In this document: positions 1-64,000 of the stretch, one piece after another
Position numbering within the stretch: the first letter of the stretch is position 1
Layout: the number at the start of each line of letters is the position of its first letter
NCBI GenBank assembly: GCA_963713865.1
Contig: OY970208.1
Coordinates: 1,920,001-1,984,000 of the forward strand
Source of the DNA: an uncultured candidate division Zixibacteria bacterium
Lineage (GTDB): Bacteria > Zixibacteria > MSB-5A5 > RBG-16-43-9
DNA: 64,000 nucleotides
Direction of reading: 5' to 3'
The notes under the pieces: model-generated
What the model was told of the DNA's origin: nothing
The model's input: the letters and a program-made list of their open reading frames with translations, nothing else
Database searches by the model: none
Position numbers and translations under genes: made by a program

Positions 1-1127
1 AATGCTTTCTCCATTGTCTCAGTCTTAAGATTTTCACCCTCAGGCTGGATTACAACTTTGATCGGGATATTGTATCTTTTGGCAAACTCGAAATCCCTCT
101 GGTCGTGCCCGGGAACACCCATCACCATACCGGTTCCATAAGTCGCTACCACATACTCTGCTACCCAGAGCTGGACTTTTTCGCCTGATAAAGGATTTAT
201 GGCATACCTTCCGGTAAATACTCCATTCTTCTCCCCTGCCAATGAGGACCTTTCGATATCCGTTTTCTGAAGGGCTTTATTTATATAATCATCAACAGCT
301 TTTTTATGTTGTGGTTCTATCTTCATATTTCTCAATAGCTCATTTTCAGGTGCAATAGCCATAAAGGTAACCCCGTAAATAGTATCCGGACGGGTAGTGA
401 AAACGGAAAGCTTCTCTTCTGTTTTCTCCACTTTGAAATCTATCTCCACTCCCTGGCTTTTGCCAATCCAGTTCCTCTGCATTATCTTTACATTTTCAGG
501 CCATCCAGACAGCTTATCTAAATCGTTTAATAATCTCTCAGCATAAGCTGTGATCTTGAAAAACCACTGCTCTAATTCTTTTTTGGTAACCTCAGAATGA
601 CATCTCCAGCATTCCCCCTGGATAACCTGTTCGTTGGCCAAAACGGTATTACAGTGTGGACACCAGTTTACCAGGGATTTCCCTCGATAAGCCAAATTAT
701 TCTTATAGAGTTGAATGAAGATCCATTGAGTCCACTTATAATAGTCCGGCATACAGGTCAAGACTTCCCTGTCCCAGTCAAAGCTCACCCCGGTTTTCTT
801 CAGAGTTGCACGGGAGTTCTCAATGTTTTTTAAAGTCCATTTCTCAGGGTCCTCTCCCCTCTTTATGGCTGCTTCCTCAGCCGGAAGTCCAAAAGCATCC
901 CAGCCAAAAGGATGCAAGACGTCGTAACCCTGCATCATCTTATAGCGGGCAATCACGTCGCCAATTATATAATTTCTAAAATGTCCGATATGAATGTCAC
1001 CGGATGTATAGGCGAACATCACTAACATATAAAACTTTTTCAAGGGGTCATCCGAAGCTTTATAGAGCCTGGATTCCTCCCATTTCTTCTGCCATTTTTC
1101 TTCTATTTCCTTAAAAGGATAGTTCAT
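1..1127 (-). CDS. leuS: Leucine--tRNA ligase, N-terminal part (runs off window start)
   Basis: Manual translation from ATG 1127: [16 protein letters not shown]...[17 protein letters not shown] (HIGH motif), [27 protein letters not shown] upstream; not in the ORF track because it is open at the window edge. Confidence 0.97.
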
Positions 1128-1221
1128 ATTTTTACCTCGTAATCAAAACAGTCACATACCAGTTCCAGTATAAACAAATTTTTAAAGAAAGATTTAATCA
1201 GCAGACTAAAGTACAAATCTT

Positions 1222-2117
1222 TTATGCTGTATTGGCCACTTTTTCAACCGTATTCATATGGCTTCCACGAAAAAGCTTCTCTAATTTCTCAAACTTGATC
1301 ACTGGCTGGTTGAATAGAGTTCGTCCTTCTCGTTCAAGTCTTTTCAATGTCATTTGACAATACTCAGGATCAATCTCAATACCGATGCTATTCCTATCAG
1401 CCTTCATGGCGGCGAGCATTGTAGTTCCTGTTCCTGAGAAAGGATCCAGGACTGTATCTCCCCAGAAAGAAAACATCCTAACAAGCCGATAAGCCAACTG
1501 AAGAGGAAACGGGGCGGGGTGATCCTTGCTTGACGTGCCAGGAAATCCCAAATTTGCTGGAACCATATCTGGTATTCTTTCTTGTCAATCATGCTTAGTT
1601 GACGTTGTCTAATAGTCGGTTTGCGATAACCACCGGGCTTGCGTTGCATAAGGATAAACTCAATATCATTTTTAATAATGGCGTTAGGTTCGTAAGGTTT
1701 TCCGAAAAATTTGGTACCATTATTGACCTCATATTCTGCTTTGGCAATTTTATACCAAATAATGGGATTCAAATTATCAAATCCTAATTTTCTGCATGAT
1801 ACTGCTATATCTGCGTGGAGAGGAACAACAACATGCCTACCGAATTTTCTCCGTGAAAGGCATACATCTCCAACCACGCAAACTAATCTTCCACCAGGCA
1901 CCAAAATACGATAACAATGTAGCCAAACTTTAGAAAGTTCTTCTAAGAATTTTTCATAGTCTTTAATATGTCCCATCTGATCTGGATGGTCGTGATACTT
2001 TTTGAGTGTCCAATATGGTGGTGAAGTAACGATTAGATGGATGCTCGCATCTGTCATAAAAGAAAGATTACGAGCGTCACCTTGTATTAAACGATGTACA
2101 GTCTTATGATTTGTCAC
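1222..2117 (-). CDS. Site-specific DNA methyltransferase (beta-class, N4-C/N6-A), split by a 1-nt frameshift near 1540
   Basis: ORF 1404..2117 carries TSPPY (motif IV); ORF 1222..1566 carries HPAPFP and DPFSGTGTT (motif I); adding one base at ...TGG GAT TT CCT GGC joins them into a 298-aa protein. Confidence 0.9.
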
Positions 2118-2935
2118 CTTTTAGAAACTCCCAAAGTCGAAAGCAGCATTCTAACTGCGTTTTCAATTGAATCTTTCTCATCCGAGGCAAAAACAACTCC
2201 ATCTATATTATGCGAGCGGAGGCGATTTTGGATATTTATATGCTCTTCAATAAAAGGATAATAAACAACAGCGCCAAATTTACTATCCGGAAAAGCTGAT
2301 TTTAGCTTAACGGCTTTGTTCGCAATTTCATCAGATCTTTTATGAATGTCCCTTCTGGCTTCAATTCTCTTTATATCTATTCCAACTTCAATATCACCTG
2401 CTTTTGGACTGGCGGCATCCAACTCAAACTGTTCTCCCCCTGCTATAAACATTCGTTTGTGGTACTCTAAGCCGCTAAATCTATTAAGGCTTTCTAGATT
2501 TTTTTTCTCCCAGCGTCCTTTCCCTTTTCGAATTTCCTTGTCGATGAAAGCAACTCTATCGATCTGACTCAGAACTGGAATTTCTAAATAGGACGGCAGA
2601 AATGGTTTGATGTACCCAGCAATTACTTTAACACGATCTTCGCTTAATCTGGGATCATAGGTATCTACGTTTTTGATATCTAAATCACGTTCTATCGCCC
2701 TTGCTGCGATATTGCAGGCAGCCAAAAGCGGCTTCAAGATAAGTGGATAATCAATGATTGCTTTTGCAAGATCAAACGCAGTCATGCTTGAAAAAACAAT
2801 GACTTCTACTTCACGTTTCTCTACAAACTTAGAAAATGCCTTCTGGAGGGCATCCTCTACAGCTTCTTGGCGTGAGTCTGCATCGTCCTTTACCCATTCT
2901 ATATAGTCTGAGTGGTTTTCGTACTTGTCCGGCAT
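2114..2935 (-). CDS. Putative type II restriction endonuclease, PD-(D/E)xK fold
   Basis: FELDAA...VGIDIK acidic-Lys motif; GTGA stop/start overlap with the methyltransferase. Confidence 0.65.
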   Translation of the reverse strand: MPDKYENHSDYIEWVKDDADSRQEAVEDALQKAFSKFVEKREVEVIVFSSMTAFDLAKAIIDYPLILKPLLAACNIAARAIERDLDIKNVDTYDPRLSEDRVKVIAGYIKPFLPSYLEIPVLSQIDRVAFIDKEIRKGKGRWEKKNLESLNRFSGLEYHKRMFIAGGEQFELDAASPKAGDIEVGIDIKRIEARRDIHKRSDEIANKAVKLKSAFPDSKFGAVVYYPFIEEHINIQNRLRSHNIDGVVFASDEKDSIENAVRMLLSTLGVSKR

Positions 2936-2990
2936 TTCATATACTCCTAAAAAATTCTATATCAATTTCATCAGTCCATATCGAAGCTAA

Positions 2991-4287
2991 CTACGGATAA
3001 AGTCGATAAATCATCCTGGGAAAAGGTATAGTTTCACGGATATGGGGCAGTCCGCAGATCCAGGCTACTGTTCTTTCCACTCCCAGAACCGAAACCGGAA
3101 TGAGGAACCGAGCCGTATTTCCTCAAATCCAGATACCATTTATATGCATCCAGAGGCAACTTCTCTTCTTCGATCCTTTTAACCAGACTATCATAGTCGT
3201 CATTCCTCTGGGACCCGCCGATCACCTCGCCATATCCCTCAGGAGCTAAAAGGTCAGCACACAAAACTAAATCTTCTCTTTCCGGATGCGGCTTCATATA
3301 AAAAGCCTTGACCTTCTTAGGGTAGTTATAAACAAACAAAGGCTTTTCATACATATTAGCAAGTAGCGTCTCATCATCTCCACCTAAATCTGCTCCCCAT
3401 TCGATCTGGCTGCCTTTCCCTTTTAAACACTCTATTGCTTCATCATAGGAAATCCGCTCGAAAGGTTGTTTTATTTTCTCTAATTTAGACAAGTCTCGTT
3501 CTAAATATTCCAGCTCCTTTCTGCTTTTGTCCAAAACACGCTGGACTACATACTCAACGAATTCCTCCTGCAGTTTCATATTATCATCGTTATCGTAAAA
3601 AGCCATCTCTGCCTCAACCATCCAGAATTCGGTCAGATGTCTTCTGGTTTTTGATTTCTCCGCCCGGAAAGTTGGTCCAAAACAATACATCCTGCCAAAA
3701 GCCATAGCCGCCGCTTCGTTATATAACTGTCCGGTTTGGGCTAAATAAGCCTTACCCAGGTCGAAATATTGAGTCTCGAAAAGGGTAGTAGCAGTCTCCC
3801 CGATTGAACCGGTTAATATGGGAGTATCTATCAGGATAAACCTTTTTTCATAAAAAAAGGTCCTGATAGCATAGATTATCTCGTTTCTAACTCTCATAAT
3901 CGCTTGTTGCCTGCTGGAACGTAACCAGAGATGGCGGTTATCCATAAGGAAGGCAGTTCCGTGTTCCTTGGGGGTTATCGGGTAATCCTGAGCTATCTGG
4001 ATAATCTTTACATTTGTTAAGGTCAGCTCATACCCGCCTGGAGCCCTTTTCTCCTCCCGAACCTTCCCTGCTATTTCTAAAGAGGATTCCTGAGTCAGCT
4101 TATCATAAGTTCCAAAGGTTTCATCTGACACCTCTCCCTTGCTCATTACAGATTGGATTATCCCGGTTCCATCCCGGATTAAAAGGAAATGGATCTTGCC
4201 ACTTGACCTTTTATTATAAAGCCAGCCTTTAAGGGTAACTTCCTGTCCTGCAAATTTTCCAACTTCTTCAATATAGCAGAAATTCAT
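2991..4287 (-). CDS. asnS: Asparagine--tRNA ligase (extra base at 3083-3089 hides the true C-terminus)
   Basis: OB domain, [26 protein letters not shown]; removing one T restores [37 protein letters not shown] ending at 2991. Confidence 0.96.
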
Positions 4288-4635
4288 TTAATGCTTCTCC
4301 CTTACCAGATGGTTCAATATGGCACTGATAATGCTGATCAATAAAGCTGCGAGGAAAGCTTTCCAGAAGCTGGTGATCTCAAACCCTCCAACCATCTTGG
4401 AAACAACGAATAGCAGAAAACCGTTGATCACCAGGATAAAAAAACCCAGGCTTAAAATATTTATCGGCAGAGTGAGAAAGATCAATATCGGGCGCACAAT
4501 CGCATTCAGAATCCCTAAGATCAGCGAAGCCAGAACCAGTGCCGTAAAATTTTCAATATAAATCAGGTGAAAAAGATTTGCAACTATAAAAATCGCCAAG
4601 GTCAAAACAAACCAGCGAATTAGAAAATGAGACAT
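4288..4635 (-). CDS. YvlD/DUF360-type 4-TM membrane protein (phage holin family annotation)
   Basis: LGILNAIVRPILIFLTLPINILSLGFFILVING signature. Confidence 0.85.
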   Translation of the reverse strand: MSHFLIRWFVLTLAIFIVANLFHLIYIENFTALVLASLILGILNAIVRPILIFLTLPINILSLGFFILVINGFLLFVVSKMVGGFEITSFWKAFLAALLISIISAILNHLVREKH

Positions 4636-4658
4636 AAGTCCCTCCCTTTAATTTCTTA

Positions 4659-4725
4659 TGTAGGGGAGACCTTTAGGTTTCCAGTTTTTATAAAAAATGA
4701 TGGAAGGCTGAAGCCTTCCCCTACA
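4659..4725. repeat. REP-like palindromic element (GTAG...CTAC family)
   Basis: TGTAGGGGAGACCTTTAGGTTTCC...GGAAGGCTGAAGCCTTCCCCTACA; related copies at 26568, 34461 and 57426. Confidence 0.8.
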
Positions 4726-4731
4726 TAAACA

Positions 4732-5580
4732 TTAACTTTTATATTTTTTCACCAACACCGTTCCGGTTGCAAATTGGTTAATTATCCAGCTTTTATATTC
4801 TTCTATCCGGAAAAAACCGCTTCGATTTATTTTAAGTTTTATACTCAACGGTGTATCAAAAAGATAAATCCCTTTTCTGCCAATAGCAAAAGGGTTTTCT
4901 GATATTTCTGAAGTTAAAGTGAATGCGGCTTTATATCCGGCATTTTTTGCCTCTGTTCTAACTAATTGGTTGTGCCTGCCAAAAGGATAAGACAAAGATT
5001 TGATCTTCTGGTCCAGTTTATCCTCAATGATTTCCTTCGATTTCCTTAGCTCATATATTAAACTTTTCTTATCTAATTTGGTCAAGTCCGGATGATTTAC
5101 CGTGTGAGAGCCAAACTGGAAACCGGATTTTTTCATCTCCAGGATTTGCTCCCAGTTTAAATGCCTGAATTTCCGTCCGAAACCAGCTTCCCATAGATTT
5201 TCTTTTCCTGTATACCCGGCTATGAGAAATATTATAGCTTTAAATCCATGACGCTTTAATACCGGGAAGGCATTCTGGTAAACTGATTCATATCCATCAT
5301 CGAAGGTAAAGACAATCTGTTTGTCTTTCTTCTCTTCTCCTGATAATAGCTCCTCTAAATCAATACTCGAAAAACCTTCCTCCTTAAGGTATTCCATCTG
5401 TTGTTCAAAGCTTTCAGACTTTACCCGGGTAATGCCCCATTCAAACTCATCCGTGACTTTATGATAAGCTAAAACCGGGTGAAATCTATTATCCCCTGAT
5501 TTGTGTTTTAAATACCAGATAATAAAAGGAAGGCTCAAGCTTGCTAAAAATACTAATCCAAATATTTGAAAATTAGACAT
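4732..5580 (-). CDS. Polysaccharide deacetylase family protein with N-terminal membrane anchor
   Basis: VLAYHKV, FTFDDGY, GSHTVNHPDL, SYPFG motifs. Confidence 0.9.
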   Translation of the reverse strand: MSNFQIFGLVFLASLSLPFIIWYLKHKSGDNRFHPVLAYHKVTDEFEWGITRVKSESFEQQMEYLKEEGFSSIDLEELLSGEEKKDKQIVFTFDDGYESVYQNAFPVLKRHGFKAIIFLIAGYTGKENLWEAGFGRKFRHLNWEQILEMKKSGFQFGSHTVNHPDLTKLDKKSLIYELRKSKEIIEDKLDQKIKSLSYPFGRHNQLVRTEAKNAGYKAAFTLTSEISENPFAIGRKGIYLFDTPLSIKLKINRSGFFRIEEYKSWIINQFATGTVLVKKYKS

Positions 5581-6845
5581 AATCCCAGTTTATCTTCTGC
5601 AGGATACTTTGACCCACCTGACCCAATATAGCTACAGATAATCTATCTTTGTGCATAAGCTCATTTGCTACTTCAATCACTTCCTCTTTTTTTACCTGGT
5701 TGATAAGCGAAATGGTCTTCTCCAAACTGATATAATCTTTCAAATAGATTTCAAGTCGGGCTAATCTATTCATTCGAGTAGAGGTGCTTTCTGCTCCCAG
5801 GATCAAGTTACCTTTGATCTGATATTTGGCATCTTCTAATTCTTTTCTTTTAAGATCATCCTTTTTAATCCGGTGAAGCTCTTTTAGAACTTGTTCAACC
5901 GCGGGCAGAACCTGCTTTTTATCTGTTCCCAGATATACCCCGAAAATCCCTTTATCCTTGAAAGAATCGATAAAAGTGTGTATCGTGTAAACCATTCCAA
6001 ATTTCTCTCTCAAGTTCTGGAAAAGGCGTGAGCTCATCCCCCCTCCTAAGATACTGCTCAAGAGCAAAGCGGCATATCTTTTAGGATGTTTAAAAGAATA
6101 CCCTGGAAAACCTATACAGATATGGGTTTGTGCAGTTTTTCTCCTCCGGGCTATTTTCTGAGATAAAAGTTTCAACGGAGGTATTTCGCGTTTTCTCTTG
6201 GGTATAGGGTTATTCAATTTAAATTTATTCTCCACTAATCTAACCAGTCGCCGGTGACTGAGATTCCCGCAAGCCGCGACAACTATCTTGGGGCTGACAT
6301 ATTTTTCTCGCATGAAATTCAGAAGTTGGCTCCTTTCAAGCTTTTGAATATTTTTAATATCTCCAATAACCGGCCGGCCTAAAGGATGCTCACCCCACAT
6401 CGCCTCCATTAATAAATCAAAAGCCACCTCCGAAGGCATATCCTCTAATTCTTTTATCTCTTCAGCGATAATTTTTTTCTCTTTTTTGAAATCATAAGGA
6501 TTGAAAAGCGGATTTAAAAGCAGGTCAGACAAAACGTCTAAAGCTATTTCCAGATGTTCGTCCAGTACTTTGGCATACAGACAGGTATTCTCTCTGCCGG
6601 TAAAAGCATTCAGGGTCCCCCCTAACGACTCTAAGGCTAAGGCGATTTCCTTAGTTGACCTTTTCTTGGTCCCCTTAAAAAGCATATGCTCAATGAAATG
6701 AGAAATGCCGTTCTCATCCTGCTCCTCATCCCGGGAGCCAACATCAATCCAGAACACCTAGGGTAATAGAGTGAACCGAGTCGATCTTCTCACTTACCAC
6801 CCTGAGCTTATTATCTAAAATTGTCTTCTGATATGAAACTCTCAT
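5573..6845 (-). CDS. M16 family zinc peptidase (extra base at 6749-6755; true start 6845)
   Basis: HFIEH inverted zincin motif; upstream frame from ATG 6845 reads MRVSYQKTILDNKLRVVSEKIDSVHSITLGV and joins WIDVGSRDE after removing one T; usual position downstream of pnp. Confidence 0.92.
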
Positions 6846-6867
6846 CTCTTAAAACCTTTTTTAAATC

Positions 6868-6958
6868 TGTTATCCTGAGGGAGTCTCACCAAAGGCGGAC
6901 GACTGAATCCGCGATTAAGGTGGACTTGGATTCTTCCCCCTGCGGGGTCAGAATGACA
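6868..6958. repeat. REP-like element (TGTCATCCTGAG...CAGAATGACA family)
   Basis: Terminal inverted repeats TGTTATCCTGA / TCAGAATGACA with internal hairpins; related copy at about 53674-53773. Confidence 0.7.
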
Positions 6959-6971
6959 TACAAAAGAGCTT

Positions 6972-9068
6972 TTATCTTTTTCTGCTCTGGTCTGGCAAAA
7001 GGCAGGCTTTTCTGGAAAGCTTGATTTTTCCTTCGTTATCTATGCCGATTACCTTGACATTCACCTCGTCTCCAACATTAAGAATATCTTCTACCCGGTT
7101 TACCCTTTTGGTATCTAACTCCGAGATGTGAACCAAACCATCCTGTCCTGGAATTATCTCTACAAAAGCTCCAAATGGGGCAATTCGCTTAACCTTTCCC
7201 AGATAAACTTTACCAACTTCCGGCTCCTCAATCAATTTATAAATAAGCTCCTGAGCCATTTCACCAGCCTTAGGGTCTTTAGCCGAGATGAACACGCTCC
7301 CGTCATCTTCTATATTTATCTCCGCTCCGGTTTGCTCGATTATTCCTCTTATATTCTTACCACCTGGGCCAATTATTTCACCGATTTTATCCTGCTTCAC
7401 CTTGAAGATAATGATTCGCGGGGCATAAACTGAAAGCTCAGGCCTGGGTTTGGCAATAGTTTTCTCCATCAGGTCCAGGATATATAATCTGGCTTCCCGT
7501 GCTTGTAACAAAGCTTCTTGCATAATATTCAGATCCAGTCCGGAGATCTTTATATCCATTTGAAAAGCAGTGATCCCTCTACAGGAGCCGGTTACTTTAA
7601 AATCCATATCCCCGTAATGATCCTCAGCACCTAAGATGTCCGTAAGGATAATGGTCTTTTCCTCCTCCTTGATCAGCCCCATGGCAATCCCTGCTACCGG
7701 AGCTTTAATCGGAACCCCTGCATCCATCAAAGACAGAGTGGCACCGCAAACCGTAGCCATAGAGGAAGAGCCGTTCGATTCAAGAATATCGGAAACGATA
7801 CGCACAGTGTAAGGGAAAACTTCTTCCTTGGGAATCACTGGTTGAATAGCTCTCTCAGCTAAAGCACCATGTCCGATCTCCCTTCTTCCCGGACCTCTAA
7901 CCGGCCTGACTTCTCCTACGCTAAAAGGCGGGAAATTGTAATGTAACATATAGCTCTTAGTCGATTCCCCCTCTAAATCCTCTATCTTTTGTTCATCCAT
8001 CTTGGAGCCAAGAGTAGTAACTGCTAAGCTCTGAGTTTGGCCCCGGGTAAAAAGAGCTGAGCCATGGGCTCTGGGTAAAACTCCCACTTCACAGCTAATC
8101 GGACGTATTTCCTTTGAAGTTCTGCCATCAATGCGCAAGCCCTCTCTCAAAATCATCTCTCTGATATCTTTTCTTTCTAACTCTATGAGAATTGAGGCAA
8201 TCTTCGTTTCGCTTTCCGGAAACTTTTCTGCCAGCTCAAGCATAACCGATTCTTCCATCTCATCCAGAAGGCTCTGACGTTCAGATTTATCCACAGTTCG
8301 ATTTGCCTTTTTTATCTTCTCCAGGGTTAATTTGCTTACCTCTTCTAAAAGCACCGGATCCATAGGCTCTGGCTCAACTTTAGGTTTCTCTTTCCCCCAA
8401 TCCTGGATTATTCTCTTCTGCAGTTCTATTATTTTTTTAATCCCATTATGCCCGAAATCCAGAGCGGATAACAGATCCTCTTCAGAGATTTCCTGACATC
8501 CTCCTTCAACCATAACTATGTTCTTTTCAGTTCCTGCAACCACCAGATTTATATCGCTTTCTTCCAACTGGGAGAAAGTAGGATTTAAAACTAAGTTCCC
8601 TTCGATCCTTCCAACCCTTACTGAAGCAATCGGTTCATAAAAAGGGATATCCGAGATACTGAGAGCAATAGAGGATCCTATAATCCCCAATATATCTGCG
8701 TCATTTTCCTGATCTGAGGAGAGGACCATAACCATTACCTGGATCTCATTCAGATAACCCTCTGGAAATAAAGGCCGCAAAGACCGATCGATGAGTCGGG
8801 CTGAAAGTATCTCTTTTTCAGTGGGCCTTCCTTCCCTTTTGAAAAAACCACCTGGTATCCTGCCAGCAGCATAAGCTTTCTCCCGATAGTCAACTGTTAG
8901 CGGAAAGAAATCCTGCCCTTCAATTACCTCTTTAGATGCTACCGCAGTAGCTAAGATCATGGTATCAGCTAAGCGAATGATCGCCGCTCCATCAGCCTGT
9001 CGGGCAACCTTGCCTATCTGGATAACAAGTTTTTTACCATCCAAATCTAATACATAACTTTCTTCCAT
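6972..9068 (-). CDS. pnp: Polyribonucleotide nucleotidyltransferase
   Basis: GRIPGGFFKREGRP, RREIGHG, SNGSSSMA, GDMDFKV; KH and S1 domains. Confidence 0.98.
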   Translation of the reverse strand: MEESYVLDLDGKKLVIQIGKVARQADGAAIIRLADTMILATAVASKEVIEGQDFFPLTVDYREKAYAAGRIPGGFFKREGRPTEKEILSARLIDRSLRPLFPEGYLNEIQVMVMVLSSDQENDADILGIIGSSIALSISDIPFYEPIASVRVGRIEGNLVLNPTFSQLEESDINLVVAGTEKNIVMVEGGCQEISEEDLLSALDFGHNGIKKIIELQKRIIQDWGKEKPKVEPEPMDPVLLEEVSKLTLEKIKKANRTVDKSERQSLLDEMEESVMLELAEKFPESETKIASILIELERKDIREMILREGLRIDGRTSKEIRPISCEVGVLPRAHGSALFTRGQTQSLAVTTLGSKMDEQKIEDLEGESTKSYMLHYNFPPFSVGEVRPVRGPGRREIGHGALAERAIQPVIPKEEVFPYTVRIVSDILESNGSSSMATVCGATLSLMDAGVPIKAPVAGIAMGLIKEEEKTIILTDILGAEDHYGDMDFKVTGSCRGITAFQMDIKISGLDLNIMQEALLQAREARLYILDLMEKTIAKPRPELSVYAPRIIIFKVKQDKIGEIIGPGGKNIRGIIEQTGAEINIEDDGSVFISAKDPKAGEMAQELIYKLIEEPEVGKVYLGKVKRIAPFGAFVEIIPGQDGLVHISELDTKRVNRVEDILNVGDEVNVKVIGIDNEGKIKLSRKACLLPDQSRKR

Positions 9069-9078
9069 TTTTTTCTCT

Positions 9079-9348
9079 CTAACCTCTTAAGTTTAATTCT
9101 TCAACGATCTCTCTATAACTTTTAATATCTGTCTCTCGTAGATAATCTAAGAGTCTTCTCCTTTTGCCCACCATTTTGAGCAATCCTCTTCTGGAGCTGA
9201 AATCTTTTTTATGTGATTTCAGATGTTCGGTCAGCTCACTAATCCTCTCGGTAAGCAGGGCTATCTGCACTTCGGGAGAACCGGTATCCATCTCGTGGTA
9301 CCTGTGTTTCTCTATCAATTTAACCTTTTTAGCTTTTTCTAATGGCAA
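9079..9348 (-). CDS. rpsO: 30S ribosomal protein S15
   Basis: [32 protein letters not shown] start with AGGAGG RBS. Confidence 0.98.
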
Positions 9349-9361
9349 GTTTCCTCCTTTT

Positions 9362-10297
9362 TTACTTATTTAAAAGTTGTCTGATGTTTTTTTCATCTTT
9401 AGTTAACTGGATTTGTAGCTCTTTTAAATTGCCAAATTTTTTCTCCTCTCTTATCCATTTCTGCAGGTAAATCATTAGTTGATCTGGTATCTTATTGCCC
9501 TGGTAATCAAATAGATTTACCTCCAGGCTCAGCTTCTCCTCCTTTAAAGTAAGTTTTCTTCCCAGGTACATCATCCCATAAAACTTCTCATTTTTTATTT
9601 CTACCTCAACGCTGTATACCCCTTTTTTGGGGAAAAGTTTTTTTTCTACTACTTCTAAATTTACAGTAGGATAACCGATCTCCTTACCAATTCCCTTCCC
9701 TTTAACAGGTTTCCCGGCGACGAGATAACTGTGCCCTAACATCTGGCAAGCTTTTTCAAAATCACCACTTAAAAGTTCCTTCCTTATCCTGCTACTGCTG
9801 ATCCGGACGGAATCCATCCTAACTGAAGGAACAATTCTTAATTTGTAATCAAACTTCATGCTTGCTTTTTTAAGAAGCCCCATCCCTCCGGACCGATCCT
9901 TTCCAAAAGCATGGTTCTCTCCAATTATCAGTTCTCCTATGTTTAATCTTTTTATCAGTATTTCTTCGATAAAATCTTCAGCCGATAGAAGAGAAAACTC
10001 TTTAGTAAATTTCAGAACTAAAACCCCGGATAGCTCTCTCCCTTCAGGTAAAGATTCCAAAAGCTTTAGCTTCTCCTCTAAGGTTGAAAGTATCAAGGGA
10101 GAATTTTCAGGAGAAACTACTCTCTGAGGATGAGGCTCATAAGTAACCAGAAGGGTATCCCTTTTCTTTTCCCATTTCTCCTTAGCCAGTTCTTTCAGTA
10201 TAGCTTGATGACCCAGATGAACACCATCGAACGTTCCCAGAGTAACGATCGGTTTTTTCCAGAGTTCAAGCTCATCTAAATCAAAAAATACTTTCAT
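9362..10297 (-). CDS. ribF: Bifunctional riboflavin kinase/FAD synthetase
   Basis: [24 protein letters not shown]. Confidence 0.96.
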
Positions 10298-11226
10298 CTT
10301 GCCAGCACCCTTATATATTCAACGATTTTATCTTTTTTATCTAACTGCGGTAACTCCGCAGATGATTTAATCGCTCTCACCATAGCTAAGATTTTGTTTT
10401 GATTATTCTTTAAACATAGCGTATCCCCTGGCGAAAACTCCTTCTCAACTGAGATGATATCCTTAAATTTTAAATCTGGTCCATTTTTTATCTTTTCCGA
10501 AAATTTGTCAGTAATCTTTATGGTTGGCAGAGAGTTCAAGACATCTTCTACGCGGATGAGGTAATTTTGCAACTTAGAAGGATTAAAGTTCCCACGAATC
10601 TTTTCGATGTCTAAAGCGTCCTGTAATTTGAAAGGACCTATCCTGATTCGAGTTAGAGAGGTAAGATGTGCTCCGCAATTTAATTTGGAACCTATATCCT
10701 GTGCCAAACTTCTAATATAAGTTCCCTTAGAACAACTTATCCTGAGATCTACAAAAGGCAAGAAAAGCTTAAGTATTTCTATGGAAATTATCCGGACCTT
10801 TCTTGGCTCTTTCGTTACCGGAGTACCCGCTCTGGCATAATCTGATAACCTTTTACCCTGGAATTTAAGAGCAGAATAGGGTGGAGGTGCCTGCCAGATC
10901 TGCCCCCTGAATGATTCTATTACTCTTCTCACCCGATTCTCGTCCAGATTAAGATTACTCAGGTTACTCAAAATCTTTCCCTGAAAATCATATGTATCCG
11001 TGGATACCCCTAATCTTATTTTAGCCAGATATTCTTTATCCAGGTTTTCCAAGAATTGAACCACCTTTAATGCCTGACCCATGCAGACCAGAAGGAGTCC
11101 AGAGGCGAAATTATCCAGAGTACCACAATGCCCCATTTTTTTCACTTTCAGAACTTCGCGAAGCTCATCCAGGGCGGTGAAAGAAGTAATTCCAGCTTTT
11201 TTGTTAAATAAAAGAATCCCATCCAT
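10294..11226 (-). CDS. truB: tRNA pseudouridine(55) synthase
   Basis: GHCGTLD, CSKGTYIRSLA. Confidence 0.96.
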   Translation of the reverse strand: MDGILLFNKKAGITSFTALDELREVLKVKKMGHCGTLDNFASGLLLVCMGQALKVVQFLENLDKEYLAKIRLGVSTDTYDFQGKILSNLSNLNLDENRVRRVIESFRGQIWQAPPPYSALKFQGKRLSDYARAGTPVTKEPRKVRIISIEILKLFLPFVDLRISCSKGTYIRSLAQDIGSKLNCGAHLTSLTRIRIGPFKLQDALDIEKIRGNFNPSKLQNYLIRVEDVLNSLPTIKITDKFSEKIKNGPDLKFKDIISVEKEFSPGDTLCLKNNQNKILAMVRAIKSSAELPQLDKKDKIVEYIRVLAR

Positions 11227-11232
11227 AATATA

Positions 11233-12210
11233 TTATATTTGTTCCTTAATATTTTTTAAAATCAACTTTTTAGCTGAATTCAAATCATGATTAAGAGTAC
11301 AGCCAGCTGCATTTTTATGTCCGCCACCTCCAAAAATTCTGGCAAGCGAGGCGACATCAAAAGAATTCTGAGATCTCAAACTAACCTTGGTAAGAGTTTT
11401 ATTTTTTTGCTTGAATAAAGCCCCTACTTCAACTCCCTTTAGAAAAAGGGAATAATCCACAAAACCCTCGATATCTTCGACTGGGACTTTAAAATCCTTT
11501 AAGTTCTTTTGGCCGATCACCATAAAAGACACTTTCCCGTCTTCCAAGACCTCAAGATTTTGAAGGACAAAACCCAACAGTCTCAAGGCTGGCTCCGAAT
11601 TGTTGTAATAGATTTGATTATTAATCACCTTAGGATTTGCACCACGACTTATCAAATCCGCACAAATTTTCAAAGACTTCGGAGTAGTGTTGGAAAATCT
11701 AAATCTTCCCGTATCAGTGAGAATAGCCGAATAAAGCTGAGTGGCTACCTCTTTATTCAGCTTATAACCAGCATAGATTAATAATTCATAAATTATCTCG
11801 CCTAAGGCGCTGGCTTCTGTATCTATACAATTCAGATCCCCAAAAGCAGAATTGTCCGGGTGATGATCAAGATTGACGATTTTGTTACCCTCACGTATAA
11901 GCTCTCTTACTTTCCCAATCCTTTCCAGATTTGGGCATTCTAAAACAAAAACCATATCCGCATCCCAGGTTTTGATTGATGGGGAATCTAAATCCTCAAT
12001 CGATCTTTTATCATCTAAGAATAAATAGCGTGAAGGTGTTTTACCCCAGTTGATTATCCTGACTTCCTTGGCTAAACTATCAAGCCAGCCTTTCAAAGCT
12101 AACTGTGAGCCAATCGAATCACCATCTGGATCTATATGAGAGGTTATCAAAATCCTTTTGGATTTTTCAACCAATTCTATAATCTGATCAGATTTCTCCT
12201 TCATCTTCAT
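11233..12210 (-). CDS. nrnA: DHH/DHHA1 bifunctional oligoribonuclease/PAP phosphatase
   Basis: HIDPDGD, DHH, DTGRF, GGGHKNAAG. Confidence 0.92.
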   Translation of the reverse strand: MKMKEKSDQIIELVEKSKRILITSHIDPDGDSIGSQLALKGWLDSLAKEVRIINWGKTPSRYLFLDDKRSIEDLDSPSIKTWDADMVFVLECPNLERIGKVRELIREGNKIVNLDHHPDNSAFGDLNCIDTEASALGEIIYELLIYAGYKLNKEVATQLYSAILTDTGRFRFSNTTPKSLKICADLISRGANPKVINNQIYYNNSEPALRLLGFVLQNLEVLEDGKVSFMVIGQKNLKDFKVPVEDIEGFVDYSLFLKGVEVGALFKQKNKTLTKVSLRSQNSFDVASLARIFGGGGHKNAAGCTLNHDLNSAKKLILKNIKEQI

Positions 12211-12559
12211 TCCTGGAGGTCTTTTGCACCTGTTTTAAAAGTTGTTCAATTCGCTCGGCTTTTTCAATGGTATGATCATATTCAAAACTGATCTCCGGCG
12301 TATGTTTTAGCCTGATCCTTTTTCCTATTTCTCTCTGGATATAACCTTTGGCACGCTTTAAACCCTGCTGACTTTCTTTTTTAGCTTTTTCATCACCCAG
12401 CACCGTATAGAAGATTTTGGCATATCTCAAATCATCCGTAAGCTCTACATCTATTACCGTGATGAATCCTAATTTTGGATCTTTCAAGCCATGTAAGATA
12501 ATCTCTGAGACATCTTTTCTGATCTGATCACCTATCCTTGAAGACCTTTTGTATTGCAT
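12188..12559 (-). CDS. rbfA: Ribosome-binding factor A
   Basis: LKDPKLGFITV...DLRYAKIF...HTPEISFEYD; position between infB and truB. Confidence 0.96.
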   Translation of the reverse strand: MQYKRSSRIGDQIRKDVSEIILHGLKDPKLGFITVIDVELTDDLRYAKIFYTVLGDEKAKKESQQGLKRAKGYIQREIGKRIRLKHTPEISFEYDHTIEKAERIEQLLKQVQKTSRNEDEGEI

Positions 12560-12560
12560 A

Positions 12561-12842
12561 TTACCTTATCTCCATCGAATAATCCAGCACCACCACACCA
12601 TTCTCTTTATGGAGTAGCTCGACTAGCTGTGAGAGTATTTGATTGACGAACTTCCCCTGGTTAGCTACAATTGCCACCCCTAAGGTTGTCCTTTGCCACA
12701 GATCGTTATTCTCCACTTCAGCTATTGATACGTTAAATCGATTTCTAATGCGATCTTTAATCCTTTTTAAGATCCGTCTTTTACTTTTTAGTGAACCGCT
12801 TTCCGGGAGATGAATTTCAATAGAACAGATGCCAACTACCAT
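12561..12842 (-). CDS. DUF503 (YlxP-like) protein
   Basis: SLKSKR...RFNVSIAEV...WQR signature; infB-rbfA context. Confidence 0.9.
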   Translation of the reverse strand: MVVGICSIEIHLPESGSLKSKRRILKRIKDRIRNRFNVSIAEVENNDLWQRTTLGVAIVANQGKFVNQILSQLVELLHKENGVVVLDYSMEIR

Positions 12843-12852
12843 ATATCAAATT

Positions 12853-15078
12853 CTAATTTTCTAACTTACGAGCCAGCTCCGTAATCTCATAAGCCTCGAT
12901 TATATCGCCAGTTTTAAGGTCATTAAAATTTTCGATCTTTACGCCACATTCGAATCCAGAATTGACTTCTCTTACATCCTCTTTAAATCTTTTTAAGGAG
13001 GAAATAAGTCCTTTGTATATATTTATACCATCCCTTATCAGCCTAATCTGATCCCCTCTTTTTAAACTTCCACTCAGAACATAAACCCCAGCCACCTGAC
13101 CGATTTTGGAAACCTTAAAAACATTCCTTACCTCTGAGGTCCCGGATATCTGCTCCTGTCTCTCCGGTTCTAAGAGTCCTTCTAATAAACCCTTGATATC
13201 TTTTTCTGCCTCATAGATTATGTTATAGAACTTAATTATCACTTTCTCTCTGTGGGCTATCTCTCTGGCTCGAAAATCAGGATGGACGTGGAAACCGATG
13301 ATTATTGCTTTTGAAGCTAAAGCCAAAAGAACATCGCTTTCGTTTATTGCTCCAACCCCTTTATGAATCACCCTCAATTTAACTTCCGGAGATGAGATCC
13401 TTTCCAGAATATCAGATAGGGCTTCAACCGAACCATCCACATCCCCTTTGATGATTACTTTCAGTTCTTTGATCTTTCCTTCAGCAATCTGATCGTAGAT
13501 CGTGCCCAAACCGGCTTTTTCTAAGAATCTGTACTCCTGTTCTCGCTTCAGTCTTGATCTCTTACTGCTGATCTCCCGAGCTTCTTGCTCATCTTTCATC
13601 ACCATAAAAGAATCTCCAGCTTGAGGAACACCAAACAAGCCTAAAACTTGAATCGGGTTGGAAGGACCTGCTTCCTTCATGTAATTCCCTCTTTCATCTA
13701 ACATTGCCCTTACTCTACCAAAATATGAACCGGCAACAAAAATATCACCTATTCTCAAGGTTCCCTTCTGAATTAAAACAGTTGCTATGGGACCTCTTCC
13801 CCGATCTAACCTTGACTCTATCACCACCCCAGAAGCGTTCTTAAAAGGGTCTGCTTTTAATTCTAACATCTCAGCTTGCAAGAGTACCATCTCCAGAAGG
13901 CGATCTATACCCTGACCAGTTTTCGCTGAAATCTCGCGGATAATAGTTTTACCACCCCACTCCTCTGGGATTAAGCCATATTTAGCGATTTGGTGTTTGA
14001 TCGTTTCACTATCCGCACCAGGCAGATCCATCTTATTGATCGCCACTATTATTGGTACTCCAGCGGCTTTGGCATGATCGATAGCCTCTATGGTCTGGGG
14101 CATTACACTGTCATCTGCCGCAATAACTAAAACCACAACATCGGTTACTTGAGCACCTCTAGCTCTCATAGCTGTAAAAGCCTCATGACCAGGGGTATCT
14201 AAAAAAGTTATTTTCCCTTTAGGCAGGACAACTTCATATGCTCCAATGTGTTGAGTAATTCCCCCAAATTCACCTGCAATGATATTACTTTTACGAATGT
14301 AATCCAGAAGGGAGGTTTTACCATGGTCTACATGCCCCATAATAGTGACTACTGGAGGGCGAGATCTTAAATCTTGGACTTCTTCAACCTCCTCCTTAAC
14401 TCCGTATTCTTCGATCTCTTCTACTTCAAACCCAAACTCTAAGGCAATAGTCTCCAGGGTATCCAGATCCAGCCTCTGATTGATACTGGCAACAAAACCT
14501 AACTCCAAACATTTACTGATCACCTCTGCTGGTTTAACCCCTATCAGATTTGCCAGTTCAGCTACAGACATATATTCTGTCACCTGTAGCTTTTTAGCTG
14601 GCTCTACCTCCTCGGTTATTTCATCTCTTTCCCTCTTTTTATATCTCTTCTGTCTTTTTAAACTATCTATTTGCGCCAAAGTCTTTTTAACGCTCTCTTC
14701 AACTTCTTTCTGATCAACTTTTCTTTCTGGTTTAATTTTCTTAAATTTCCCTTTTCTCCGCTTCTCAAAAGATATAAATTCTTCCTTCTTTTTTACATCT
14801 GTATCTCTGGGTTTTAATTTTTCTTTAACACTTTCTTCCCGGTAACGTTCTTCGGCCATTTTTTCTCTTTCTTCCAGCTTCTTCCGCTTGAGCACATCTT
14901 CTTTTTTAAGCTCCTCCTTCTCTTTTCTGAATTTATCCTCAATCGCCCTTAACATCTTCTCTTCCACCACGCTCATATGGCTTTTGACTAAAAAGCCCAA
15001 TTCCTTCAGCATGGATAGAAGAGCATCGCTGGAGATATTATAATCCTTAGCTACTTGATATACTCTTTTACTGCTCAA
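12853..15078 (-). CDS. infB: Translation initiation factor IF-2
   Basis: GHVDHGKT, DTPGH, NKMD GTPase motifs; likely TTG start at 15078 with AAGGAG RBS (ORF track start is 15096). Confidence 0.98.
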   Translation of the reverse strand: MSSKRVYQVAKDYNISSDALLSMLKELGFLVKSHMSVVEEKMLRAIEDKFRKEKEELKKEDVLKRKKLEEREKMAEERYREESVKEKLKPRDTDVKKKEEFISFEKRRKGKFKKIKPERKVDQKEVEESVKKTLAQIDSLKRQKRYKKRERDEITEEVEPAKKLQVTEYMSVAELANLIGVKPAEVISKCLELGFVASINQRLDLDTLETIALEFGFEVEEIEEYGVKEEVEEVQDLRSRPPVVTIMGHVDHGKTSLLDYIRKSNIIAGEFGGITQHIGAYEVVLPKGKITFLDTPGHEAFTAMRARGAQVTDVVVLVIAADDSVMPQTIEAIDHAKAAGVPIIVAINKMDLPGADSETIKHQIAKYGLIPEEWGGKTIIREISAKTGQGIDRLLEMVLLQAEMLELKADPFKNASGVVIESRLDRGRGPIATVLIQKGTLRIGDIFVAGSYFGRVRAMLDERGNYMKEAGPSNPIQVLGLFGVPQAGDSFMVMKDEQEAREISSKRSRLKREQEYRFLEKAGLGTIYDQIAEGKIKELKVIIKGDVDGSVEALSDILERISSPEVKLRVIHKGVGAINESDVLLALASKAIIIGFHVHPDFRAREIAHREKVIIKFYNIIYEAEKDIKGLLEGLLEPERQEQISGTSEVRNVFKVSKIGQVAGVYVLSGSLKRGDQIRLIRDGINIYKGLISSLKRFKEDVREVNSGFECGVKIENFNDLKTGDIIEAYEITELARKLEN

Positions 15079-16360
15079 TCTTTTTGCTCCTTTCATTTGT
15101 CTTGCCAGGTTGAGCAGGGGTCAAGTATCTTTTGGCAGATTCTATTAAAGATCGAGCCTTTTTTTCACCTACTCCCTCGATCTTCATCAATTCCTTAAGG
15201 TTGGTTTTAGCCAAGTCTTGAACGCTATCGATCCCAGCTGAGAGCAACTTTTCCTTGAGCTTCTCACCGACTCCCTGGAGTTCGGTTATAACGATTTCTG
15301 GTCCGGTTTCTAACTTTTTCTGTGCTTTATAATCGGTTTCACTTAATATGTTAATCTTCCAACCGGTTAGTTTGGAAGCCAGCTTGGCATTCTGTCCACC
15401 TTTACCAATAGCTAAAGATAGTTTATCATCTTCAACTACTGCAACCATGCTTTTCTCATCTGGATAAACATCTAACTTGATGGTCTTGGCTGGAGCTAAT
15501 GCTCTGGTCACAAAATTTTCCGGGATCGCACTCCAGGGAACAATGTCTATCCTTTCGTTACTCAGTTCCCGGACGATACTCTGTACCCGAACTCCTTTGA
15601 CTCCTACACAGGCACCCACTGGATCAATCCGGTCATCTATGGAGCTTACCGCTATTTTGGATCTCTCCCCTGGCTCGCGGGCTATAGCCTTGATCTCGAT
15701 TATCCTCTCAAAGATTTCCGGTACCTCTAACTCAAATAATCTAACCAAAAGTATCGGACTCACTCTGGAAAGAACGATCGAAGGACCTTTAGCACTTTTT
15801 TCTACATTAAGGATACAGGCCCTAATCCGGTCCCCCTGCCTGTATTTCTCTTTCTGGATTTGTTCTTTTGGCGGAAGAATTGCCTCAGCCTTACCCAGGT
15901 TCACTAAAATATTACCCTTTTCTACCTGTTGAATAGTACCAGTTACCAGCTCACCTGCTCTATCTTTATACTCTTCGTAAATCTTTTCCCTCTCCGCTTC
16001 TCTGACTTTCTGGGTTAATATCTGTTTAGCGGTCAATATCGCATTTCTACCAAACGCTTCAAATCCTATAGGGATTATAATCTCTTGACCTAATTCAGCT
16101 TCCTTTTCAATTTTCTTGGCTTCTTCTAAAGATATCTCTATATTTGGATCAGTTATCTTATCCACTATTTTTTTTGTGGCAGATATCTTGATTTCGCCAG
16201 TTTTTAAATCTACTTTAACTTTTAGATTGTCTGCATTTCCAAATTTCTTCTTCGCTGCTAATAAAAGACTTGATTCTAAAGTCTCAACTACATATTCCAT
16301 CTCGATATTCTTATCTTTGGTAATCTGCTGTAAAGCTTCTAAGATCTCAGAACTCATCAA
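15068..16360 (-). CDS. nusA: Transcription termination factor NusA with C-terminal HhH extension
   Basis: FGRNAI, AREPGERSKIAV, DPVGACVG, AIGKGGQNAKLA. Confidence 0.98.
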   Translation of the reverse strand: MMSSEILEALQQITKDKNIEMEYVVETLESSLLLAAKKKFGNADNLKVKVDLKTGEIKISATKKIVDKITDPNIEISLEEAKKIEKEAELGQEIIIPIGFEAFGRNAILTAKQILTQKVREAEREKIYEEYKDRAGELVTGTIQQVEKGNILVNLGKAEAILPPKEQIQKEKYRQGDRIRACILNVEKSAKGPSIVLSRVSPILLVRLFELEVPEIFERIIEIKAIAREPGERSKIAVSSIDDRIDPVGACVGVKGVRVQSIVRELSNERIDIVPWSAIPENFVTRALAPAKTIKLDVYPDEKSMVAVVEDDKLSLAIGKGGQNAKLASKLTGWKINILSETDYKAQKKLETGPEIVITELQGVGEKLKEKLLSAGIDSVQDLAKTNLKELMKIEGVGEKKARSLIESAKRYLTPAQPGKTNERSKKIEQ

Positions 16361-16370
16361 ACTACTCCTC

Positions 16371-16826
16371 TTAAATTATAATTTTCCCCTTCTCAATTTT
16401 CTCCCAGTGGATAGCTACAACCTCGTTCTCCACCTTTAACATGACTCCTTCTTCACGGACACTAACTATTTCTCCTGTAAATTCAGTTTTTTTCTCTAGT
16501 GTAGCTTTAAGGTAAACCTTAACATTTTCTCCTATTTTTCTCCTGAAATCATCCAAGCTCAAAAGCGGTCTATCTAAACCTGGAGAGGAAATCTCCAGGG
16601 TATAGCTTTCTTCGATTAAATCTTCAGTATCCAGATAATCAGAAAGCTTATGGCTCAAATGAACACATTCTTCAATATTTACTCCACCTACTTTATCTAC
16701 ATAGATCCTCAGGAGTGAATGGGGTGGTTTCCCCACAAGTTCCAACTCCACAAGTTCCAACTCCTGCTCTTTAATTAAAGACAAGAGCTTTTCTTTTAAA
16801 ATCTCTTCCAATTCAGACAAAATCAC
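16371..16826 (-). CDS. rimP: Ribosome maturation factor RimP
   Basis: LRIYVD, YTLEISSPGLDRPL. Confidence 0.96.
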   Translation of the reverse strand: MILSELEEILKEKLLSLIKEQELELVELELVGKPPHSLLRIYVDKVGGVNIEECVHLSHKLSDYLDTEDLIEESYTLEISSPGLDRPLLSLDDFRRKIGENVKVYLKATLEKKTEFTGEIVSVREEGVMLKVENEVVAIHWEKIEKGKIII

Positions 16827-16886
16827 TAGCCCTCAAAACAATATTATACGCTTCAGACTTTTAAACCTTTGACATTTCGACACTTA

Positions 16887-16910
16887 AAAGAGTGGGGAAA
16901 CCCACTCTTT
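16887..16910 (-). promoter_or_regulatory. rimP leader hairpin (attenuator-like)
   Basis: Perfect 10-bp stem AAAGAGTGGG-TTTC-CCCACTCTTT just downstream of the promoter; GAGTGGG/CCCACTC leaders are typical upstream of rimP-nusA. Confidence 0.75.
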
Positions 16911-16915
16911 CAGAT

Positions 16916-16944
16916 AATATAATTACCTTAGTTCTAAAAAGCAA
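16916..16944 (-). promoter_or_regulatory. Sigma70-type promoter of the rimP-nusA-infB operon
   Basis: TTGCTT-N17-TATATT. Confidence 0.6.
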
Positions 16945-16951
16945 CTATTTT

Positions 16952-18676
16952 TTAAGACTCCAACTCCTTTAATATCTTAAGGAAACTATCCAAAACCTCA
17001 CCCTTTCTTATTAAAACCTGTGCCTTACTCCCTCTCACTTGCACCTCTACTTTATCTTCTTTAAGGCTTCTCTCTCCTATGGTTATCCTTAAAGGAATTC
17101 CAATCAGGTCAGCATCATTGAACTTAACCCCGGCTCGTTCATCTCGATCATCCAGAAGCACCTCGAAATTATTTTCCTGCATTTTATGATAGATTTCAGA
17201 TGCCACTTCTCTTTGTTTCTCATCCTGAATATTTACCGGAACAACCTCGACTAAAAAAGGTGCTATTGGTACAGGCCAGATTATCCCAAAATCATCGTGA
17301 AATTTTTCTACAGCTGCTTGTGCGGTCCTGGTTATCCCCACCCCATAGGAACCCATTATAAAAAATTTCTCTTTACCTTGTTCATCTATAAAGGTAGCAT
17401 TTAAAGCCTGGCTATACTTAGTGCCTAACATAAAGGTGTTACCTACCTCTATCCCTTTATCTATTTTCAACTTGCCTTTCTGACATTTAGGGCACAGCTC
17501 ACCTGCAGTAGCATTTCTAATATCTACAACTGCATCGACTTTAAAATCACGGTCAAGATTTACATTTACCAGATGTGAATCATCTGCATTTGCCCCGGTT
17601 ACAAAGTTAATCATCGACAGAAGTTCCTTATCCCCTATCAATTTAATGTTTTTTAAACCACCAGGACCAGCATATCCTACCTGCGCTCCCGTTATCTTTT
17701 GAACAGTTATTGAATCCGCCATCTCTAATTCGATAACTTTAAGATTGTTCTTAAGTTTGGTCTCATTAATCTGTCGATCTCCACGGATTAAAACAGCTAT
17801 TACCTCTCCATCTGCCTTATATAGAAGAGTCTTCACCAATTTTTTAGCAGGCACATTTAAAAATCCAGTAACCTCTTCCACGGTTTTCATATTTGGAGTA
17901 GCAACTTTTTGGATTGGCTTCTTAGTTTCCACGGTCTCGGGAATAACCGGCTCAATTGAAATGGCTTTCTCGATATTGGCGGCATAGTCGCAATCTTCAC
18001 AGGTAAATATTATATTCTCACCCCCATCCGTATCCACGATTACCATAAACTCATGGGCGGCTTTCCCTCCCATAGCTCCGGTATCAGACTCTACTAATTT
18101 TGTCTCTAAACCACATCTTTTAAAAATCTTAAAATAAGCATTAATCATCTTCTGATAGCTGAGCTTGAAATTTTCCTCGTCCGCATCAAATGAATAAGCA
18201 TCTTTCATAATGAACTCTCGCGATCTCATCAGTCCAAATCTGGGTCTTATCTCATCCCTGAATTTATTCTGGATCTGATAAAGATTTAATGGAAGCTGGC
18301 GATAAGACCTCAACTCCCCTTTTATCAAAAAGGTTACCACCTCTTCATGAGTACCACCCAGGACTAAATCCCTTAGATGCCGATCTTTCATCTTCATCAA
18401 CTCTTTTCCCACGGTCTCCCATCTTTTAGTCGCCTGCCAGAGTTCGGCTGGATGTAATACTGGCATCAATATCTCTTGAGCACCAGCTCGATTCATCTCT
18501 TCTCTAACTATCTGAGTAATTTTCAACAACACCCTTTGCATCAGAGGAAGATAATTATATACACCAGCCGCTAATTTACGGATATATCCAGCCCGAACTA
18601 AAAGCTTATGAGAGATAAGTTCCGACTCAGCCGGGTCCTCTCTTAAAGTGGGAATATATGTTTCAGACCATTTCAT
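16952..18676 (-). CDS. proS: Proline--tRNA ligase with INS editing domain
   Basis: FRDEIRPRFGLMRSREF, internal YbaK-like INS domain (KKLVKTLLY), MGSYGVGITR. Confidence 0.98.
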   Translation of the reverse strand: MKWSETYIPTLREDPAESELISHKLLVRAGYIRKLAAGVYNYLPLMQRVLLKITQIVREEMNRAGAQEILMPVLHPAELWQATKRWETVGKELMKMKDRHLRDLVLGGTHEEVVTFLIKGELRSYRQLPLNLYQIQNKFRDEIRPRFGLMRSREFIMKDAYSFDADEENFKLSYQKMINAYFKIFKRCGLETKLVESDTGAMGGKAAHEFMVIVDTDGGENIIFTCEDCDYAANIEKAISIEPVIPETVETKKPIQKVATPNMKTVEEVTGFLNVPAKKLVKTLLYKADGEVIAVLIRGDRQINETKLKNNLKVIELEMADSITVQKITGAQVGYAGPGGLKNIKLIGDKELLSMINFVTGANADDSHLVNVNLDRDFKVDAVVDIRNATAGELCPKCQKGKLKIDKGIEVGNTFMLGTKYSQALNATFIDEQGKEKFFIMGSYGVGITRTAQAAVEKFHDDFGIIWPVPIAPFLVEVVPVNIQDEKQREVASEIYHKMQENNFEVLLDDRDERAGVKFNDADLIGIPLRITIGERSLKEDKVEVQVRGSKAQVLIRKGEVLDSFLKILKELES

Positions 18677-18748
18677 AATTTTGCGTCTCGCTATTTGGTT
18701 TTATTTCTTTTCTAATCACTAATCCCTGATCACCAATCACTATTTTAA

Positions 18749-18821
18749 TACCCCTGACCCGACTTGAACGGGTGCTCGCGGCTCCGGAGGCCGCTGCTCT
18801 ATCCAACTGAGCTACAGGGGC
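18749..18821 (-). tRNA. tRNA-Arg(CCG), CCA not encoded
   Basis: GCCCCTG/CAGGGGT acceptor stem, anticodon arm GCGGC-CT CCG GA-GCCGC, T-loop GTTCAAGT. Confidence 0.95.
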
Positions 18822-18902
18822 AGTAAAAAAACAATCTAAAGTCTATCGGCAAAAGGCCATAGTTTTAAAAAGCTACAAGCTACTTGCTACAAGCTTTTAG
18901 CT

Positions 18903-19388
18903 CTATTTAAAATAGACAATCTCTCCCCAGATTTTACCTTCATCCGTATGGAGTATTCCATAGCTTTTCTGCCAGGATAAAAAATTTCCAGCACAACTCC
19001 CTGGATTAAAAAAAAGAGTATCTCCTTTTTTTTGGTTATACGGACTATGGGAATGGCCAAAGATAATCACCTCTAATTTTCCGTCAAACTCTTTATATAC
19101 CTTTTCGGCTAAATTAAAAGGAGAACCCGAACCATGAAGCAGTCCTATTTTAAATCCTGAGAGCTCAATTATTGTCTTTAACGGGAGAATTTCTTTTATC
19201 TCCGGGCAATCCATATTACCGCAAACCGCATAAAGAGAGGTTAATTTCTCTAACTCCCGGTAGGTTTTTATTGAGGTGAAATCTCCAGCATGAAAGATTA
19301 TATCCTCTTTCTTAATATTTTCTGCAAACTTCTGAGGAAGTTCTAAAGCTCTTTCCGGGATATGAGTGTCTGAGATAACATAGATCAT
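18903..19388 (-). CDS. YfcE/MJ0936-type metallophosphoesterase
   Basis: SDTH, HAGD, GNMD, GHSH, NPGS. Confidence 0.92.
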   Translation of the reverse strand: MIYVISDTHIPERALELPQKFAENIKKEDIIFHAGDFTSIKTYRELEKLTSLYAVCGNMDCPEIKEILPLKTIIELSGFKIGLLHGSGSPFNLAEKVYKEFDGKLEVIIFGHSHSPYNQKKGDTLFFNPGSCAGNFLSWQKSYGILHTDEGKIWGEIVYFK

Positions 19389-19483
19389 TATCTGAGCTTT
19401 TTCTTATGCCGATCCCTTCTCAGCCTTTTTTTTCTCTTATGGGTTTTGATCTTATGTTTTTTCCTTTTCCTTCCGCAGGGCAT
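19388..19483 (-). CDS. Small basic protein, AURKAIP1/COX24 (bS22/mS38-like) family, 31 aa
   Basis: MPCGRKRKKHKIKTHKRKKRLRRDRHKKKLR*; AGGAG RBS; TAATG overlap with the next gene; below the ORF-track size cutoff. Confidence 0.8.
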   Translation of the reverse strand: MPCGRKRKKHKIKTHKRKKRLRRDRHKKKLR

Positions 19484-19495
19484 CTTTTCTCCTTT

Positions 19496-19777
19496 CTAAT
19501 CCTGCTTAATTATCAGTTCCTTGAATTCGTTTGAGGGCTTGAAAACCGGAACTTTTCTATCCGGAACCGGAACTTCCTCGCCCGTGCGTGGATTACGAGC
19601 TTTTCTGGCTTTACGAGGTTTGATCTTGAAAGTCCCAAACCCGCGAATTTCTATATTGTTTCCTTCTTTCATCGCTAGCTTAATTGCATCTAAAAAGCCA
19701 TCCACTATCACTGCTACATCAGTGCGCGTTAATCCCGTTTTCTCCGCTATCTTCTCGACCAAATCAGCTTTGGTCAT
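19496..19777 (-). CDS. HU/IHF family DNA-binding protein
   Basis: MTKADLV, IRGFGTF, ARNPRTGE, FKPS. Confidence 0.96.
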   Translation of the reverse strand: MTKADLVEKIAEKTGLTRTDVAVIVDGFLDAIKLAMKEGNNIEIRGFGTFKIKPRKARKARNPRTGEEVPVPDRKVPVFKPSNEFKELIIKQD

Positions 19778-19814
19778 CTTACACCTCCTTTAGTGATTTT
19801 GTATCTTGATTTTT

Positions 19815-20027
19815 CTAATTGCAATTATCACATTTTTTAGAGCTACAGCTGGTACAGGATGATCCTTTGGAGGAAACGAATCTATCACCAGAGGAAAAAC
19901 CAAAAACCGAAAAAATCCTTTCCCCTTTTCCACCACAGCCTGGACAATCTGTTTTCTCCTGGTTATTTAAAATCAGAACTTCAAACCTCTGTTTACATTT
20001 CCTGCAGATATATTCAAATATAGGCAT
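19815..20027 (-). CDS. FmdB family zinc-ribbon protein
   Basis: MPIFEYICRKC...CPGCG with Cys-rich tail. Confidence 0.88.
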   Translation of the reverse strand: MPIFEYICRKCKQRFEVLILNNQEKTDCPGCGGKGERIFSVFGFSSGDRFVSSKGSSCTSCSSKKCDNCN

Positions 20028-20069
20028 AAATTTTTAATTTCTTAAACCTTCTGTATATACGAAAGATTT

Positions 20070-20963
20070 TCAATTGAAAATATATTGAAGTTTAGGCATA
20101 AGCTGTTCATTAGATTTTAAATTGGTAATGGCTTTAAAGCTCTGAGTCAGGATATCGAGAACAGTTACTTTCTTAGGTTTTTCTCTAATAGTTTTGGGGA
20201 CCCCTTCTATCCCACCCATCTTTCCAGCTATTTTTATGGCATCCTCCAGATCGCCTAACTCATCTATTAACCCTAAATCCTTAGCCTGCCTCCCGGTAAA
20301 GACCCTTCCGTCTGCCAATTCTAATACTTTCTCCTGATCCAGCCCTCTACCTTCTACCACTGCTTTTACGAACTGATCATAAGTATCATCGATAACCGAC
20401 TGAAGCAAATCTCTCTCCTCCTTGGTCATCGGACGATTCCAGGTTCCAACCTCTTTCAGCTCACCCCTTTTAACCACCTCAAATCTCAAACCAATTTTCT
20501 TAAATAGCTCTTGCACCACTGGAAACTCAAAGATCACTCCTATGCTTCCGGTAAGAGTACCAGGGTTGGCTACGATTGTATCTGCAGCGCAGGCAACATA
20601 ATAGCCACCGGAGGCACCCAATCCTCTGAGTGAAGCTACAACTTTTTTACCATCCTCTTTAAACTTTAATACCTCTTCATAGATCTCCTGTGAAGGTACT
20701 ACCCCTCCCCCGGGGCTATCAATATCCAGGACTAAAGCCGGGATAGAGCTATCCTTAGCATATTTTTTAAGCTGTCTGATTATCTCATTTGAATTATTTA
20801 TGGTGCCATATATCTCGACTATGGCAACCTTCTTTCCGAAACTATAAAAATAGGTTCCTTCTTCTGTGGAAATTCCTGACAGCCCTATTAAAATAACGAA
20901 AAGAAAAAACAGGAAACTCAGGACTATTATCACGCCAATAATCAGATCACTTTTTTTAACCAC
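20070..20963 (-). CDS. sppA: Signal peptide peptidase SppA (S49)
   Basis: DSPGGG, ASGGYY, TGSIGV, DGRVFTG; N-terminal TM. Confidence 0.93.
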   Translation of the reverse strand: MVKKSDLIIGVIIVLSFLFFLFVILIGLSGISTEEGTYFYSFGKKVAIVEIYGTINNSNEIIRQLKKYAKDSSIPALVLDIDSPGGGVVPSQEIYEEVLKFKEDGKKVVASLRGLGASGGYYVACAADTIVANPGTLTGSIGVIFEFPVVQELFKKIGLRFEVVKRGELKEVGTWNRPMTKEERDLLQSVIDDTYDQFVKAVVEGRGLDQEKVLELADGRVFTGRQAKDLGLIDELGDLEDAIKIAGKMGGIEGVPKTIREKPKKVTVLDILTQSFKAITNLKSNEQLMPKLQYIFN

Positions 20964-20994
20964 TTAACCTCCTGAAAAAGAGCAATTGAAATCC

Positions 20995-22839
20995 TTATTT
21001 ACTTTTAAATATTTTAATCCTGTCGCCAATCCGAATGTATGATGGATCAGGCAGGCTATTCCATTCTAAAAGTTTTTGTAAAGGTACTCTGAAATAATTA
21101 GCGATGCTCCACAAGGTATCTCCTCTTTTGACTTTATGAGTTACTATTTTTTGCGCTTTTTTATCATCATTTCCAGATGGTACCTTTAAATTGTCTCCGG
21201 TTTTTATCAAATCCTGATCATTAATGCTGTTTAATTGCTTAAGATCGGAGGTAGTAGTCTTATAGTTTTTTGCGATCTCTTCTAAGGTATCTCCGGGTTT
21301 AACCTTATAGGTCGAGTATCTAGATGCTGAAATTTTATCAGGATTATCATCCGCTTCAGGATAACCTTTATTAGCTGAAGTTTTCTGACTGAGATTAGAT
21401 TCTCCATATCCAGGGATCTTCAAGATTTGTCCGGGATAGATTCTATATCTTCTTGATAGAGAGTTTGCCTGAATAATATTAAAGGGTGAAACGCCATATC
21501 TTTTTGCAATCCCTGAAACGGTCTCACCTTTTCTCACTTTATGCATAGTATAAAGGGTTTTTGATGGAAGCTCTGAATATCTCTGGGTAAAGCTCTCTTT
21601 TGTGTTTGCAGGTATTCGCAAAGGATATGCACGGTATTGAGGAGGAGTAACATCCCTCAGCAGTTCAGGGTTCAGCTCTCTTATCTCCTCCACTGAAACA
21701 CCCAGAGCCTCAGCTATAGTTTTAAGGTCAATCGGCTTATCTACTATTACCGTGTCAAACTCAATCGGTTTATCATATTCCACATCAAACCCGTATTTTT
21801 CCGGATCTTTGGCAATAACAGTCGCCGCAATATATAGAGGTACATAATCATAAGTTTGCTTTCTTAAGTTGAGCTCCCAGAAATTGTTAGTCTTATATTT
21901 TTTAATAGCCCGGCTAAGACTTCCCTCGCCACAATTATAAGCTGCCAGGGCTAAATGCCACGACTCAAAATCCCTGTAAAGCTTAGACAGGTAATCACAG
22001 GCTGCATAAGTCGCTTTTACAAAATCCATTTTTTCATCATACCACCAGTTGCTTTTAAGACCATATAATCTTCCAGTAGAGGGGATAAACTGCCACATTC
22101 CAACTGCATTTGCCCAGGAACGCGCCCTGGAATTGAAACCGCTTTCGATCAGAGGCAGATAGGCCAGATCCAGGGGCATATTTTTCTCTTTTAAGATATC
22201 TTTGAGCAGGTTAATATATTTCCCTGACCGGTAAAGATAGGTGATAAAATGTTCCCGGCCTATGGTTTGCAGATATAGAATCGAATTCTCCACCCGTTCA
22301 TTCCATTCGATTGGCATATCATAGGTAGAACTATCCGGGACCTCCATCGTCACTTTAACCGAATCCTTAATTGAATCCTTAAGTTTTTGAAAGTCCTGGA
22401 TATTGTCGAACTTTTCCAAAAAAGCAGAGATGGAGCCTTCGCTGTCTAAAGTTCCCAGGGAAAGGAGAGTGATTTTATAATCTGCAGCAATCTCACGCAA
22501 CAGCCGGTTGTACTTATCGATGTTTTTAGAATGAGTCTCCTCTTCTAAGTCTAAGTTAGCCAATAAATCTAATGCATTCTCAAAATTAGTTTGAGCCTGT
22601 TCCCATTTACCCTCCAGATTTGCTTCCACTCCTGAGGCATAATATCCTTCAGCCTCTTTAAGTTCTTCTGAGATAAGCTTTTCATAAACAGCAGATGAAT
22701 CAGCCTGGGAAATGATCTGAGGTTCGGCTTGCAAAGGATAGCTCTCAGGGATCTGTGGCCTTATTACCTCTCTTGAACAACCCGCTGTAAGAACGATAAT
22801 GAGTATAACTAAAACTATCTTCTCTTTAATTTTCATCAT
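20995..22839 (-). CDS. MltD-like lytic transglycosylase lipoprotein with three LysM domains
   Basis: Lipobox LTAGC; IESGF, GMWQF, AAYNCG SLT motifs; three LysM repeats. Confidence 0.92.
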   Translation of the reverse strand: MMKIKEKIVLVILIIVLTAGCSREVIRPQIPESYPLQAEPQIISQADSSAVYEKLISEELKEAEGYYASGVEANLEGKWEQAQTNFENALDLLANLDLEEETHSKNIDKYNRLLREIAADYKITLLSLGTLDSEGSISAFLEKFDNIQDFQKLKDSIKDSVKVTMEVPDSSTYDMPIEWNERVENSILYLQTIGREHFITYLYRSGKYINLLKDILKEKNMPLDLAYLPLIESGFNSRARSWANAVGMWQFIPSTGRLYGLKSNWWYDEKMDFVKATYAACDYLSKLYRDFESWHLALAAYNCGEGSLSRAIKKYKTNNFWELNLRKQTYDYVPLYIAATVIAKDPEKYGFDVEYDKPIEFDTVIVDKPIDLKTIAEALGVSVEEIRELNPELLRDVTPPQYRAYPLRIPANTKESFTQRYSELPSKTLYTMHKVRKGETVSGIAKRYGVSPFNIIQANSLSRRYRIYPGQILKIPGYGESNLSQKTSANKGYPEADDNPDKISASRYSTYKVKPGDTLEEIAKNYKTTTSDLKQLNSINDQDLIKTGDNLKVPSGNDDKKAQKIVTHKVKRGDTLWSIANYFRVPLQKLLEWNSLPDPSYIRIGDRIKIFKSK

Positions 22840-22870
22840 CTTTCCGTCTCCCTTTTTTCTAACTCGTTGA

Positions 22871-22899
22871 TATATAAACTACTGCATAAATCTTGTCAA
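22871..22899 (-). promoter_or_regulatory. Sigma70-type promoter with adjacent IHF-like box (22860-22872)
   Basis: TTGACA-N17-TATATA; TATCAACGAGTTA matches WATCAR-N4-TTR. Confidence 0.6.
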
Positions 22900-23840
22900 G
22901 AATTATTTTTTAGGTTTTTAGATTTTGACCCGTTAAAGGCTTTTAAAATCTCCTCTTTAAGATTTGATTTCCCCCCGTCAATCCAGATAATCCCCTCCTC
23001 TTTCTTGAACCAGGTAAGCTGTCTTTTGGCATAGTGTCGGGTATTCAGTTTTATTTTCCCCTTTGCTTCATCCAGCCCCATTTCTCCCTCTAAATATTGA
23101 AAGATTTCTTTATATCCAAAAGTTCTCAATGGAGCCAATGAAAGATCATACCCTTTTTTCTTCAGACTTTCCACTTCATCTATTAAACCCTCTTTGATCA
23201 TCTCCTCCACTCTTTGTTCAATTCTCTGGTAGAGCTTTTCCCGGTTTAAGTTAAGCCCTATTTTAACGAAAGTATACTCCTCGGGCGGATATTCTCCCTC
23301 TTTTTGTAGGTCTGAAATCCTTTTACCCGTAAGTTCATATACTTCTAAAGCTCTGATTATCCGCACAAGATTATGAGGACCTATCTTTTGTGCTGCCTCA
23401 GGATCTTTCTTATTTAACTCCAGATAAAGAGATTCGACTCCGTAATCTTCAGCTCTCTCTTTTAGCTTCTGTCTTATTATTTCATCTCTGCCAGGGCCTT
23501 TGAAAATCCCTTTAAATAAAGCTTTCAGATAAAGTCCAGAACCTCCAACTATTAAGGGTTCTTTTCCCTTAGAGACCACCTCCTTAATAGCTCCTCTGGC
23601 TTTAATAGAGTAATCTGACACAGTAAAATATTGGTCTGGATCAATTATATCTATCAGATGATGAGGAACCTTTTTCCTTTGTTCCAGAGTCGGCTTAGCA
23701 GTCCCGATGTCCATAAACCTGTAAACCTGACGCGAATCTGCGGAAATTATCTCTATATCTAATATATCGGCAATTTCAAGGGAGACTTTGGTTTTGCCCG
23801 AAGCAGTCGGCCCTAAAATTACCAAGATTTTTTTAAGCAT
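22896..23840 (-). CDS. miaA: tRNA dimethylallyltransferase
   Basis: GPTASGKT, DSRQVY, GTAKP, YAKRQLTWF; start moved to ATG 23840 because the ORF-track extension reads through a REP. Confidence 0.96.
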   Translation of the reverse strand: MLKKILVILGPTASGKTKVSLEIADILDIEIISADSRQVYRFMDIGTAKPTLEQRKKVPHHLIDIIDPDQYFTVSDYSIKARGAIKEVVSKGKEPLIVGGSGLYLKALFKGIFKGPGRDEIIRQKLKERAEDYGVESLYLELNKKDPEAAQKIGPHNLVRIIRALEVYELTGKRISDLQKEGEYPPEEYTFVKIGLNLNREKLYQRIEQRVEEMIKEGLIDEVESLKKKGYDLSLAPLRTFGYKEIFQYLEGEMGLDEAKGKIKLNTRHYAKRQLTWFKKEEGIIWIDGGKSNLKEEILKAFNGSKSKNLKNNS

Positions 23841-23852
23841 ACTTAACAAAAA

Positions 23853-23937
23853 TGTAGGGGCAAACCTGTGTGTTTGCCCATTTGTTATAAGGGTTGACAC
23901 ATCCTAAACGGATCCGTATGATAGGTCAACCCCTATA
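23853..23937. repeat. REP-like element with nested GGATCC mini-insert
   Basis: TGTAGGGGCAAACC-TGTGT-GTTTGCCC and AGGGTTGAC...GTCAACCCCTATA arms. Confidence 0.7.
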
Positions 23938-24008
23938 ATATTCTATGTCACTTCTGGGGGAAAAGTCCAACTCATACTCCGGCTTTTGAGAGTCTATCAA
24001 ATTAATCT

Positions 24009-25856
24009 TCACCCTCTCTCAAACCTCTTATTAAACTCCTCAATTGGAATTCGGATTAAAGTAGGTCTGCCATGCGGGCAGGAATAAGGCTCTTTAGTAG
24101 CGAACAGCTGGTCGAACAGCGAATTCATCTCCTCTAAAGAAAGCTTATCACCTGCCTTAATTGCCCCCTTGCAGGCAAAGGACTGGGAGATAGACTTGAT
24201 CTTTTCACCTCCGGCTTTGAGTCTCTCCTCTAAATCTGACAGAATCTCCTTTAGAAAAACCTCTCCACTTTGAATCTTAGAGAGTGGCGGGACTCCGCTG
24301 ATCAAAATGCTTTTTCCTCCGAAAGGTTTAGCCTCAAACCCCAATTTTTTAATCAAATCAGAGTTCTCCTCAAAAGTCATAAATTCAGAAGGTGAAAGCT
24401 CGGTCACAACCGGAAAAAGTAGATGCTGGGAGGTAGCACTTTCAGAGGTTAGGTTTCTTAAAGCTCCTTCATAGAGAATCCTCTCATGAGCCGCATGCTG
24501 ATCCATAACTATCAAATCGCCTTTAACCTGGGTCAGGATATACATATTGTGAAGCTGCCATAGATTAGCAATGGTCGAAGCAGGTTCCTCTCGTTTTTCC
24601 CCTTTTTTAGAAGGAGAAACTTTCATTCCTTTATAAACTTCAGCTAAGAATTCCTGCTGAATAGATTTGATTTTCTCTTTTTCACCAGGATATTCAGGCG
24701 ATCTTTCCCTTAGCAGAGACGCATTGCTATGCGTCTCTATATCTGAGGTTACAATGTTTTCTTTTATATCAGAATAAACCGGCATCACTAAATTTGTATT
24801 CAGTGTTTTATAAACTGCAGTAAAGAGTAATTCGTAAATCTGCTTCTCATCTGAAAAACGGACCTCTTTTTTGGTCGGGTGAACGTTAATATCCACTAAA
24901 TCAGGAGGCAGGTTCAGACATACCACTCCCCAGGGATATTTCCCCTTGGGCAAAAGGTCTTTATATCCGGAAACTATGGCATGATAAAGCGATTTGGAGA
25001 AAATGTTTCTCTGGTTAACGAAAATATAAAGCTCAGCCCGGTTCGATCTTGCCAGTTCAGGTTTACCCAGAAACCCTTTGATCTGCAAAAAATCGTAATC
25101 TGTATTTAATTCCAGGATTTCATTATAGATTTGCGAGCCGAAAATATCCCCGATCCGGTCTTTAAGCTCATCTACCTTTTTGAGATTTATTATTTCCCGG
25201 TTATCGACTTTAAGCTTAAAGGAGATTTGCGGAAAAGCCAAGGCAAAAGTAGTTACCCGCTCGATTATCTGTTTGGTCTCAGCACTCTGGCTTTTGAGAA
25301 ATTTCCTGCGTACCGGGGTATTATAAAAAAGCTCCCTGACAGTTATAGAGGTTCCTTCCGGAGCACCCACTTCTTTTATACTTTTTATATTTCCACCTTC
25401 GATTTTTACCTGTATCCCATTTGTAGGGGCATATTGCGGAGCTTCCTCTCCCTTGTAGGGAGAGGAATGAGGAGAGGGTAAACTTGTAGGGGCGGAGTGT
25501 ACGCCCCTGCTCTTTGTAATAACCTCTATCTGTGACACCAGAGCTATCGAAGGCAGTGCTTCCCCCCTGAAACCTAAAGTTAAAATCCGGTTTAGCTCAT
25601 CAAATGAGGAAAGCTTACTGGTAGCATGATGGACAAAAGCTAACTCTACGTCTTCCCTCTCCATCCCGATGCCATTGTCAACCACTCTGATAAACTTAAT
25701 TCCCCCTCCCCTGATCTCGACAGATATGTCCGTTGCCTCGGCATCAATCGAATTTTCCACTAATTCCTTGATCACCGAAACCGGTCGCTCAATAACCTCA
25801 CCCGCAGCGATTTTATTGACTAATTCCTGAGGAAGGATTTTTATTTTTATGGACAT
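24009..25856 (-). CDS. mutL: DNA mismatch repair protein MutL (with in-frame repeat-derived insertion)
   Basis: IAAGEVIERP, GFRGEAL, DQHAAHERILYE, CPHGRP. Confidence 0.98.
   Translation of the reverse strand: MSIKIKILPQELVNKIAAGEVIERPVSVIKELVENSIDAEATDISVEIRGGGIKFIRVVDNGIGMEREDVELAFVHHATSKLSSFDELNRILTLGFRGEALPSIALVSQIEVITKSRGVHSAPTSLPSPHSSPYKGEEAPQYAPTNGIQVKIEGGNIKSIKEVGAPEGTSITVRELFYNTPVRRKFLKSQSAETKQIIERVTTFALAFPQISFKLKVDNREIINLKKVDELKDRIGDIFGSQIYNEILELNTDYDFLQIKGFLGKPELARSNRAELYIFVNQRNIFSKSLYHAIVSGYKDLLPKGKYPWGVVCLNLPPDLVDINVHPTKKEVRFSDEKQIYELLFTAVYKTLNTNLVMPVYSDIKENIVTSDIETHSNASLLRERSPEYPGEKEKIKSIQQEFLAEVYKGMKVSPSKKGEKREEPASTIANLWQLHNMYILTQVKGDLIVMDQHAAHERILYEGALRNLTSESATSQHLLFPVVTELSPSEFMTFEENSDLIKKLGFEAKPFGGKSILISGVPPLSKIQSGEVFLKEILSDLEERLKAGGEKIKSISQSFACKGAIKAGDKLSLEEMNSLFDQLFATKEPYSCPHGRPTLIRIPIEEFNKRFERG
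25422..25510. repeat. Composite REP-like repeat inside mutL coding sequence
   Basis: TGTAGGGGCATATTGC..., CTCTCCCTTGTAGGGAGAG, GTAGGGGCG...CGCCCCTGC; same families as 32548-32619. Confidence 0.8.
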
Positions 25857-25883
25857 AGGTATAATATTAGTAATATCTATTGT

Positions 25884-26471
25884 CTATTGTTTGTTACTGC
25901 GATACTCTTTTACTAATTTAACCATTATAACTGCGCTCTCACGCCCCCACTTGAATTTGCCGGCCGGGGTCATCAGTTTGGCAAGCTCTTCAGAGCGGTT
26001 CTGTTTAACCCAGGCTACAAAACCTTGCTCGAACTCTTTCCCGGCTCTTACCGATTCTGGTGACATTGTGGCACTGATTTTCTGAATCAATCCCTTCTTG
26101 AAGGTAAAGTCTCCAGATGTGTAGTTTATCTCATTGATACCAGCAGCTATCACATAGTCATTGCGCTCTGTAATCTTGCAGGTAACTGTATTACCCTTCT
26201 CTTTACACTCCGTTAATTCCAGCTCAGTATTAAACCCTGCATCGTTATCGTGTACGGTTCGAACCTGCTCTTTACCTACCGCAATATTCTTCCCGTTCAT
26301 CTCGAAGACAATGTCATCAGTTAACATAGCATCTATTGCCTCTAAGTCATGCCGGTTAGCCGCATCCACGTAAGTCTTGACTTTGTTTAAAAGATCATGC
26401 CGTTGGCATCCGACGAAAGTGGTAAGCAGGATTGCCATTATCATTCCGATTTTAAAAACTCTTTCCACCAT
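25884..26471 (-). CDS. SnoaL/NTF2-like lipoprotein
   Basis: Lipobox FVGC; YVDAANRHDLEAIDAMLTDDIVF...GKEQVR NTF2-like pattern. Confidence 0.75.
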   Translation of the reverse strand: MVERVFKIGMIMAILLTTFVGCQRHDLLNKVKTYVDAANRHDLEAIDAMLTDDIVFEMNGKNIAVGKEQVRTVHDNDAGFNTELELTECKEKGNTVTCKITERNDYVIAAGINEINYTSGDFTFKKGLIQKISATMSPESVRAGKEFEQGFVAWVKQNRSEELAKLMTPAGKFKWGRESAVIMVKLVKEYRSNKQ

Positions 26472-26567
26472 CTATACCTCCTATTTTAGTAAGAAGTTTG
26501 GAGTGCGAACCTTCAGGAACCCACGTTGAAGCAAACCATACGGGTAAGCTGTTGGGTTAACGTTTTA

Positions 26568-26730
26568 TGTAGCGGAAACCTTTAGGTTTCCAGTTGTTAA
26601 GTGGAAGGCTGAAGTCTCAAGACCTTGTCCGAATTTGGATCCATGGGAACGGCCTTCCGCTACGTTTAGTAACCCCGCCTTGCCCTCAAGGTGGGCACAA
26701 TGTAGAGACGCATGGCTATGCGTCTCTACA
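26568..26730. repeat. Cluster of REP-like palindromes
   Basis: GTAGCGGAAACC...CCTTCCGCTAC, CCCCGCCTT...AAGGTGGG, TGTAGAGACGCAT-GGCT-ATGCGTCTCTACA. Confidence 0.8.
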
Positions 26731-26836
26731 AATAATGATCACATTATTTTTCATATCCTAATCGCTAATTCCCTCTCGTTAGTGCGGGAATTGGATTCCC
26801 TGCATACTAAGACAAAAAATATTACCTTCTACTTCT

Positions 26837-27595
26837 TCATCTCGCTCCTTTATGGACCAGGATGAAATCTTTAGCTAACTTTCCAATCTCTTCTGCCAAG
26901 TCCTCAGAGAGATGAACTTTTTCAAGATATTCCTTGCCCATTCTGGTATTTTTCGGATAAGTTGCCTCTAAGATTGCAAAATCTGCACCTTTTACTAATT
27001 CTTTTAATGAGGAACACATTCCCGTGTCACCGCTTATGGCGAGGACTTCTCCATTGTACGAAATCCTGTATCCCACAGCCGGTATCGGGTCAAGTATTCC
27101 GGAACCGTTTATGCCACCGCAGTGTTTCATCGGATAAGCCTTAATGGACATTTCTCCAACTTGAAAAGCTTCATAAGACTTAACTCCCCTGCAGGACAGT
27201 TCAAAAGGAATAGTATCCTGGTAACACTTTTTGAAATTATCTACCATGGAAAATACTTCTATGCATCCCTCTGGAGCAAAAATCGGGAGTAATTTTTTTC
27301 TGCCTGTCATCCTCAAGTATCCAAGGAGTGAATGTAGTCCGCCCACGTGATCAAAATGCCCGTGAGTGTAAATGATTCCCTTAAGTTGTTTGAAATCAAG
27401 TTCATTCGATATAAAATCCCTGAGTAAGCCGTCGCCGGTATCAATAAGTATAGAGCCATGCTCATTGCTGACCAGGACGTGCTGGGCTATCCCCGCAACT
27501 GCGTAAAAAATATCAGCTTTGATACTTTTCCCTACCCAGGATTGAATATTTTTTTCTCTTTTCTTCACTATAAGTAAGGGTTTCGGTATTCCCAC
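26837..27595 (-). CDS. MBL-fold metallo-hydrolase (RNase Z-like)
   Basis: LIDTGDG, THGHFDHVGG, SGDTG, LEATY, HL..., LVH; likely GTG start at 27595 because the ORF-track N-terminus reads through repeats. Confidence 0.85.
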   Translation of the reverse strand: MGIPKPLLIVKKREKNIQSWVGKSIKADIFYAVAGIAQHVLVSNEHGSILIDTGDGLLRDFISNELDFKQLKGIIYTHGHFDHVGGLHSLLGYLRMTGRKKLLPIFAPEGCIEVFSMVDNFKKCYQDTIPFELSCRGVKSYEAFQVGEMSIKAYPMKHCGGINGSGILDPIPAVGYRISYNGEVLAISGDTGMCSSLKELVKGADFAILEATYPKNTRMGKEYLEKVHLSEDLAEEIGKLAKDFILVHKGAR

Positions 27596-27666
27596 CTTAC
27601 CTTCTCCGAATTTGGATCCGTAGGAAAGGCGGGAACATTGTAGAGACGCATAGCTATGCGTCTCTA
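27591..27666. repeat. REP cluster, direct-orientation relative of 26628-26730
   Basis: TCCGAATTTGGATCC and TGTAGAGACGCAT(A/G)GCTATGCGTCTCTA are shared with the other cluster. Confidence 0.8.
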
Positions 27667-27857
27667 AGAGCTTCTCTCCTTCTTTTGACCATGCTAAATA
27701 CATACTGAAACACAATACCAACCGCTGCCAACCCACCCAAAACCCAACCGACAGTGGAATTGAATTTAAACGGCCAGATAACGCACCCGGCGTACACTAA
27801 AGCACCTCAAAGCACTGCCGCTACTACTGATCCAAATGCTTTAAACAGTTCACGCAT
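27654..27857 (-). pseudogene. Small two-TM membrane protein with internal TGA
   Basis: MRELFKAFGSVVAAVL*GALVYAGCVIWPFKFNSTVGWVLGGLAAVGIVFQYVFSMVKRRREALRDA*; TGA at 27807-27809. Confidence 0.45.
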
Positions 27858-27875
27858 AAGCTCTTCAAATTCCTC

Positions 27876-27931
27876 AGTGCTGTCAGGAGCTACTTCACAA
27901 TAGGTGTTAGGAGGTAACACCTTACGTCACT
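27876..27931. repeat. 56-bp repeat, degenerate direct copy of 29772-29827
   Basis: Ungapped alignment with 43/56 identities (hand count). Confidence 0.8.
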
Positions 27932-27940
27932 GAATTTAAT

Positions 27941-28468
27941 TCATAATTTTAATTCAAGAATTTTCTTCCTTAGTGGTCGTTTGAATATGCCTAAGCATAG
28001 GGAATTCATAATCTCAATAGCTGCACTTAAACCTGCTCTAATTTTTTTCTCATACTCTTTAACATCTATCTCATCTTCATCTTGGCGAGGATGTGTAAGC
28101 TCGTCTCTAAACTTCTTGAGTTCAAGTAAACGACACCAGGAGGGTTCATGCTCAAAATCAAAACCGGGGACATACTTATAAATTAAAAATTTTAACTTGT
28201 CCTCAAATTTGTTGTAGGCTATTTGATCGATTATCTGAAAAGAGTTCCCAGAAAGGTCAAATTTTCTGTCAATCAAAAAAGCTATTTCATATGGTTGAAG
28301 GCCACTACCTTTGGTAAGAGTATCAGCTATATAGTTAATGAATGATTCAACGGCACTTATAACACAGAATACTGACACTCTATAGTATCTTTTGGCCTTA
28401 CCCCCATCTTTAATTGCTAATGCCTGTTCAAAAAACTTATTTGAATCTTCTAAATACTCTTTAAACAT
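27941..28468 (-). CDS. HEPN-like domain protein (putative RNase)
   Basis: All-helical; SAVESFIN N-terminal motif and RDELTH (Rx4H); likely ATG 28468, one base after the upstream stop. Confidence 0.65.
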   Translation of the reverse strand: MFKEYLEDSNKFFEQALAIKDGGKAKRYYRVSVFCVISAVESFINYIADTLTKGSGLQPYEIAFLIDRKFDLSGNSFQIIDQIAYNKFEDKLKFLIYKYVPGFDFEHEPSWCRLLELKKFRDELTHPRQDEDEIDVKEYEKKIRAGLSAAIEIMNSLCLGIFKRPLRKKILELKL

Positions 28469-28469
28469 A

Positions 28470-29732
28470 CTATATATCCTTTTTTGCCTTTTCAGCATCT
28501 CTTTTCATTCTTTTAGCCTCAAATGTTTTGATGGCTGCATTAGCCAATTTCGGAGTAATGCCACGTTTCTTAGCTTCTGTTGCTTGTAATATGAACACTT
28601 CTAGCATACGTCCAAGTTCAGTGTTATTAATTCGTGCAGCAAGCCCTCGATAAGTATCAGGATCTACACCTTTTAATCTTGCTGTTGATAAGGCTTTTGC
28701 GTTTAATGGATCATCAGGAGGAGATATTTCTACGAGAGAGTAATGATTTTTTAATGCTTCTAATTTTCGCTGAAGAAATCCAGCAACATATGCCCAACTG
28801 GCTGTTAAACAGGGATGTGTCGCTTTATTTGCAAACTCTAGGTAGTTGTCTGTATCACGTCCAAGGACTCGCTCTCGCTGTAACCAGTGAAGCTTTGAAA
28901 ATTGTTCGCCCATTGTTTTGAGATCCTTATCACTCCAGTTAATTTTGTCGCGTAAATTTTTATAATCTTCATCTGTGCCAGGCCCCGAAGAACAGACTTT
29001 AGGTAAATGAAATTCATTTGATTTAGCATTCTTGCCACTGTAAAAATTAACTAGTAAAGTTCTCGCTAATCGAACAGTAGGTACTCCTTCAGGACTTCTC
29101 CTATCTGCAAAATTTTGACCATCTTTTAGTAACCCTAAAGCTTGACACCAATCTCTTAATTGGGGTCCTAAAAGGTCTTCCTGCATTCTGTCTAATAAAT
29201 CATTTGATACTGCAATTGAGGTATTATTTGCCGTAGCAATATCGACTTTTTGTTCAAGAGATAAACCAAAATAGACTCTCACACCATGATACACTACGAC
29301 ATCTTTTTTATCAGCCTCCATTATAGCTTTAACACGATGTTGTCCTCCAAAAACCTTAAGGGGGTTTTCTGCTCTATAAGAAGTATCATATTCTACAACT
29401 AAATCCTCAAAACTTCTCCCTTTTAATGCGTCAGATTCCATTAATCGATATGCATAAGTATCTGTATAAATTTCGCGATTAAGTTTATAATCTTCGCTTT
29501 CTTCGGGATCTAATACTGCATCCAAATCAGTTTTGGAACTCAGTGCTTTTGAATCGAGATGGCAGTTTACGTAATAAGCTTTGCTTCTATTATCAAATAG
29601 CAGTAAAGGTTTGACACCGTTTATTTCTTCAAAAGTTTTAAAAACATAAAGAAATTCTTCCAGTTTTTCCTTCACTCCTGCATTTGGTTTAAATCCTGCT
29701 GGCGTAATAAACGCTGCTTTTATACTTTTCAT
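28470..29732 (-). CDS. DGQHR/DndB-like (ParB/Srx superfamily) domain protein
   Basis: LKVFGGQHRVKAI (GGQHR variant), downstream ATANNT equivalent to the family F..IN motif; GAGGT RBS. Confidence 0.6.
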   Translation of the reverse strand: MKSIKAAFITPAGFKPNAGVKEKLEEFLYVFKTFEEINGVKPLLLFDNRSKAYYVNCHLDSKALSSKTDLDAVLDPEESEDYKLNREIYTDTYAYRLMESDALKGRSFEDLVVEYDTSYRAENPLKVFGGQHRVKAIMEADKKDVVVYHGVRVYFGLSLEQKVDIATANNTSIAVSNDLLDRMQEDLLGPQLRDWCQALGLLKDGQNFADRRSPEGVPTVRLARTLLVNFYSGKNAKSNEFHLPKVCSSGPGTDEDYKNLRDKINWSDKDLKTMGEQFSKLHWLQRERVLGRDTDNYLEFANKATHPCLTASWAYVAGFLQRKLEALKNHYSLVEISPPDDPLNAKALSTARLKGVDPDTYRGLAARINNTELGRMLEVFILQATEAKKRGITPKLANAAIKTFEAKRMKRDAEKAKKDI

Positions 29733-29771
29733 TTCAATACCTCTTTAAAGTATTTTTCTAAATCTTTTCTA

Positions 29772-29827
29772 AGTGCTGTCGGAAGTTACATCCCGACAGG
29801 TGTCAGGTGGTACCACCTGACACCACT
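29772..29827. repeat. 56-bp double-hairpin repeat
   Basis: CTGTCGGA...CCCGACAG and GGTGTCAGGTGG-TA-CCACCTGACACC palindromes. Confidence 0.8.
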
Positions 29828-29909
29828 ACGAATTACATAAATAAATTTGCGCAACTATTTGGACTTCAAATATTTCTACCCTGTTAACTAAAATTATTCA
29901 CTTTAATCT

Positions 29910-30404
29910 TTATGTATGTCTTGAACCTTCGTCTTGTTTGTGTGTTATCGGCCATATCTTAGCTTTTGAGACCCGCAAAAGATCCTGAAGACCTATCTCA
30001 AGGCTTCGGTCATTTCTTCCAACCCCACAATAAACAACATCCATATTCAGTACATTTTCATCAAATATAGCTTTTATGCTATCTCTTGTTGGGATAGGGC
30101 AAATTCCTCCCATTTGGAAACCCAGTTCTGACTTCATCTCTTCTGTAGAAGGTTTTACTAAGTCATCACGATCAACACCAAAGGCTGTTGCCAATTTACG
30201 GTACTCAACTTTGTCTAGTCCTTTGATCACAGCCAGAATCCAGAATGAATTTCTAATTCTAAAGACGAGTGTTTTTAACAGTCTTTCTCTTGGAAAAGGC
30301 AATTTCTTCTCTACGTCCAGCATTGTTATAACAGGTTCATGTTCATGAATTCTGAATGTCGCGCCTTTTTCTCTAAGTATTCTTATGACTTCATCATACA
30401 CCAT
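29910..30404 (-). CDS. YbaK/ProX-family aminoacyl-tRNA deacylase-like protein
   Basis: LLKTLVF conserved Lys, GFQMGGICP, VYCGVG...SLEI. Confidence 0.88.
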   Translation of the reverse strand: MVYDEVIRILREKGATFRIHEHEPVITMLDVEKKLPFPRERLLKTLVFRIRNSFWILAVIKGLDKVEYRKLATAFGVDRDDLVKPSTEEMKSELGFQMGGICPIPTRDSIKAIFDENVLNMDVVYCGVGRNDRSLEIGLQDLLRVSKAKIWPITHKQDEGSRHT

Positions 30405-30421
30405 ATTATATTTTCTCCTTT

Positions 30422-31081
30422 CTACTGATTACTGGATAAGAAATGAGCTCCATTTGCTAAAAGTATTATCTTATCCTTTATTAATGAAATGACTTGACTT
30501 CTCTGAGAAAGAGTCGTTCCATCATTCCAGATTCGCCAGAACTCTTTTTCAAACTCTGTAACAATATGTTCATCTTCTATTTGTAAACCTTGAATTCGTT
30601 GGTATCCAAAGTTGTTTCTCACATCAATTGTTAGACTCTTCTTAGCCTTTACAATAAATACAAAAGGAAGTACTTCACGACAAAAGGCGACTTCATATAA
30701 AGGCAGATGCTGTAGAAGAGATACTATAGTCTGTAGAACTTTTATGATCTCCTTTGGTGTTGCTCTGAAGTTGGGTATTTGCCTGTGGACAATGCCACTT
30801 CTACAAAATTCTTCTATCGCATCAATTTCATAGATTTCCTTATAAGGTATCTTCCGCATATTAGAATGAATACTTTTGCTGCGTCGCCAGAGATCATTTG
30901 CTGCTACTCCAGCGGATGATTTTGTAGCTAAATCTTTTTCATAATACCGTAGTATTATAGATTTGGAGAAAAGATGCGATGAAAGATAACTTGAAGCTAC
31001 TAAAGTGGTGATTCCTTTTTGTTCAATATTATCAATGTGCTTGATATATTCATCTGTCGTTCTAAAAATGTGGATTGGCAT
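30422..31081 (-). CDS. Hypothetical protein with DUF5753-like pattern, no HTH
   Basis: C-terminal IEDEHIVTEFEKEFWRIWNDGTTLSQRSQVISLI resembles the DUF5753 C-terminus (visual resemblance only). Confidence 0.45.
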   Translation of the reverse strand: MPIHIFRTTDEYIKHIDNIEQKGITTLVASSYLSSHLFSKSIILRYYEKDLATKSSAGVAANDLWRRSKSIHSNMRKIPYKEIYEIDAIEEFCRSGIVHRQIPNFRATPKEIIKVLQTIVSLLQHLPLYEVAFCREVLPFVFIVKAKKSLTIDVRNNFGYQRIQGLQIEDEHIVTEFEKEFWRIWNDGTTLSQRSQVISLIKDKIILLANGAHFLSSNQ

Positions 31082-31098
31082 AACTTTTCCTCGTTTGT

Positions 31099-32469
31099 TT
31101 ATCCCTTAGAAATATCCGCAATCACCGGCGAGGCAAGCTTTATAAGATCAACAACTGAAATCCTTAATGATTCAGTCCGTTTTCCAGTTCCGCAGTACAC
31201 CATTTCGAGTTCTTTGATTCGATTATCAAGAATGACATTTATAGAACGCGGGTATCCAAAAGGAGGGATTCCTCCAATACTAAAACCAGTAATTTCTTCC
31301 ACCTCTTGCGCAGTTGCTATCTTAATCTGATCTCTCTTAACTTCTAAAATATAAGCTACTTTTGCAAAGTCCATCCTTCTATGTGCTTGAAGTACCACTG
31401 CAAAGTATTGTGGTTGTTGTCCAATAGGGCTGTCTTTCTGAGTTATCGGGATAATCTTAATTATAATCGATTTGATCAACTCTAGTTTCTGCACGTCAAG
31501 AACAGATGCTACATCATCAGGAGACATCACGGGAGCATGCACCTTAATATTCGGAACAATATGATTATTTTCCAAAAGACGCATTATGTTCAAGTAGCCA
31601 TATGTCTCTTGTTCGGTATCAAGCTTCCCTTTTTTTCTGCAAATCGCCACAATATACGGACCTCCAGCAATTTGCTCATTAAGTCTCAATTCTTTATCTA
31701 CTATAGTGCATAGTTGTTTTGCTTTTTCACTTTTGAAAATAGAATGTGGGAATAATGAAGTAAGAGTGGGAAAGGTAGAAAGTTCTACTATCTCAAAATA
31801 GCTTCCTAACATATCTCTTACTTCCTGGAGTGAATACGCACGAACAGCTACATCATAATTCTCACTCTTAAAATTAACCTTGAGAAACCCTGTTTTTGGG
31901 TCAAAACGTGCAGATAGACTTGGCGCCCATTCTAGACTATCAATTTGAACTACAAGAGATTGTTTGTTATAGAATGATATTAGGAAGACACCACTAGGCT
32001 CAAGAACTCTTTTTACCTCCCTTAACAATGGGGATAATTCCCGAACGAAACTTCCCATGCCGAATCCTGAGTTAATAAAGGAAATACTTGAATTAGAAAC
32101 ATCGGTAAGAAGATCCTCTTCTAAGTCTCTAACTACAAACTGGATATTACCTGCTGATTTATGCAGCTTTTTTTTCTGCGCTACTTTAATCATCTCAGAA
32201 CTGAAATCATATCCACGAACTTGATCAAAATGTCTATGAAAGTAAAAAGCATCTCTACCTGTTCCGCAACCGAGATCTAGAGCAATTCGTCTGCGGTTCT
32301 TATCTAATGATTCAATGGTGCGATTGATAACCTCCAATTCATACTCCATATAACTACCTGTGGCGAAGTTTGAGGCTGCATATATCTTATCATATTCCTC
32401 TGCAGATTTGTTAGAGAGTTCTTTATGACGTTGCTTCCCTATAGTCCAATTATCTATAGTTTCAACCAT
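31099..32469 (-). CDS. Class I SAM methyltransferase fused to a C-terminal YbaK/ProX domain
   Basis: ALDLGCGTG, GYDFSSEMI, RVLEPSG; C-terminal ELIKSII, TGFSIGGIPPFG, VYCGTG; AGGAGG RBS. Confidence 0.88.
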   Translation of the reverse strand: MVETIDNWTIGKQRHKELSNKSAEEYDKIYAASNFATGSYMEYELEVINRTIESLDKNRRRIALDLGCGTGRDAFYFHRHFDQVRGYDFSSEMIKVAQKKKLHKSAGNIQFVVRDLEEDLLTDVSNSSISFINSGFGMGSFVRELSPLLREVKRVLEPSGVFLISFYNKQSLVVQIDSLEWAPSLSARFDPKTGFLKVNFKSENYDVAVRAYSLQEVRDMLGSYFEIVELSTFPTLTSLFPHSIFKSEKAKQLCTIVDKELRLNEQIAGGPYIVAICRKKGKLDTEQETYGYLNIMRLLENNHIVPNIKVHAPVMSPDDVASVLDVQKLELIKSIIIKIIPITQKDSPIGQQPQYFAVVLQAHRRMDFAKVAYILEVKRDQIKIATAQEVEEITGFSIGGIPPFGYPRSINVILDNRIKELEMVYCGTGKRTESLRISVVDLIKLASPVIADISKG

Positions 32470-32547
32470 GGTTGTCCTCCTTTAATAATCTTGCCAAATA
32501 GTTTATAAATAAATAGGCTGAACAGATTTTTTCTCTGTTCTTTGTTT

Positions 32548-32619
32548 TGTAGGGGCGTATTGCAATATGCCCTACTTCTTCTGACCCTCCCTCTTATCCC
32601 TCCCTACAAGGGAGGGAAG
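32548..32619. repeat. REP-like elements overlapping the folD 3' end
   Basis: GTAGGGGCGTATTGCAATATGCCCTAC and CCCTCCC-TACAA-GGGAGGG. Confidence 0.75.
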
Positions 32620-33509
32620 ATTAAACCAACCCCTTTCTGCATCTTCGCTGCTTTTAGCGTATTTGACAAAAGCATCGCCACGGTCATTGGTCCTACTCCG
32701 CCGGGGACAGGGGTTATGGCTTTTGCTACTTCTTTTACCTCCTCAAAATCCACGTCTCCAAAAATCCTGTAACCTTTTTCTGCGGTTTTATCCTCTACCC
32801 TATTCACTCCTACGTCTATCACCACAGCTCCCGGGCTTACCATATCTCTGGTTAAAAATTTCGGTTTGCCCATAGCGGCAACGATTATATCTGCCTGTTT
32901 GGTATATTTGGGAATATCCTTTGTCCCGGTATGAACTAAAGTAACTGTGGCATTGGCGCCTTTTGCTTTCTGGGACAAAATCACGGAAAGCGGTCTGCCC
33001 ACTAAACTGCCACGTCCTAAAATAACCACGTGCTTACCTGAAGGGTCATTTCCGCTTCTCATTAAAAGCTCCTGAATCCCATAAGGAGTGCAGGGTAAAA
33101 AAGTGGGCTTACCAGCCAGCATAAGCCCCAAATTATAAGGATGAAAACCATCCACGTCCTTTTCCGGGGAAATGGCTTTGATTATCTTTTCTTCAGAAAT
33201 TTGCTCAGGCAGCGGAAGCTGAACCAAAATTCCACTGATCTTATCTTTGTTATTTAGCTCTGCAATTAAATCAAGAAGCTCAGATTCTTTCATCTCCCTG
33301 GGATATTTTAAAACCTCAGAATAAATCCCGGCTTCCTCGCAGGCTTTTGCCTTGCTTCTTACATAGATTTGAGAAGCTGGGTTATCCCCCACTAAAACCG
33401 CAGCCAAGCCAGGGACTATACCCTTGCTTTTCAAGGTCTCAGTTTCACTTTTGACTTCTGCTCTGATCTGTTCTGAAATCTTTTTGCCATCGATTAATTC
33501 AGCCGCCAT
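32604..33509 (-). CDS. folD: Methylenetetrahydrofolate dehydrogenase/cyclohydrolase
   Basis: LVQLPLP, KDVDGFHP, PCTP, TPVPGGVGPMT. Confidence 0.98.
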   Translation of the reverse strand: MAAELIDGKKISEQIRAEVKSETETLKSKGIVPGLAAVLVGDNPASQIYVRSKAKACEEAGIYSEVLKYPREMKESELLDLIAELNNKDKISGILVQLPLPEQISEEKIIKAISPEKDVDGFHPYNLGLMLAGKPTFLPCTPYGIQELLMRSGNDPSGKHVVILGRGSLVGRPLSVILSQKAKGANATVTLVHTGTKDIPKYTKQADIIVAAMGKPKFLTRDMVSPGAVVIDVGVNRVEDKTAEKGYRIFGDVDFEEVKEVAKAITPVPGGVGPMTVAMLLSNTLKAAKMQKGVGLIFPPL

Positions 33510-33511
33510 TT

Positions 33512-34321
33512 TTAATCTCCCTCCATCTCTTCTTTTTGAGCTGGCAAACCAATCCTGATCCTTTCTATGTCAATAGCTCTGCCAGTATCTGAATCTATCT
33601 CCACTAAAACCCCGCAGAATCTAACATCTTCTTTGGCAATCCGGAACCTGTTTGGAATCTGGGTCAAGAAACGAGTAATAGCATCCTCTTTTATAATCCC
33701 TATGACCGAGTCGTGCGCACCGGTCATACCGGCATCAGTTATATATGCAGTTCCATTGGGCAAGATCGTCTCATCCACGGTCTGAACGTGAGTATGCGTT
33801 CCGATGACTGCAGAAACCTTACCGTCCAGATACCAGCCCAAAGCCATCTTCTCTGAAGTAGCCTCTGCATGCATATCCACTATGATTATATTTGTTTCCT
33901 GTTTTAATCTCTGAATCTCCTGATCAGCTGTGCGGAATGGGCAGTCTATTTCTTTAATATAGACCCTACCCTGCAGATTCAAGACTCCGATTTTAACTCC
34001 GTTTTTAAGCTGATAAACGACTGAGCCTTTCCCGGGAGTTTTCGGAGGATAATTTGACGGACGCAATAGATTCGGGTCTTTATCCAGATATTCATAAATC
34101 TCCTTCCGGTCCCAGATATGATTCCCTGAAGTCAGGACATTAACTCCATAACTATAGACCTTGGAGGCGATCTCCTTGGTCAAACCAAAACCACCTGCCG
34201 CATTTTCCACGTTAGCTATCACTAAATCTATCTGCTTCTCTTTTTTCAGATCAGGCAATATCTGGGAAACCGCCCACCGCCCCGGCTTCCCCATCAAATC
34301 TGCAATCAGCAGTACTTTCAA
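33512..34321 (-). CDS. ymdB: YmdB-like (TIGR00282) metallophosphoesterase
   Basis: ENAAGGFG, SGNH, HAEATSEK, GTHTHVQT; downstream of rny. Confidence 0.93.
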   Translation of the reverse strand: MKVLLIADLMGKPGRWAVSQILPDLKKEKQIDLVIANVENAAGGFGLTKEIASKVYSYGVNVLTSGNHIWDRKEIYEYLDKDPNLLRPSNYPPKTPGKGSVVYQLKNGVKIGVLNLQGRVYIKEIDCPFRTADQEIQRLKQETNIIIVDMHAEATSEKMALGWYLDGKVSAVIGTHTHVQTVDETILPNGTAYITDAGMTGAHDSVIGIIKEDAITRFLTQIPNRFRIAKEDVRFCGVLVEIDSDTGRAIDIERIRIGLPAQKEEMEGD

Positions 34322-34460
34322 ATTGACTCCTTTTAATAAAGTAAAAATATTTAGTTCATTTTACACAAATAGAAAAATTAATCAAGGGAAAAATTAAGAG
34401 AAATATAAAATTTATATCCAAGATATCCTTTCGAGCTGAAGTAAATAAGTTAATTATTTT

Positions 34461-34689
34461 CGTAGTGCGACCCTTTAGGGTCGCATAAGCGAGGCTAAAG
34501 CCTCACACTACGATAAACTAAAAAAGCAAAGCTGAAGCCTTGCCCTACAAATTGTAATCAAAAACTTATCCTATATAAAAAGGGCAGGACGATGTCCTGC
34601 CCCTACAATTCCCTCTCTTTTTCAAGGAGAGGGTAAGGGCGTACTACCATATAAAAAATTAAGGGCAGACACGGGGATCTGCCCCTACA
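34461..34689. repeat. Cluster of REP-like palindromes
   Basis: CGTAGTGCGACCC...CACTACG, AGGGCAGGAC-GAT-GTCCTGCCCCTACA, AGGGCAGA...TCTGCCCCTACA. Confidence 0.8.
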
Positions 34690-34729
34690 ATTAATTCGTC
34701 ATTCGAAATCCGTCATCCTTCATTGATCA

Positions 34730-36289
34730 TTATTTCGCATACTCCACTGCCCGGGTCTCCCTTATAACCGTTACTTTTATCTGTCCGGGGTATTCCATCT
34801 CCGCTTCGATTTTCTTGGCAATCTCCTGGGCTAAATTAGTCGCTCCGGCATCGTCTATATGCTCGTGTTCCACGATTATCCTTATCTCCCTGCCAGCCTG
34901 AATGGCATAGGCTTTGGTTACCCCCTTAAAAGAATCTGCCAATTCTTCCAACTTCTCCAGCCGCTTAATATACCCTTCTAAGGTCTCCCTTCTGGCACCT
35001 GGTCGAGCACCGGAGATCGCATCTGCTGATTGAACCATAATCGAATATGGAGATTCCATAGGCACGTCTTCGTGATGTGAAAGAATGGCATTTAAGACCA
35101 AGGGATGTTCACCATATTTCTGGGCAATGTTGTATCCGATCTGGGAATGGGTTCCTTCAGTCTCCCGGTCTACAGCTTTTCCTATATCGTGTAAAAGCCC
35201 TGCTCTTTTGGCTAAATTTGCATCTAACTCTAATTCTGCCGCCATCAGCCCGGCAATGAAAGACACTTCTTTGGAATGCTGGAGCACGTTTTGACCATAG
35301 CTGGTTCGAAATTGAAGTTTCCCTAAGAGCTTGATGATCTCCGGATGAAGCCCGTGAATCCCTACGTCAAAGCAGGCCTGTTCCCCGGTCTCACGTATAA
35401 TAACCTCCATCTCTTTTTGAGTCTTGGTTATTATCTCCTCAATCCGGGCAGGATGAATTCTGCCGTCTAAGATCAGCTTTTCCAGAGACATCCGTGCAAT
35501 CTCCCTCCGGATCGGGTCATATCCTGAAAGGATAACTGCCTCAGGCGTATCGTCCACTATCACGTCAATTCCGGTTGCCGTCTCAAAAGACCTGATGTTC
35601 CTTCCCTCTCTTCCGATTATCCTTCCCTTCATCTCTTCGTTCGGAAGATTGACTACCGAAACCGTTGACTCAACTGTATGGTCAGCGGCACACCGCTGGA
35701 TTGCTGAGATGATGATATTCTTGGCTTCTTTTTCAGCAGTCTCTTCAGCTTTCTCTTTGATCTCTTTTATCAGTTGAGCAGCTTCCTGGCGTGCCTGGTT
35801 TTCTAAGTTTGTCATTAACAGTTTCTTAGCCTCTTCAGATGTCATTTGAGCTATCCTCTCCAGCTGCCTGTTCTGATCAGAAATCAGTCGATTTAACTCC
35901 TCGTCTCTGGATCGGATAGCTTTTTCTCTGGCATAAAGGATTTTCTCTTTATTCTGTATCTCACGATCTTTCTTATTGAGGATATCTACTTTGCGATCTA
36001 AATTAATTTCTCTTTCCTGAAGCCTTTTTTCGATCTTCTGGAATTCTAATCTCTTATTAGCCAGTTCTCTTTCGAAATTTGCCTTAGCTTTATACCACTC
36101 ATCCCTAGCCTCTAAAACCGCTTCTTTCTTCTTTATTTCAGCCTCTTTCTCCGCCTCCAGGACTATCTTCCGGGCTAATTCTTCGGCCTTGGCTAATTTA
36201 GCCTCCCCGATCCTCCGGCTAACAAACCAGCCAAGAAAGAAAGAAAGAACTGCAATTGCCACTCCTAATACAATCAATGGAACAACCAT
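34730..36289 (-). CDS. rny: Ribonuclease Y
   Basis: N-terminal TM, coiled coil, [11 protein letters not shown] (KH), LHDIGK (HD); start at ATG 36289 after AGGAGGAGG. Confidence 0.98.
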
Positions 36290-36310
36290 ATCCTCCTCCT
36301 TTAAAAACAA

Positions 36311-36379
36311 AAACCCACTTAGCTAAAAATCTTTCATCTCGCCTACGGCGGAATAAAAGACTTCAAGTTAAGTGGGTTT
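36311..36379 (-). promoter_or_regulatory. Long hairpin with U-tract between zapA and rny
   Basis: AAACCCACTTA...TAAGTGGGTTT closing stem followed by TTGTTTTT. Confidence 0.6.
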
Positions 36380-36396
36380 ATCCAGATAGATAAATA

Positions 36397-36708
36397 TTAT
36401 TCTTCTATCAACTTAGCATCTAACCACTCTATCAAAGATTGGGTTTTCTCTTCAACTTCCGAGAGTTTTTTTTCTTTATCTTCCCTTTCCTTGAAAAGCT
36501 CATCTGCAATATTCAAAGCTGCCAGGACCGCAATCTGAGTCTGGTTACGAGCAGGAATTTTTTCTGCTATCTCCTTCATTTTTCGGTTTACATAGTCTGC
36601 CACACCTTGAACATAACCTGAATCTGCTTCAGACTTTATAGGATATTCCTGTCCGTAGATATTTACTTTAATGCTTTGTTTTCTGTCTTCGTTAAGTTCC
36701 TGCGACAT
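36397..36708 (-). CDS. zapA: Cell division protein ZapA
   Basis: VNIYGQEY, VADYVNRKM, AVLAALNIADELF. Confidence 0.93.
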   Translation of the reverse strand: MSQELNEDRKQSIKVNIYGQEYPIKSEADSGYVQGVADYVNRKMKEIAEKIPARNQTQIAVLAALNIADELFKEREDKEKKLSEVEEKTQSLIEWLDAKLIEE

Positions 36709-36774
36709 TTTAAATTATCTTAAAATCGTTTTTTCTCCACTTAACTTGAATTATATTAAACTTATGCTTTGATT

Positions 36775-36803
36775 ATGATAAAGTATTAACTTAAGTTTGT
36801 CAA
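36775..36803 (-). promoter_or_regulatory. Sigma70-type promoter upstream of zapA
   Basis: TTGACA-N17-TATCAT. Confidence 0.65.
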
Positions 36804-36811
36804 GTTAAAAT

Positions 36812-37087
36812 TTAGTCAATATCACTCAATCTGGCTAAAAGGTTTTCTATCCTCCTTTTGATCTTTTCCTCTTTATTTCTTATACTTTCTTTCCTCTCGT
36901 TTATTTGAGCTTTGAGCTGGTTATTTTCTTGAGCTAATCCCTTATTCTTCCCTTCGATCTCAAAAACATTAGAGGAAAGTTTGTTATAGGAGCTAGTTAC
37001 TTGTCTGTTCTCCTCTTTTAATTTATCGACCAATTCAAGAACCTTATTTATCTTAAGTTCTAACTCTTCTAAACTATCCCAGTGCAT
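36812..37087 (-). CDS. ZapB-like coiled-coil protein
   Basis: LEELELKINKVLELVDKLKEEN...IENLLARL; pheT-zapB-zapA synteny. Confidence 0.75.
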   Translation of the reverse strand: MHWDSLEELELKINKVLELVDKLKEENRQVTSSYNKLSSNVFEIEGKNKGLAQENNQLKAQINERKESIRNKEEKIKRRIENLLARLSDID

Positions 37088-37098
37088 ATAACCTCCTT

Positions 37099-39504
37099 TT
37101 ACTCCCTGAGCTCAGCTCCATATCTTTCTTTCAACCCCTCTGTGATTTTTTTATGCACCTTCCCGACTTCTTCCTCCGTAAGGGTTTTTTCCTCAGAGCG
37201 ATACCAGATGGTAAAGGCTAAACTTTTCTTGCCTGCAGGCACCTGTGACCCTTTATAAAGATCAAAAAGGTGAACTTTTTCCACCATCTCGCCCCCTGAT
37301 TTCTGGATTTCAGTTTCCAGGTCTTTAGATAAAATCCCTTCATCCACCACCAGGGAAATATCCCTCTCAACCCCGGGAAACCTGGGTAGTGGTGTGTAGG
37401 ATCTGGGTGGAGGAATAACCTCAGACAGGGTTTGAAAATCTATCTCCGCTAAAAAGATCTCCTGATCTAAATCAAAAAGCTTCAAAATCTCATCTGAAAT
37501 CTTCCCTAAACAACCCCATACCTTACCTTGACTCCGAAGCTCGAAAGAGATCTTTTCTGAGAAAAGGTTTAAATCCTCTGGTAAAATGTCGTGCTCTTCT
37601 ATTCTTAAATCATCGATCAAATCTTCAATGATCCCCTTAAGGTCATAAAAATCAACACTTTTTTCTTTCTCACCCCAGAAAATTGGATCCTTTCTACCGC
37701 AAAGAGCTATTTGCAACTGTAGTCTCTCATCCGGTTTCTCTTTTCCCCTTGACCAGAATACCTTCCCTAATTCAAATATCCTCAGATCTTTTTCTTTTCT
37801 GTTCAGATTCCAGGAGATTATGGAGAGAAGATTATAACTAAGCGAGGTTGTCAAAAGAGATAACTCATCATTCAAAGGATTGAGAACACTGATTCCTTTT
37901 TTGTAAGGATTGATTTTACTCATTTTGACTGGATCAACTAAATTGTTAGAGACAACCTCAAATAGACCCTTCCCCGCTAAGAAATTTTTGACTCTTTTTA
38001 TAAGTCTTTCTTCCTCAGATATAGGAGTAAGAAGTTCACCTCCAGCCCTGAAGGAGCTATCAATTTTATCATAGCTGTAAATCCGTGCCACTTCTTCGAT
38101 CAGGTCTATTTCCCTGGTCAAGTCCGGTCTGAATGTTGGAATCTCTATAGATAAAGCATCAGGTTCCCTATCTAAAACTTTTATCTCCAAATTCTCAAAG
38201 ATCCCTTCAATCTCCTTTTGGACAATTCCAGTCCCTAGGATCTTATTGCATCTTTGAGGTCTGAAGGAAATTCTTGCAGGCAAGATAGATTTTGGATAGT
38301 TATCTACTACCCCTTTTAAGATTTTGCCTTGACAGATATCTGCCATAAGTTGAGTTGCCCTGTCTGATGCCTGAATAACTATATTTGGATCTGCTCCTCT
38401 TTCAAACCGGTAGGAAGCTTCCGTGTTCAATCCTAAAGAAATTCTCCCTCTGCGGATCACCCTCGGATCAAAATAAGCGCTTTCCAGGAGAACGTTTTTA
38501 GTCTTCTCAGTAACTTCGCTTTCCAGCCCACCCATTATTCCTGCAATCGCTATAGGCTTACTCCCATCAGTTATAAGAAGAACCTCTGGATTTAATACCC
38601 GTTCTACTCCATCTAAGGTAAAAAATTTCTCCTTCTCCTTTGCCCTGCGGACTAATACTTTCCTGGATGGTTTGCCTGAGAATTTAGTAAAAAGGTCATA
38701 ATCAAAAGCATGTAACGGATGGCCTGTTTCCATCAATATGAAATTGGTAATATCAACCACATTATTAATCCCCCTCGTTCCGCAGCACTCTAATTTTCTT
38801 CTGAGCCAGAAAGGGGATTTGGTAACCTTTACTTCTTTAATTACCCTGGCAGAATAACGAGAACAGCCTAAAGTGTCTTCTATTAAGACCCTTACCCAGT
38901 TTGAGGTAGACTCTTCTATCTCTTTAATAAAATACTCAGGTTTTTTGAGTTTTCCTCCGGAAAGTGCGGCTATATCCCTGGCTATACCGATCATAGAGGC
39001 GGCATCCGGACGATTTGGAGTCAAATCAATGTCTAAAACAAAATCTTCTAAGTCCAAGGCTTGACTTAAAAGTTCCCCGACTTTTCGATCGTCATCTAAG
39101 ATCATTATCACTTCTGACTCCTCACCTATCCCTAATTCCTTTTCAGAACAAATCATCCCGAATGAGTCAATTCCCTTTAAATTCGCTTTTTCTATCTGAA
39201 TATTAAAAGGAAGTTTCGCTCCAATCAAGGCTACCGGAACTTTTGCACCTGACACCACATTTTTCGCCCCGCATATTATCTGCAAAACCTCTTTCCCTGT
39301 ATCAACCAGGCAAACAGACAGCTTCTCAGCCTCCGGGTGTTTTTCAACTTTTTTGATCTGCCCTACTATAACCTTTTCTAATCCTTTTCCCCGGGATTCA
39401 ATCGACTCGACCTCTAAACCAGCTAAGGTTAACCTGTCTGCCAGCTCTTCCACTGACCAGTTGAAATCAACTAATTCTTTTAGCCATTTATAACTTGTCT
39501 TCAT
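37099..39504 (-). CDS. pheT: Phenylalanine--tRNA ligase beta subunit
   Basis: TPNRPD, RFERG, RPDLTREIDLIEEVAR, FDX-ACB C-terminus. Confidence 0.98.
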   Translation of the reverse strand: MKTSYKWLKELVDFNWSVEELADRLTLAGLEVESIESRGKGLEKVIVGQIKKVEKHPEAEKLSVCLVDTGKEVLQIICGAKNVVSGAKVPVALIGAKLPFNIQIEKANLKGIDSFGMICSEKELGIGEESEVIMILDDDRKVGELLSQALDLEDFVLDIDLTPNRPDAASMIGIARDIAALSGGKLKKPEYFIKEIEESTSNWVRVLIEDTLGCSRYSARVIKEVKVTKSPFWLRRKLECCGTRGINNVVDITNFILMETGHPLHAFDYDLFTKFSGKPSRKVLVRRAKEKEKFFTLDGVERVLNPEVLLITDGSKPIAIAGIMGGLESEVTEKTKNVLLESAYFDPRVIRRGRISLGLNTEASYRFERGADPNIVIQASDRATQLMADICQGKILKGVVDNYPKSILPARISFRPQRCNKILGTGIVQKEIEGIFENLEIKVLDREPDALSIEIPTFRPDLTREIDLIEEVARIYSYDKIDSSFRAGGELLTPISEEERLIKRVKNFLAGKGLFEVVSNNLVDPVKMSKINPYKKGISVLNPLNDELSLLTTSLSYNLLSIISWNLNRKEKDLRIFELGKVFWSRGKEKPDERLQLQIALCGRKDPIFWGEKEKSVDFYDLKGIIEDLIDDLRIEEHDILPEDLNLFSEKISFELRSQGKVWGCLGKISDEILKLFDLDQEIFLAEIDFQTLSEVIPPPRSYTPLPRFPGVERDISLVVDEGILSKDLETEIQKSGGEMVEKVHLFDLYKGSQVPAGKKSLAFTIWYRSEEKTLTEEEVGKVHKKITEGLKERYGAELRE

Positions 39505-39505
39505 C

Positions 39506-40537
39506 TTAAAACTGCCTTAAAAATCTTAAATCATTCTCATAGAATAGACGGATATCGTCAATCCTGTATTTTAACAGTGCAATCCGGTCCACACCCAATC
39601 CAAAGGCATATCCAGAATATTTTTCCGGGTCATACCCAACTGCTTTGAATACTTCTGGATCTATCATCCCTGCCCCCAAAATCTCAAGCCAGCCCCGATA
39701 TTTACAAAGACTACACCCTTTACCTTTACAGATTATGCATCTGATGTCCACCTCAGCCGAAGGTTCAGTGAAAGGGAAGAAACTTGCTCTAAAGCGTAGT
39801 TCAACCTCTTTTTCGAAAAATTCTTTTACAAATGCGACTAAAGCCCCTTTCAGATCTGCGAAAGTCACACCCTCATCTACATAAAACCCTTCCACTTGAT
39901 AGAAAAGACAGAAACTCCGGGAATTAATTGCCTCATGTCTGTAAACTCTCCCTGGAGCTAAAATTTTAACTGGCGGTTTTCTTTTTTCGAAAACTCTGAC
40001 TTGAACTGGAGAGGTATGCGTTCTAAGGATCAAACCCTCACCCAGATAAAATGTATCCTGCATATCTCTAGCTGGATGATCCTGAGGGAAATTCAAAGCA
40101 TCAAAGTTATAGTAGTTAGTCTCGATATCGGGCCCCTTTACTACTTCAAATCCCATTCCATAGAATATCTGCACTATCCGTTCTAAAACTTGAGTAAGAG
40201 GATGAAGCTTCCCTTCCCAGCTTTTTCGTCCAGGTAAAGTGAAGTCAAAAAACTCTATAGGTGCAATTTTCTCCTTTTCTTTCAGCTCCTGAACTTTTGC
40301 CTGCAAAATCTCATCTAATCTAATTTTTATCAGATTTGCCTTTTGACCAGCCTGAGGTCTATTTTCTAAAGGAAGGGTTTTTAACTCCTTAAGTAAAGTG
40401 GAGAACTTCCCCTTTCGGCTGAGATACTCGGATTTGAGCTCTTCAAGTTCTCTAAGATTTGAGACAGATTTTAACCTGCCTATAACTGTTTCTTCTATTT
40501 CCTCTAAACTTTTTAAAAAAGTCATCCTGTTTTTCAA
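39506..40537 (-). CDS. pheS: Phenylalanine--tRNA ligase alpha subunit
   Basis: HPARDMQDTF, LRTHTSPVQ, FPFTEPS. Confidence 0.98.
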   Translation of the reverse strand: MKNRMTFLKSLEEIEETVIGRLKSVSNLRELEELKSEYLSRKGKFSTLLKELKTLPLENRPQAGQKANLIKIRLDEILQAKVQELKEKEKIAPIEFFDFTLPGRKSWEGKLHPLTQVLERIVQIFYGMGFEVVKGPDIETNYYNFDALNFPQDHPARDMQDTFYLGEGLILRTHTSPVQVRVFEKRKPPVKILAPGRVYRHEAINSRSFCLFYQVEGFYVDEGVTFADLKGALVAFVKEFFEKEVELRFRASFFPFTEPSAEVDIRCIICKGKGCSLCKYRGWLEILGAGMIDPEVFKAVGYDPEKYSGYAFGLGVDRIALLKYRIDDIRLFYENDLRFLRQF

Positions 40538-40541
40538 TAAA

Positions 40542-40903
40542 TCATGCAGTCCGAGTTTTTACCCTGGCAATCTCTACTAATTTTTCAAAAGCCTTCAAAT
40601 CTTTCACTGCAATCTCTGAAAGGATTTTCCTGTCCAGTATAATCCCGGCTTTCTTCAAACCGTTTATAAAGGCTCCATAAGTCAAACCAAAAAGTCTGGC
40701 TGCTGCATTAATTCTGCTAATCCAGAGTCCGCGTAAATCCCTCTTTTTGGTCCTCCTATCCCGGTAAGCATAGACTCTCGCCCTTGCTACCGCTTCTTTA
40801 GCAGTACGAATCAACTTGCTACGTCCCCCATAAAATCCCCTGGCTTCTTTAAGTATCTTTTTCTTTCTTCTCTTGGATGCAACCGGTAGGTAGCTCTGGG
40901 CAT
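40542..40903 (-). CDS. rplT: 50S ribosomal protein L20 (1-nt deletion near 40885; true start 40903)
   Basis: ATG CCC AGA GCT ACC TA CCG GTT GCA...: adding one base gives [39 protein letters not shown]...WISRINAA. Confidence 0.95.
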
Positions 40904-40950
40904 CTTCTTTTCCTCCTGTTTATTTCAATTTGTTAAATAAATTTAACCTC

Positions 40951-41145
40951 TCAAGTGGAGATTATCCTCTTAATTCTTGCCTGATCGGCCTTACTCACCA
41001 AAACCCTTTTTCTTAATCCCCTCTTCCGCTTGGAGGTTTTACTGGTAAGGATATGGCTTTTAAAGGCTTTGCTTCTTTTGATTTTACCCTTACTAGTAAG
41101 CTTAAATCTTTTTCTGGCACTCCTTGATGTTTTTATTTTGGGCAT
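40951..41145 (-). CDS. rpmI: 50S ribosomal protein L35
   Basis: MPKIKT...KRFKLT...HILTSK. Confidence 0.97.
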
Positions 41146-41175
41146 TCTCTAAATCTCTTTTTAAAAGTTTTTACA

Positions 41176-41688
41176 TTATCCTTTGGGCATGAAAGTTAGA
41201 GAAAGGTTCCGACCTTCGAACTTAGCCTTTTGTTCAATCATCCCCAAATCTTTCAGATCTTCCTCCAATCTCTGGATGACCTTCTGACCTAATTCTTGAT
41301 GAGCCATTTCTCTACCTCGAAATTCCACAAAAATTTTCACCTTGTTCCCTTTTTCCAAGAACTCCCGTATATGTCTGAGTTTAAACTGATAATCATGTTC
41401 CTCGATCTTGGGTCTCAGTCTCATCTCTTTCATATGAATGACATGCTGTTTCTTTTTGGCACTTTTTACCTTCTTGCTCAGCTCGTATTTATATTTTCCA
41501 TAATCCATAATTTTGCACACTGGTGGCTTAGCTGAAGGCGAGATCTCAACAAGGTCATACCCCTTATCTATTGCCATTTTCAATGCTTCGCGGGTAGGAA
41601 CTATCCCGATTTGTTCTCCAGTGTTATCAATAAGCCTGACCTGGGGAACCCTTATTCTCTCGTTCACCCGAATGTATTTCTCTGCTAT
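41176..41688 (-). CDS. infC: Translation initiation factor IF-3 (probable ATA start)
   Basis: VNERIR, PPVCKIMDYGK, FRGREM; AGGAGGTG RBS 6 nt before ATA at 41688, consistent with the known non-canonical infC start. Confidence 0.96.
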   Translation of the reverse strand: MAEKYIRVNERIRVPQVRLIDNTGEQIGIVPTREALKMAIDKGYDLVEISPSAKPPVCKIMDYGKYKYELSKKVKSAKKKQHVIHMKEMRLRPKIEEHDYQFKLRHIREFLEKGNKVKIFVEFRGREMAHQELGQKVIQRLEEDLKDLGMIEQKAKFEGRNLSLTFMPKG

Positions 41689-41708
41689 ACTTCTCACCTC
41701 CTCTTCTG

Positions 41709-43608
41709 TTATTTCTTAGAATCTACTTCTTGTAAAATTTTTGCTATTATCTCTTCTAACCCGAACTCACCTAAATCACCTGAACCGTGCCTGCGAACAG
41801 AAACCGTTTTATTTTCAAGTTCTTTTTTACCCAGGATGAACATGTAAGGTATTTTTTCTAACTCAGCTTCCCTGATCTTATAATTTATCTTTTCATTTCT
41901 ATCGTCTAATTTAACCCTTAGTTCTTTTTGTTCTAATTCTTTCTTTAACTCCTGAGCATGCGAAAGCTGGTCAGAAGTGATGGGAAGAATGGCAATCTGA
42001 ACCGGTGAAAGCCATAGCGGAAATGCACCTGCATAATGTTCTATCAAAAGACCAAAAAATCGCTCTAATGCTCCCAGGAGTGCACGATGGATCATTATAG
42101 GTCTCTGAAAAGACCCATCTTTCCCTACAAAACGCAGATCGAATCTCTCTGGTAGATTGAAATCGAACTGCAGGGTAGTGCATTGCCAGGGTGGTCTGCC
42201 AAAAAGATCTTTTATCTTCAGGTCGATCTTGGGACCATAAAAAGCACCTCCACCCTCATCTACTTTAAATGGAAGATCGTGCTTTACAAGAGCTTGCCTC
42301 AAAGCTTCCGTGGCTTTCTCCCAGGTAGAAGGGTCACCGATATATTTTTCCGGACGTGTAGCTAAGTATATCTCATATTCATTTAAACCAAAAGACCTGA
42401 GGAAAAACAGGGTGAAATCCAAAAGCTTTAAAATCTCTTCCTCTAATTGCTCTAACTGGCAGAATATATGAGCATCGTCCTGGGTGAATCCTCTCACTCT
42501 CAAAAGCCCGTGTAAAACACCTGAACGCTCGTATCTATAAACCGTGCCTAACTCAGCCCATTTAATAGGTAGTTCCTTATAACTCCTCAGCTTCGATTTG
42601 TAAACTAATATATGAAAAGGGCAATTCATCGGTTTAAGCTCATATTCTTCTTCCTCGATTTTCATCGGAGAATACATATATTCTGAATAGAAACCAGTAT
42701 GCCCGCTTTTCTTCCAGAGATCCAGTTTAGCTATGTGAGGAGTATATAAAAGCTCATAACCAGCCTTATAGTGTTCTTTTACCCAGAAATTCTCAATTAA
42801 CCTGCGGATCAAAGCTCCCTTAGGAAGCCAGAAAACCAGCCCTCCTCCGGCTTCTTCGTAAATATCAAAAAGTTCTAACTCGCGACCTAATTTTCTGTGA
42901 TCCCTTCTCTTAGCTTCTTCTAAATTTTTTAAATACTCATCCAATTTCCCCGGGCTGGGGAACGAAATTCCGTAAATCCTCTGAAGCATTGGATTCTTTT
43001 CGCTTCCCTTCCAGTAAGCACCTGCTATCTGCAGGAGTTTAAAAGCCTTGATCTTACCTGAAGAAGGAATATGAGGACCTCGGCAGAGATCTATAAAATC
43101 CCCTTGTCTGTAAATCGTAACCTTATCGCTATCCAGTTCGCTGATCAATTCTATTTTATAAATCTCACCTTTTTCCTTGAATAATTTCAAAGCATCGTTT
43201 TTAGTTAGCTCTTCCCTTTCAAAGAGAAGGTCATCTTTAATGATCTCCAGCATCTTTTTCTCAATCTTTTTCAGATCCTCCGGGGTAAAGGGCTCTTTCT
43301 TATCGAAATCATAATAAAACCCCTCTTCTATAGCCGGACCAATTCCTAATTTAGTATCAGGGAAAAGGTCCTGAACTGCCTGAGCCATAATATGCGAGGT
43401 GCTGTGCCAGTAAATTTTTTGACCTTCAGGATCCTCAAAAGTCAAGAGTTTTAAATCCTTGGATGATTCATATCCCGAGATTGTGGCAAGGTCTTTAAGC
43501 TCTCCCTTTACTTTGGCAATTAAATATTTTTCTATCTCACCTTCATTTACCAGAACCTGCTCTGGCAATTCTCTTTAAATCCTCGATTAGTTTTTCCCTT
43601 ATTCCCAC
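41709..43608 (-). CDS. thrS: Threonine--tRNA ligase (extra base at 43550-43556; likely GTG start 43608)
   Basis: DLCRGPH, RDHRKLG, KPMNCP, RVRGFTQDDAH; upstream frame MGIREKLIEDLKRIARAG with AAGGAG RBS joins LVNEGEIEKY after removing one T. Confidence 0.96.
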
Positions 43609-43720
43609 TTCTTTCTCCTTAAAGAGTCAATAAAAAATTACCCCACTTCCGGGGTTTCCTGCTCCTTAGTATTATATTATGCTACGAACTGTGAACCATC
43701 AACTATTTACTTTTTTGTTA

Positions 43721-43797
43721 TGGTGGGCGATACTGGGATCGAACCAGTGACCTCTTGCATGTCAAGCAAGCACTCTAACCAACTGAGCTAATCGCCC
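43721..43797 (-). tRNA. tRNA-Val(GAC) with encoded CCA
   Basis: GGGCGAT/ATCGCCC acceptor, anticodon arm CTTGC-TT GAC AT-GCAAG, GGTTCGAT T-loop, ACCA end. Confidence 0.97.
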
Positions 43798-43821
43798 TTA
43801 TCAAATTACATCTATCTTAAT

Positions 43822-43873
43822 GTGACCTTCCCGCATATCTGCGGGACACTCTAACCAACTGAGCTAATCGCCC
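43822..43873 (-). pseudogene. Partial tRNA-Val copy with the anticodon arm replaced by a palindrome
   Basis: First 27 nt identical to tRNA-Val, then TCCCGCA-GATA-TGCGGGA, then AGGTCAC; T-arm and 3' acceptor strand absent. Confidence 0.85.
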
Positions 43874-44064
43874 GTTAAATACAGTTTAAGAGTTTAAAAG
43901 TTTAGGTGTTTATGTCTTATTATCCCTTGAACTTTTAAACCTTTGAACATCTGAACCACTCTTTAACCTTCCCGCATGCCTGCGGGACGCTAAGGTCATA
44001 AAAATAACTATATTTAAAACATCTGAATTGTTTAAAAACTGAACACTCTTTCTAACAAGATGGC

Positions 44065-44093
44065 AATATAAATTTAACCTCAATCTCTGTCAA
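44065..44093 (-). promoter_or_regulatory. Sigma70-type promoter upstream of the tRNA-Val/thrS region
   Basis: TTGACA-N17-TATATT. Confidence 0.65.
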
Positions 44094-44232
44094 GTGAAAT
44101 AAAGTCTCTAATTTTATATCGGAAAAATCAAGACTGGATTGAATAATTCCTGCTTACTTTAAACTTAATCATTTTATTAAAGCCTATGACCCGGGAGAAA
44201 TAAGGCAGTTCATAAGATAGGTGGAGATGAAT

Positions 44233-45069
44233 TCAATGAGATATATTTTCTACTTTAGCCAGCCTCAAAAAAACCTCGGACTTGTAAAATTCATCTTTCA
44301 GCAGTGAAAGATAGTATGGGGTTTTATCTTTTTCCAACCCGAGAACATCCCAGCAATCGTCATCCAAACTAAAGCTGCAGGTAGTCTCTTGGTCTGTTTC
44401 TAGAAGACAGCTGAGATAGTCCGCTAGATGGACTATTATGACTGCTTCTTTATTGGAGTTAGCTTTCATTGGCTGATGATGAAATCGTATCACTTGATAA
44501 AATTCTGCAGGAAGATCAAAATTAGATACAAATTCTGCTCCAATCTGGGTATGGTCGACTTCTTTCAGGGATGAGCTATTTTCTAAAATAGTGTTCTTCT
44601 CAGTACTACTCTGGTTTTCTTCGGGAAGGTGAAGATAGGAAAAGATAACCAGTTTACCCAGATCATGCATAAGTCCGAGTGTGAAAAGGATATCTAATTT
44701 CAAGGGTTTATTAGGATAAAGATACCGTCCTATAATTCTTGAAGCACAGGCACAGGTTAAAGAATGACGATATAGTTCCTCCTGATATTCCTGTTCTTCG
44801 GAAATTACATGTGCGGATAAGACTAATTTTATAGCCCTCTCTATTCCTAAAATAGGTAAAGCTTGTTTAACGCTGATCAGCTTTTCGGAATCTCCAAAAT
44901 ATGATAAATCAGCCAGCTTCAAAGCTTGAAATGATAAAGCCGGATCTTCGGAGATCAGAGAAACAATGTCATAAATGGAACTGTAAGGATCGGTTATCAA
45001 GTGAACAAGTTCCTGGAAAACAAGCTTGGGAGTGGGCAGATTATCACTTATTTTGCTAAACTGTATCAT
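44233..45069 (-). CDS. HDOD domain protein
   Basis: LPTP, DPALSFQALKLA, GLMHDLGKL, DHTQIGA...FHHQP. Confidence 0.9.
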   Translation of the reverse strand: MIQFSKISDNLPTPKLVFQELVHLITDPYSSIYDIVSLISEDPALSFQALKLADLSYFGDSEKLISVKQALPILGIERAIKLVLSAHVISEEQEYQEELYRHSLTCACASRIIGRYLYPNKPLKLDILFTLGLMHDLGKLVIFSYLHLPEENQSSTEKNTILENSSSLKEVDHTQIGAEFVSNFDLPAEFYQVIRFHHQPMKANSNKEAVIIVHLADYLSCLLETDQETTCSFSLDDDCWDVLGLEKDKTPYYLSLLKDEFYKSEVFLRLAKVENISH

Positions 45070-45146
45070 AGTTCACTTTTCAAGCCAAAGTGATTTTTCC
45101 ATCTTATAATATTTTACTGGGGGGCTTAAAAGTAAAAAAAGGGGGA

Positions 45147-45584
45147 CTATATCAAGATATCTATGATCCTCTCAGCTACTTTAGAATAAACCTTTGCCCG
45201 GGAATAATAACCTTGAGCCAGCTTGATCTTTGCCTCTTTTATTTTCTCTTCACGAATATCTAAAGTCGAAGCTGGTGTTTTACCGGTATCGATATGGGTT
45301 AGGTTTGAGGGCATAAACCTTCTGGGGTTTTTTAGGTTATCGAAATTTCTGTTTTCAGTCTTTTGTTTGGAACAACTGAATTTCAGTTTATTTACATTGG
45401 TTAGATTATTTGCTTTATCCGTCTCATTGCGAATCTGATTGGTGTTGGATTTTGGCTGTAAGTCCCTGACATTTCTGGTCTTACGCTGATCGTCCTCTTT
45501 ACGGGATAAAGCTTTTGAGCTTGAAATATCCTTTCCTTTAACCGGGTTAATCTTAAAGTTCAGACCTATTTTGTGAGCCTTCAT
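45147..45584 (-). CDS. flgM: FlgM-like anti-sigma28 factor with long low-complexity N-terminus
   Basis: C-terminal DIREEKIKEAKIKLAQGYY...KVAERII; sigma28 promoter upstream. Confidence 0.7.
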   Translation of the reverse strand: MKAHKIGLNFKINPVKGKDISSSKALSRKEDDQRKTRNVRDLQPKSNTNQIRNETDKANNLTNVNKLKFSCSKQKTENRNFDNLKNPRRFMPSNLTHIDTGKTPASTLDIREEKIKEAKIKLAQGYYSRAKVYSKVAERIIDILI

Positions 45585-45605
45585 TTTCTTTTACCTCTAT
45601 TATAA

Positions 45606-45632
45606 TTATCGTCTCTGAACTTTAAAACTTAA
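45606..45632 (-). promoter_or_regulatory. Sigma28-type promoter of the flgM-like gene
   Basis: TTAAGTTT-N11-GACGATAA versus consensus TAAAGTTT-N11-GCCGATAA. Confidence 0.7.
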
Positions 45633-45706
45633 ATTTAATTTTATCTACGAAAAAATACGTAATACCATACGTCTCTACAGCTTGAGGATATATCCCTTCT
45701 TTTTTC

Positions 45707-46171
45707 TTAAGAAGGTTTAAATTTATTATTTTGCCTTCTACCTTCAGACCGGCTGAAAATAAAATGTTGAATTTTGTATCCTGTGTCCTTAAGCACAACC
45801 TGTTTTCCTAATTTCTTTTTCAGATTGATTACGATGGGAGCCAGTAGATTCACATGACAGTCTTTCATATCAGGAGGAAAGGTGACTATTACAAAAACTT
45901 TCTCGCTTTTCGAGTCAATTGCCTTTATATCCTCGAGCTCATCTGGATTTATGTGTGGTTTATAATCCTGAAATAAAAAGGAAGAGTCGACCAGAACAAA
46001 AGCTAAGTCAGGTTTCTCCACAGACTGCAGCCATATAAAAGGCTCATCCTCTTTCTGTCTCAGAAAAATAAATTTCTTTTCAGCTGGGAACCCGTAAATT
46101 CCCTTGCGGAAATGGTAAACTTCGCTGGAGGAGAAAGAAACTTTTCCAAACCGTGAAGTTGTAATCTCCAT
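45707..46171 (-). CDS. fliW: Flagellar assembly factor FliW
   Basis: TSRFG, GIYGF, WLQS, VNLLAPIVIN, GKQVVL. Confidence 0.92.
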   Translation of the reverse strand: MEITTSRFGKVSFSSSEVYHFRKGIYGFPAEKKFIFLRQKEDEPFIWLQSVEKPDLAFVLVDSSFLFQDYKPHINPDELEDIKAIDSKSEKVFVIVTFPPDMKDCHVNLLAPIVINLKKKLGKQVVLKDTGYKIQHFIFSRSEGRRQNNKFKPS

Positions 46172-46485
46172 TTGCCCCCCTTTTTAAAATCATTATTTAT
46201 GGGGGCTAATTCTCCTCAAAGTAAACAAAGCTGGTATCTACTACTTCTGAAGAAAAAGGAGATCTAAGATTTGGATCCTTATTTGTCTTAGAGCATGATT
46301 TTTCTTTTTCCCTCTTGAACAGGGAATCAGCTTTCTTATGAGTTTGAAGATTAATTTTATTTTGTTTTTTGAAGATCATATTATTTTAAACTGAAATTTT
46401 TCTTTAAAGGTTTAAATAAGAAATAATTCTCTTTATATTGAACTATCGTAAATCGAAATGACCGGATGGAAAGAATAAGAAAAGT

Positions 46486-46755
46486 TTACTCCGGTTCATC
46501 CAGCTTTTTCCTGGGCTTCTCTTTTAATTTCTCTCTAACCACTTTAGCCATCTGGGTTACTTCCTCTTTGCCTACCTGGGCCGCTTTCTTGTTCTCTTCT
46601 TGTATCTTAAAATAGACCTCCTCCCGGTGAACAACCACCTTCTGAGGTGCTATAACTCCCAATCTTACTTGCCTTCCATGGATACCTAAGACTGTTATCT
46701 TGATGTCGTCACCAATAGTAATACTCTCTCCTAATTTTCGGGTAAGAATTAACAT
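46486..46755 (-). CDS. csrA: Carbon storage regulator CsrA
   Basis: [18 protein letters not shown]...VRLGVIAP...VHREEVY with the C-terminal EENKKAA extension typical of FliW-regulated CsrA. Confidence 0.96.
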
Positions 46756-46788
46756 CTTTATCTCTCCTGTTTAACGGTAACCTCCCAT

Positions 46789-47100
46789 TTAACCCAAACG
46801 GGGAAAAAAGACGGAAGAAAAGTTCTTGATCTCTTGTTTGAGATGAATAGCTTCTTCACATATAAGCCGCTTTTGAATCAAATTTATAAGCTCTTTATCC
46901 TTATCTCCGTTTATAAAAATATTACCGTTTAACCTTATCTTGGTAAAAGCAGTATTTTTTGTGTCAGGGGTTAATTTAAGATCCTCTGCTACGGAGAGCT
47001 TCTCACTTTTTTCGATTGAGCTGTGGGGCAAAGCTCCCCTTGCTTTTAAAAGAGAATTAATTTTTTTAAGCCCTCTAATCCCTGAGAGAATATCCGACAT
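46789..47100 (-). CDS. Hypothetical protein at the usual flgK-flgL position
   Basis: 103-aa ORF between flgN and csrA; no recognisable motif. Confidence 0.35.
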   Translation of the reverse strand: MSDILSGIRGLKKINSLLKARGALPHSSIEKSEKLSVAEDLKLTPDTKNTAFTKIRLNGNIFINGDKDKELINLIQKRLICEEAIHLKQEIKNFSSVFFPRLG

Positions 47101-47121
47101 AAAACTAATTTTCCAAAATAT

Positions 47122-47619
47122 TTATCCTGCTTTATTTAAGACCAGAGAAGGTTTAACCTTACCTGGATTATTCGAAGGTTCTTTCAAATAAGAGGTTGGG
47201 GAGTCATCCATCAAAAAAATTATATCGCGGTCGATATATCCCATTGACTCTTTTATCAGCTCTTCGTTTTTATCCCTTTGTGCTTCAACCTTTCGATGCA
47301 ATTCCAGTAAAGTCTTCTGGAGCTCCTCCAGTTTGGAAGAATAAGAGCTATCTAACAACTGGATCAATTTGGAAAGGGAGGTTCTTTCCTGATTGAAATT
47401 GACACCAGCCGAAAGCCAGGCCGTCATCTCCATCCTCTCTTTTTCTAACTGCTTGGCTCGAAGGATAGCCTGCTCCTGTTTATGAATGGATTCCTGCAGT
47501 TGATCAAAACGGTTGTTTATCAAACACTCCTCTTCTTCGGTTAGAAGCCACAGAAAATTTTCTAAAGAATCCACCTCTTTTTGAATTAGCTCAATCAAGC
47601 TAATAACATCTTTTTCCAA
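47122..47619 (-). CDS. flgN: FlgN-like flagellar export chaperone
   Basis: Helical pattern L..EEECLI...LEKERM...NEELIKESM..I; GGAGG RBS with TTG start; sigma28 promoter. Confidence 0.75.
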   Translation of the reverse strand: MEKDVISLIELIQKEVDSLENFLWLLTEEEECLINNRFDQLQESIHKQEQAILRAKQLEKERMEMTAWLSAGVNFNQERTSLSKLIQLLDSSYSSKLEELQKTLLELHRKVEAQRDKNEELIKESMGYIDRDIIFLMDDSPTSYLKEPSNNPGKVKPSLVLNKAG

Positions 47620-47653
47620 TTAACCTCCCTTTTAAAGCACCCCTACGCTATTT

Positions 47654-47680
47654 TAATCGGCAGATCTATCCAAGAGTTTA
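47654..47680 (-). promoter_or_regulatory. Sigma28-type promoter of flgN-csrA
   Basis: TAAA-N15-GCCGATTA. Confidence 0.75.
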
Positions 47681-47818
47681 ACCTTCTGATACTATATAGA
47701 CTGTTTCAGATTTAAACTGGCGATACTCTTGCTCAGGCTCTGCAGATTTAAGACCATAAGGGAGGAGCAAAGCTACGAGAATAATTAATATTATCATGAC
47801 AAACATCGATCTGGACAT
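47678..47818 (-). CDS. 46-aa peptide with hydrophobic N-terminus (signal/TM)
   Basis: MSRSMFVMIILIILVALLLPYGLKSAEPEQEYRQFKSETVYIVSEG*; GAGGAGGG upstream; directly behind a sigma54 promoter. Confidence 0.55.
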   Translation of the reverse strand: MSRSMFVMIILIILVALLLPYGLKSAEPEQEYRQFKSETVYIVSEG

Positions 47819-47849
47819 AACCCTCCTCATTAAATCTATTTATTTTTTA

Positions 47850-47864
47850 GCAATTTATATGCCC
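47850..47864 (-). promoter_or_regulatory. Sigma54-type promoter
   Basis: GGGCAT-ATAAA-TTGC (GG-N10-GC); IHF-like ATTCAACGAGTTG at 47900-47912. Confidence 0.7.
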
Positions 47865-48040
47865 CTTTTTAAAGATTACTACTTTGCGGGCTTGATTTCC
47901 AACTCGTTGAATCCCAAAATATTACACCTGACTTAGGGTCTATTTAAAAATCTATCCGACTTTCAAATCTTATCGGGGTTAAAATCTTAGAATTTTCTTC
48001 CTTTTTTATGAATTATTTTCCTTTGAGGACAACTCCTTAT

Positions 48041-48496
48041 TCAAACCAACTTATTATCGATAGAGATTGACTTGAGCCTTTTCATAATCAAAAGGATTCT
48101 TTGACTTTCTCCCAATATCCTCTCCAGATATTCTTCGATCTTCTCCTCAATCACCTTATTTCTCTGGAACTCTATTTCTCCATATTGATTGATAGAGTAA
48201 ACCCCACCCACTTCCATTCTCACTAACTTTATAAGTTTAGTTATTTCAGTAGTAGCCTTAGAGGCCTGATTAACCAAATCCAGTACGTCTTCTGTAATCT
48301 TGGCTGGTAGATAGTTTTTTGCCCGGGCAGTAGCTGAGGCTAAGTTTAAAGCTACTTCCTTAACCTGTTCCGTGAAATTCTCCATAGAGTTAAGAACCTC
48401 TTCTATTTCAACTAAAGAGCTTCCCTCCTTTTCTGCTGATCCGTTCTCGGATACCTTCTCTGCAGAGAAAGAACCTTCTTTATTTTTTTCGTTCAT
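48041..48496 (-). CDS. Helical protein with a degenerate MCP signalling-like motif
   Basis: VALNLASATARA resembles the MCP hairpin LALNAAIEAARA; ATGA overlap with the upstream response regulator. Confidence 0.45.
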   Translation of the reverse strand: MNEKNKEGSFSAEKVSENGSAEKEGSSLVEIEEVLNSMENFTEQVKEVALNLASATARAKNYLPAKITEDVLDLVNQASKATTEITKLIKLVRMEVGGVYSINQYGEIEFQRNKVIEEKIEEYLERILGESQRILLIMKRLKSISIDNKLV

Positions 48497-48855
48497 CTCA
48501 TACCTCTTAGCAAATCCCGAATCTTTTCTTTGAGCTCATCCAGGTTAGAGGACTTAACCAGGTATGCATCTGCTAACCAAGTTTGAAAATTATTCTTATA
48601 AGTTGAATAAGCTGAATTCAAAATCACCGGCAGGTTTTTATTCTGTCTCTTTAACAAGGATAAAGTTTCCAAACCATTTTCTTCTCCGTTAAGTTTTATA
48701 TCCAGAATAACTAAATTTATCTTTTCTTTGTCAGTTATCTCTAAGGCTTGAGTAACATCCCGGGCTAACTTAACCTCATACCCTTCATCCGCCAGCTCTT
48801 TTTGATAAAGGTCCAGAATATGCTCTTCATCATCAACTATGAGGATGCTTTTCAT
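48493..48855 (-). CDS. Single-domain response regulator
   Basis: ILIVDDE, LVILDI, NSAY, YLVK. Confidence 0.92.
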   Translation of the reverse strand: MKSILIVDDEEHILDLYQKELADEGYEVKLARDVTQALEITDKEKINLVILDIKLNGEENGLETLSLLKRQNKNLPVILNSAYSTYKNNFQTWLADAYLVKSSNLDELKEKIRDLLRGMR

Positions 48856-50596
48856 CTTGGCCTCCTTTATTAAATAATTTTATCTCTAGATAGAATCTTT
48901 CTTTATCCTCGGAATGGTATTTCAATGTTCCGCCTAAGTTCTCGATCAGGGCTGATGCCATAGCCAAACTTGAGCTTTTTGCCTCTTCCGCGATTAAGTT
49001 TGGAGACAAGAGGCTCAGAGAGAGAATAATCTCATCTTTAAAAAGACGAGTGGCAATATTGAGAGAACCACCGGAACCAGCGTTGCAGAGCATATTTTTC
49101 AGGAGATTGACTAACGAAGAATTCAGCCATGCCGGATTCAAAAAAAGATTGGGAATACCTGGCTGTAAGTTTTTAACCAGATAGATCCTTTTCTCTCTGA
49201 ATTCCTCTTTAAGTGTCTCTAGCGTCTGCTCTATAACCTGGTTAAGATTTAATTCCTTGGTTTTGTTTTTCGAATTATGGACATAATCCAGGAAACTGGT
49301 AAGCAAACTCTCCATTCTATCGATCTCTGAGACTATTATCTCCAGATACTTATAATTTGCATCTTGTGGGGTGATATTCTTTAAAATCGAACGAGCAAAT
49401 CCACCGATGATAGTCATTGGATTCCTTAGCTCATGAGCTACCTCTAACGTTATCTCCTCTATCGCCTGTGATCTCTCCATCCTTATCATTCTCTGGCTAC
49501 TCTCGGCTATCTTACGATTAGCTTCCTCCAGTTCCACCAGTTTCTTCTCCAGTCTCAGATAAAGTCTGGACCTCTCTATGGCGCTACCGGCATGATGAGC
49601 AAAGATTTGCAGGAGTTTTAAATCTTCCGCTTTTATCTCTTTACCGGTTATGAAATTATCTGCCAGGATTAAACCCTCTACCTTATCCACGGAGATTAAA
49701 GGAGCCAATGCTACCCTTCGAGTACCCAGTAACTCGAAAAGCTGTGAGATGTCTGAAGCCGAGCAGTTTTCCTCATTCAGGTATCGAGCTTGTTTATCTG
49801 AAACTGACTGAATCAGAGGATTTCCCTGCTCCTTCATCGATATCCTAATCTTTTGAACTATCTGATTTACCTCAATATCTTTCTGTTCTAAAGCAGAGCG
49901 ATAAGATTTGAGGATCTCCTCTAAGGATTGGTTTTGCTGGGAAAGATTTTTCCAGATTCTAAAAGCCTCATCCGGGTTAGATGGGCCTATAGCCATCTTA
50001 CCTTCAAGAAAGGTTTCTTTGTCATCTAAAAGCAGAAGAAAAGCTCGGTTGAATCCCAGGCCTTGACCGGCAGTAACGGCGATTAAGATGATATCCAGGA
50101 TCTCGTTTAAATTCAGAGTACTTCCTAAAACTTTCTCCACCCCGTCGATAATGGAAAGCTCATAGATGTTCTGTTTTAAACTCTCCTCTAACTTAACCTT
50201 GTTTGACTCATCCTCAACAAAACCGATTAGCCCGGCGTAGCTCCCATCCTTTTCCTTCAAAGGTGTTACTCGTAAAGAGAGGAAAGCTTCCTTTCCCCAG
50301 ATACTTCTATACTTGACCCTTTCTACTGCGAAAGGTTTCCCCTGTTCTAAAGTTTCCTTGAATTTTTTATCTATTCCCACAGCTCTTATGTTCTCTAACT
50401 CCAAAACATTTAAACCTACAGAATCTTCCGGTTTACTGCCGCCTAAGATCTTGGGGAAAAAATTATTGACGTATCTAACCTTCCCCTCCTGGTCACAGAT
50501 AAAAATTCCTATGCTGAGTTCCTGAAAGATATCCCTAAACTGTTTTATCAAGAGATCTAAATTACTAATTTTCTCAGTGGAAAGTTGTATTTCCAT
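48833..50596 (-). CDS. PAS-GAF-HisKA sensor with degenerate ATPase domain
   Basis: PAS, GAF (GLGFNRAFLLL), H-box AHELRNPM; no DxGxG box seen. Confidence 0.85.
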   Translation of the reverse strand: MEIQLSTEKISNLDLLIKQFRDIFQELSIGIFICDQEGKVRYVNNFFPKILGGSKPEDSVGLNVLELENIRAVGIDKKFKETLEQGKPFAVERVKYRSIWGKEAFLSLRVTPLKEKDGSYAGLIGFVEDESNKVKLEESLKQNIYELSIIDGVEKVLGSTLNLNEILDIILIAVTAGQGLGFNRAFLLLLDDKETFLEGKMAIGPSNPDEAFRIWKNLSQQNQSLEEILKSYRSALEQKDIEVNQIVQKIRISMKEQGNPLIQSVSDKQARYLNEENCSASDISQLFELLGTRRVALAPLISVDKVEGLILADNFITGKEIKAEDLKLLQIFAHHAGSAIERSRLYLRLEKKLVELEEANRKIAESSQRMIRMERSQAIEEITLEVAHELRNPMTIIGGFARSILKNITPQDANYKYLEIIVSEIDRMESLLTSFLDYVHNSKNKTKELNLNQVIEQTLETLKEEFREKRIYLVKNLQPGIPNLFLNPAWLNSSLVNLLKNMLCNAGSGGSLNIATRLFKDEIILSLSLLSPNLIAEEAKSSSLAMASALIENLGGTLKYHSEDKERFYLEIKLFNKGGQDEKHPHS

Positions 50597-50599
50597 TCT

Positions 50600-51073
50600 T
50601 TACTCGGTAAATGTTTTTACCCCTCTTGGTTCTTTCGCTTTATTAGAATATTCTAAAAGACTTTTTTTAAGTTTTGCTTCGAAGCTTCCAGTTTTTTCAG
50701 GGAAAAGCCCGCTTAAGGCTTCAGCTTTAATCTTCTCCTCGGAGTAAAGTTCAACTCCCACATAGAAATCATGCTCTTCAGATTCCTCCACTTTTTTTAC
50801 CTTTCCTAAAACTCCTTCTAACAGACCCAACCTTTTAAATTTAATGGAGAGATTAATGAAAGAACCCTCTTTCAAAGGATTATCTGTTAAAAGCAGTATC
50901 CCCTGCTCATTAAAGGTGAGCATTTCACCCCTGCCTTCTTTTTCAGCTTCGTATCCTGGCAGTAAACAAGTTTTGAAATTGATAGGCTCTTCTAACTCAA
51001 GTTCTACCACTTTGCCTTTCTTCCGCTCTTCTTCTGATCTTTTACTTTTTTCTAAAGTCGTATTTACTTCCAT
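50600..51073 (-). CDS. PilZ-like beta-barrel protein (degenerate motifs)
   Basis: TFNEQGILL...LKEGSFINL...GKVKKVE...YVGVEL pattern; canonical RxxxR/DxSxxG not intact. Confidence 0.5.
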   Translation of the reverse strand: MEVNTTLEKSKRSEEERKKGKVVELELEEPINFKTCLLPGYEAEKEGRGEMLTFNEQGILLLTDNPLKEGSFINLSIKFKRLGLLEGVLGKVKKVEESEEHDFYVGVELYSEEKIKAEALSGLFPEKTGSFEAKLKKSLLEYSNKAKEPRGVKTFTE

Positions 51074-51188
51074 AATTACTCCTTTTTTGTCTTTTTTAGA
51101 TCTCCATATTTCTTCTTTCCCAAACGCTTTTAAAGAGAACCTTAAGCTATATTTGTCATATCTTTTTATTAGTATCCCGGAGATAGTT

Positions 51189-51947
51189 TTAAATGATAGG
51201 TAGCCGTAGCAACAAGGTATTTCCTTTACCCGGACTTCTTCTTATTTCCAGATCACCTTTATGTTCCTTCAATATCAAGTAACTATTTAAAATCCCAAAA
51301 GTTGAATTATTCCCGATCCGCAGAGCAGCGTAATCTTCTACTCTTCTTCGTATTTCTTCAGGTAATTCCTCCCCCTGGTCATTAAATTCCACCTTCAAGT
51401 ACTCATCTTCTTTTCTTAAACTTATCTCCAGTTTCCCGCCCCAGCTAATCCTTTGTTTAGCATTAAGTGTTAAGTAAAAAAACAACTCTTTGAGTTGTGA
51501 AGGATTTCCCTTAACCTTGGGTAGATTCTCTGGTAAATTTAAATTTAGTTCTATTTTTTTATCCTTAAGGCTGGCTTTGATCAAGGAAAGAATTGAGCCA
51601 ACCAGATAGTTTATATCAACATCGGTTTTTAGTTTATTATCTTCCGATTTCGACCGGGTCAGGTCAGTTAAGCTATCTATTAACTCCGCAATCCGTTGAG
51701 CTCCTTTCTCGATAGTTTTTAAATCCTCCATTGATTTGGTTGGGCTTTGTTCTTTGGCTATTCTCATCATAAATATCTGGGACTTTCCCAGGATGATCTG
51801 CAAAGGATTATTTATCTCATGAGCTACTCCACCCAGGATCTCACCCAGGCAAGCTAATCTTTCAATCTCCAGGGATCTTTGTCTAGATGACTCCGTTATC
51901 TCTTTTGTTTCAGGCTTGTTTTTTTTATCAATTGAAGTCGAAACCAT
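51189..51947 (-). CDS. Cytoplasmic HisKA protein with degenerate ATPase domain
   Basis: AHEINNPL H-box; G1 DQGEE, F box absent, G2 reduced. Confidence 0.8.
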   Translation of the reverse strand: MVSTSIDKKNKPETKEITESSRQRSLEIERLACLGEILGGVAHEINNPLQIILGKSQIFMMRIAKEQSPTKSMEDLKTIEKGAQRIAELIDSLTDLTRSKSEDNKLKTDVDINYLVGSILSLIKASLKDKKIELNLNLPENLPKVKGNPSQLKELFFYLTLNAKQRISWGGKLEISLRKEDEYLKVEFNDQGEELPEEIRRRVEDYAALRIGNNSTFGILNSYLILKEHKGDLEIRRSPGKGNTLLLRLPII

Positions 51948-52188
51948 TTTAACTCCTGCATTTTAAGTTGTCAGATAGTTACATCTATAGAGTTTCTACT
52001 TCCGATAATTTTATCTTCTTTACACTGATGCTTTTCCTTCTTCATCTCTCTGAATTTGCATTCTTCGTTTATTCTGGACCAAGGATTCTTCTTTCTGCTT
52101 TTATAAAGAGCCTGTTTTCCTTTAGAAATTCTTTTTTCGGCAGAGATCTGCGAAATGCTGCTTTTTAAAGATTGTTCCTGATTCATAT

Positions 52189-52947
52189 TCAAAGGGCAAA
52201 ATTTTCTTTTATCATGTTTCTTAATTTCATCACCGCTTTGGTATGAATCTGGGAAACTCTGGATTCTGATATCTCCATAACTTCCCCTATCTCTTTGAGG
52301 GTCAATTCCTCATAGTAATACAGAGCTATAACCAGTCTCTCCTGTTCTGAAAGATGCTTTATCGCCGAGACCAGAAAAGCTTTAAGCTCCTTTTTCTCCA
52401 GATCATTCAGGATATTTTCTCGGGCCGTGGCTTCGATCGTCTCTATCCTGGGAATCTGCCGGTTATCCTCCTCTTTGTAGACCAGATCATCTAAAGAGAG
52501 CACGATGGAGGAGGATAGATCACCTCTGGCCGAATGCAGCTCCTTGACCGGCATTTTCAAAAATTTCGCCAGCTCTCTATCCGTGGGTATCCGTCCTAAT
52601 TTATTTTCCAGCTTGGTCAAAGCTTTGTCGATCTCGCGCGATTTCGCTCGCGTAGATCGAGGTACCCAGTCCAAAGACCTCAGCTCATCTAAGATGGCGC
52701 CACGGATTCGCGGAACGGCGTAGGTCTCGAACTTTACTCCGCGGTCGGGATCAAAATTGGAAAATGCCTCCACCAGTCCGATAACCCCGGTGCTGATCAG
52801 GTCCTGCAACTCCACCGATTTGGGAAAACCGATCGCCATTCTTCCGGCTACGCTTTTGACTAAAGGCAGATACTCGGACAGAAGTTTTTCCCTTTTTTCC
52901 GGATCTTTACTTTTTAAGTAAATGCCCCAATCCTTTTCAATGGTCAT
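52189..52947 (-). CDS. fliA: RNA polymerase sigma factor FliA/WhiG (sigma28)
   Basis: YLPLVK..A, KFETYA..RIRGAILDELRSLDWVPRS, LYYYEELTLKEIG..ISESRVSQIH; likely ATG 52947 (ORF track start is 52974). Confidence 0.95.
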   Translation of the reverse strand: MTIEKDWGIYLKSKDPEKREKLLSEYLPLVKSVAGRMAIGFPKSVELQDLISTGVIGLVEAFSNFDPDRGVKFETYAVPRIRGAILDELRSLDWVPRSTRAKSREIDKALTKLENKLGRIPTDRELAKFLKMPVKELHSARGDLSSSIVLSLDDLVYKEEDNRQIPRIETIEATARENILNDLEKKELKAFLVSAIKHLSEQERLVIALYYYEELTLKEIGEVMEISESRVSQIHTKAVMKLRNMIKENFAL

Positions 52948-53010
52948 AACTTTACCCCCTTGTGCCCCTGTCAACCTTTTGGGAAAGCTGACTCAAAGCA
53001 CTAAGTATTA

Positions 53011-53037
53011 TTATCGTCTGTTTCATTCTATTTTATC
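53011..53037 (-). promoter_or_regulatory. Possible sigma28-type promoter of fliA
   Basis: GACGATAA -10 box, the same as at flgM; weak -35 GATAAAAT. Confidence 0.4.
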
Positions 53038-53673
53038 ACACTTTTTCTAATTTTAATTCACCCTTACAAGGGATTGCTGGTACTGTTTTGTTTTTATAAT
53101 CCTTAGCAAATATTTTCATTTAAGATTTTTCAGAATTTCAGTTATTTAGTTATTTATGTTTAATAGGAGTTTTTCTATGATTATTCCAGAAACCAGGAAA
53201 GAAAAAGCCAGAATTATAAACCCTATTCCCACCAATAATTTTGAAAGAGATGGCTGAGTAAAATTTGAAATTTAAACTTAATGGATTATATCTCGGTTCC
53301 ATATTTCTCATTTTGTAGAAAAGAGTTGAGCAAACCTCGTGCCTGAGAGGTATGTTGACTGACAATGTGTAGATAAGTTCCAGTCAAATCAGGGATTAGC
53401 TTTCATAAGAGCTGAAGAGACTGAAGTAAAATTATTGTTGAATTTGGAAATTATTTCCCCCCGTAGGGGACAACCTTTCCTGTGCAGAAAAAGTACAGTT
53501 TTTGATTGATAGAAGAGATGAGTCAGACCTATTCGTATACCCACCTTGCTCCCAGGGCGGGTATAACTCAGATGTTTAACAGTATTTTATTATTGACAGA
53601 AGCCCGTTTTTAACCACATATTAATCTTAATATAAATTATTAAGTTGCTAGTAAAATGGGCTTACCTTTAGTT

Positions 53674-53773
53674 GATATTTTGAGGGAGTGAAACGACCGA
53701 ATCCGCCTAGGCGGATGTCGAATCTGACCTTGAGGTAGATTCTTCGTCCGCCTTCGGCGGACTCAGAATGACA
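53674..53773. repeat. REP-like element with nested CCGCC/GGCGG palindromes
   Basis: ...GAGGGAG...GAATC...GATTCTTCG...TCAGAATGACA as at 6868-6958. Confidence 0.7.
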
Positions 53774-54000
53774 GTTGGTCAAGTTAATGCAATTTAATAG
53801 TACCTCCTTGCCCTCAAGTCAATGAAACGGCATGCAGGAGTGGAGCAATTTAGTTTTAATCCTCGTTCACCTGACCAATAAATGTATATATTCAAAAAGT
53901 TTACTGGTGAAATCGATTAGACTTTGATGCATTCAGGGAAGGAAAAGAAGAAGAGCTATGGTGATTGACATTTTCTATTAATCTCTTTATGAAATTATGC

Positions 54001-54115
54001 TGGCTGAGAGAATGAAGCTCCATTTCATTCTCCCAGCCATTTTCCCCCTCTCCGCGTCTTTGATTTGAGGTTTTATCCTCAAACCTTGTGTGCCATAACT
54101 TCGGTTTAGTTCAAT
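54001..54115 (-). ncRNA. Candidate sigma54-driven structured RNA (or leader with a 17-aa ORF)
   Basis: Hairpins at 54064-54083 and 54001-54039 (16-bp stem with a G-U pair on the minus strand, loop AUGGAGC). Confidence 0.35.
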
Positions 54116-54126
54116 CATTCTCTTTC

Positions 54127-54141
54127 GCAATTTATGTGCCA
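54127..54141 (-). promoter_or_regulatory. Sigma54-type promoter
   Basis: Perfect TGGCAC-ATAAA-TTGC; IHF-like ATTCAAGCAATTA at 54182-54194. Confidence 0.8.
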
Positions 54142-54377
54142 ACCTCACAAAATCAGATGCTTACTTTGTTATCTCTCTATTATTCAAGCAATTAATCTTC
54201 TTATAGATTTCTTTAGTCTTTTCTGTCAGCAGACTCATTTCGAAAATAATTCCTGTTTTTATGTAAATATTTCCTAAAAAACTTTCCAGACCAGCAACCT
54301 TGAAAACGCAGAGTATATTCTTATAAAATAATTTAACTTTAAGATTAATTTTAACCTATACAGAAAGGTATATCAGC

Positions 54378-54412
54378 AAAAAAATTTCCCACTTTAGCCA
54401 AAGTGGGAAATT
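54378..54412 (-). terminator. Intrinsic terminator of the protease gene
   Basis: AATTTCCCACTTT-GGCT-AAAGTGGGAAATT followed by a T-run. Confidence 0.8.
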
Positions 54413-54441
54413 AGGTGTCTTTGTATAACGTGAGAGCCACC

Positions 54442-55311
54442 TCATTTCTTGATACTTTGTGATTTTATTTTCTGTTTAATTAAGTCTACTAATTCCCAGA
54501 TATAGTAAGAGGGGTGTGCAAGGCATAATTCATTCCAAGTATGTCCCATAGCGACAAGTCCGACGACGAGCCACGCTTGGTTCGAACCGGGTAGCAGTGC
54601 GAATACCGGACCCCCGCTATCCCCTGGTCGGGATGTAATATCGAGGATAATCCATTCCGATGTTATTGGCTCCGTACATTCGCAGTTAGCACGTTGTTTT
54701 GTAACGTTAAGGGTGAGCTTATCGCTGGGGAATATTGCTATATTTCCAAATCTACTGATGTGGAATTGCGGTTCTTGGTCGGTAGCAAAGGAAAAGCCAA
54801 TTATTTGAACCGGTGTTCCGTCTCTTATGTCTAACCTCTTGATATCTTCTCTCTTGGCAACCATATCCATTTTTATACCATAAATCCATGGGTCATAGTT
54901 GGCGGGATTGACTATAACGGTGTCACCGAGTGGTACAGCACCCACGATTACAATGACTAAGTCCACATTGGAGTCTGGATGTTCAGCGAATAGCTTAGAG
55001 CCTTTCCAGCGCAAGTATAGCGTGGCTTTTTCGTTGGTGGCTACTACCTTATTGTCATCTGAGATCTTGTTCCTTCGAACAAATACGCTGTCAAAGTATT
55101 GGTGAGTTTTGGGTGATTGAACCATATGCTTGTTTGTAACAAGGAAAAAACCTAATAAAGAATCCCTTACTAAAAAGCCCGTCCCTAATCCCTGCTCTGG
55201 GGTTTCAATTCTAAGTATCGAGCGCTTATTCAGCTCGGGGATTGATTGTGCTAAGGTCGTCGATAAACCCATTAGAAAGAAAATGACGATAGAAAGAATG
55301 ATGTATCGCAT
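54442..55311 (-). CDS. Secreted trypsin-like serine protease
   Basis: Signal peptide; TNKH (His), VDL (Asp), PGDSGGPV (Ser). Confidence 0.88.
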   Translation of the reverse strand: MRYIILSIVIFFLMGLSTTLAQSIPELNKRSILRIETPEQGLGTGFLVRDSLLGFFLVTNKHMVQSPKTHQYFDSVFVRRNKISDDNKVVATNEKATLYLRWKGSKLFAEHPDSNVDLVIVIVGAVPLGDTVIVNPANYDPWIYGIKMDMVAKREDIKRLDIRDGTPVQIIGFSFATDQEPQFHISRFGNIAIFPSDKLTLNVTKQRANCECTEPITSEWIILDITSRPGDSGGPVFALLPGSNQAWLVVGLVAMGHTWNELCLAHPSYYIWELVDLIKQKIKSQSIKK

Positions 55312-55351
55312 AAGTAAGCCTCCAATCTGTTTATAAGTTTCTTATGACAAG

Positions 55352-55380
55352 AATCTATGATAAGTGCGGAATGTTGTCAA
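55352..55380 (-). promoter_or_regulatory. Sigma70-type promoter of the protease gene
   Basis: TTGACA-N17-TAGATT. Confidence 0.65.
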
Positions 55381-55505
55381 GAAAAAATTTTAAATTTGAA
55401 TAAGGTGGGAATTTCAAGCCAGTTTTGACAAAATTTTCACCTTCTGCTAAGGTGATAAAACTTTAACAGGTGGTGAAAAGTGAACCTTAGAAAAGCCCAA
55501 AACTC

Positions 55506-55628
55506 GCGTAGCAGTCCCGCTCTTAGCGGGATTAGACCTCTCTACGAGGAGCGAAGCCCGGCGTAGCCGCCGTAAAGCTTTATCGGCTGCCGAGCCCTGA
55601 TCCCGCCAACGGCGGGACGGCTACGCGT
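55506..55628. repeat. REP-like cluster with TCCCGC/GCGGGA palindromes
   Basis: CGCGTAGC...GCTACGCG ends; TCCCGCTCTTAGCGGGA, TCCCGCCAACGGCGGGA. Confidence 0.7.
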
Positions 55629-55634
55629 GTATTT

Positions 55635-55841
55635 TTATCCTCTCCCCCACTCACAGAAAATACATCTCCCCAATTCCGGGGCGTAGTTATAGCATTTTTC
55701 GTAATTACCAAAAGGAATTTTTCCATCAAAGGCAAAGCAATCCAGGTCCATATCCTTGCAGGGTATTTCTTTATAGTCTTTGATTACCCTTTCTTCAAAA
55801 GATACAACACTTAAAAGTTTATTTAAACTATCTTCTCTCAT
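55635..55841 (-). CDS. Small Cys-rich hypothetical protein
   Basis: 68 aa with five Cys including a terminal CxxC; flanked by repeats. Confidence 0.45.
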   Translation of the reverse strand: MREDSLNKLLSVVSFEERVIKDYKEIPCKDMDLDCFAFDGKIPFGNYEKCYNYAPELGRCIFCEWGRG

Positions 55842-55878
55842 TTCTTTCTCGTAGCACGACTCTTTTAGGGATACACCC

Positions 55879-56002
55879 CGTCATTGCGAGCGACTGCAAG
55901 GAGCAAAGCAAACCTTTTACTCTATTGGGATTGCTTCGTCGTCCCCGTATGGGTCTCCTCGCAATGACATATTTCCCCACCTTGAGGGCAAGGTGGGGCT
56001 AC
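55879..56002. repeat. REP-like elements (GTCATTGCGAG...CTCGCAATGAC and CCCCACCTT...AAGGTGGGG)
   Basis: Terminal inverted repeats visible. Confidence 0.75.
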
Positions 56003-56024
56003 CGGGATTTTCCCTGTTTACTGT

Positions 56025-57407
56025 CTACTCACTACTGTCTACTTGTTTATTATCTTCTTTCAGCCCGTATTCCTGCAGTTTATTCCTAAGGGTGCGGGAG
56101 GAAATCCCCAAAACCTCTGCTGCTTTGGTTTTGTTTTTGCCATAGATTTCCAGGGTTTTAAGGATTAAGGCTTTCTCCATATCAGCGATAGTGCATCCTA
56201 CCTTTAATCCTGAATCGTCATATTCTGCTTTTTTCAAAAACAGCTCCAGAGGAAAATCCGATGGCATAAGGATTTTGTTTTTAGTGGTAACCACTGCCCT
56301 TTCGATATAGTTTTCCAGCTCCCTTACGTTCCCGGGCCAGTGATATTCAAGGAAAAGCTGATAAACCCTTTCTGAAATCCCCTGGGCGTTTTTCTTGTTC
56401 TCCTGATTATATTTCTGTAAAAAATGCTCAGCCAAAATAGGTATGTCCTCTTTTCTTTCCCGCAGGGGAGCTAAATGAATCGGTATAACATTCAAACGAA
56501 AGAAAAGGTCTTCTCTGAACTTCCCTTGCTTTATCTGTTCATCTAAATTTTTATTGGAGGTAGAGATAATCCTCACATCCACCTGTATAGAATACCCTGA
56601 TCCCACCCTTTCAAATTCTCTTTCCTGCAAAACCCTTAAAAGCTTAGCCTGTAGCCCTGGCGTTATTTCGCTTATCTCATCTAAAAGCAAAGTCCCCCCA
56701 TCTGCCATCTCAAACCTGCCTCTGGTCTGGCGGATTGCGCCGGTAAAAGCACCTTTTTCATGACCGAAAAGCTCGGATTCTACCAATCCTTCTGGCAGAG
56801 CGGCACAATTTATCTTGATAAAGGGATCTTCTTTTCTGGAGCTGTTATAGTGAATTGCCTTGGCGATAAGCTCTTTGCCAGTTCCGGATTCACCGCTAAG
56901 CAAAACCGAGGAGCGGCTGTCCGCAATCATATCCACCATCTCAAAGACCTTCTGCATCTGGGGAGATTTTCCGATTATGTTTTGGAACCTGTATTTACCA
57001 ACTACCTCAGTTCTCAACATCCGGTTCTCGATCAAAAGCTTTTTATACTCAAAAGCTTTTTTAACTACCAGCTCGATCTCATCTGCAGAGAATGGCTTCA
57101 TAATATAGTCGAAAGCACCTAATTTCATCGCCTCTACTGCATTCTCCACTGTTCCGAAAGCAGTCATCATAATGATTTTAGTGTCCGGACAGCTGTCTTT
57201 AGCCGCTTTCAGAAGCTCCATCCCGTTTAATTTTGGCATCCTTATATCAGAGACAACTACATCATATTCTTTCTGCTTCAATTTATCCAGAGCCTCATCT
57301 CCGCTGGAAGCTAATTCCACTAAATAATCTGACCGGCTAAGGGTCTCATTTAAAAAATCCTTGGTCAGATTATCATCATCCACCACTAAGACTCTCTTTT
57401 CTAACAA
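56025..57407 (-). CDS. Sigma54-dependent response regulator (NtrC/FlrC-like)
   Basis: REC domain, GESGTGKE, intact GAFTGA, WPGNVREL, Fis-type HTH. Confidence 0.96.
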   Translation of the reverse strand: MLEKRVLVVDDDNLTKDFLNETLSRSDYLVELASSGDEALDKLKQKEYDVVVSDIRMPKLNGMELLKAAKDSCPDTKIIMMTAFGTVENAVEAMKLGAFDYIMKPFSADEIELVVKKAFEYKKLLIENRMLRTEVVGKYRFQNIIGKSPQMQKVFEMVDMIADSRSSVLLSGESGTGKELIAKAIHYNSSRKEDPFIKINCAALPEGLVESELFGHEKGAFTGAIRQTRGRFEMADGGTLLLDEISEITPGLQAKLLRVLQEREFERVGSGYSIQVDVRIISTSNKNLDEQIKQGKFREDLFFRLNVIPIHLAPLRERKEDIPILAEHFLQKYNQENKKNAQGISERVYQLFLEYHWPGNVRELENYIERAVVTTKNKILMPSDFPLELFLKKAEYDDSGLKVGCTIADMEKALILKTLEIYGKNKTKAAEVLGISSRTLRNKLQEYGLKEDNKQVDSSE

Positions 57408-57425
57408 AGCTCTCCTCCTCCTTCA

Positions 57426-57487
57426 CGTAGTGCGATCCTTTGAGGGTTGATGAAATCGACTGAGCAAGGCTGAAGCCTTGCCCTGCA
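57426..57487. repeat. REP-like element
   Basis: CGTAGTGCGATCCTTT...GCAAGGCTGAAGCCTTGCCCTGCA. Confidence 0.65.
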
Positions 57488-57518
57488 AAACATATTTTAC
57501 CTTGTTTTAAGAAAACTT

Positions 57519-58796
57519 TTATCCGTTCTTAGGAAACAATACCGTTACCGTAGTCCCTTTCCCTAACTGGCTATCTATCTCTATTTCTCCTTTAAGTGCC
57601 TGCACTATCTTTTTTACCGTTGAAAGCCCCAGGCCAGTGCCTTTTTCTTTGGTGGTGAAAAATGGAGTGAAAAGCTTATTCTTTATCTCCTCAGTCATCC
57701 CGATGCCATTATCCTTAATCTTCAAGCTAACCATCTGTCCAGCAGACAGACCTGGAATTTTCCCCTCTGCATACATCGACTCAATACCTGCAAATATCTG
57801 GATTAACCCTCCTTCTGGCAATGCCTGGGAGGCATTATATAGAAGATTTAAAACTATCTGTTTGAACTTCTCACTATCCAGGAGACAGTTAACTCTTGTA
57901 TTGGTATAGAGCCGTTCAATTTTAATGTTATTTTTCCCCCTGGTAAGATCCATCTCAAAAAAGCTTACCACCTCATCTAAAAACCTGGCAAAATCTATGG
58001 GTCTTAAATCTAATTTTATGCTCCGGGTATAATCCAGGAGATTCATCACGATTCGATTTAAAATCTCCACTCCCTCCATAATTTTCTTTGCATATTTCCT
58101 TCTGGGATCATGTTCCTCGATATCGCGATAGAGTAAATCCGCAAAGCCTAAAATCCCATTTAAAGGATTCTTGACCTCATGGGCAACTGTAGCCGCCATC
58201 TCGCCTAAGGCGGCTAAAGTTCTTACCCTGGCTATTTCATCTTCCAGTTTTTTAATCTTGGAAAGATCAAAAAATACTTCCACCATACCTAAAAGGTTAT
58301 CCTCACCATCCTTCAAAAGAGAAGTTGAATAACCCAGGGGGATTTTGGTCTCAAATTTAGTAATGATCTCTTTCTCTTCATTCAAATGAGAGTTACCTGA
58401 TCTCATCGTATAAATTGGAGTAGATTGAAGAGCCACCCCTTTACCCATAACCTCTAAATATGGTCGATTTAAAACCTCTTCTGCTTTATATCCGGTGATC
58501 TCCTCTGCCGCTCGATTAAAAAGAGTTATCTTCTCCTCTAAATTTACCACTAATACTCCGGAAGTCAGGCTTTCCAAAATATTATTCAGGTAATTGGTAA
58601 CTTTTTCTTTTTCAACTAAACTTTCCCTGAGCTTGAGATTGGTCTGCTCTAATTCCAGGTTTAAATTTTCAAATTTCTCCTCTAAATCCTTGTAAGCCTG
58701 GTGAAGTTTCTGGATGATCTTGTTGAAAGAGGTATAGGAGTCAGCAAAAGCTCCTAACTCTTCCGGGGTGATTTTTCCTTTTTCTTCTTCTGCCAT
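57519..58796 (-). CDS. PAS histidine kinase (FlrB/FleS-like)
   Basis: N-terminal coiled coil (LGAFADSYTSFN...L..AY..LE), PAS, AHEVKNPL, DNGIG, FFTTK, GTGLGL. Confidence 0.93.
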   Translation of the reverse strand: MAEEEKGKITPEELGAFADSYTSFNKIIQKLHQAYKDLEEKFENLNLELEQTNLKLRESLVEKEKVTNYLNNILESLTSGVLVVNLEEKITLFNRAAEEITGYKAEEVLNRPYLEVMGKGVALQSTPIYTMRSGNSHLNEEKEIITKFETKIPLGYSTSLLKDGEDNLLGMVEVFFDLSKIKKLEDEIARVRTLAALGEMAATVAHEVKNPLNGILGFADLLYRDIEEHDPRRKYAKKIMEGVEILNRIVMNLLDYTRSIKLDLRPIDFARFLDEVVSFFEMDLTRGKNNIKIERLYTNTRVNCLLDSEKFKQIVLNLLYNASQALPEGGLIQIFAGIESMYAEGKIPGLSAGQMVSLKIKDNGIGMTEEIKNKLFTPFFTTKEKGTGLGLSTVKKIVQALKGEIEIDSQLGKGTTVTVLFPKNG

Positions 58797-58907
58797 TTAT
58801 ATTTCTACCATAGATAAATACTTTTTAAAATATAAATAAATTATAAAGGATTGCAACAGAAATCTTTAATCTTTATACTGTTATTAATGTTTTCACCAAA
58901 AACCAAT

Positions 58908-59237
58908 TCAGCTTAAATCTTCAACTATCTTTTCCAACTCTTTTTCTTTCTCTTGTAATAGATTTGCTTTGTCTCCTAATTCCCGGTGTAATGTCTTGAG
59001 TTGCTCGATTATCTGAGGGGTAGGTTTTTGAGAATTTGAAGGATTGTAATTAGAAATACTGCCCGTTATCTTCTGAATCAGTTTTACACTTTTAAGTTTT
59101 TTATTTACCAGCAGGTTGATGAGGTCATCCTCTATCTCTGGGGATTGAAGAGATGAGAGGAGTTTATCGGTGAGAGTTAAAACCTTATCGTATTCTTTCA
59201 AGAGTTTGTGATAAGAATAGAGGAGATTGGCGGTCAT
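58908..59237 (-). CDS. Helical hypothetical protein, FliT-like by size and position
   Basis: 109-aa helical protein upstream of the FlrBC-like pair; family call is inference. Confidence 0.4.
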   Translation of the reverse strand: MTANLLYSYHKLLKEYDKVLTLTDKLLSSLQSPEIEDDLINLLVNKKLKSVKLIQKITGSISNYNPSNSQKPTPQIIEQLKTLHRELGDKANLLQEKEKELEKIVEDLS

Positions 59238-59279
59238 ATTAAAAATTTTCTAGTAAATTGAAATAATTGAAGAATAACC

Positions 59280-59405
59280 TCAAAGCCTTTCTAAAAGCTC
59301 CCCTGTTTTAAGCTCGTATTCTTTATCGCTGATCAGTCCCTTCTCTTTTAATTCACCCGATTTTCTAATCTGCTCGATGATTACCGGGTCAACTGGTTTC
59401 TGTTC
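59280..59405 (-). pseudogene. Orphan SHOCT-domain fragment
   Basis: EQKPVDPVIIEQIRKSGELKEKGLISDKEYELKTGELLERL* with an in-frame stop immediately upstream. Confidence 0.5.
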
Positions 59406-59459
59406 TCAGGAATCCCTAACCCACTGGTAATCGGGATAACCCCCGAGCCAGGATTGAAT

Positions 59460-59927
59460 TTAAAAGGTTCCAGATTTCAAATTTCCTTTCTGGTAATTTT
59501 TTAATTCTTCCTCCAAATCTTTGATCTTGCCCTTCAACTCACCGATTTCATATTTCAACTGGTGCTCCTTTGAGACCCTGTCGATTGAGGATCTGAGCTC
59601 GTTCAGTTTGAACGGCTTGATCACGTAATCGCAGGCACCGCTTCTCAAAGCCTCAACTGCACTCTCTATGGTTGGATAACCAGTCATAATTATAGGTAAT
59701 ATTTCTGGGATTATTTTTTTCAGCTCTTTTAAAGTTTGAATTCCATCCAGACCCGGCATCTTCAAATCTATCAGCGCTATCTGCACTGGGGTAGTTTTAG
59801 CTATCTCCAGGGCTTTTTCACCTGATTCAGCTAATAAAACTTCGAACCCTTGTTTGCCCAGGAATTCTGACAGAAGCTCTCTTACAAAAAGCTCATCATC
59901 CACCACTAAGATCTTTTCCTGAACCAT
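59460..59927 (-). CDS. Response regulator with C-terminal coiled coil
   Basis: LVVDDE, DLKMPGLDG, MTGY, YVIKPF. Confidence 0.92.
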   Translation of the reverse strand: MVQEKILVVDDELFVRELLSEFLGKQGFEVLLAESGEKALEIAKTTPVQIALIDLKMPGLDGIQTLKELKKIIPEILPIIMTGYPTIESAVEALRSGACDYVIKPFKLNELRSSIDRVSKEHQLKYEIGELKGKIKDLEEELKNYQKGNLKSGTF

Positions 59928-60012
59928 CTATTCTCCTGATCTCTGTTGATAAACAATTTAAAATTTCTTCACCTTAAAAACAAGGGATTTCTTCGGATAT
60001 AACTCGTTAATC

Positions 60013-60039
60013 TTATCGGCATTTTGCCTTTTCTTATTA
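60013..60039 (-). promoter_or_regulatory. Sigma28-type promoter upstream of the response regulator
   Basis: TAAT-N15-GCCGATAA. Confidence 0.55.
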
Positions 60040-60090
60040 TTCGGGAAGGAAATAGTTGACAGATCAACCTGGATTTCTCCTAAAAGCAAA

Positions 60091-60119
60091 GATTCCCGGA
60101 AGTATTTTTCCCGGGAATC
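60091..60119 (-). terminator. Probable terminator after ctpA
   Basis: GATTCCCGG...CCGGGAATC stem followed by TTTGCTTTT. Confidence 0.6.
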
Positions 60120-60154
60120 CCGGTATCTTCATAACAACGCCGAGCTTATCTATC

Positions 60155-61879
60155 TTACCCCTTCAGTAGTTTACGGTATCCGGCTTTATCAGACAATATC
60201 TCTGCTGCTTTCTTCACTATCGGATCGGTTTTCAATAGTACCTCTTCGTAATAACCTTTTTCTCCATATAAACTGATCAGGATGTCTCTCTTGATAGCCT
60301 TTTTAATATAGTCTAAGCTATTAGTGAAATCGTTTTCCTTAGATTTTTGAATCACCTTTTTCAACTCCTGAAGTACAGGATCAAAAATATCCTTATCCTT
60401 CTGGGAATTTACATTCTTCTCTAATCCTTGCAAGGATAGCTCCACAGAGTTAAGGTAGGTAAAGTTTTTCTCTTCAAGAAATTTCTTAAATTCAGATAAC
60501 ATATTATCATCCACCTCAAAATCCTTAGGTAAGTCTTTATGTCGAGAGATATACCTTACTGCAAAATCAAAGAACATCTGCTGTCTTTCTAAATCGATCT
60601 CTATGGGCTGAAATTTCTCTTCCGGAATAACGATATCCGGAACAATTCCGCCGCCACCATACACTATCCGACCCCCATTGGTATGAAAGATCTCTGCCGG
60701 CTTGGGTTCGTTTTTGGAACTATCTGTATCTCCTTCTTCGGAAAATAAATCAGGATTTCTTTTAGATTTCTCTGGCTTCTGGATACACCTGTTGCTGGGA
60801 ATATAATATTTTGCGATGGTTAATTTGAGAAAAACATCATCCGGCATATTCAAAACCGTTTGCACCAGACCTTTCCCATAAGTGGTATCACCTATTATCA
60901 CTCCTCTATCCCAGTCCTGAATTGCACCGGCAACGATCTCTGAAGCAGAAGCAGTCTGTGCATCTACCAATACGACTAAAGGCTTATCTGGATAAAGGGC
61001 TTTTTCCTGGGATACATACTTAATTAGATCTTCCTGCTTTTTGCCCTGAGTATAGACAATTAGCTTTCCCTCATCTAAGAATAGATTTGAGGTTTCCACT
61101 CCCTCATTCAGAAGTCCTCCTCCATTAAATCGCAGATCAAATATCAATCCTTTGACATTCCGCTCATTCAGGTCGCGAATGGCTTCCTTCAACTCTGTCC
61201 CGGTTTCCTCTGAAAATCGGGAAAGCCTGACATAACCGATCCCATCTCCAAACATTCCATAATAGGGAACGTTCTTTAACTCAATCACCGCCCTTTCGAT
61301 TACATAATCTAAAGGCTCCTCAATCCCTTCCCTTTGTATTTTCATGGTAACTTTAGTCCCGGCTGGTCCTCTCATCAGATTGGAAGCTTCTTCAGAGCTC
61401 ATGCCATAAGTATCCTTACCTTCTATCTCGATTATTTTATCCCCTGCTCTCAAACCCATGCGGAAAGCAGGAGTCCCTTCCATAGGTGAAACTATAATGA
61501 TGTATTTATCTTTCCTCTCTATGGTCATTCCCAAACCTTCATACTTTCCATGGGTGAACTCTATCAATTGGTTATAGGTCTTCTTCTCTAACAGAGCCGA
61601 AAAAGGGTCCAAAAGCTCTAACATTCCTCTTATTCCAGCATACCCCAATTCCTTCGGATCGACTTCTTCCACATAACGATCATTAATGTTGTAAGCCGCC
61701 TGAGCCAGAAGTTTGCTGTATCTCATTATGGTATCTTTAGTCTGGGGCTGGGCTTGAAGAGTCTGTTCTCCGGTCTGCCCTAATCCAACAATCCAGATTA
61801 TGGCTACAGCAGCCAAGGCTAAGACTAAAGCTATGATTCCATATTTTTTCTCGCTTAACATAATACCTCCAAACATCAA
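60155..61879 (-). CDS. Carboxyl-terminal processing protease (S41)
   Basis: PDZ (GLGM), DLRFNGGG, ASASEIVAG, GKGLVQ. Confidence 0.94.
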   Translation of the reverse strand: MMFGGIMLSEKKYGIIALVLALAAVAIIWIVGLGQTGEQTLQAQPQTKDTIMRYSKLLAQAAYNINDRYVEEVDPKELGYAGIRGMLELLDPFSALLEKKTYNQLIEFTHGKYEGLGMTIERKDKYIIIVSPMEGTPAFRMGLRAGDKIIEIEGKDTYGMSSEEASNLMRGPAGTKVTMKIQREGIEEPLDYVIERAVIELKNVPYYGMFGDGIGYVRLSRFSEETGTELKEAIRDLNERNVKGLIFDLRFNGGGLLNEGVETSNLFLDEGKLIVYTQGKKQEDLIKYVSQEKALYPDKPLVVLVDAQTASASEIVAGAIQDWDRGVIIGDTTYGKGLVQTVLNMPDDVFLKLTIAKYYIPSNRCIQKPEKSKRNPDLFSEEGDTDSSKNEPKPAEIFHTNGGRIVYGGGGIVPDIVIPEEKFQPIEIDLERQQMFFDFAVRYISRHKDLPKDFEVDDNMLSEFKKFLEEKNFTYLNSVELSLQGLEKNVNSQKDKDIFDPVLQELKKVIQKSKENDFTNSLDYIKKAIKRDILISLYGEKGYYEEVLLKTDPIVKKAAEILSDKAGYRKLLKG

Positions 61880-62026
61880 AAGTTTAAAGCTAAATTGACA
61901 TCCTATCTCTGCTTAGAATTTAACAAATTATGCGCTTTTGTCAATATCAATATTTGAACAATTTGTTTTTTTAGCAGGCTAATCCCTAGTAAATTCTGAA
62001 TTTAATCCTGTGCAAAAATACTACAG

Positions 62027-64000
62027 TTAAACCAATACTTTTTTAAGAGAAGAAAGGTACAGGAAGACTAAGAGGACAAAATTTAAAAGGAAAAGGAGCC
62101 AGAGGCTCAAAGTTATACCTAAAAGGGGGATTAAAATTACAGATGTTAGGATAGCGCTCAAGCCTGATCCAAAAAGGTCTATGGCATAGCCGGTCCCAGC
62201 TATTTTTATCCCTTTTTTATGAATATAAAACTGATTTGCGCAGGTAAACTCCGCTCCCCCAATGAAACCTGAGAAAACGATCACCCCACCCAAAATAATT
62301 TCTAATAATTCAGGGCTCAGCCAGGATCTGAGAAAACTGGATATAAGACTCAACAGAAAAAGGAACAAGATAACCTGTAGAACTTGTAACCGTCTTAAAC
62401 TTCCAAAACTTACCTCTTCTTTTTTTCTGGCTATAAAGAAAGCTCCGGAAAAAAGACCCAACATAAAAAGAGTTAGGAAAATTCCGACTTTTGAATAGAT
62501 ATAGCCATATAATACCTGATAGATTAAAAGAATAGAGATCTCCAGGGTTATGCTGGAAAACCCTGCTAAAAATATGGTGTATAAGGAGAGATGGGTTAAA
62601 CTATTTTTTGTATTGAAAAATAAAAACGCCAGCGAAATAGATATAATAAATCCTGAAAGAAAATACCAGACTGGACTAACTTTAGATAAATAGATAAATA
62701 CAGGCTTCTCAAAAGATTTAAGCTGAGTACTCCATAAGACTGTATTATAAAAGTAAGAAATTGGCTTCAGGTCATAATTTTTCTCCCCTTGATAAGAACC
62801 AATAGTTTTGAAAAGGTATTCTATCCTTTCTTTTGAAAGGCGATTCTTTAAAAAATGCTCATTTATATAAGTAGTCTCAATGTTTTTCTTTTTTAGATTC
62901 TCTTCTATTTTCATCCAGTCATCAGTTAAATTTTGTCTGTCGCTGGCCAAGAAGATGTTATTCGAACCGGGTAGAACAATTACCGATTTAAATACGGACG
63001 ACAGCGTGCGATAGAAGCTGGAGATATAAAGGGTTTGCTCCGGGTTAAGATAGTTTTCAGCAGAAGTTATGCGGAAACTAAAGATTCCATACGGAGTCAT
63101 AATTTTCTTCACAAGATTGAAAAATTCTTCAGTATAGAAACGGTTAAGCTGAGCATTATATGGATCAGGCAGGTTCAGGATAACCAGATCATATTTTTCC
63201 TCTCTCTTCCCGCTTTTTTCTCTGACGAAAAGCCTGCCGTCTTTATGAATGATCTTTACTCTTTCATCCATAATAGAGTTAACTTCAGATACCGGAAGAA
63301 AACTTTTACCCAACTCAACTATCTCTGGATCAAGTTCTACATAATCTATTTTCAGGCTTTTGTATTTCAATGCCTGGGTAAGGGTACCACCCACCCCCCC
63401 CCCGATCAAAAGTAATTTTTTCGGTTCAGGATGTTCTGCTATAGCATATAAGACAGCTTCTTCAGCTGAATACTCATCGGGATAGGAGAACAAAAGAAGT
63501 CCATTTTCATAAAAGCTGATCTGCTCTCCTGCTTTGAGAACAGCTAAATTGCCATATATTGAATCTACTGATTTTACAAGCGGAAAATCCCTCCATAGTC
63601 TGTTCAGGGATTTATCATTCAGATAACCGTCAAGTTTACCAATTTTGAAGCCTAAAATTCCTAATAATATTAAGAAGAATATTAACTTTCTTTTGACGGA
63701 ATTTTTTATGAGTAAAATAGAGTACAAAAGCAAAGTTATAGACAACCAGCTCTGCACAGAGAGATTTGATAAATTAGGAATCAAAATTAGACTGCCTAAA
63801 AGACCACCTAAGCCAGCTCCAAAAGATTCCCAGAGATAAACTCTGGTTACCAGAATATTTTGTCTGGATTCAAAAAGCCAGAGAGTGGAGTTTAAGACAA
63901 AGAGTATCCCTAAAACCAGAACAAAGTGGGCACAAAACAAAGAAAGTGAACAGGAGCATAGGTAAAAATCCGATAATCTCACCGGGAAGGGTATTCAGAA
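62027..64000 (-). CDS. Multi-TM fused spermidine-synthase-like protein (starts beyond the window; extra base at 63916-63922)
   Basis: LLIGGG, VELDP, DGR, LPDP...NRFYTEEF; upstream frame LNTLPGEIIGFLPMLLFTFFVLCPLC joins LVLGILF after removing one T. Confidence 0.85.

Follow-up and report, generated by a model that had tools for sequence, protein, structure and literature searches.

An accessory operon encoding a methyltransferase–YbaK fusion, an HKD-less phospholipase D-fold protein and a second YbaK-type protein, with a possible role at the aminoacyl end of tRNA

A 64,000-nucleotide stretch of a Zixibacteria contig, hereafter the window, contains a three-gene operon whose first product is a class I SAM-dependent methyltransferase fused to a YbaK-type domain. 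We tentatively propose that the operon may be an accessory module whose products act jointly on an aminoacyl ester; the most plausible such ester is the aminoacylated CCA-3′ end of tRNA, and a role in conflict is possible. Proofreading of proline tRNA charging is the housekeeping role for which YbaK-type proteins are known. In this operon, two such proteins appear as mobile cargo, accompanied by a methyltransferase and a protein with a degenerate nuclease fold. Free YbaK is otherwise missing from the lineage.

Organization of the operon

The three genes are co-oriented on the minus strand with ORFs and 17-nt spacings exactly as placed by the initial annotation (Table 1). Each gene has many homologues, which shows that these are genuine genes rather than chance ORFs.

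Table 1. Coordinates of the operon, its modules and neighboring features in the window
Feature	Position	Strand	Description
Gene 1	31099–32469	−	456 aa; SAM methyltransferase and YbaK-type domain in one ORF
Methyltransferase module of gene 1	31624–32448	−	Residues 8–282; CmoM/TM1389-like fold including N-terminal helices and lid
YbaK-type module of gene 1	31105–31593	−	Residues 293–455
Spacer between genes 1 and 2	31082–31098	−	17 nt; ribosome-binding site GAGGA
Gene 2	30422–31081	−	219 aa; predicted phospholipase D/Nuc fold without HKD motif
Spacer between genes 2 and 3	30405–30421	−	17 nt; ribosome-binding site AAGGAG
Gene 3	29910–30404	−	164 aa; free-standing YbaK-type protein
Hairpin pair	29777–29824	−	26-nt perfect palindrome, then 22-nt hairpin; in the 177-nt gap 3′ of gene 3
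DndB-like neighbor	28470–29732	−	420 aa; contains GGQHR
Rx4H neighbor	27941–28498	−	185 aa; FRDELTH; 29-nt overlap with the DndB-like gene
Terminator-like hairpin	27773–27791	−	3′ of the 185-aa gene
Two hairpins	32520–32573	n/a	Between folD and gene 1; hairpin 32552–32573 belongs to a dispersed repeat family
proS	16952–18676	−	Own INS editing domain at 17552–17899

The hairpin pair 3′ of gene 3, which is not followed by a T-run as read from the sequence, may be a terminator, a processing site or a REP-like element. On the other side of the operon, short copies of the segment 32580–32625 are dispersed through the genomes of relatives. No convincing flanking direct repeats (att sites) were found; the 79% identity between two 19-nt AT-rich segments at 29837 and 32505 is probably due to chance. 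A search of sequencing runs listed a single DNA run, in which the share of words was 0.06; RNA runs are absent from the list. The result is uninformative on expression.

The methyltransferase module of gene 1

Gene 1 exceeds the Pfam cut-offs for Methyltransf_25 (residues 64–160, E = 2.6e-15), Methyltransf_11 and Methyltransf_31. Its motif I reads ALDLGCGTGR, with DLGCGTG at residues 65–71. In an alignment of 25 fusion sequences, D65, G67, G69, G71, D88 and D115 are invariant, as are Y26, A36, T37, Y40, M41, E44 and the segment F136-G-M-x-S-F141. By profile, motif I, acidic residues and fold, the module is a class I SAM-dependent methyltransferase. The (D/N)PP(Y/F/W) motif of DNA amino-methyltransferases is absent from the module and from the family consensus, as read by eye. 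The model of gene 1 (pLDDT 88.7, pTM 0.88) predicts that the methyltransferase and YbaK-type domains form one compact body.

The closest structural matches of the module (VIA-align) are CmoM 8joz_A, with a Z-score of 24.8 and an rmsd of 2.8 over 246 of 257 residues, TM1389 2avn_A (Z 24.7) and CmoM 4htf_A (Z 23.2). The next methyltransferase is DhpI (Z 20.6), which places CmoM and TM1389 about 4 Z units above other methyltransferases. The fold is matched by roughly 1000 methyltransferase chains at Z 19–25.

CmoM methylates a carboxylate on tRNA, and its substrate residues are R26, W124 and Y247 (PMC10516636). These residues have no evident invariant counterparts in the fusion family, in a register that is approximate only. 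For the carboxylate-binding arginine, there is no evident invariant match in the N-terminal helices of the family, judged in that approximate register, and therefore the fold match leaves the substrate unfixed. Assignment of gene 1 as a CmoM ortholog was rejected. The protein scores 26 bits against the CmoM equivalog NF008264, whose cut-off is 366, and no CmoB over cut-off is present in the genome (best TIGR00452 score 30 bits versus 275), so cmo5U is probably not made.

The module also groups with carboxyl, phosphonate and small-molecule methyltransferases besides CmoM, namely TM1389, DhpI and CgnL (Z 20–25), and has weak NCBIfam matches to BioC, Mtf2 and UbiE-type models. In addition, a methyltransferase-only relative on the metagenome locus L016 adjoins an FAD-binding oxidase-type gene (PF01565), and family members occur in Streptomyces. 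These features would suit small-molecule metabolism or resistance, in which the YbaK-type domains would hydrolyze the aminoacyl ester of a nucleoside-type or other molecule mimicking the aminoacyl-tRNA end, the methyltransferase would form or modify a methyl ester or amine, and tRNA would not be the substrate. We consider such a function rather unlikely, as the pocket signature of the YbaK module is of the tRNA deacylase type and no plasmid or BGC-type record was found.

The two YbaK-type modules

The tRNA_edit profile PF04073 matches residues 311–445 of gene 1 (E = 7.5e-23, 81.4 bits) and gene 3 (E = 4.1e-20, 72.6 bits), against a cut-off of 25.5. Structural relatives of the YbaK module are E. 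coli YbaK (2dxa), H. influenzae YbaK (1dbu), APE2540 (1wdv) and T. thermophilus ProX (2cx5). YbaK-type matches fall at Z 20–23 with rmsd 1.4–2.5, and the module of gene 1 superimposes on APE2540 (1wdv_A) with Z 22.8 and an rmsd of 1.4 over 149 aa.

K333 of gene 1 and K44 of gene 3 align with the lysine of the KT(L) motif in 1dbu, 2dxa and 1wdv, which we take to be K46 in the numbering of H. influenzae YbaK. K333 is at least 90% conserved in 25 fusion sequences, and T394-G-F, G399, P402 and F404 are invariant. The loop that aligns with GGISP/GGVPP of solved YbaK chains reads GGIPPFG in gene 1 and GGICPIP in gene 3, and a VYCGxG tail is present in both proteins. The whole of gene 3 aligns with the YbaK proteins of E. 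coli and H. influenzae, K44 falling at the catalytic lysine position; its identity to the YbaK module of gene 1 is only 27%. Judged by sequence, gene 3 encodes another, divergent protein of the YbaK type, and both modules look catalytically intact. The initial annotation had described gene 1 as a DLGCGTG methyltransferase fused to a YbaK domain with the conserved lysine and GGIPPFG, and gene 3 as a stand-alone YbaK with a similar tail; the Pfam domains, motifs and lysine alignments bear out both descriptions. Genes 1 and 3 score 55 and 61.3 bits against TIGR00011 (cut-off 153.25), and the two YbaK-type proteins score 46 and 40.6 bits against NF007951 (cut-off 243). Both models are equivalogs of YbaK proper, a Cys-tRNA(Pro) deacylase, and neither protein belongs to them by score.

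Gene 2 and the phospholipase D fold

The predicted model of gene 2 has a pLDDT of 94.4. Its structural matches include NucT (Z 13.3), TrmBL2 (13.2), FAM83B (12.5), Nuc (11.9) and Zucchini (10–11), and all 22 chains with Z of at least 8 belong to the phospholipase D (PLD) superfamily. The match covers nearly the whole protein, with 126–144 aligned residues at Z 10–13. Foldseek returns 38 matches at E ≤ 1e-3, and those listed are PLD-superfamily or PLD-like domains (TrmBL2, FAM83). No Pfam or NCBIfam model, those for PLD included, matches gene 2, and the ESM Atlas yields unnamed clusters only.

The family signature consists of the invariant residues G96-x-x-H99, D153, N157 and Q161..Q164-G165. 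Among 42 sequences, lysine is nowhere invariant or nearly so, and therefore the canonical HKD motif is absent. A weak alignment with Zucchini (E = 0.22) places P139 and V141 at the H-x-K positions and keeps only N157. On the predicted model, gene 2 represents a new family with the PLD/Nuc fold from which the His and Lys of the HKD motif, HxK(x)4D(x)6G(S/G)xN, have been lost.

The label "DUF5753-like" given to gene 2 by the initial annotation had to be abandoned in favor of the PLD fold; DUF5753 (PF19054) has no match in the protein or in the whole genome at E ≤ 10. The PLD-like fold leads us to regard a PADLOC match to Cas11a (E = 1.4e-4, 20 bits) as spurious. DUF7436 matches 10 of the 42 family members, weakly and in part only (best E = 0.0055), which is uninformative. 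The predicted complex of genes 1 and 2 (score 0.24, mark 0.32) is evidence neither way.

Recurrence of the gene order

The order fusion, PLD-fold protein, YbaK recurs at 73–78% identity in two MAG records, in which the three proteins have consecutive accessions. Twelve of 20 non-self gene 2 homologues have a longest contig exactly as long as that of a fusion homologue. For gene 3, contig size equals that of a fusion in 4 of 12 non-self homologues and that of a gene 2 homologue in 5 of 12, and three contig sizes are common to the homologues of all three genes. Co-occurrence extends down to 56% identity for the fusion and 38% for gene 2. Among 20 distant PLD-fold representatives, only P0122 lies on a contig equal in size to that of a listed fusion (P0016), and the near-match of P0135 and P0097 (3295 versus 3294) is within chance. 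P0062 and P0187, whose contigs both measure 5613, lie outside the PLD-linked clade in the tree. The initial annotation had tied its reading to the genes occurring together elsewhere, and they do so in the two MAG records and on the 12 contigs of matching size.

Alternatively, a variable region might have gathered the three genes as cargo with no functional connection, or they might be a remnant in decay. This region is a hot spot that carries different genes in different relatives, and the PLD-fold partner is not seen for most fusion homologues. This possibility appears very slight against the 17-nt spacers with Shine–Dalgarno sites, the gene order and co-occurrence kept at the identities given above, and the intact ORFs with conserved motifs.

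Distribution and origin

The fusion family comprises 152 clusters at 90% identity from several phyla, Streptomyces included, most of them with both domains. Fusion homologues are 38–78% identical to the query over the full length. The PLD-fold partner is confined to one clade of the fusion tree, and about 90 of the 108 full-length fusion sequences in the tree give no sign of it. Within the phylum, the fusion is present only in the window's own genome among 285, and the same holds among a set of 61 genomes. It is found in 0 of 401 genomes of the phylum of a Leptospiraceae-labeled MAG and in 0 of 4 in another sample. A scan of genome contigs with gene 1 alone gave four partial methyltransferase matches only, and viral contigs gave two partial matches. 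Neither gene 1 nor gene 2 has a match in plasmids, and gene 1 has none in phages. A metagenome scan with generic methyltransferase motifs recovered two real relatives (L015 and L016) among 80 loci kept.

Among 30 relatives, 27 contain exactly one tRNA_edit domain, in a ProRS-sized ORF; the other three, which are 65–82% complete, contain none, and a free YbaK is found in 0 of 30. In the window's genome, the only tRNA_edit domain outside genes 1 and 3 is the INS domain of ProRS, whose presence inside the window agrees with the initial annotation. Downstream of folD, relatives carry different cargo. The module is foreign to this lineage, a horizontally acquired operon in a variable spot, and the accessory location suggested by the initial annotation is supported by the restriction of the fusion to the window's genome, by the varying cargo and by the tRNA_edit counts in relatives.

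Sporadic accessory distribution would also fit niche-specific exposure to a toxic analogue. In a fidelity or detoxification system directed at a non-protein amino acid, the YbaK domains would strip the analogue from mischarged tRNA and the methyltransferase would methylate the freed analogue against re-activation, with the PLD-fold protein as an accessory subunit for binding. Fused enzymes usually catalyze successive reactions on a common substrate, conservation of the fusion as one enzyme extends across many phyla, and the YbaK modules, which look intact, most closely resemble the Cys-tRNA(Pro) deacylase type. However, such a system has no precedent in the literature searched, leaves the PLD-fold protein without a role and the caspase- and TIR-fused relatives described below unexplained, and would serve a lineage that otherwise manages without a free YbaK. 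We regard it as possible but doubtful.

The initial annotation knew of no described methyltransferase–YbaK fusion operon, and the literature searched gave no characterized family or paper for the fusion. It likewise yielded nothing on YbaK in defense or conflict systems or in relevant gene clusters.

Links to conflict and defense

In one metagenome relative, a caspase domain (PF00656, 4.4e-9) lies N-terminal to the methyltransferase–YbaK module, beside a recombinase fragment; this fusion is known from a single contig at 33% identity. Distant relatives of gene 2 carry weak N-terminal TIR-like domains (22.3 bits versus a Pfam cut-off of 24.7), with PADLOC matches to TIR effectors of 4.8e-4 and 2.8e-3. 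Another relative of gene 2, P0177, has a hydrophobic N-terminal stretch, read by eye, that is presumably transmembrane.

Two neighbors 3′ of the operon may point in a similar direction. For the 420-aa protein, 29 of the 30 named nearest clusters in the ESM Atlas carry PF14072 DndB (score 0.94), a match in language-model features only; no Pfam (PF14072 included, E ≤ 10), NCBIfam or PADLOC model matches it. The 185-aa protein had been taken as part of an adjoining HEPN cassette. Its Rx4H motif (FRDELTH) is present, but no Pfam, NCBIfam, PADLOC or PHROG model matches the ORF, and the HEPN label refers to the motif only.

No known defense system matches the operon; PADLOC gives a partial mad2 match and the weak Cas11a match only. 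The mad2 profile (PDLC04134) aligns its positions 266–426 of 492 with residues 33–234 of the methyltransferase (E = 3.6e-17). Membership in MADS was rejected on the grounds that this match is partial and the only one.

Proposed function

In the joint action on an aminoacyl ester that we tentatively favor, the YbaK domain of gene 1 would dock or hydrolyze the aminoacyl-adenosine end, and the fused methyltransferase would methylate that substrate or the product released from it. Gene 3, the free YbaK, may clear modified or mis-made aminoacyl-tRNA, providing rescue or immunity. The PLD-fold protein may act as a partner or regulator that binds nucleic acid or phosphate in a non-canonical way. The role would most likely be conflict, as a module of the translation-targeting toxin–immunity or anti-phage type. 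The initial annotation had suggested that an amino acid might be methylated on tRNA or free of it, beside a deacylase for self-protection, or that the operon might target translation in defense, the middle gene serving as sensor or regulator; these suggestions would be compatible with the data.

The short spacers with their Shine–Dalgarno sites and the recurring gene order argue for joint action. Retention of the lysine and loop in both YbaK modules, together with the proximity of the methyltransferase to CmoM and TM1389, points to a tRNA-end substrate. The caspase fusion, the weak TIR-like domains and the DndB-like and Rx4H neighbors are consistent with conflict. Against this, the fusion family resembles an ordinary conserved enzyme, for which a metabolic or fidelity role fits equally; the caspase fusion is limited to its one contig, and the TIR matches lie under the Pfam cut-off.

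A more specific and improbable version is that gene 1 is a new tRNA-inactivating enzyme. The YbaK domain would capture the charged 3′ end, and methylation of the aminoacyl α-amine or of the terminal adenosine by the methyltransferase would prevent peptide-bond formation or recharging. As an antidote, the free YbaK would clear the methylated species, and the HKD-less PLD-fold protein would be a sensor or regulator that licenses the reaction in phage infection or stress. We know of no case in which methylation of aminoacyl-tRNA is a toxic act, and if this version were true, the operon would use a so far undescribed chemistry to target translation, as an immune or toxin system. More generally, if charged tRNA is the target, the operon would represent a new route of translation shut-down or of coupled editing and detoxification against toxic amino-acid analogues. 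Either way, it brings together three uncharacterized families: the methyltransferase–YbaK fusion, the HKD-less PLD-fold family, which is not in Pfam, and the divergent YbaK.

Comparison with known systems

MADS is an eight-gene m6A DNA-methylation system (PMC13662399), a mad1–mad8 operon with ATPase and nuclease modules. The five other genes scanned here match no mad model.

The likeness of gene 1 to CmoM extends over the whole module, including the N-terminal helices and the lid, and is a resemblance rather than membership; CmoM itself has no fused YbaK domain. With the YbaK/ProXp trans-editing deacylases, the two YbaK-type modules share the fold, the lysine and the G-G-x-x-P loop, but both miss the equivalog cut-offs. 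One copy is fused to a methyltransferase, and both came with the accessory island, whereas the lineage otherwise has the ProRS INS domain only.

Gene 2 is predicted to have the same fold as the nucleases Nuc, NucT and Zucchini, but its family has lost HKD and possesses its own invariant H99 and D153. By this loss, it is closer to the non-catalytic PLD-like domains of TrmB/TrmBL2 and FAM83 (DUF1669) than to the nucleases.

Several toxins act on the acceptor end of tRNA. TacT and AtaT acetylate aminoacyl-tRNA and are countered by Pth, and CapRel and FaRel2 pyrophosphorylate CCA and are countered by hydrolases. The operon has no sequence relation to these systems. It shares with them only a proposed logic, in which a modifier of the charged 3′ end would be encoded together with an enzyme that may clear its product.

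Organization of the operon

The three genes lie on the minus strand and, as the initial annotation had described, are co-oriented and separated by two gaps of 17 nt. Each gap contains a Shine-Dalgarno-like site, ACAAACGAGGAAAAGTT and AAAGGAGAAAATATAAT, and a strong Shine-Dalgarno sequence, AAAGGAGG, lies upstream of gene 1. A gap of 177 nt with two hairpins separates the operon from a DndB-like gene.

Coordinates of the operon, its surroundings and related loci
Feature	Location	Strand	Description
Gene 1	31099-32469	minus	ORF, 456 aa
Gene 2	30422-31081	minus	ORF, 219 aa
Gene 3	29910-30404	minus	ORF, 164 aa
DndB-like gene and gene with Rx4H (HEPN-type) motif	27941-29732		420 aa with GGQHR motif; 185 aa; 29-nt overlap
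INS editing domain of proS	17552-17899		within ORF 16952-18676
MBL-fold gene	26837-27736		annotated GTG start
REP-like palindromes	26622-26731		intergenic gap
REP-like palindromes	27599-27681		intergenic gap; brackets variable insert
REP-like palindromes	32552-32625		intergenic gap; brackets variable insert
REP-like palindromes	about 34440-34560		intergenic gap
Caspase-methyltransferase-YbaK protein	L015:162-2825		887 aa, metagenome contig
Stand-alone methyltransferase module	L016:233-1057		274 aa, metagenome contig
Locus downstream of folD, relative G003	L107 (G003:C3, 897-2620)		two proteins
Locus downstream of folD, relative G006	L106 (G006:C93, 658-2769)		303-aa and 329-aa proteins

Gene 1 combines a methyltransferase and a YbaK domain

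Gene 1 contains a Methyltransf_25 domain (residues 64-160, E 2.6e-15), with the DLGCGTG motif at residues 65-71, and a tRNA_edit/YbaK domain (PF04073, residues 311-445, E 7.5e-23) that is complete, in agreement with the fusion first proposed. A word-indexed search returned 152 homologues at E<=1e-3. The best 120 of these 152 are mostly 445-480 aa long with both domains, and their sources include Desulfobacterales/Omnitrophota, Acetothermia, Ignavibacteria and Tannerellaceae MAGs and three Streptomyces genomes. Database names for the fusion are generic only. An alignment of 25 members, 37-78% identical to the query, has 51 invariant columns. Among them are the SAM motifs, the family-specific N-terminal residues A36, T37, Y40, M41 and E44, the F136-G-M-x-S-F141 segment and, as the signature of the YbaK domain, T394-G-F..G399..P402..F404. 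Conservation of K333 reaches at least 90%. As judged from this alignment, gene 1 represents a conserved family of predicted two-domain enzymes.

The structure model of gene 1 is compact (pLDDT 88.7, pTM 0.88). Residues 8-282 match best to CmoM (8joz_A, Z 24.8, 246/257 residues, rmsd 2.8), followed by TM1389 (2avn_A, Z 24.7) and 4htf_A (Z 23.2). DhpI and CgnL (Z 20.0-20.6) follow among the methyltransferases, and the others listed score about 19-20. The predicted methyltransferase fold is thus CmoM/TM1389-like. Residues 293-455 match APE2540 (Z 22.8, rmsd 1.4) and on YbaK/ProX structures (Z 20-21).

Gene 3, taken from the outset to be a stand-alone YbaK protein, matches PF04073 with E 4.1e-20. 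Its identity to the YbaK module of gene 1 is just 27%. In HMMER alignments, the lysine and the GG(I/V)xP loop of both modules line up with those of solved YbaK chains, and the YbaK signatures are intact in each. The genome contains three tRNA_edit domains, those of genes 1 and 3 and the INS domain that proS had been noted to carry.

One fusion sequence from Streptomyces sp. Ag82_O1-15 (database representative P0055) is deposited under two GenBank protein accessions in a single genome; the accessions are 23 numbers apart, which suggests two identical gene copies. The methyltransferase module on contig L016 is 41% identical over query residues 5-280 and lacks a YbaK domain; the 3' end of its gene is overlapped by a 530-aa ORF that contains a FAD_binding_4 domain.

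Gene 2 adopts a predicted PLD fold without the HKD motif

Gene 2 matched no Pfam or NCBIfam family. It had been labelled DUF5753-like, a label that is unsupported because neither the protein (at E<=10) nor the whole genome gives a DUF5753 match. The family is small. Of 1.84 billion representatives searched with HMMER, 57 proteins pass E<=1e-3; 28 of them also pass E<=1e-10, and 6 pass E<=1e-30. An AlphaFold model built on an alignment of 42 sequences has a mean pLDDT of 94.4 and a pTM of 0.90. Foldseek identified 38 PDB matches at E<=1e-3; among the matches listed, all are entries of the phospholipase-D (PLD) superfamily or PLD-like domains. A VIA search, which is independent of Foldseek, identified NucT (Z 13.3, 138 aa, rmsd 3.0), TrmBL2 (Z 13.2), the DUF1669 domain of FAM83B (Z 12.5) and Nuc (Z 11.9), with TrmB, SauUSI, Zucchini, F13, PPK, BfiI and others further down. 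All 22 chains with Z>=8 belong to the PLD superfamily.

Among the 42 aligned sequences, only G96, H99 and D153 are invariant, and S35, F38, L64, E85, P139, F142, N157, Q161, Q164 and G165 are nearly so. The family contains no conserved lysine in this alignment. A weak profile alignment with Zucchini (E 0.22) places P139 and V141 at the H-x-K positions and keeps the Asn of the motif alone (N157). Accordingly, the canonical HKD site is absent. Gene 2 is thus modelled as a PLD fold that lacks the HKD catalytic motif.

The gene set is conserved in one clade of the fusion family

For genes 1, 2 and 3, the nearest homologues are 78, 76 and 73% identical, respectively, and carry consecutive accessions in two NCBI MAG records (MBU4311459/60/61 and MCG2775633/34/35). 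The gene order is therefore the same as in the window, and the recurrence on which the proposal of an operon depended is found. That the three genes are functionally unrelated neighbours, sharing their position and nothing more, is very improbable.

Wider linkage was read from equal longest-contig sizes in the database, that is, from size and not from sequence. By this measure, 12 of the 20 non-self homologues of gene 2 have a size exactly equal to that of a listed fusion homologue (6973, 3081, 8103, 13246, 9987, 6998, 5866, 4384, 14539, 29536, 2826 and 5613). Gene 3, for which the search yielded 34 candidates only, equals a fusion in 4 of 12 non-self homologues (6973, 8103, 2818, 3081) and a gene-2 homologue in 5 of 12 (6973, 8103, 3081, 4664, 4041). 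Three sizes are common to all three genes.

A FastTree phylogeny combined the window protein with the 108 listed fusion homologues that reach 430 aa; the 12 below this length were excluded. The representatives P0001-P0016 and the window protein form one clade. Within it, 11 of the 16 representatives have a gene-2 size match, P0001 has a gene-3 match only, and no match exists for P0005, P0006, P0007 or P0014. P0062/P0187 (5613) is the single match that falls outside this clade. Twenty more distant gene-2 representatives were also checked, and none equals the size of a listed fusion except P0122 (38% identity), whose size of 33506 is that of the fusion P0016 (56%). Hence, the gene set is conserved in one clade: the fusion is the ancient and widely distributed part, to which this clade appears to have added the PLD-fold partner and the second YbaK.

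The module is an accessory element within an apparent variable insert

When 61 genomes from the genus, family, order and class were compared, the full-length fusion was found only in the window's own genome (G000); the best match elsewhere (E 7.8e-13) covers the methyltransferase part only. At E<=1e-25, G000 is again the only one among 285 genomes of the phylum, and none of 401 genomes of another phylum contains the fusion. Of the 30 relatives compared, 27 carry a single tRNA_edit domain, in every case within a ProRS-sized ORF, and three (65, 82 and 76% complete) have none; a free YbaK was found in none of the 30. The module is foreign to the lineage of the window and is accessory.

DNA comparison with four relatives reveals that synteny is kept on both flanks, through rny, a ymdB-like gene and folD on one side and the genes to about 25.9 kb of the window on the other. 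The content in between varies. G003 has 2.4 kb in place of the window's 6.7 kb, and G006 has 2.2 kb between folD and the counterpart of 27.6-27.9 kb. Assemblies of the same genus break at this spot downstream of folD. Since the flanks are conserved and the content differs, the region of 27.9-32.6 kb, which comprises the operon together with the DndB-like and Rx4H genes, looks like a single variable insert on the downstream side of folD. Dispersed REP-like palindromes bracket this region, which has a GC content of 0.35-0.37, compared with 0.41-0.44 in the flanks; equally low values occur elsewhere in the window.

At the corresponding spot, G003 encodes a PP-loop ATPase-like protein, read from its SGGRDS motif alone, and a second protein of 163 aa. 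The two G006 proteins, of which the 329-aa one is apparently a membrane protein, have no significant Pfam match. The REP-like elements, such as TAGAGACGCATGGCTATGCGTCTCTA and GGGGCGTATTGCAATATGCCCT, are short palindromes, and dozens of copies, 75-100% identical, are scattered across four relatives' genomes. Both the MBL-fold gene and the insert are flanked by such elements. The annotated start of the MBL-fold gene adds an N-terminal extension of about 80 residues ahead of the Lactamase_B match, and the extension overlaps a REP-like element; translation probably begins at a downstream codon.

Neighbouring genes and a possible role in conflict

The DndB-like gene takes its name from Atlas features, in which 29 of 30 named matches are DndB. 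The 185-aa gene, which is followed by a terminator-like site, had been described as part of a HEPN cassette; it carries the Rx4H motif, and no Pfam, NCBIfam, PADLOC or PHROG model matches either gene. The two may constitute a separate defence-type module.

A conflict-type module, either toxin-immunity or defence, built on aminoacyl-ester chemistry is our tentative reading of the operon. Besides the DndB-like and Rx4H neighbours, distant relatives of genes 1 and 2 hint at it. The L015 protein consists of a caspase domain (PF00656, 36.8 bits vs a cut-off of 21.4; PADLOC caspase 1.1e-7), a stretch of about 260 residues with no assigned domain, and a methyltransferase-YbaK module (33% identity, query residues 10-456). 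Beside it, at the contig edge, lies a fragment that resembles a tyrosine recombinase, judged by its C-terminal motif alone. Longer proteins distantly related to gene 2 (E 1e-4 to 1e-8) have the PLD fold as their C-terminal half, preceded by an N-terminal extension, and lack H99. The extensions of P0175 and P0174 are weakly TIR-like (CAP12/Pycsar TIR 22.3 bits, below the 24.7 cut-off; PADLOC TIR effector 4.8e-4 and 2.8e-3), that of P0177 is a hydrophobic stretch read as transmembrane, and that of P0156 has no family assignment. Arguments against such a role are that PADLOC assigns the operon to no system, that searches of phages, plasmids and viral contigs found nothing, and that most members of the fusion family occur without these partners.

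Proposed chemistry

The operon products would act jointly on an aminoacyl ester, for which the charged 3' end of a tRNA is the most plausible candidate. A compact protein of 456 aa could not span both the anticodon and the acceptor end of a single tRNA. If both domains act on tRNA, methylation is therefore expected at the aminoacyl-adenosine or close to it, or else on the amino acid once it is released. Such a tRNA-methylating activity of gene 1 would be of high interest if true. Alternatives to a conflict-type module are an edit-and-detoxify system directed at a non-protein amino acid, which is rather unlikely, and a role in metabolising an aminoacyl small molecule or in resisting it, which is unlikely. 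The remaining probability falls to some explanation not considered.

Comparison with known systems

A search of CC-licensed PMC and bioRxiv main texts found no paper on the methyltransferase-YbaK architecture or the operon. PADLOC gave a partial mad2 match, of the methyltransferase domain only. MADS is an eight-gene m6A system (PMC13662399), and the other genes scanned hit no mad model.

CmoM is described as methylating the carboxylate of cmo5U34 in tRNA via R26, W124 and Y247 (PMC10516636). Gene 1 scores 26 bits against NF008264 (cut-off 366), and the genome has no CmoB above the cut-off (30 bits vs 275). In the N-terminal helices of the gene-1 family (n=25), which can be aligned in approximate register only, R26 of CmoM has no invariant basic counterpart. 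Gene 1 is not a CmoM orthologue.

All parts of the operon belong to known superfamilies. Both YbaK modules are nearest to YbaK proper, yet score far under the YbaK equivalog cut-offs, and gene 2 resembles the non-catalytic PLD-like domains of TrmB/TrmBL2 and FAM83 at least as much as it resembles the nucleases.
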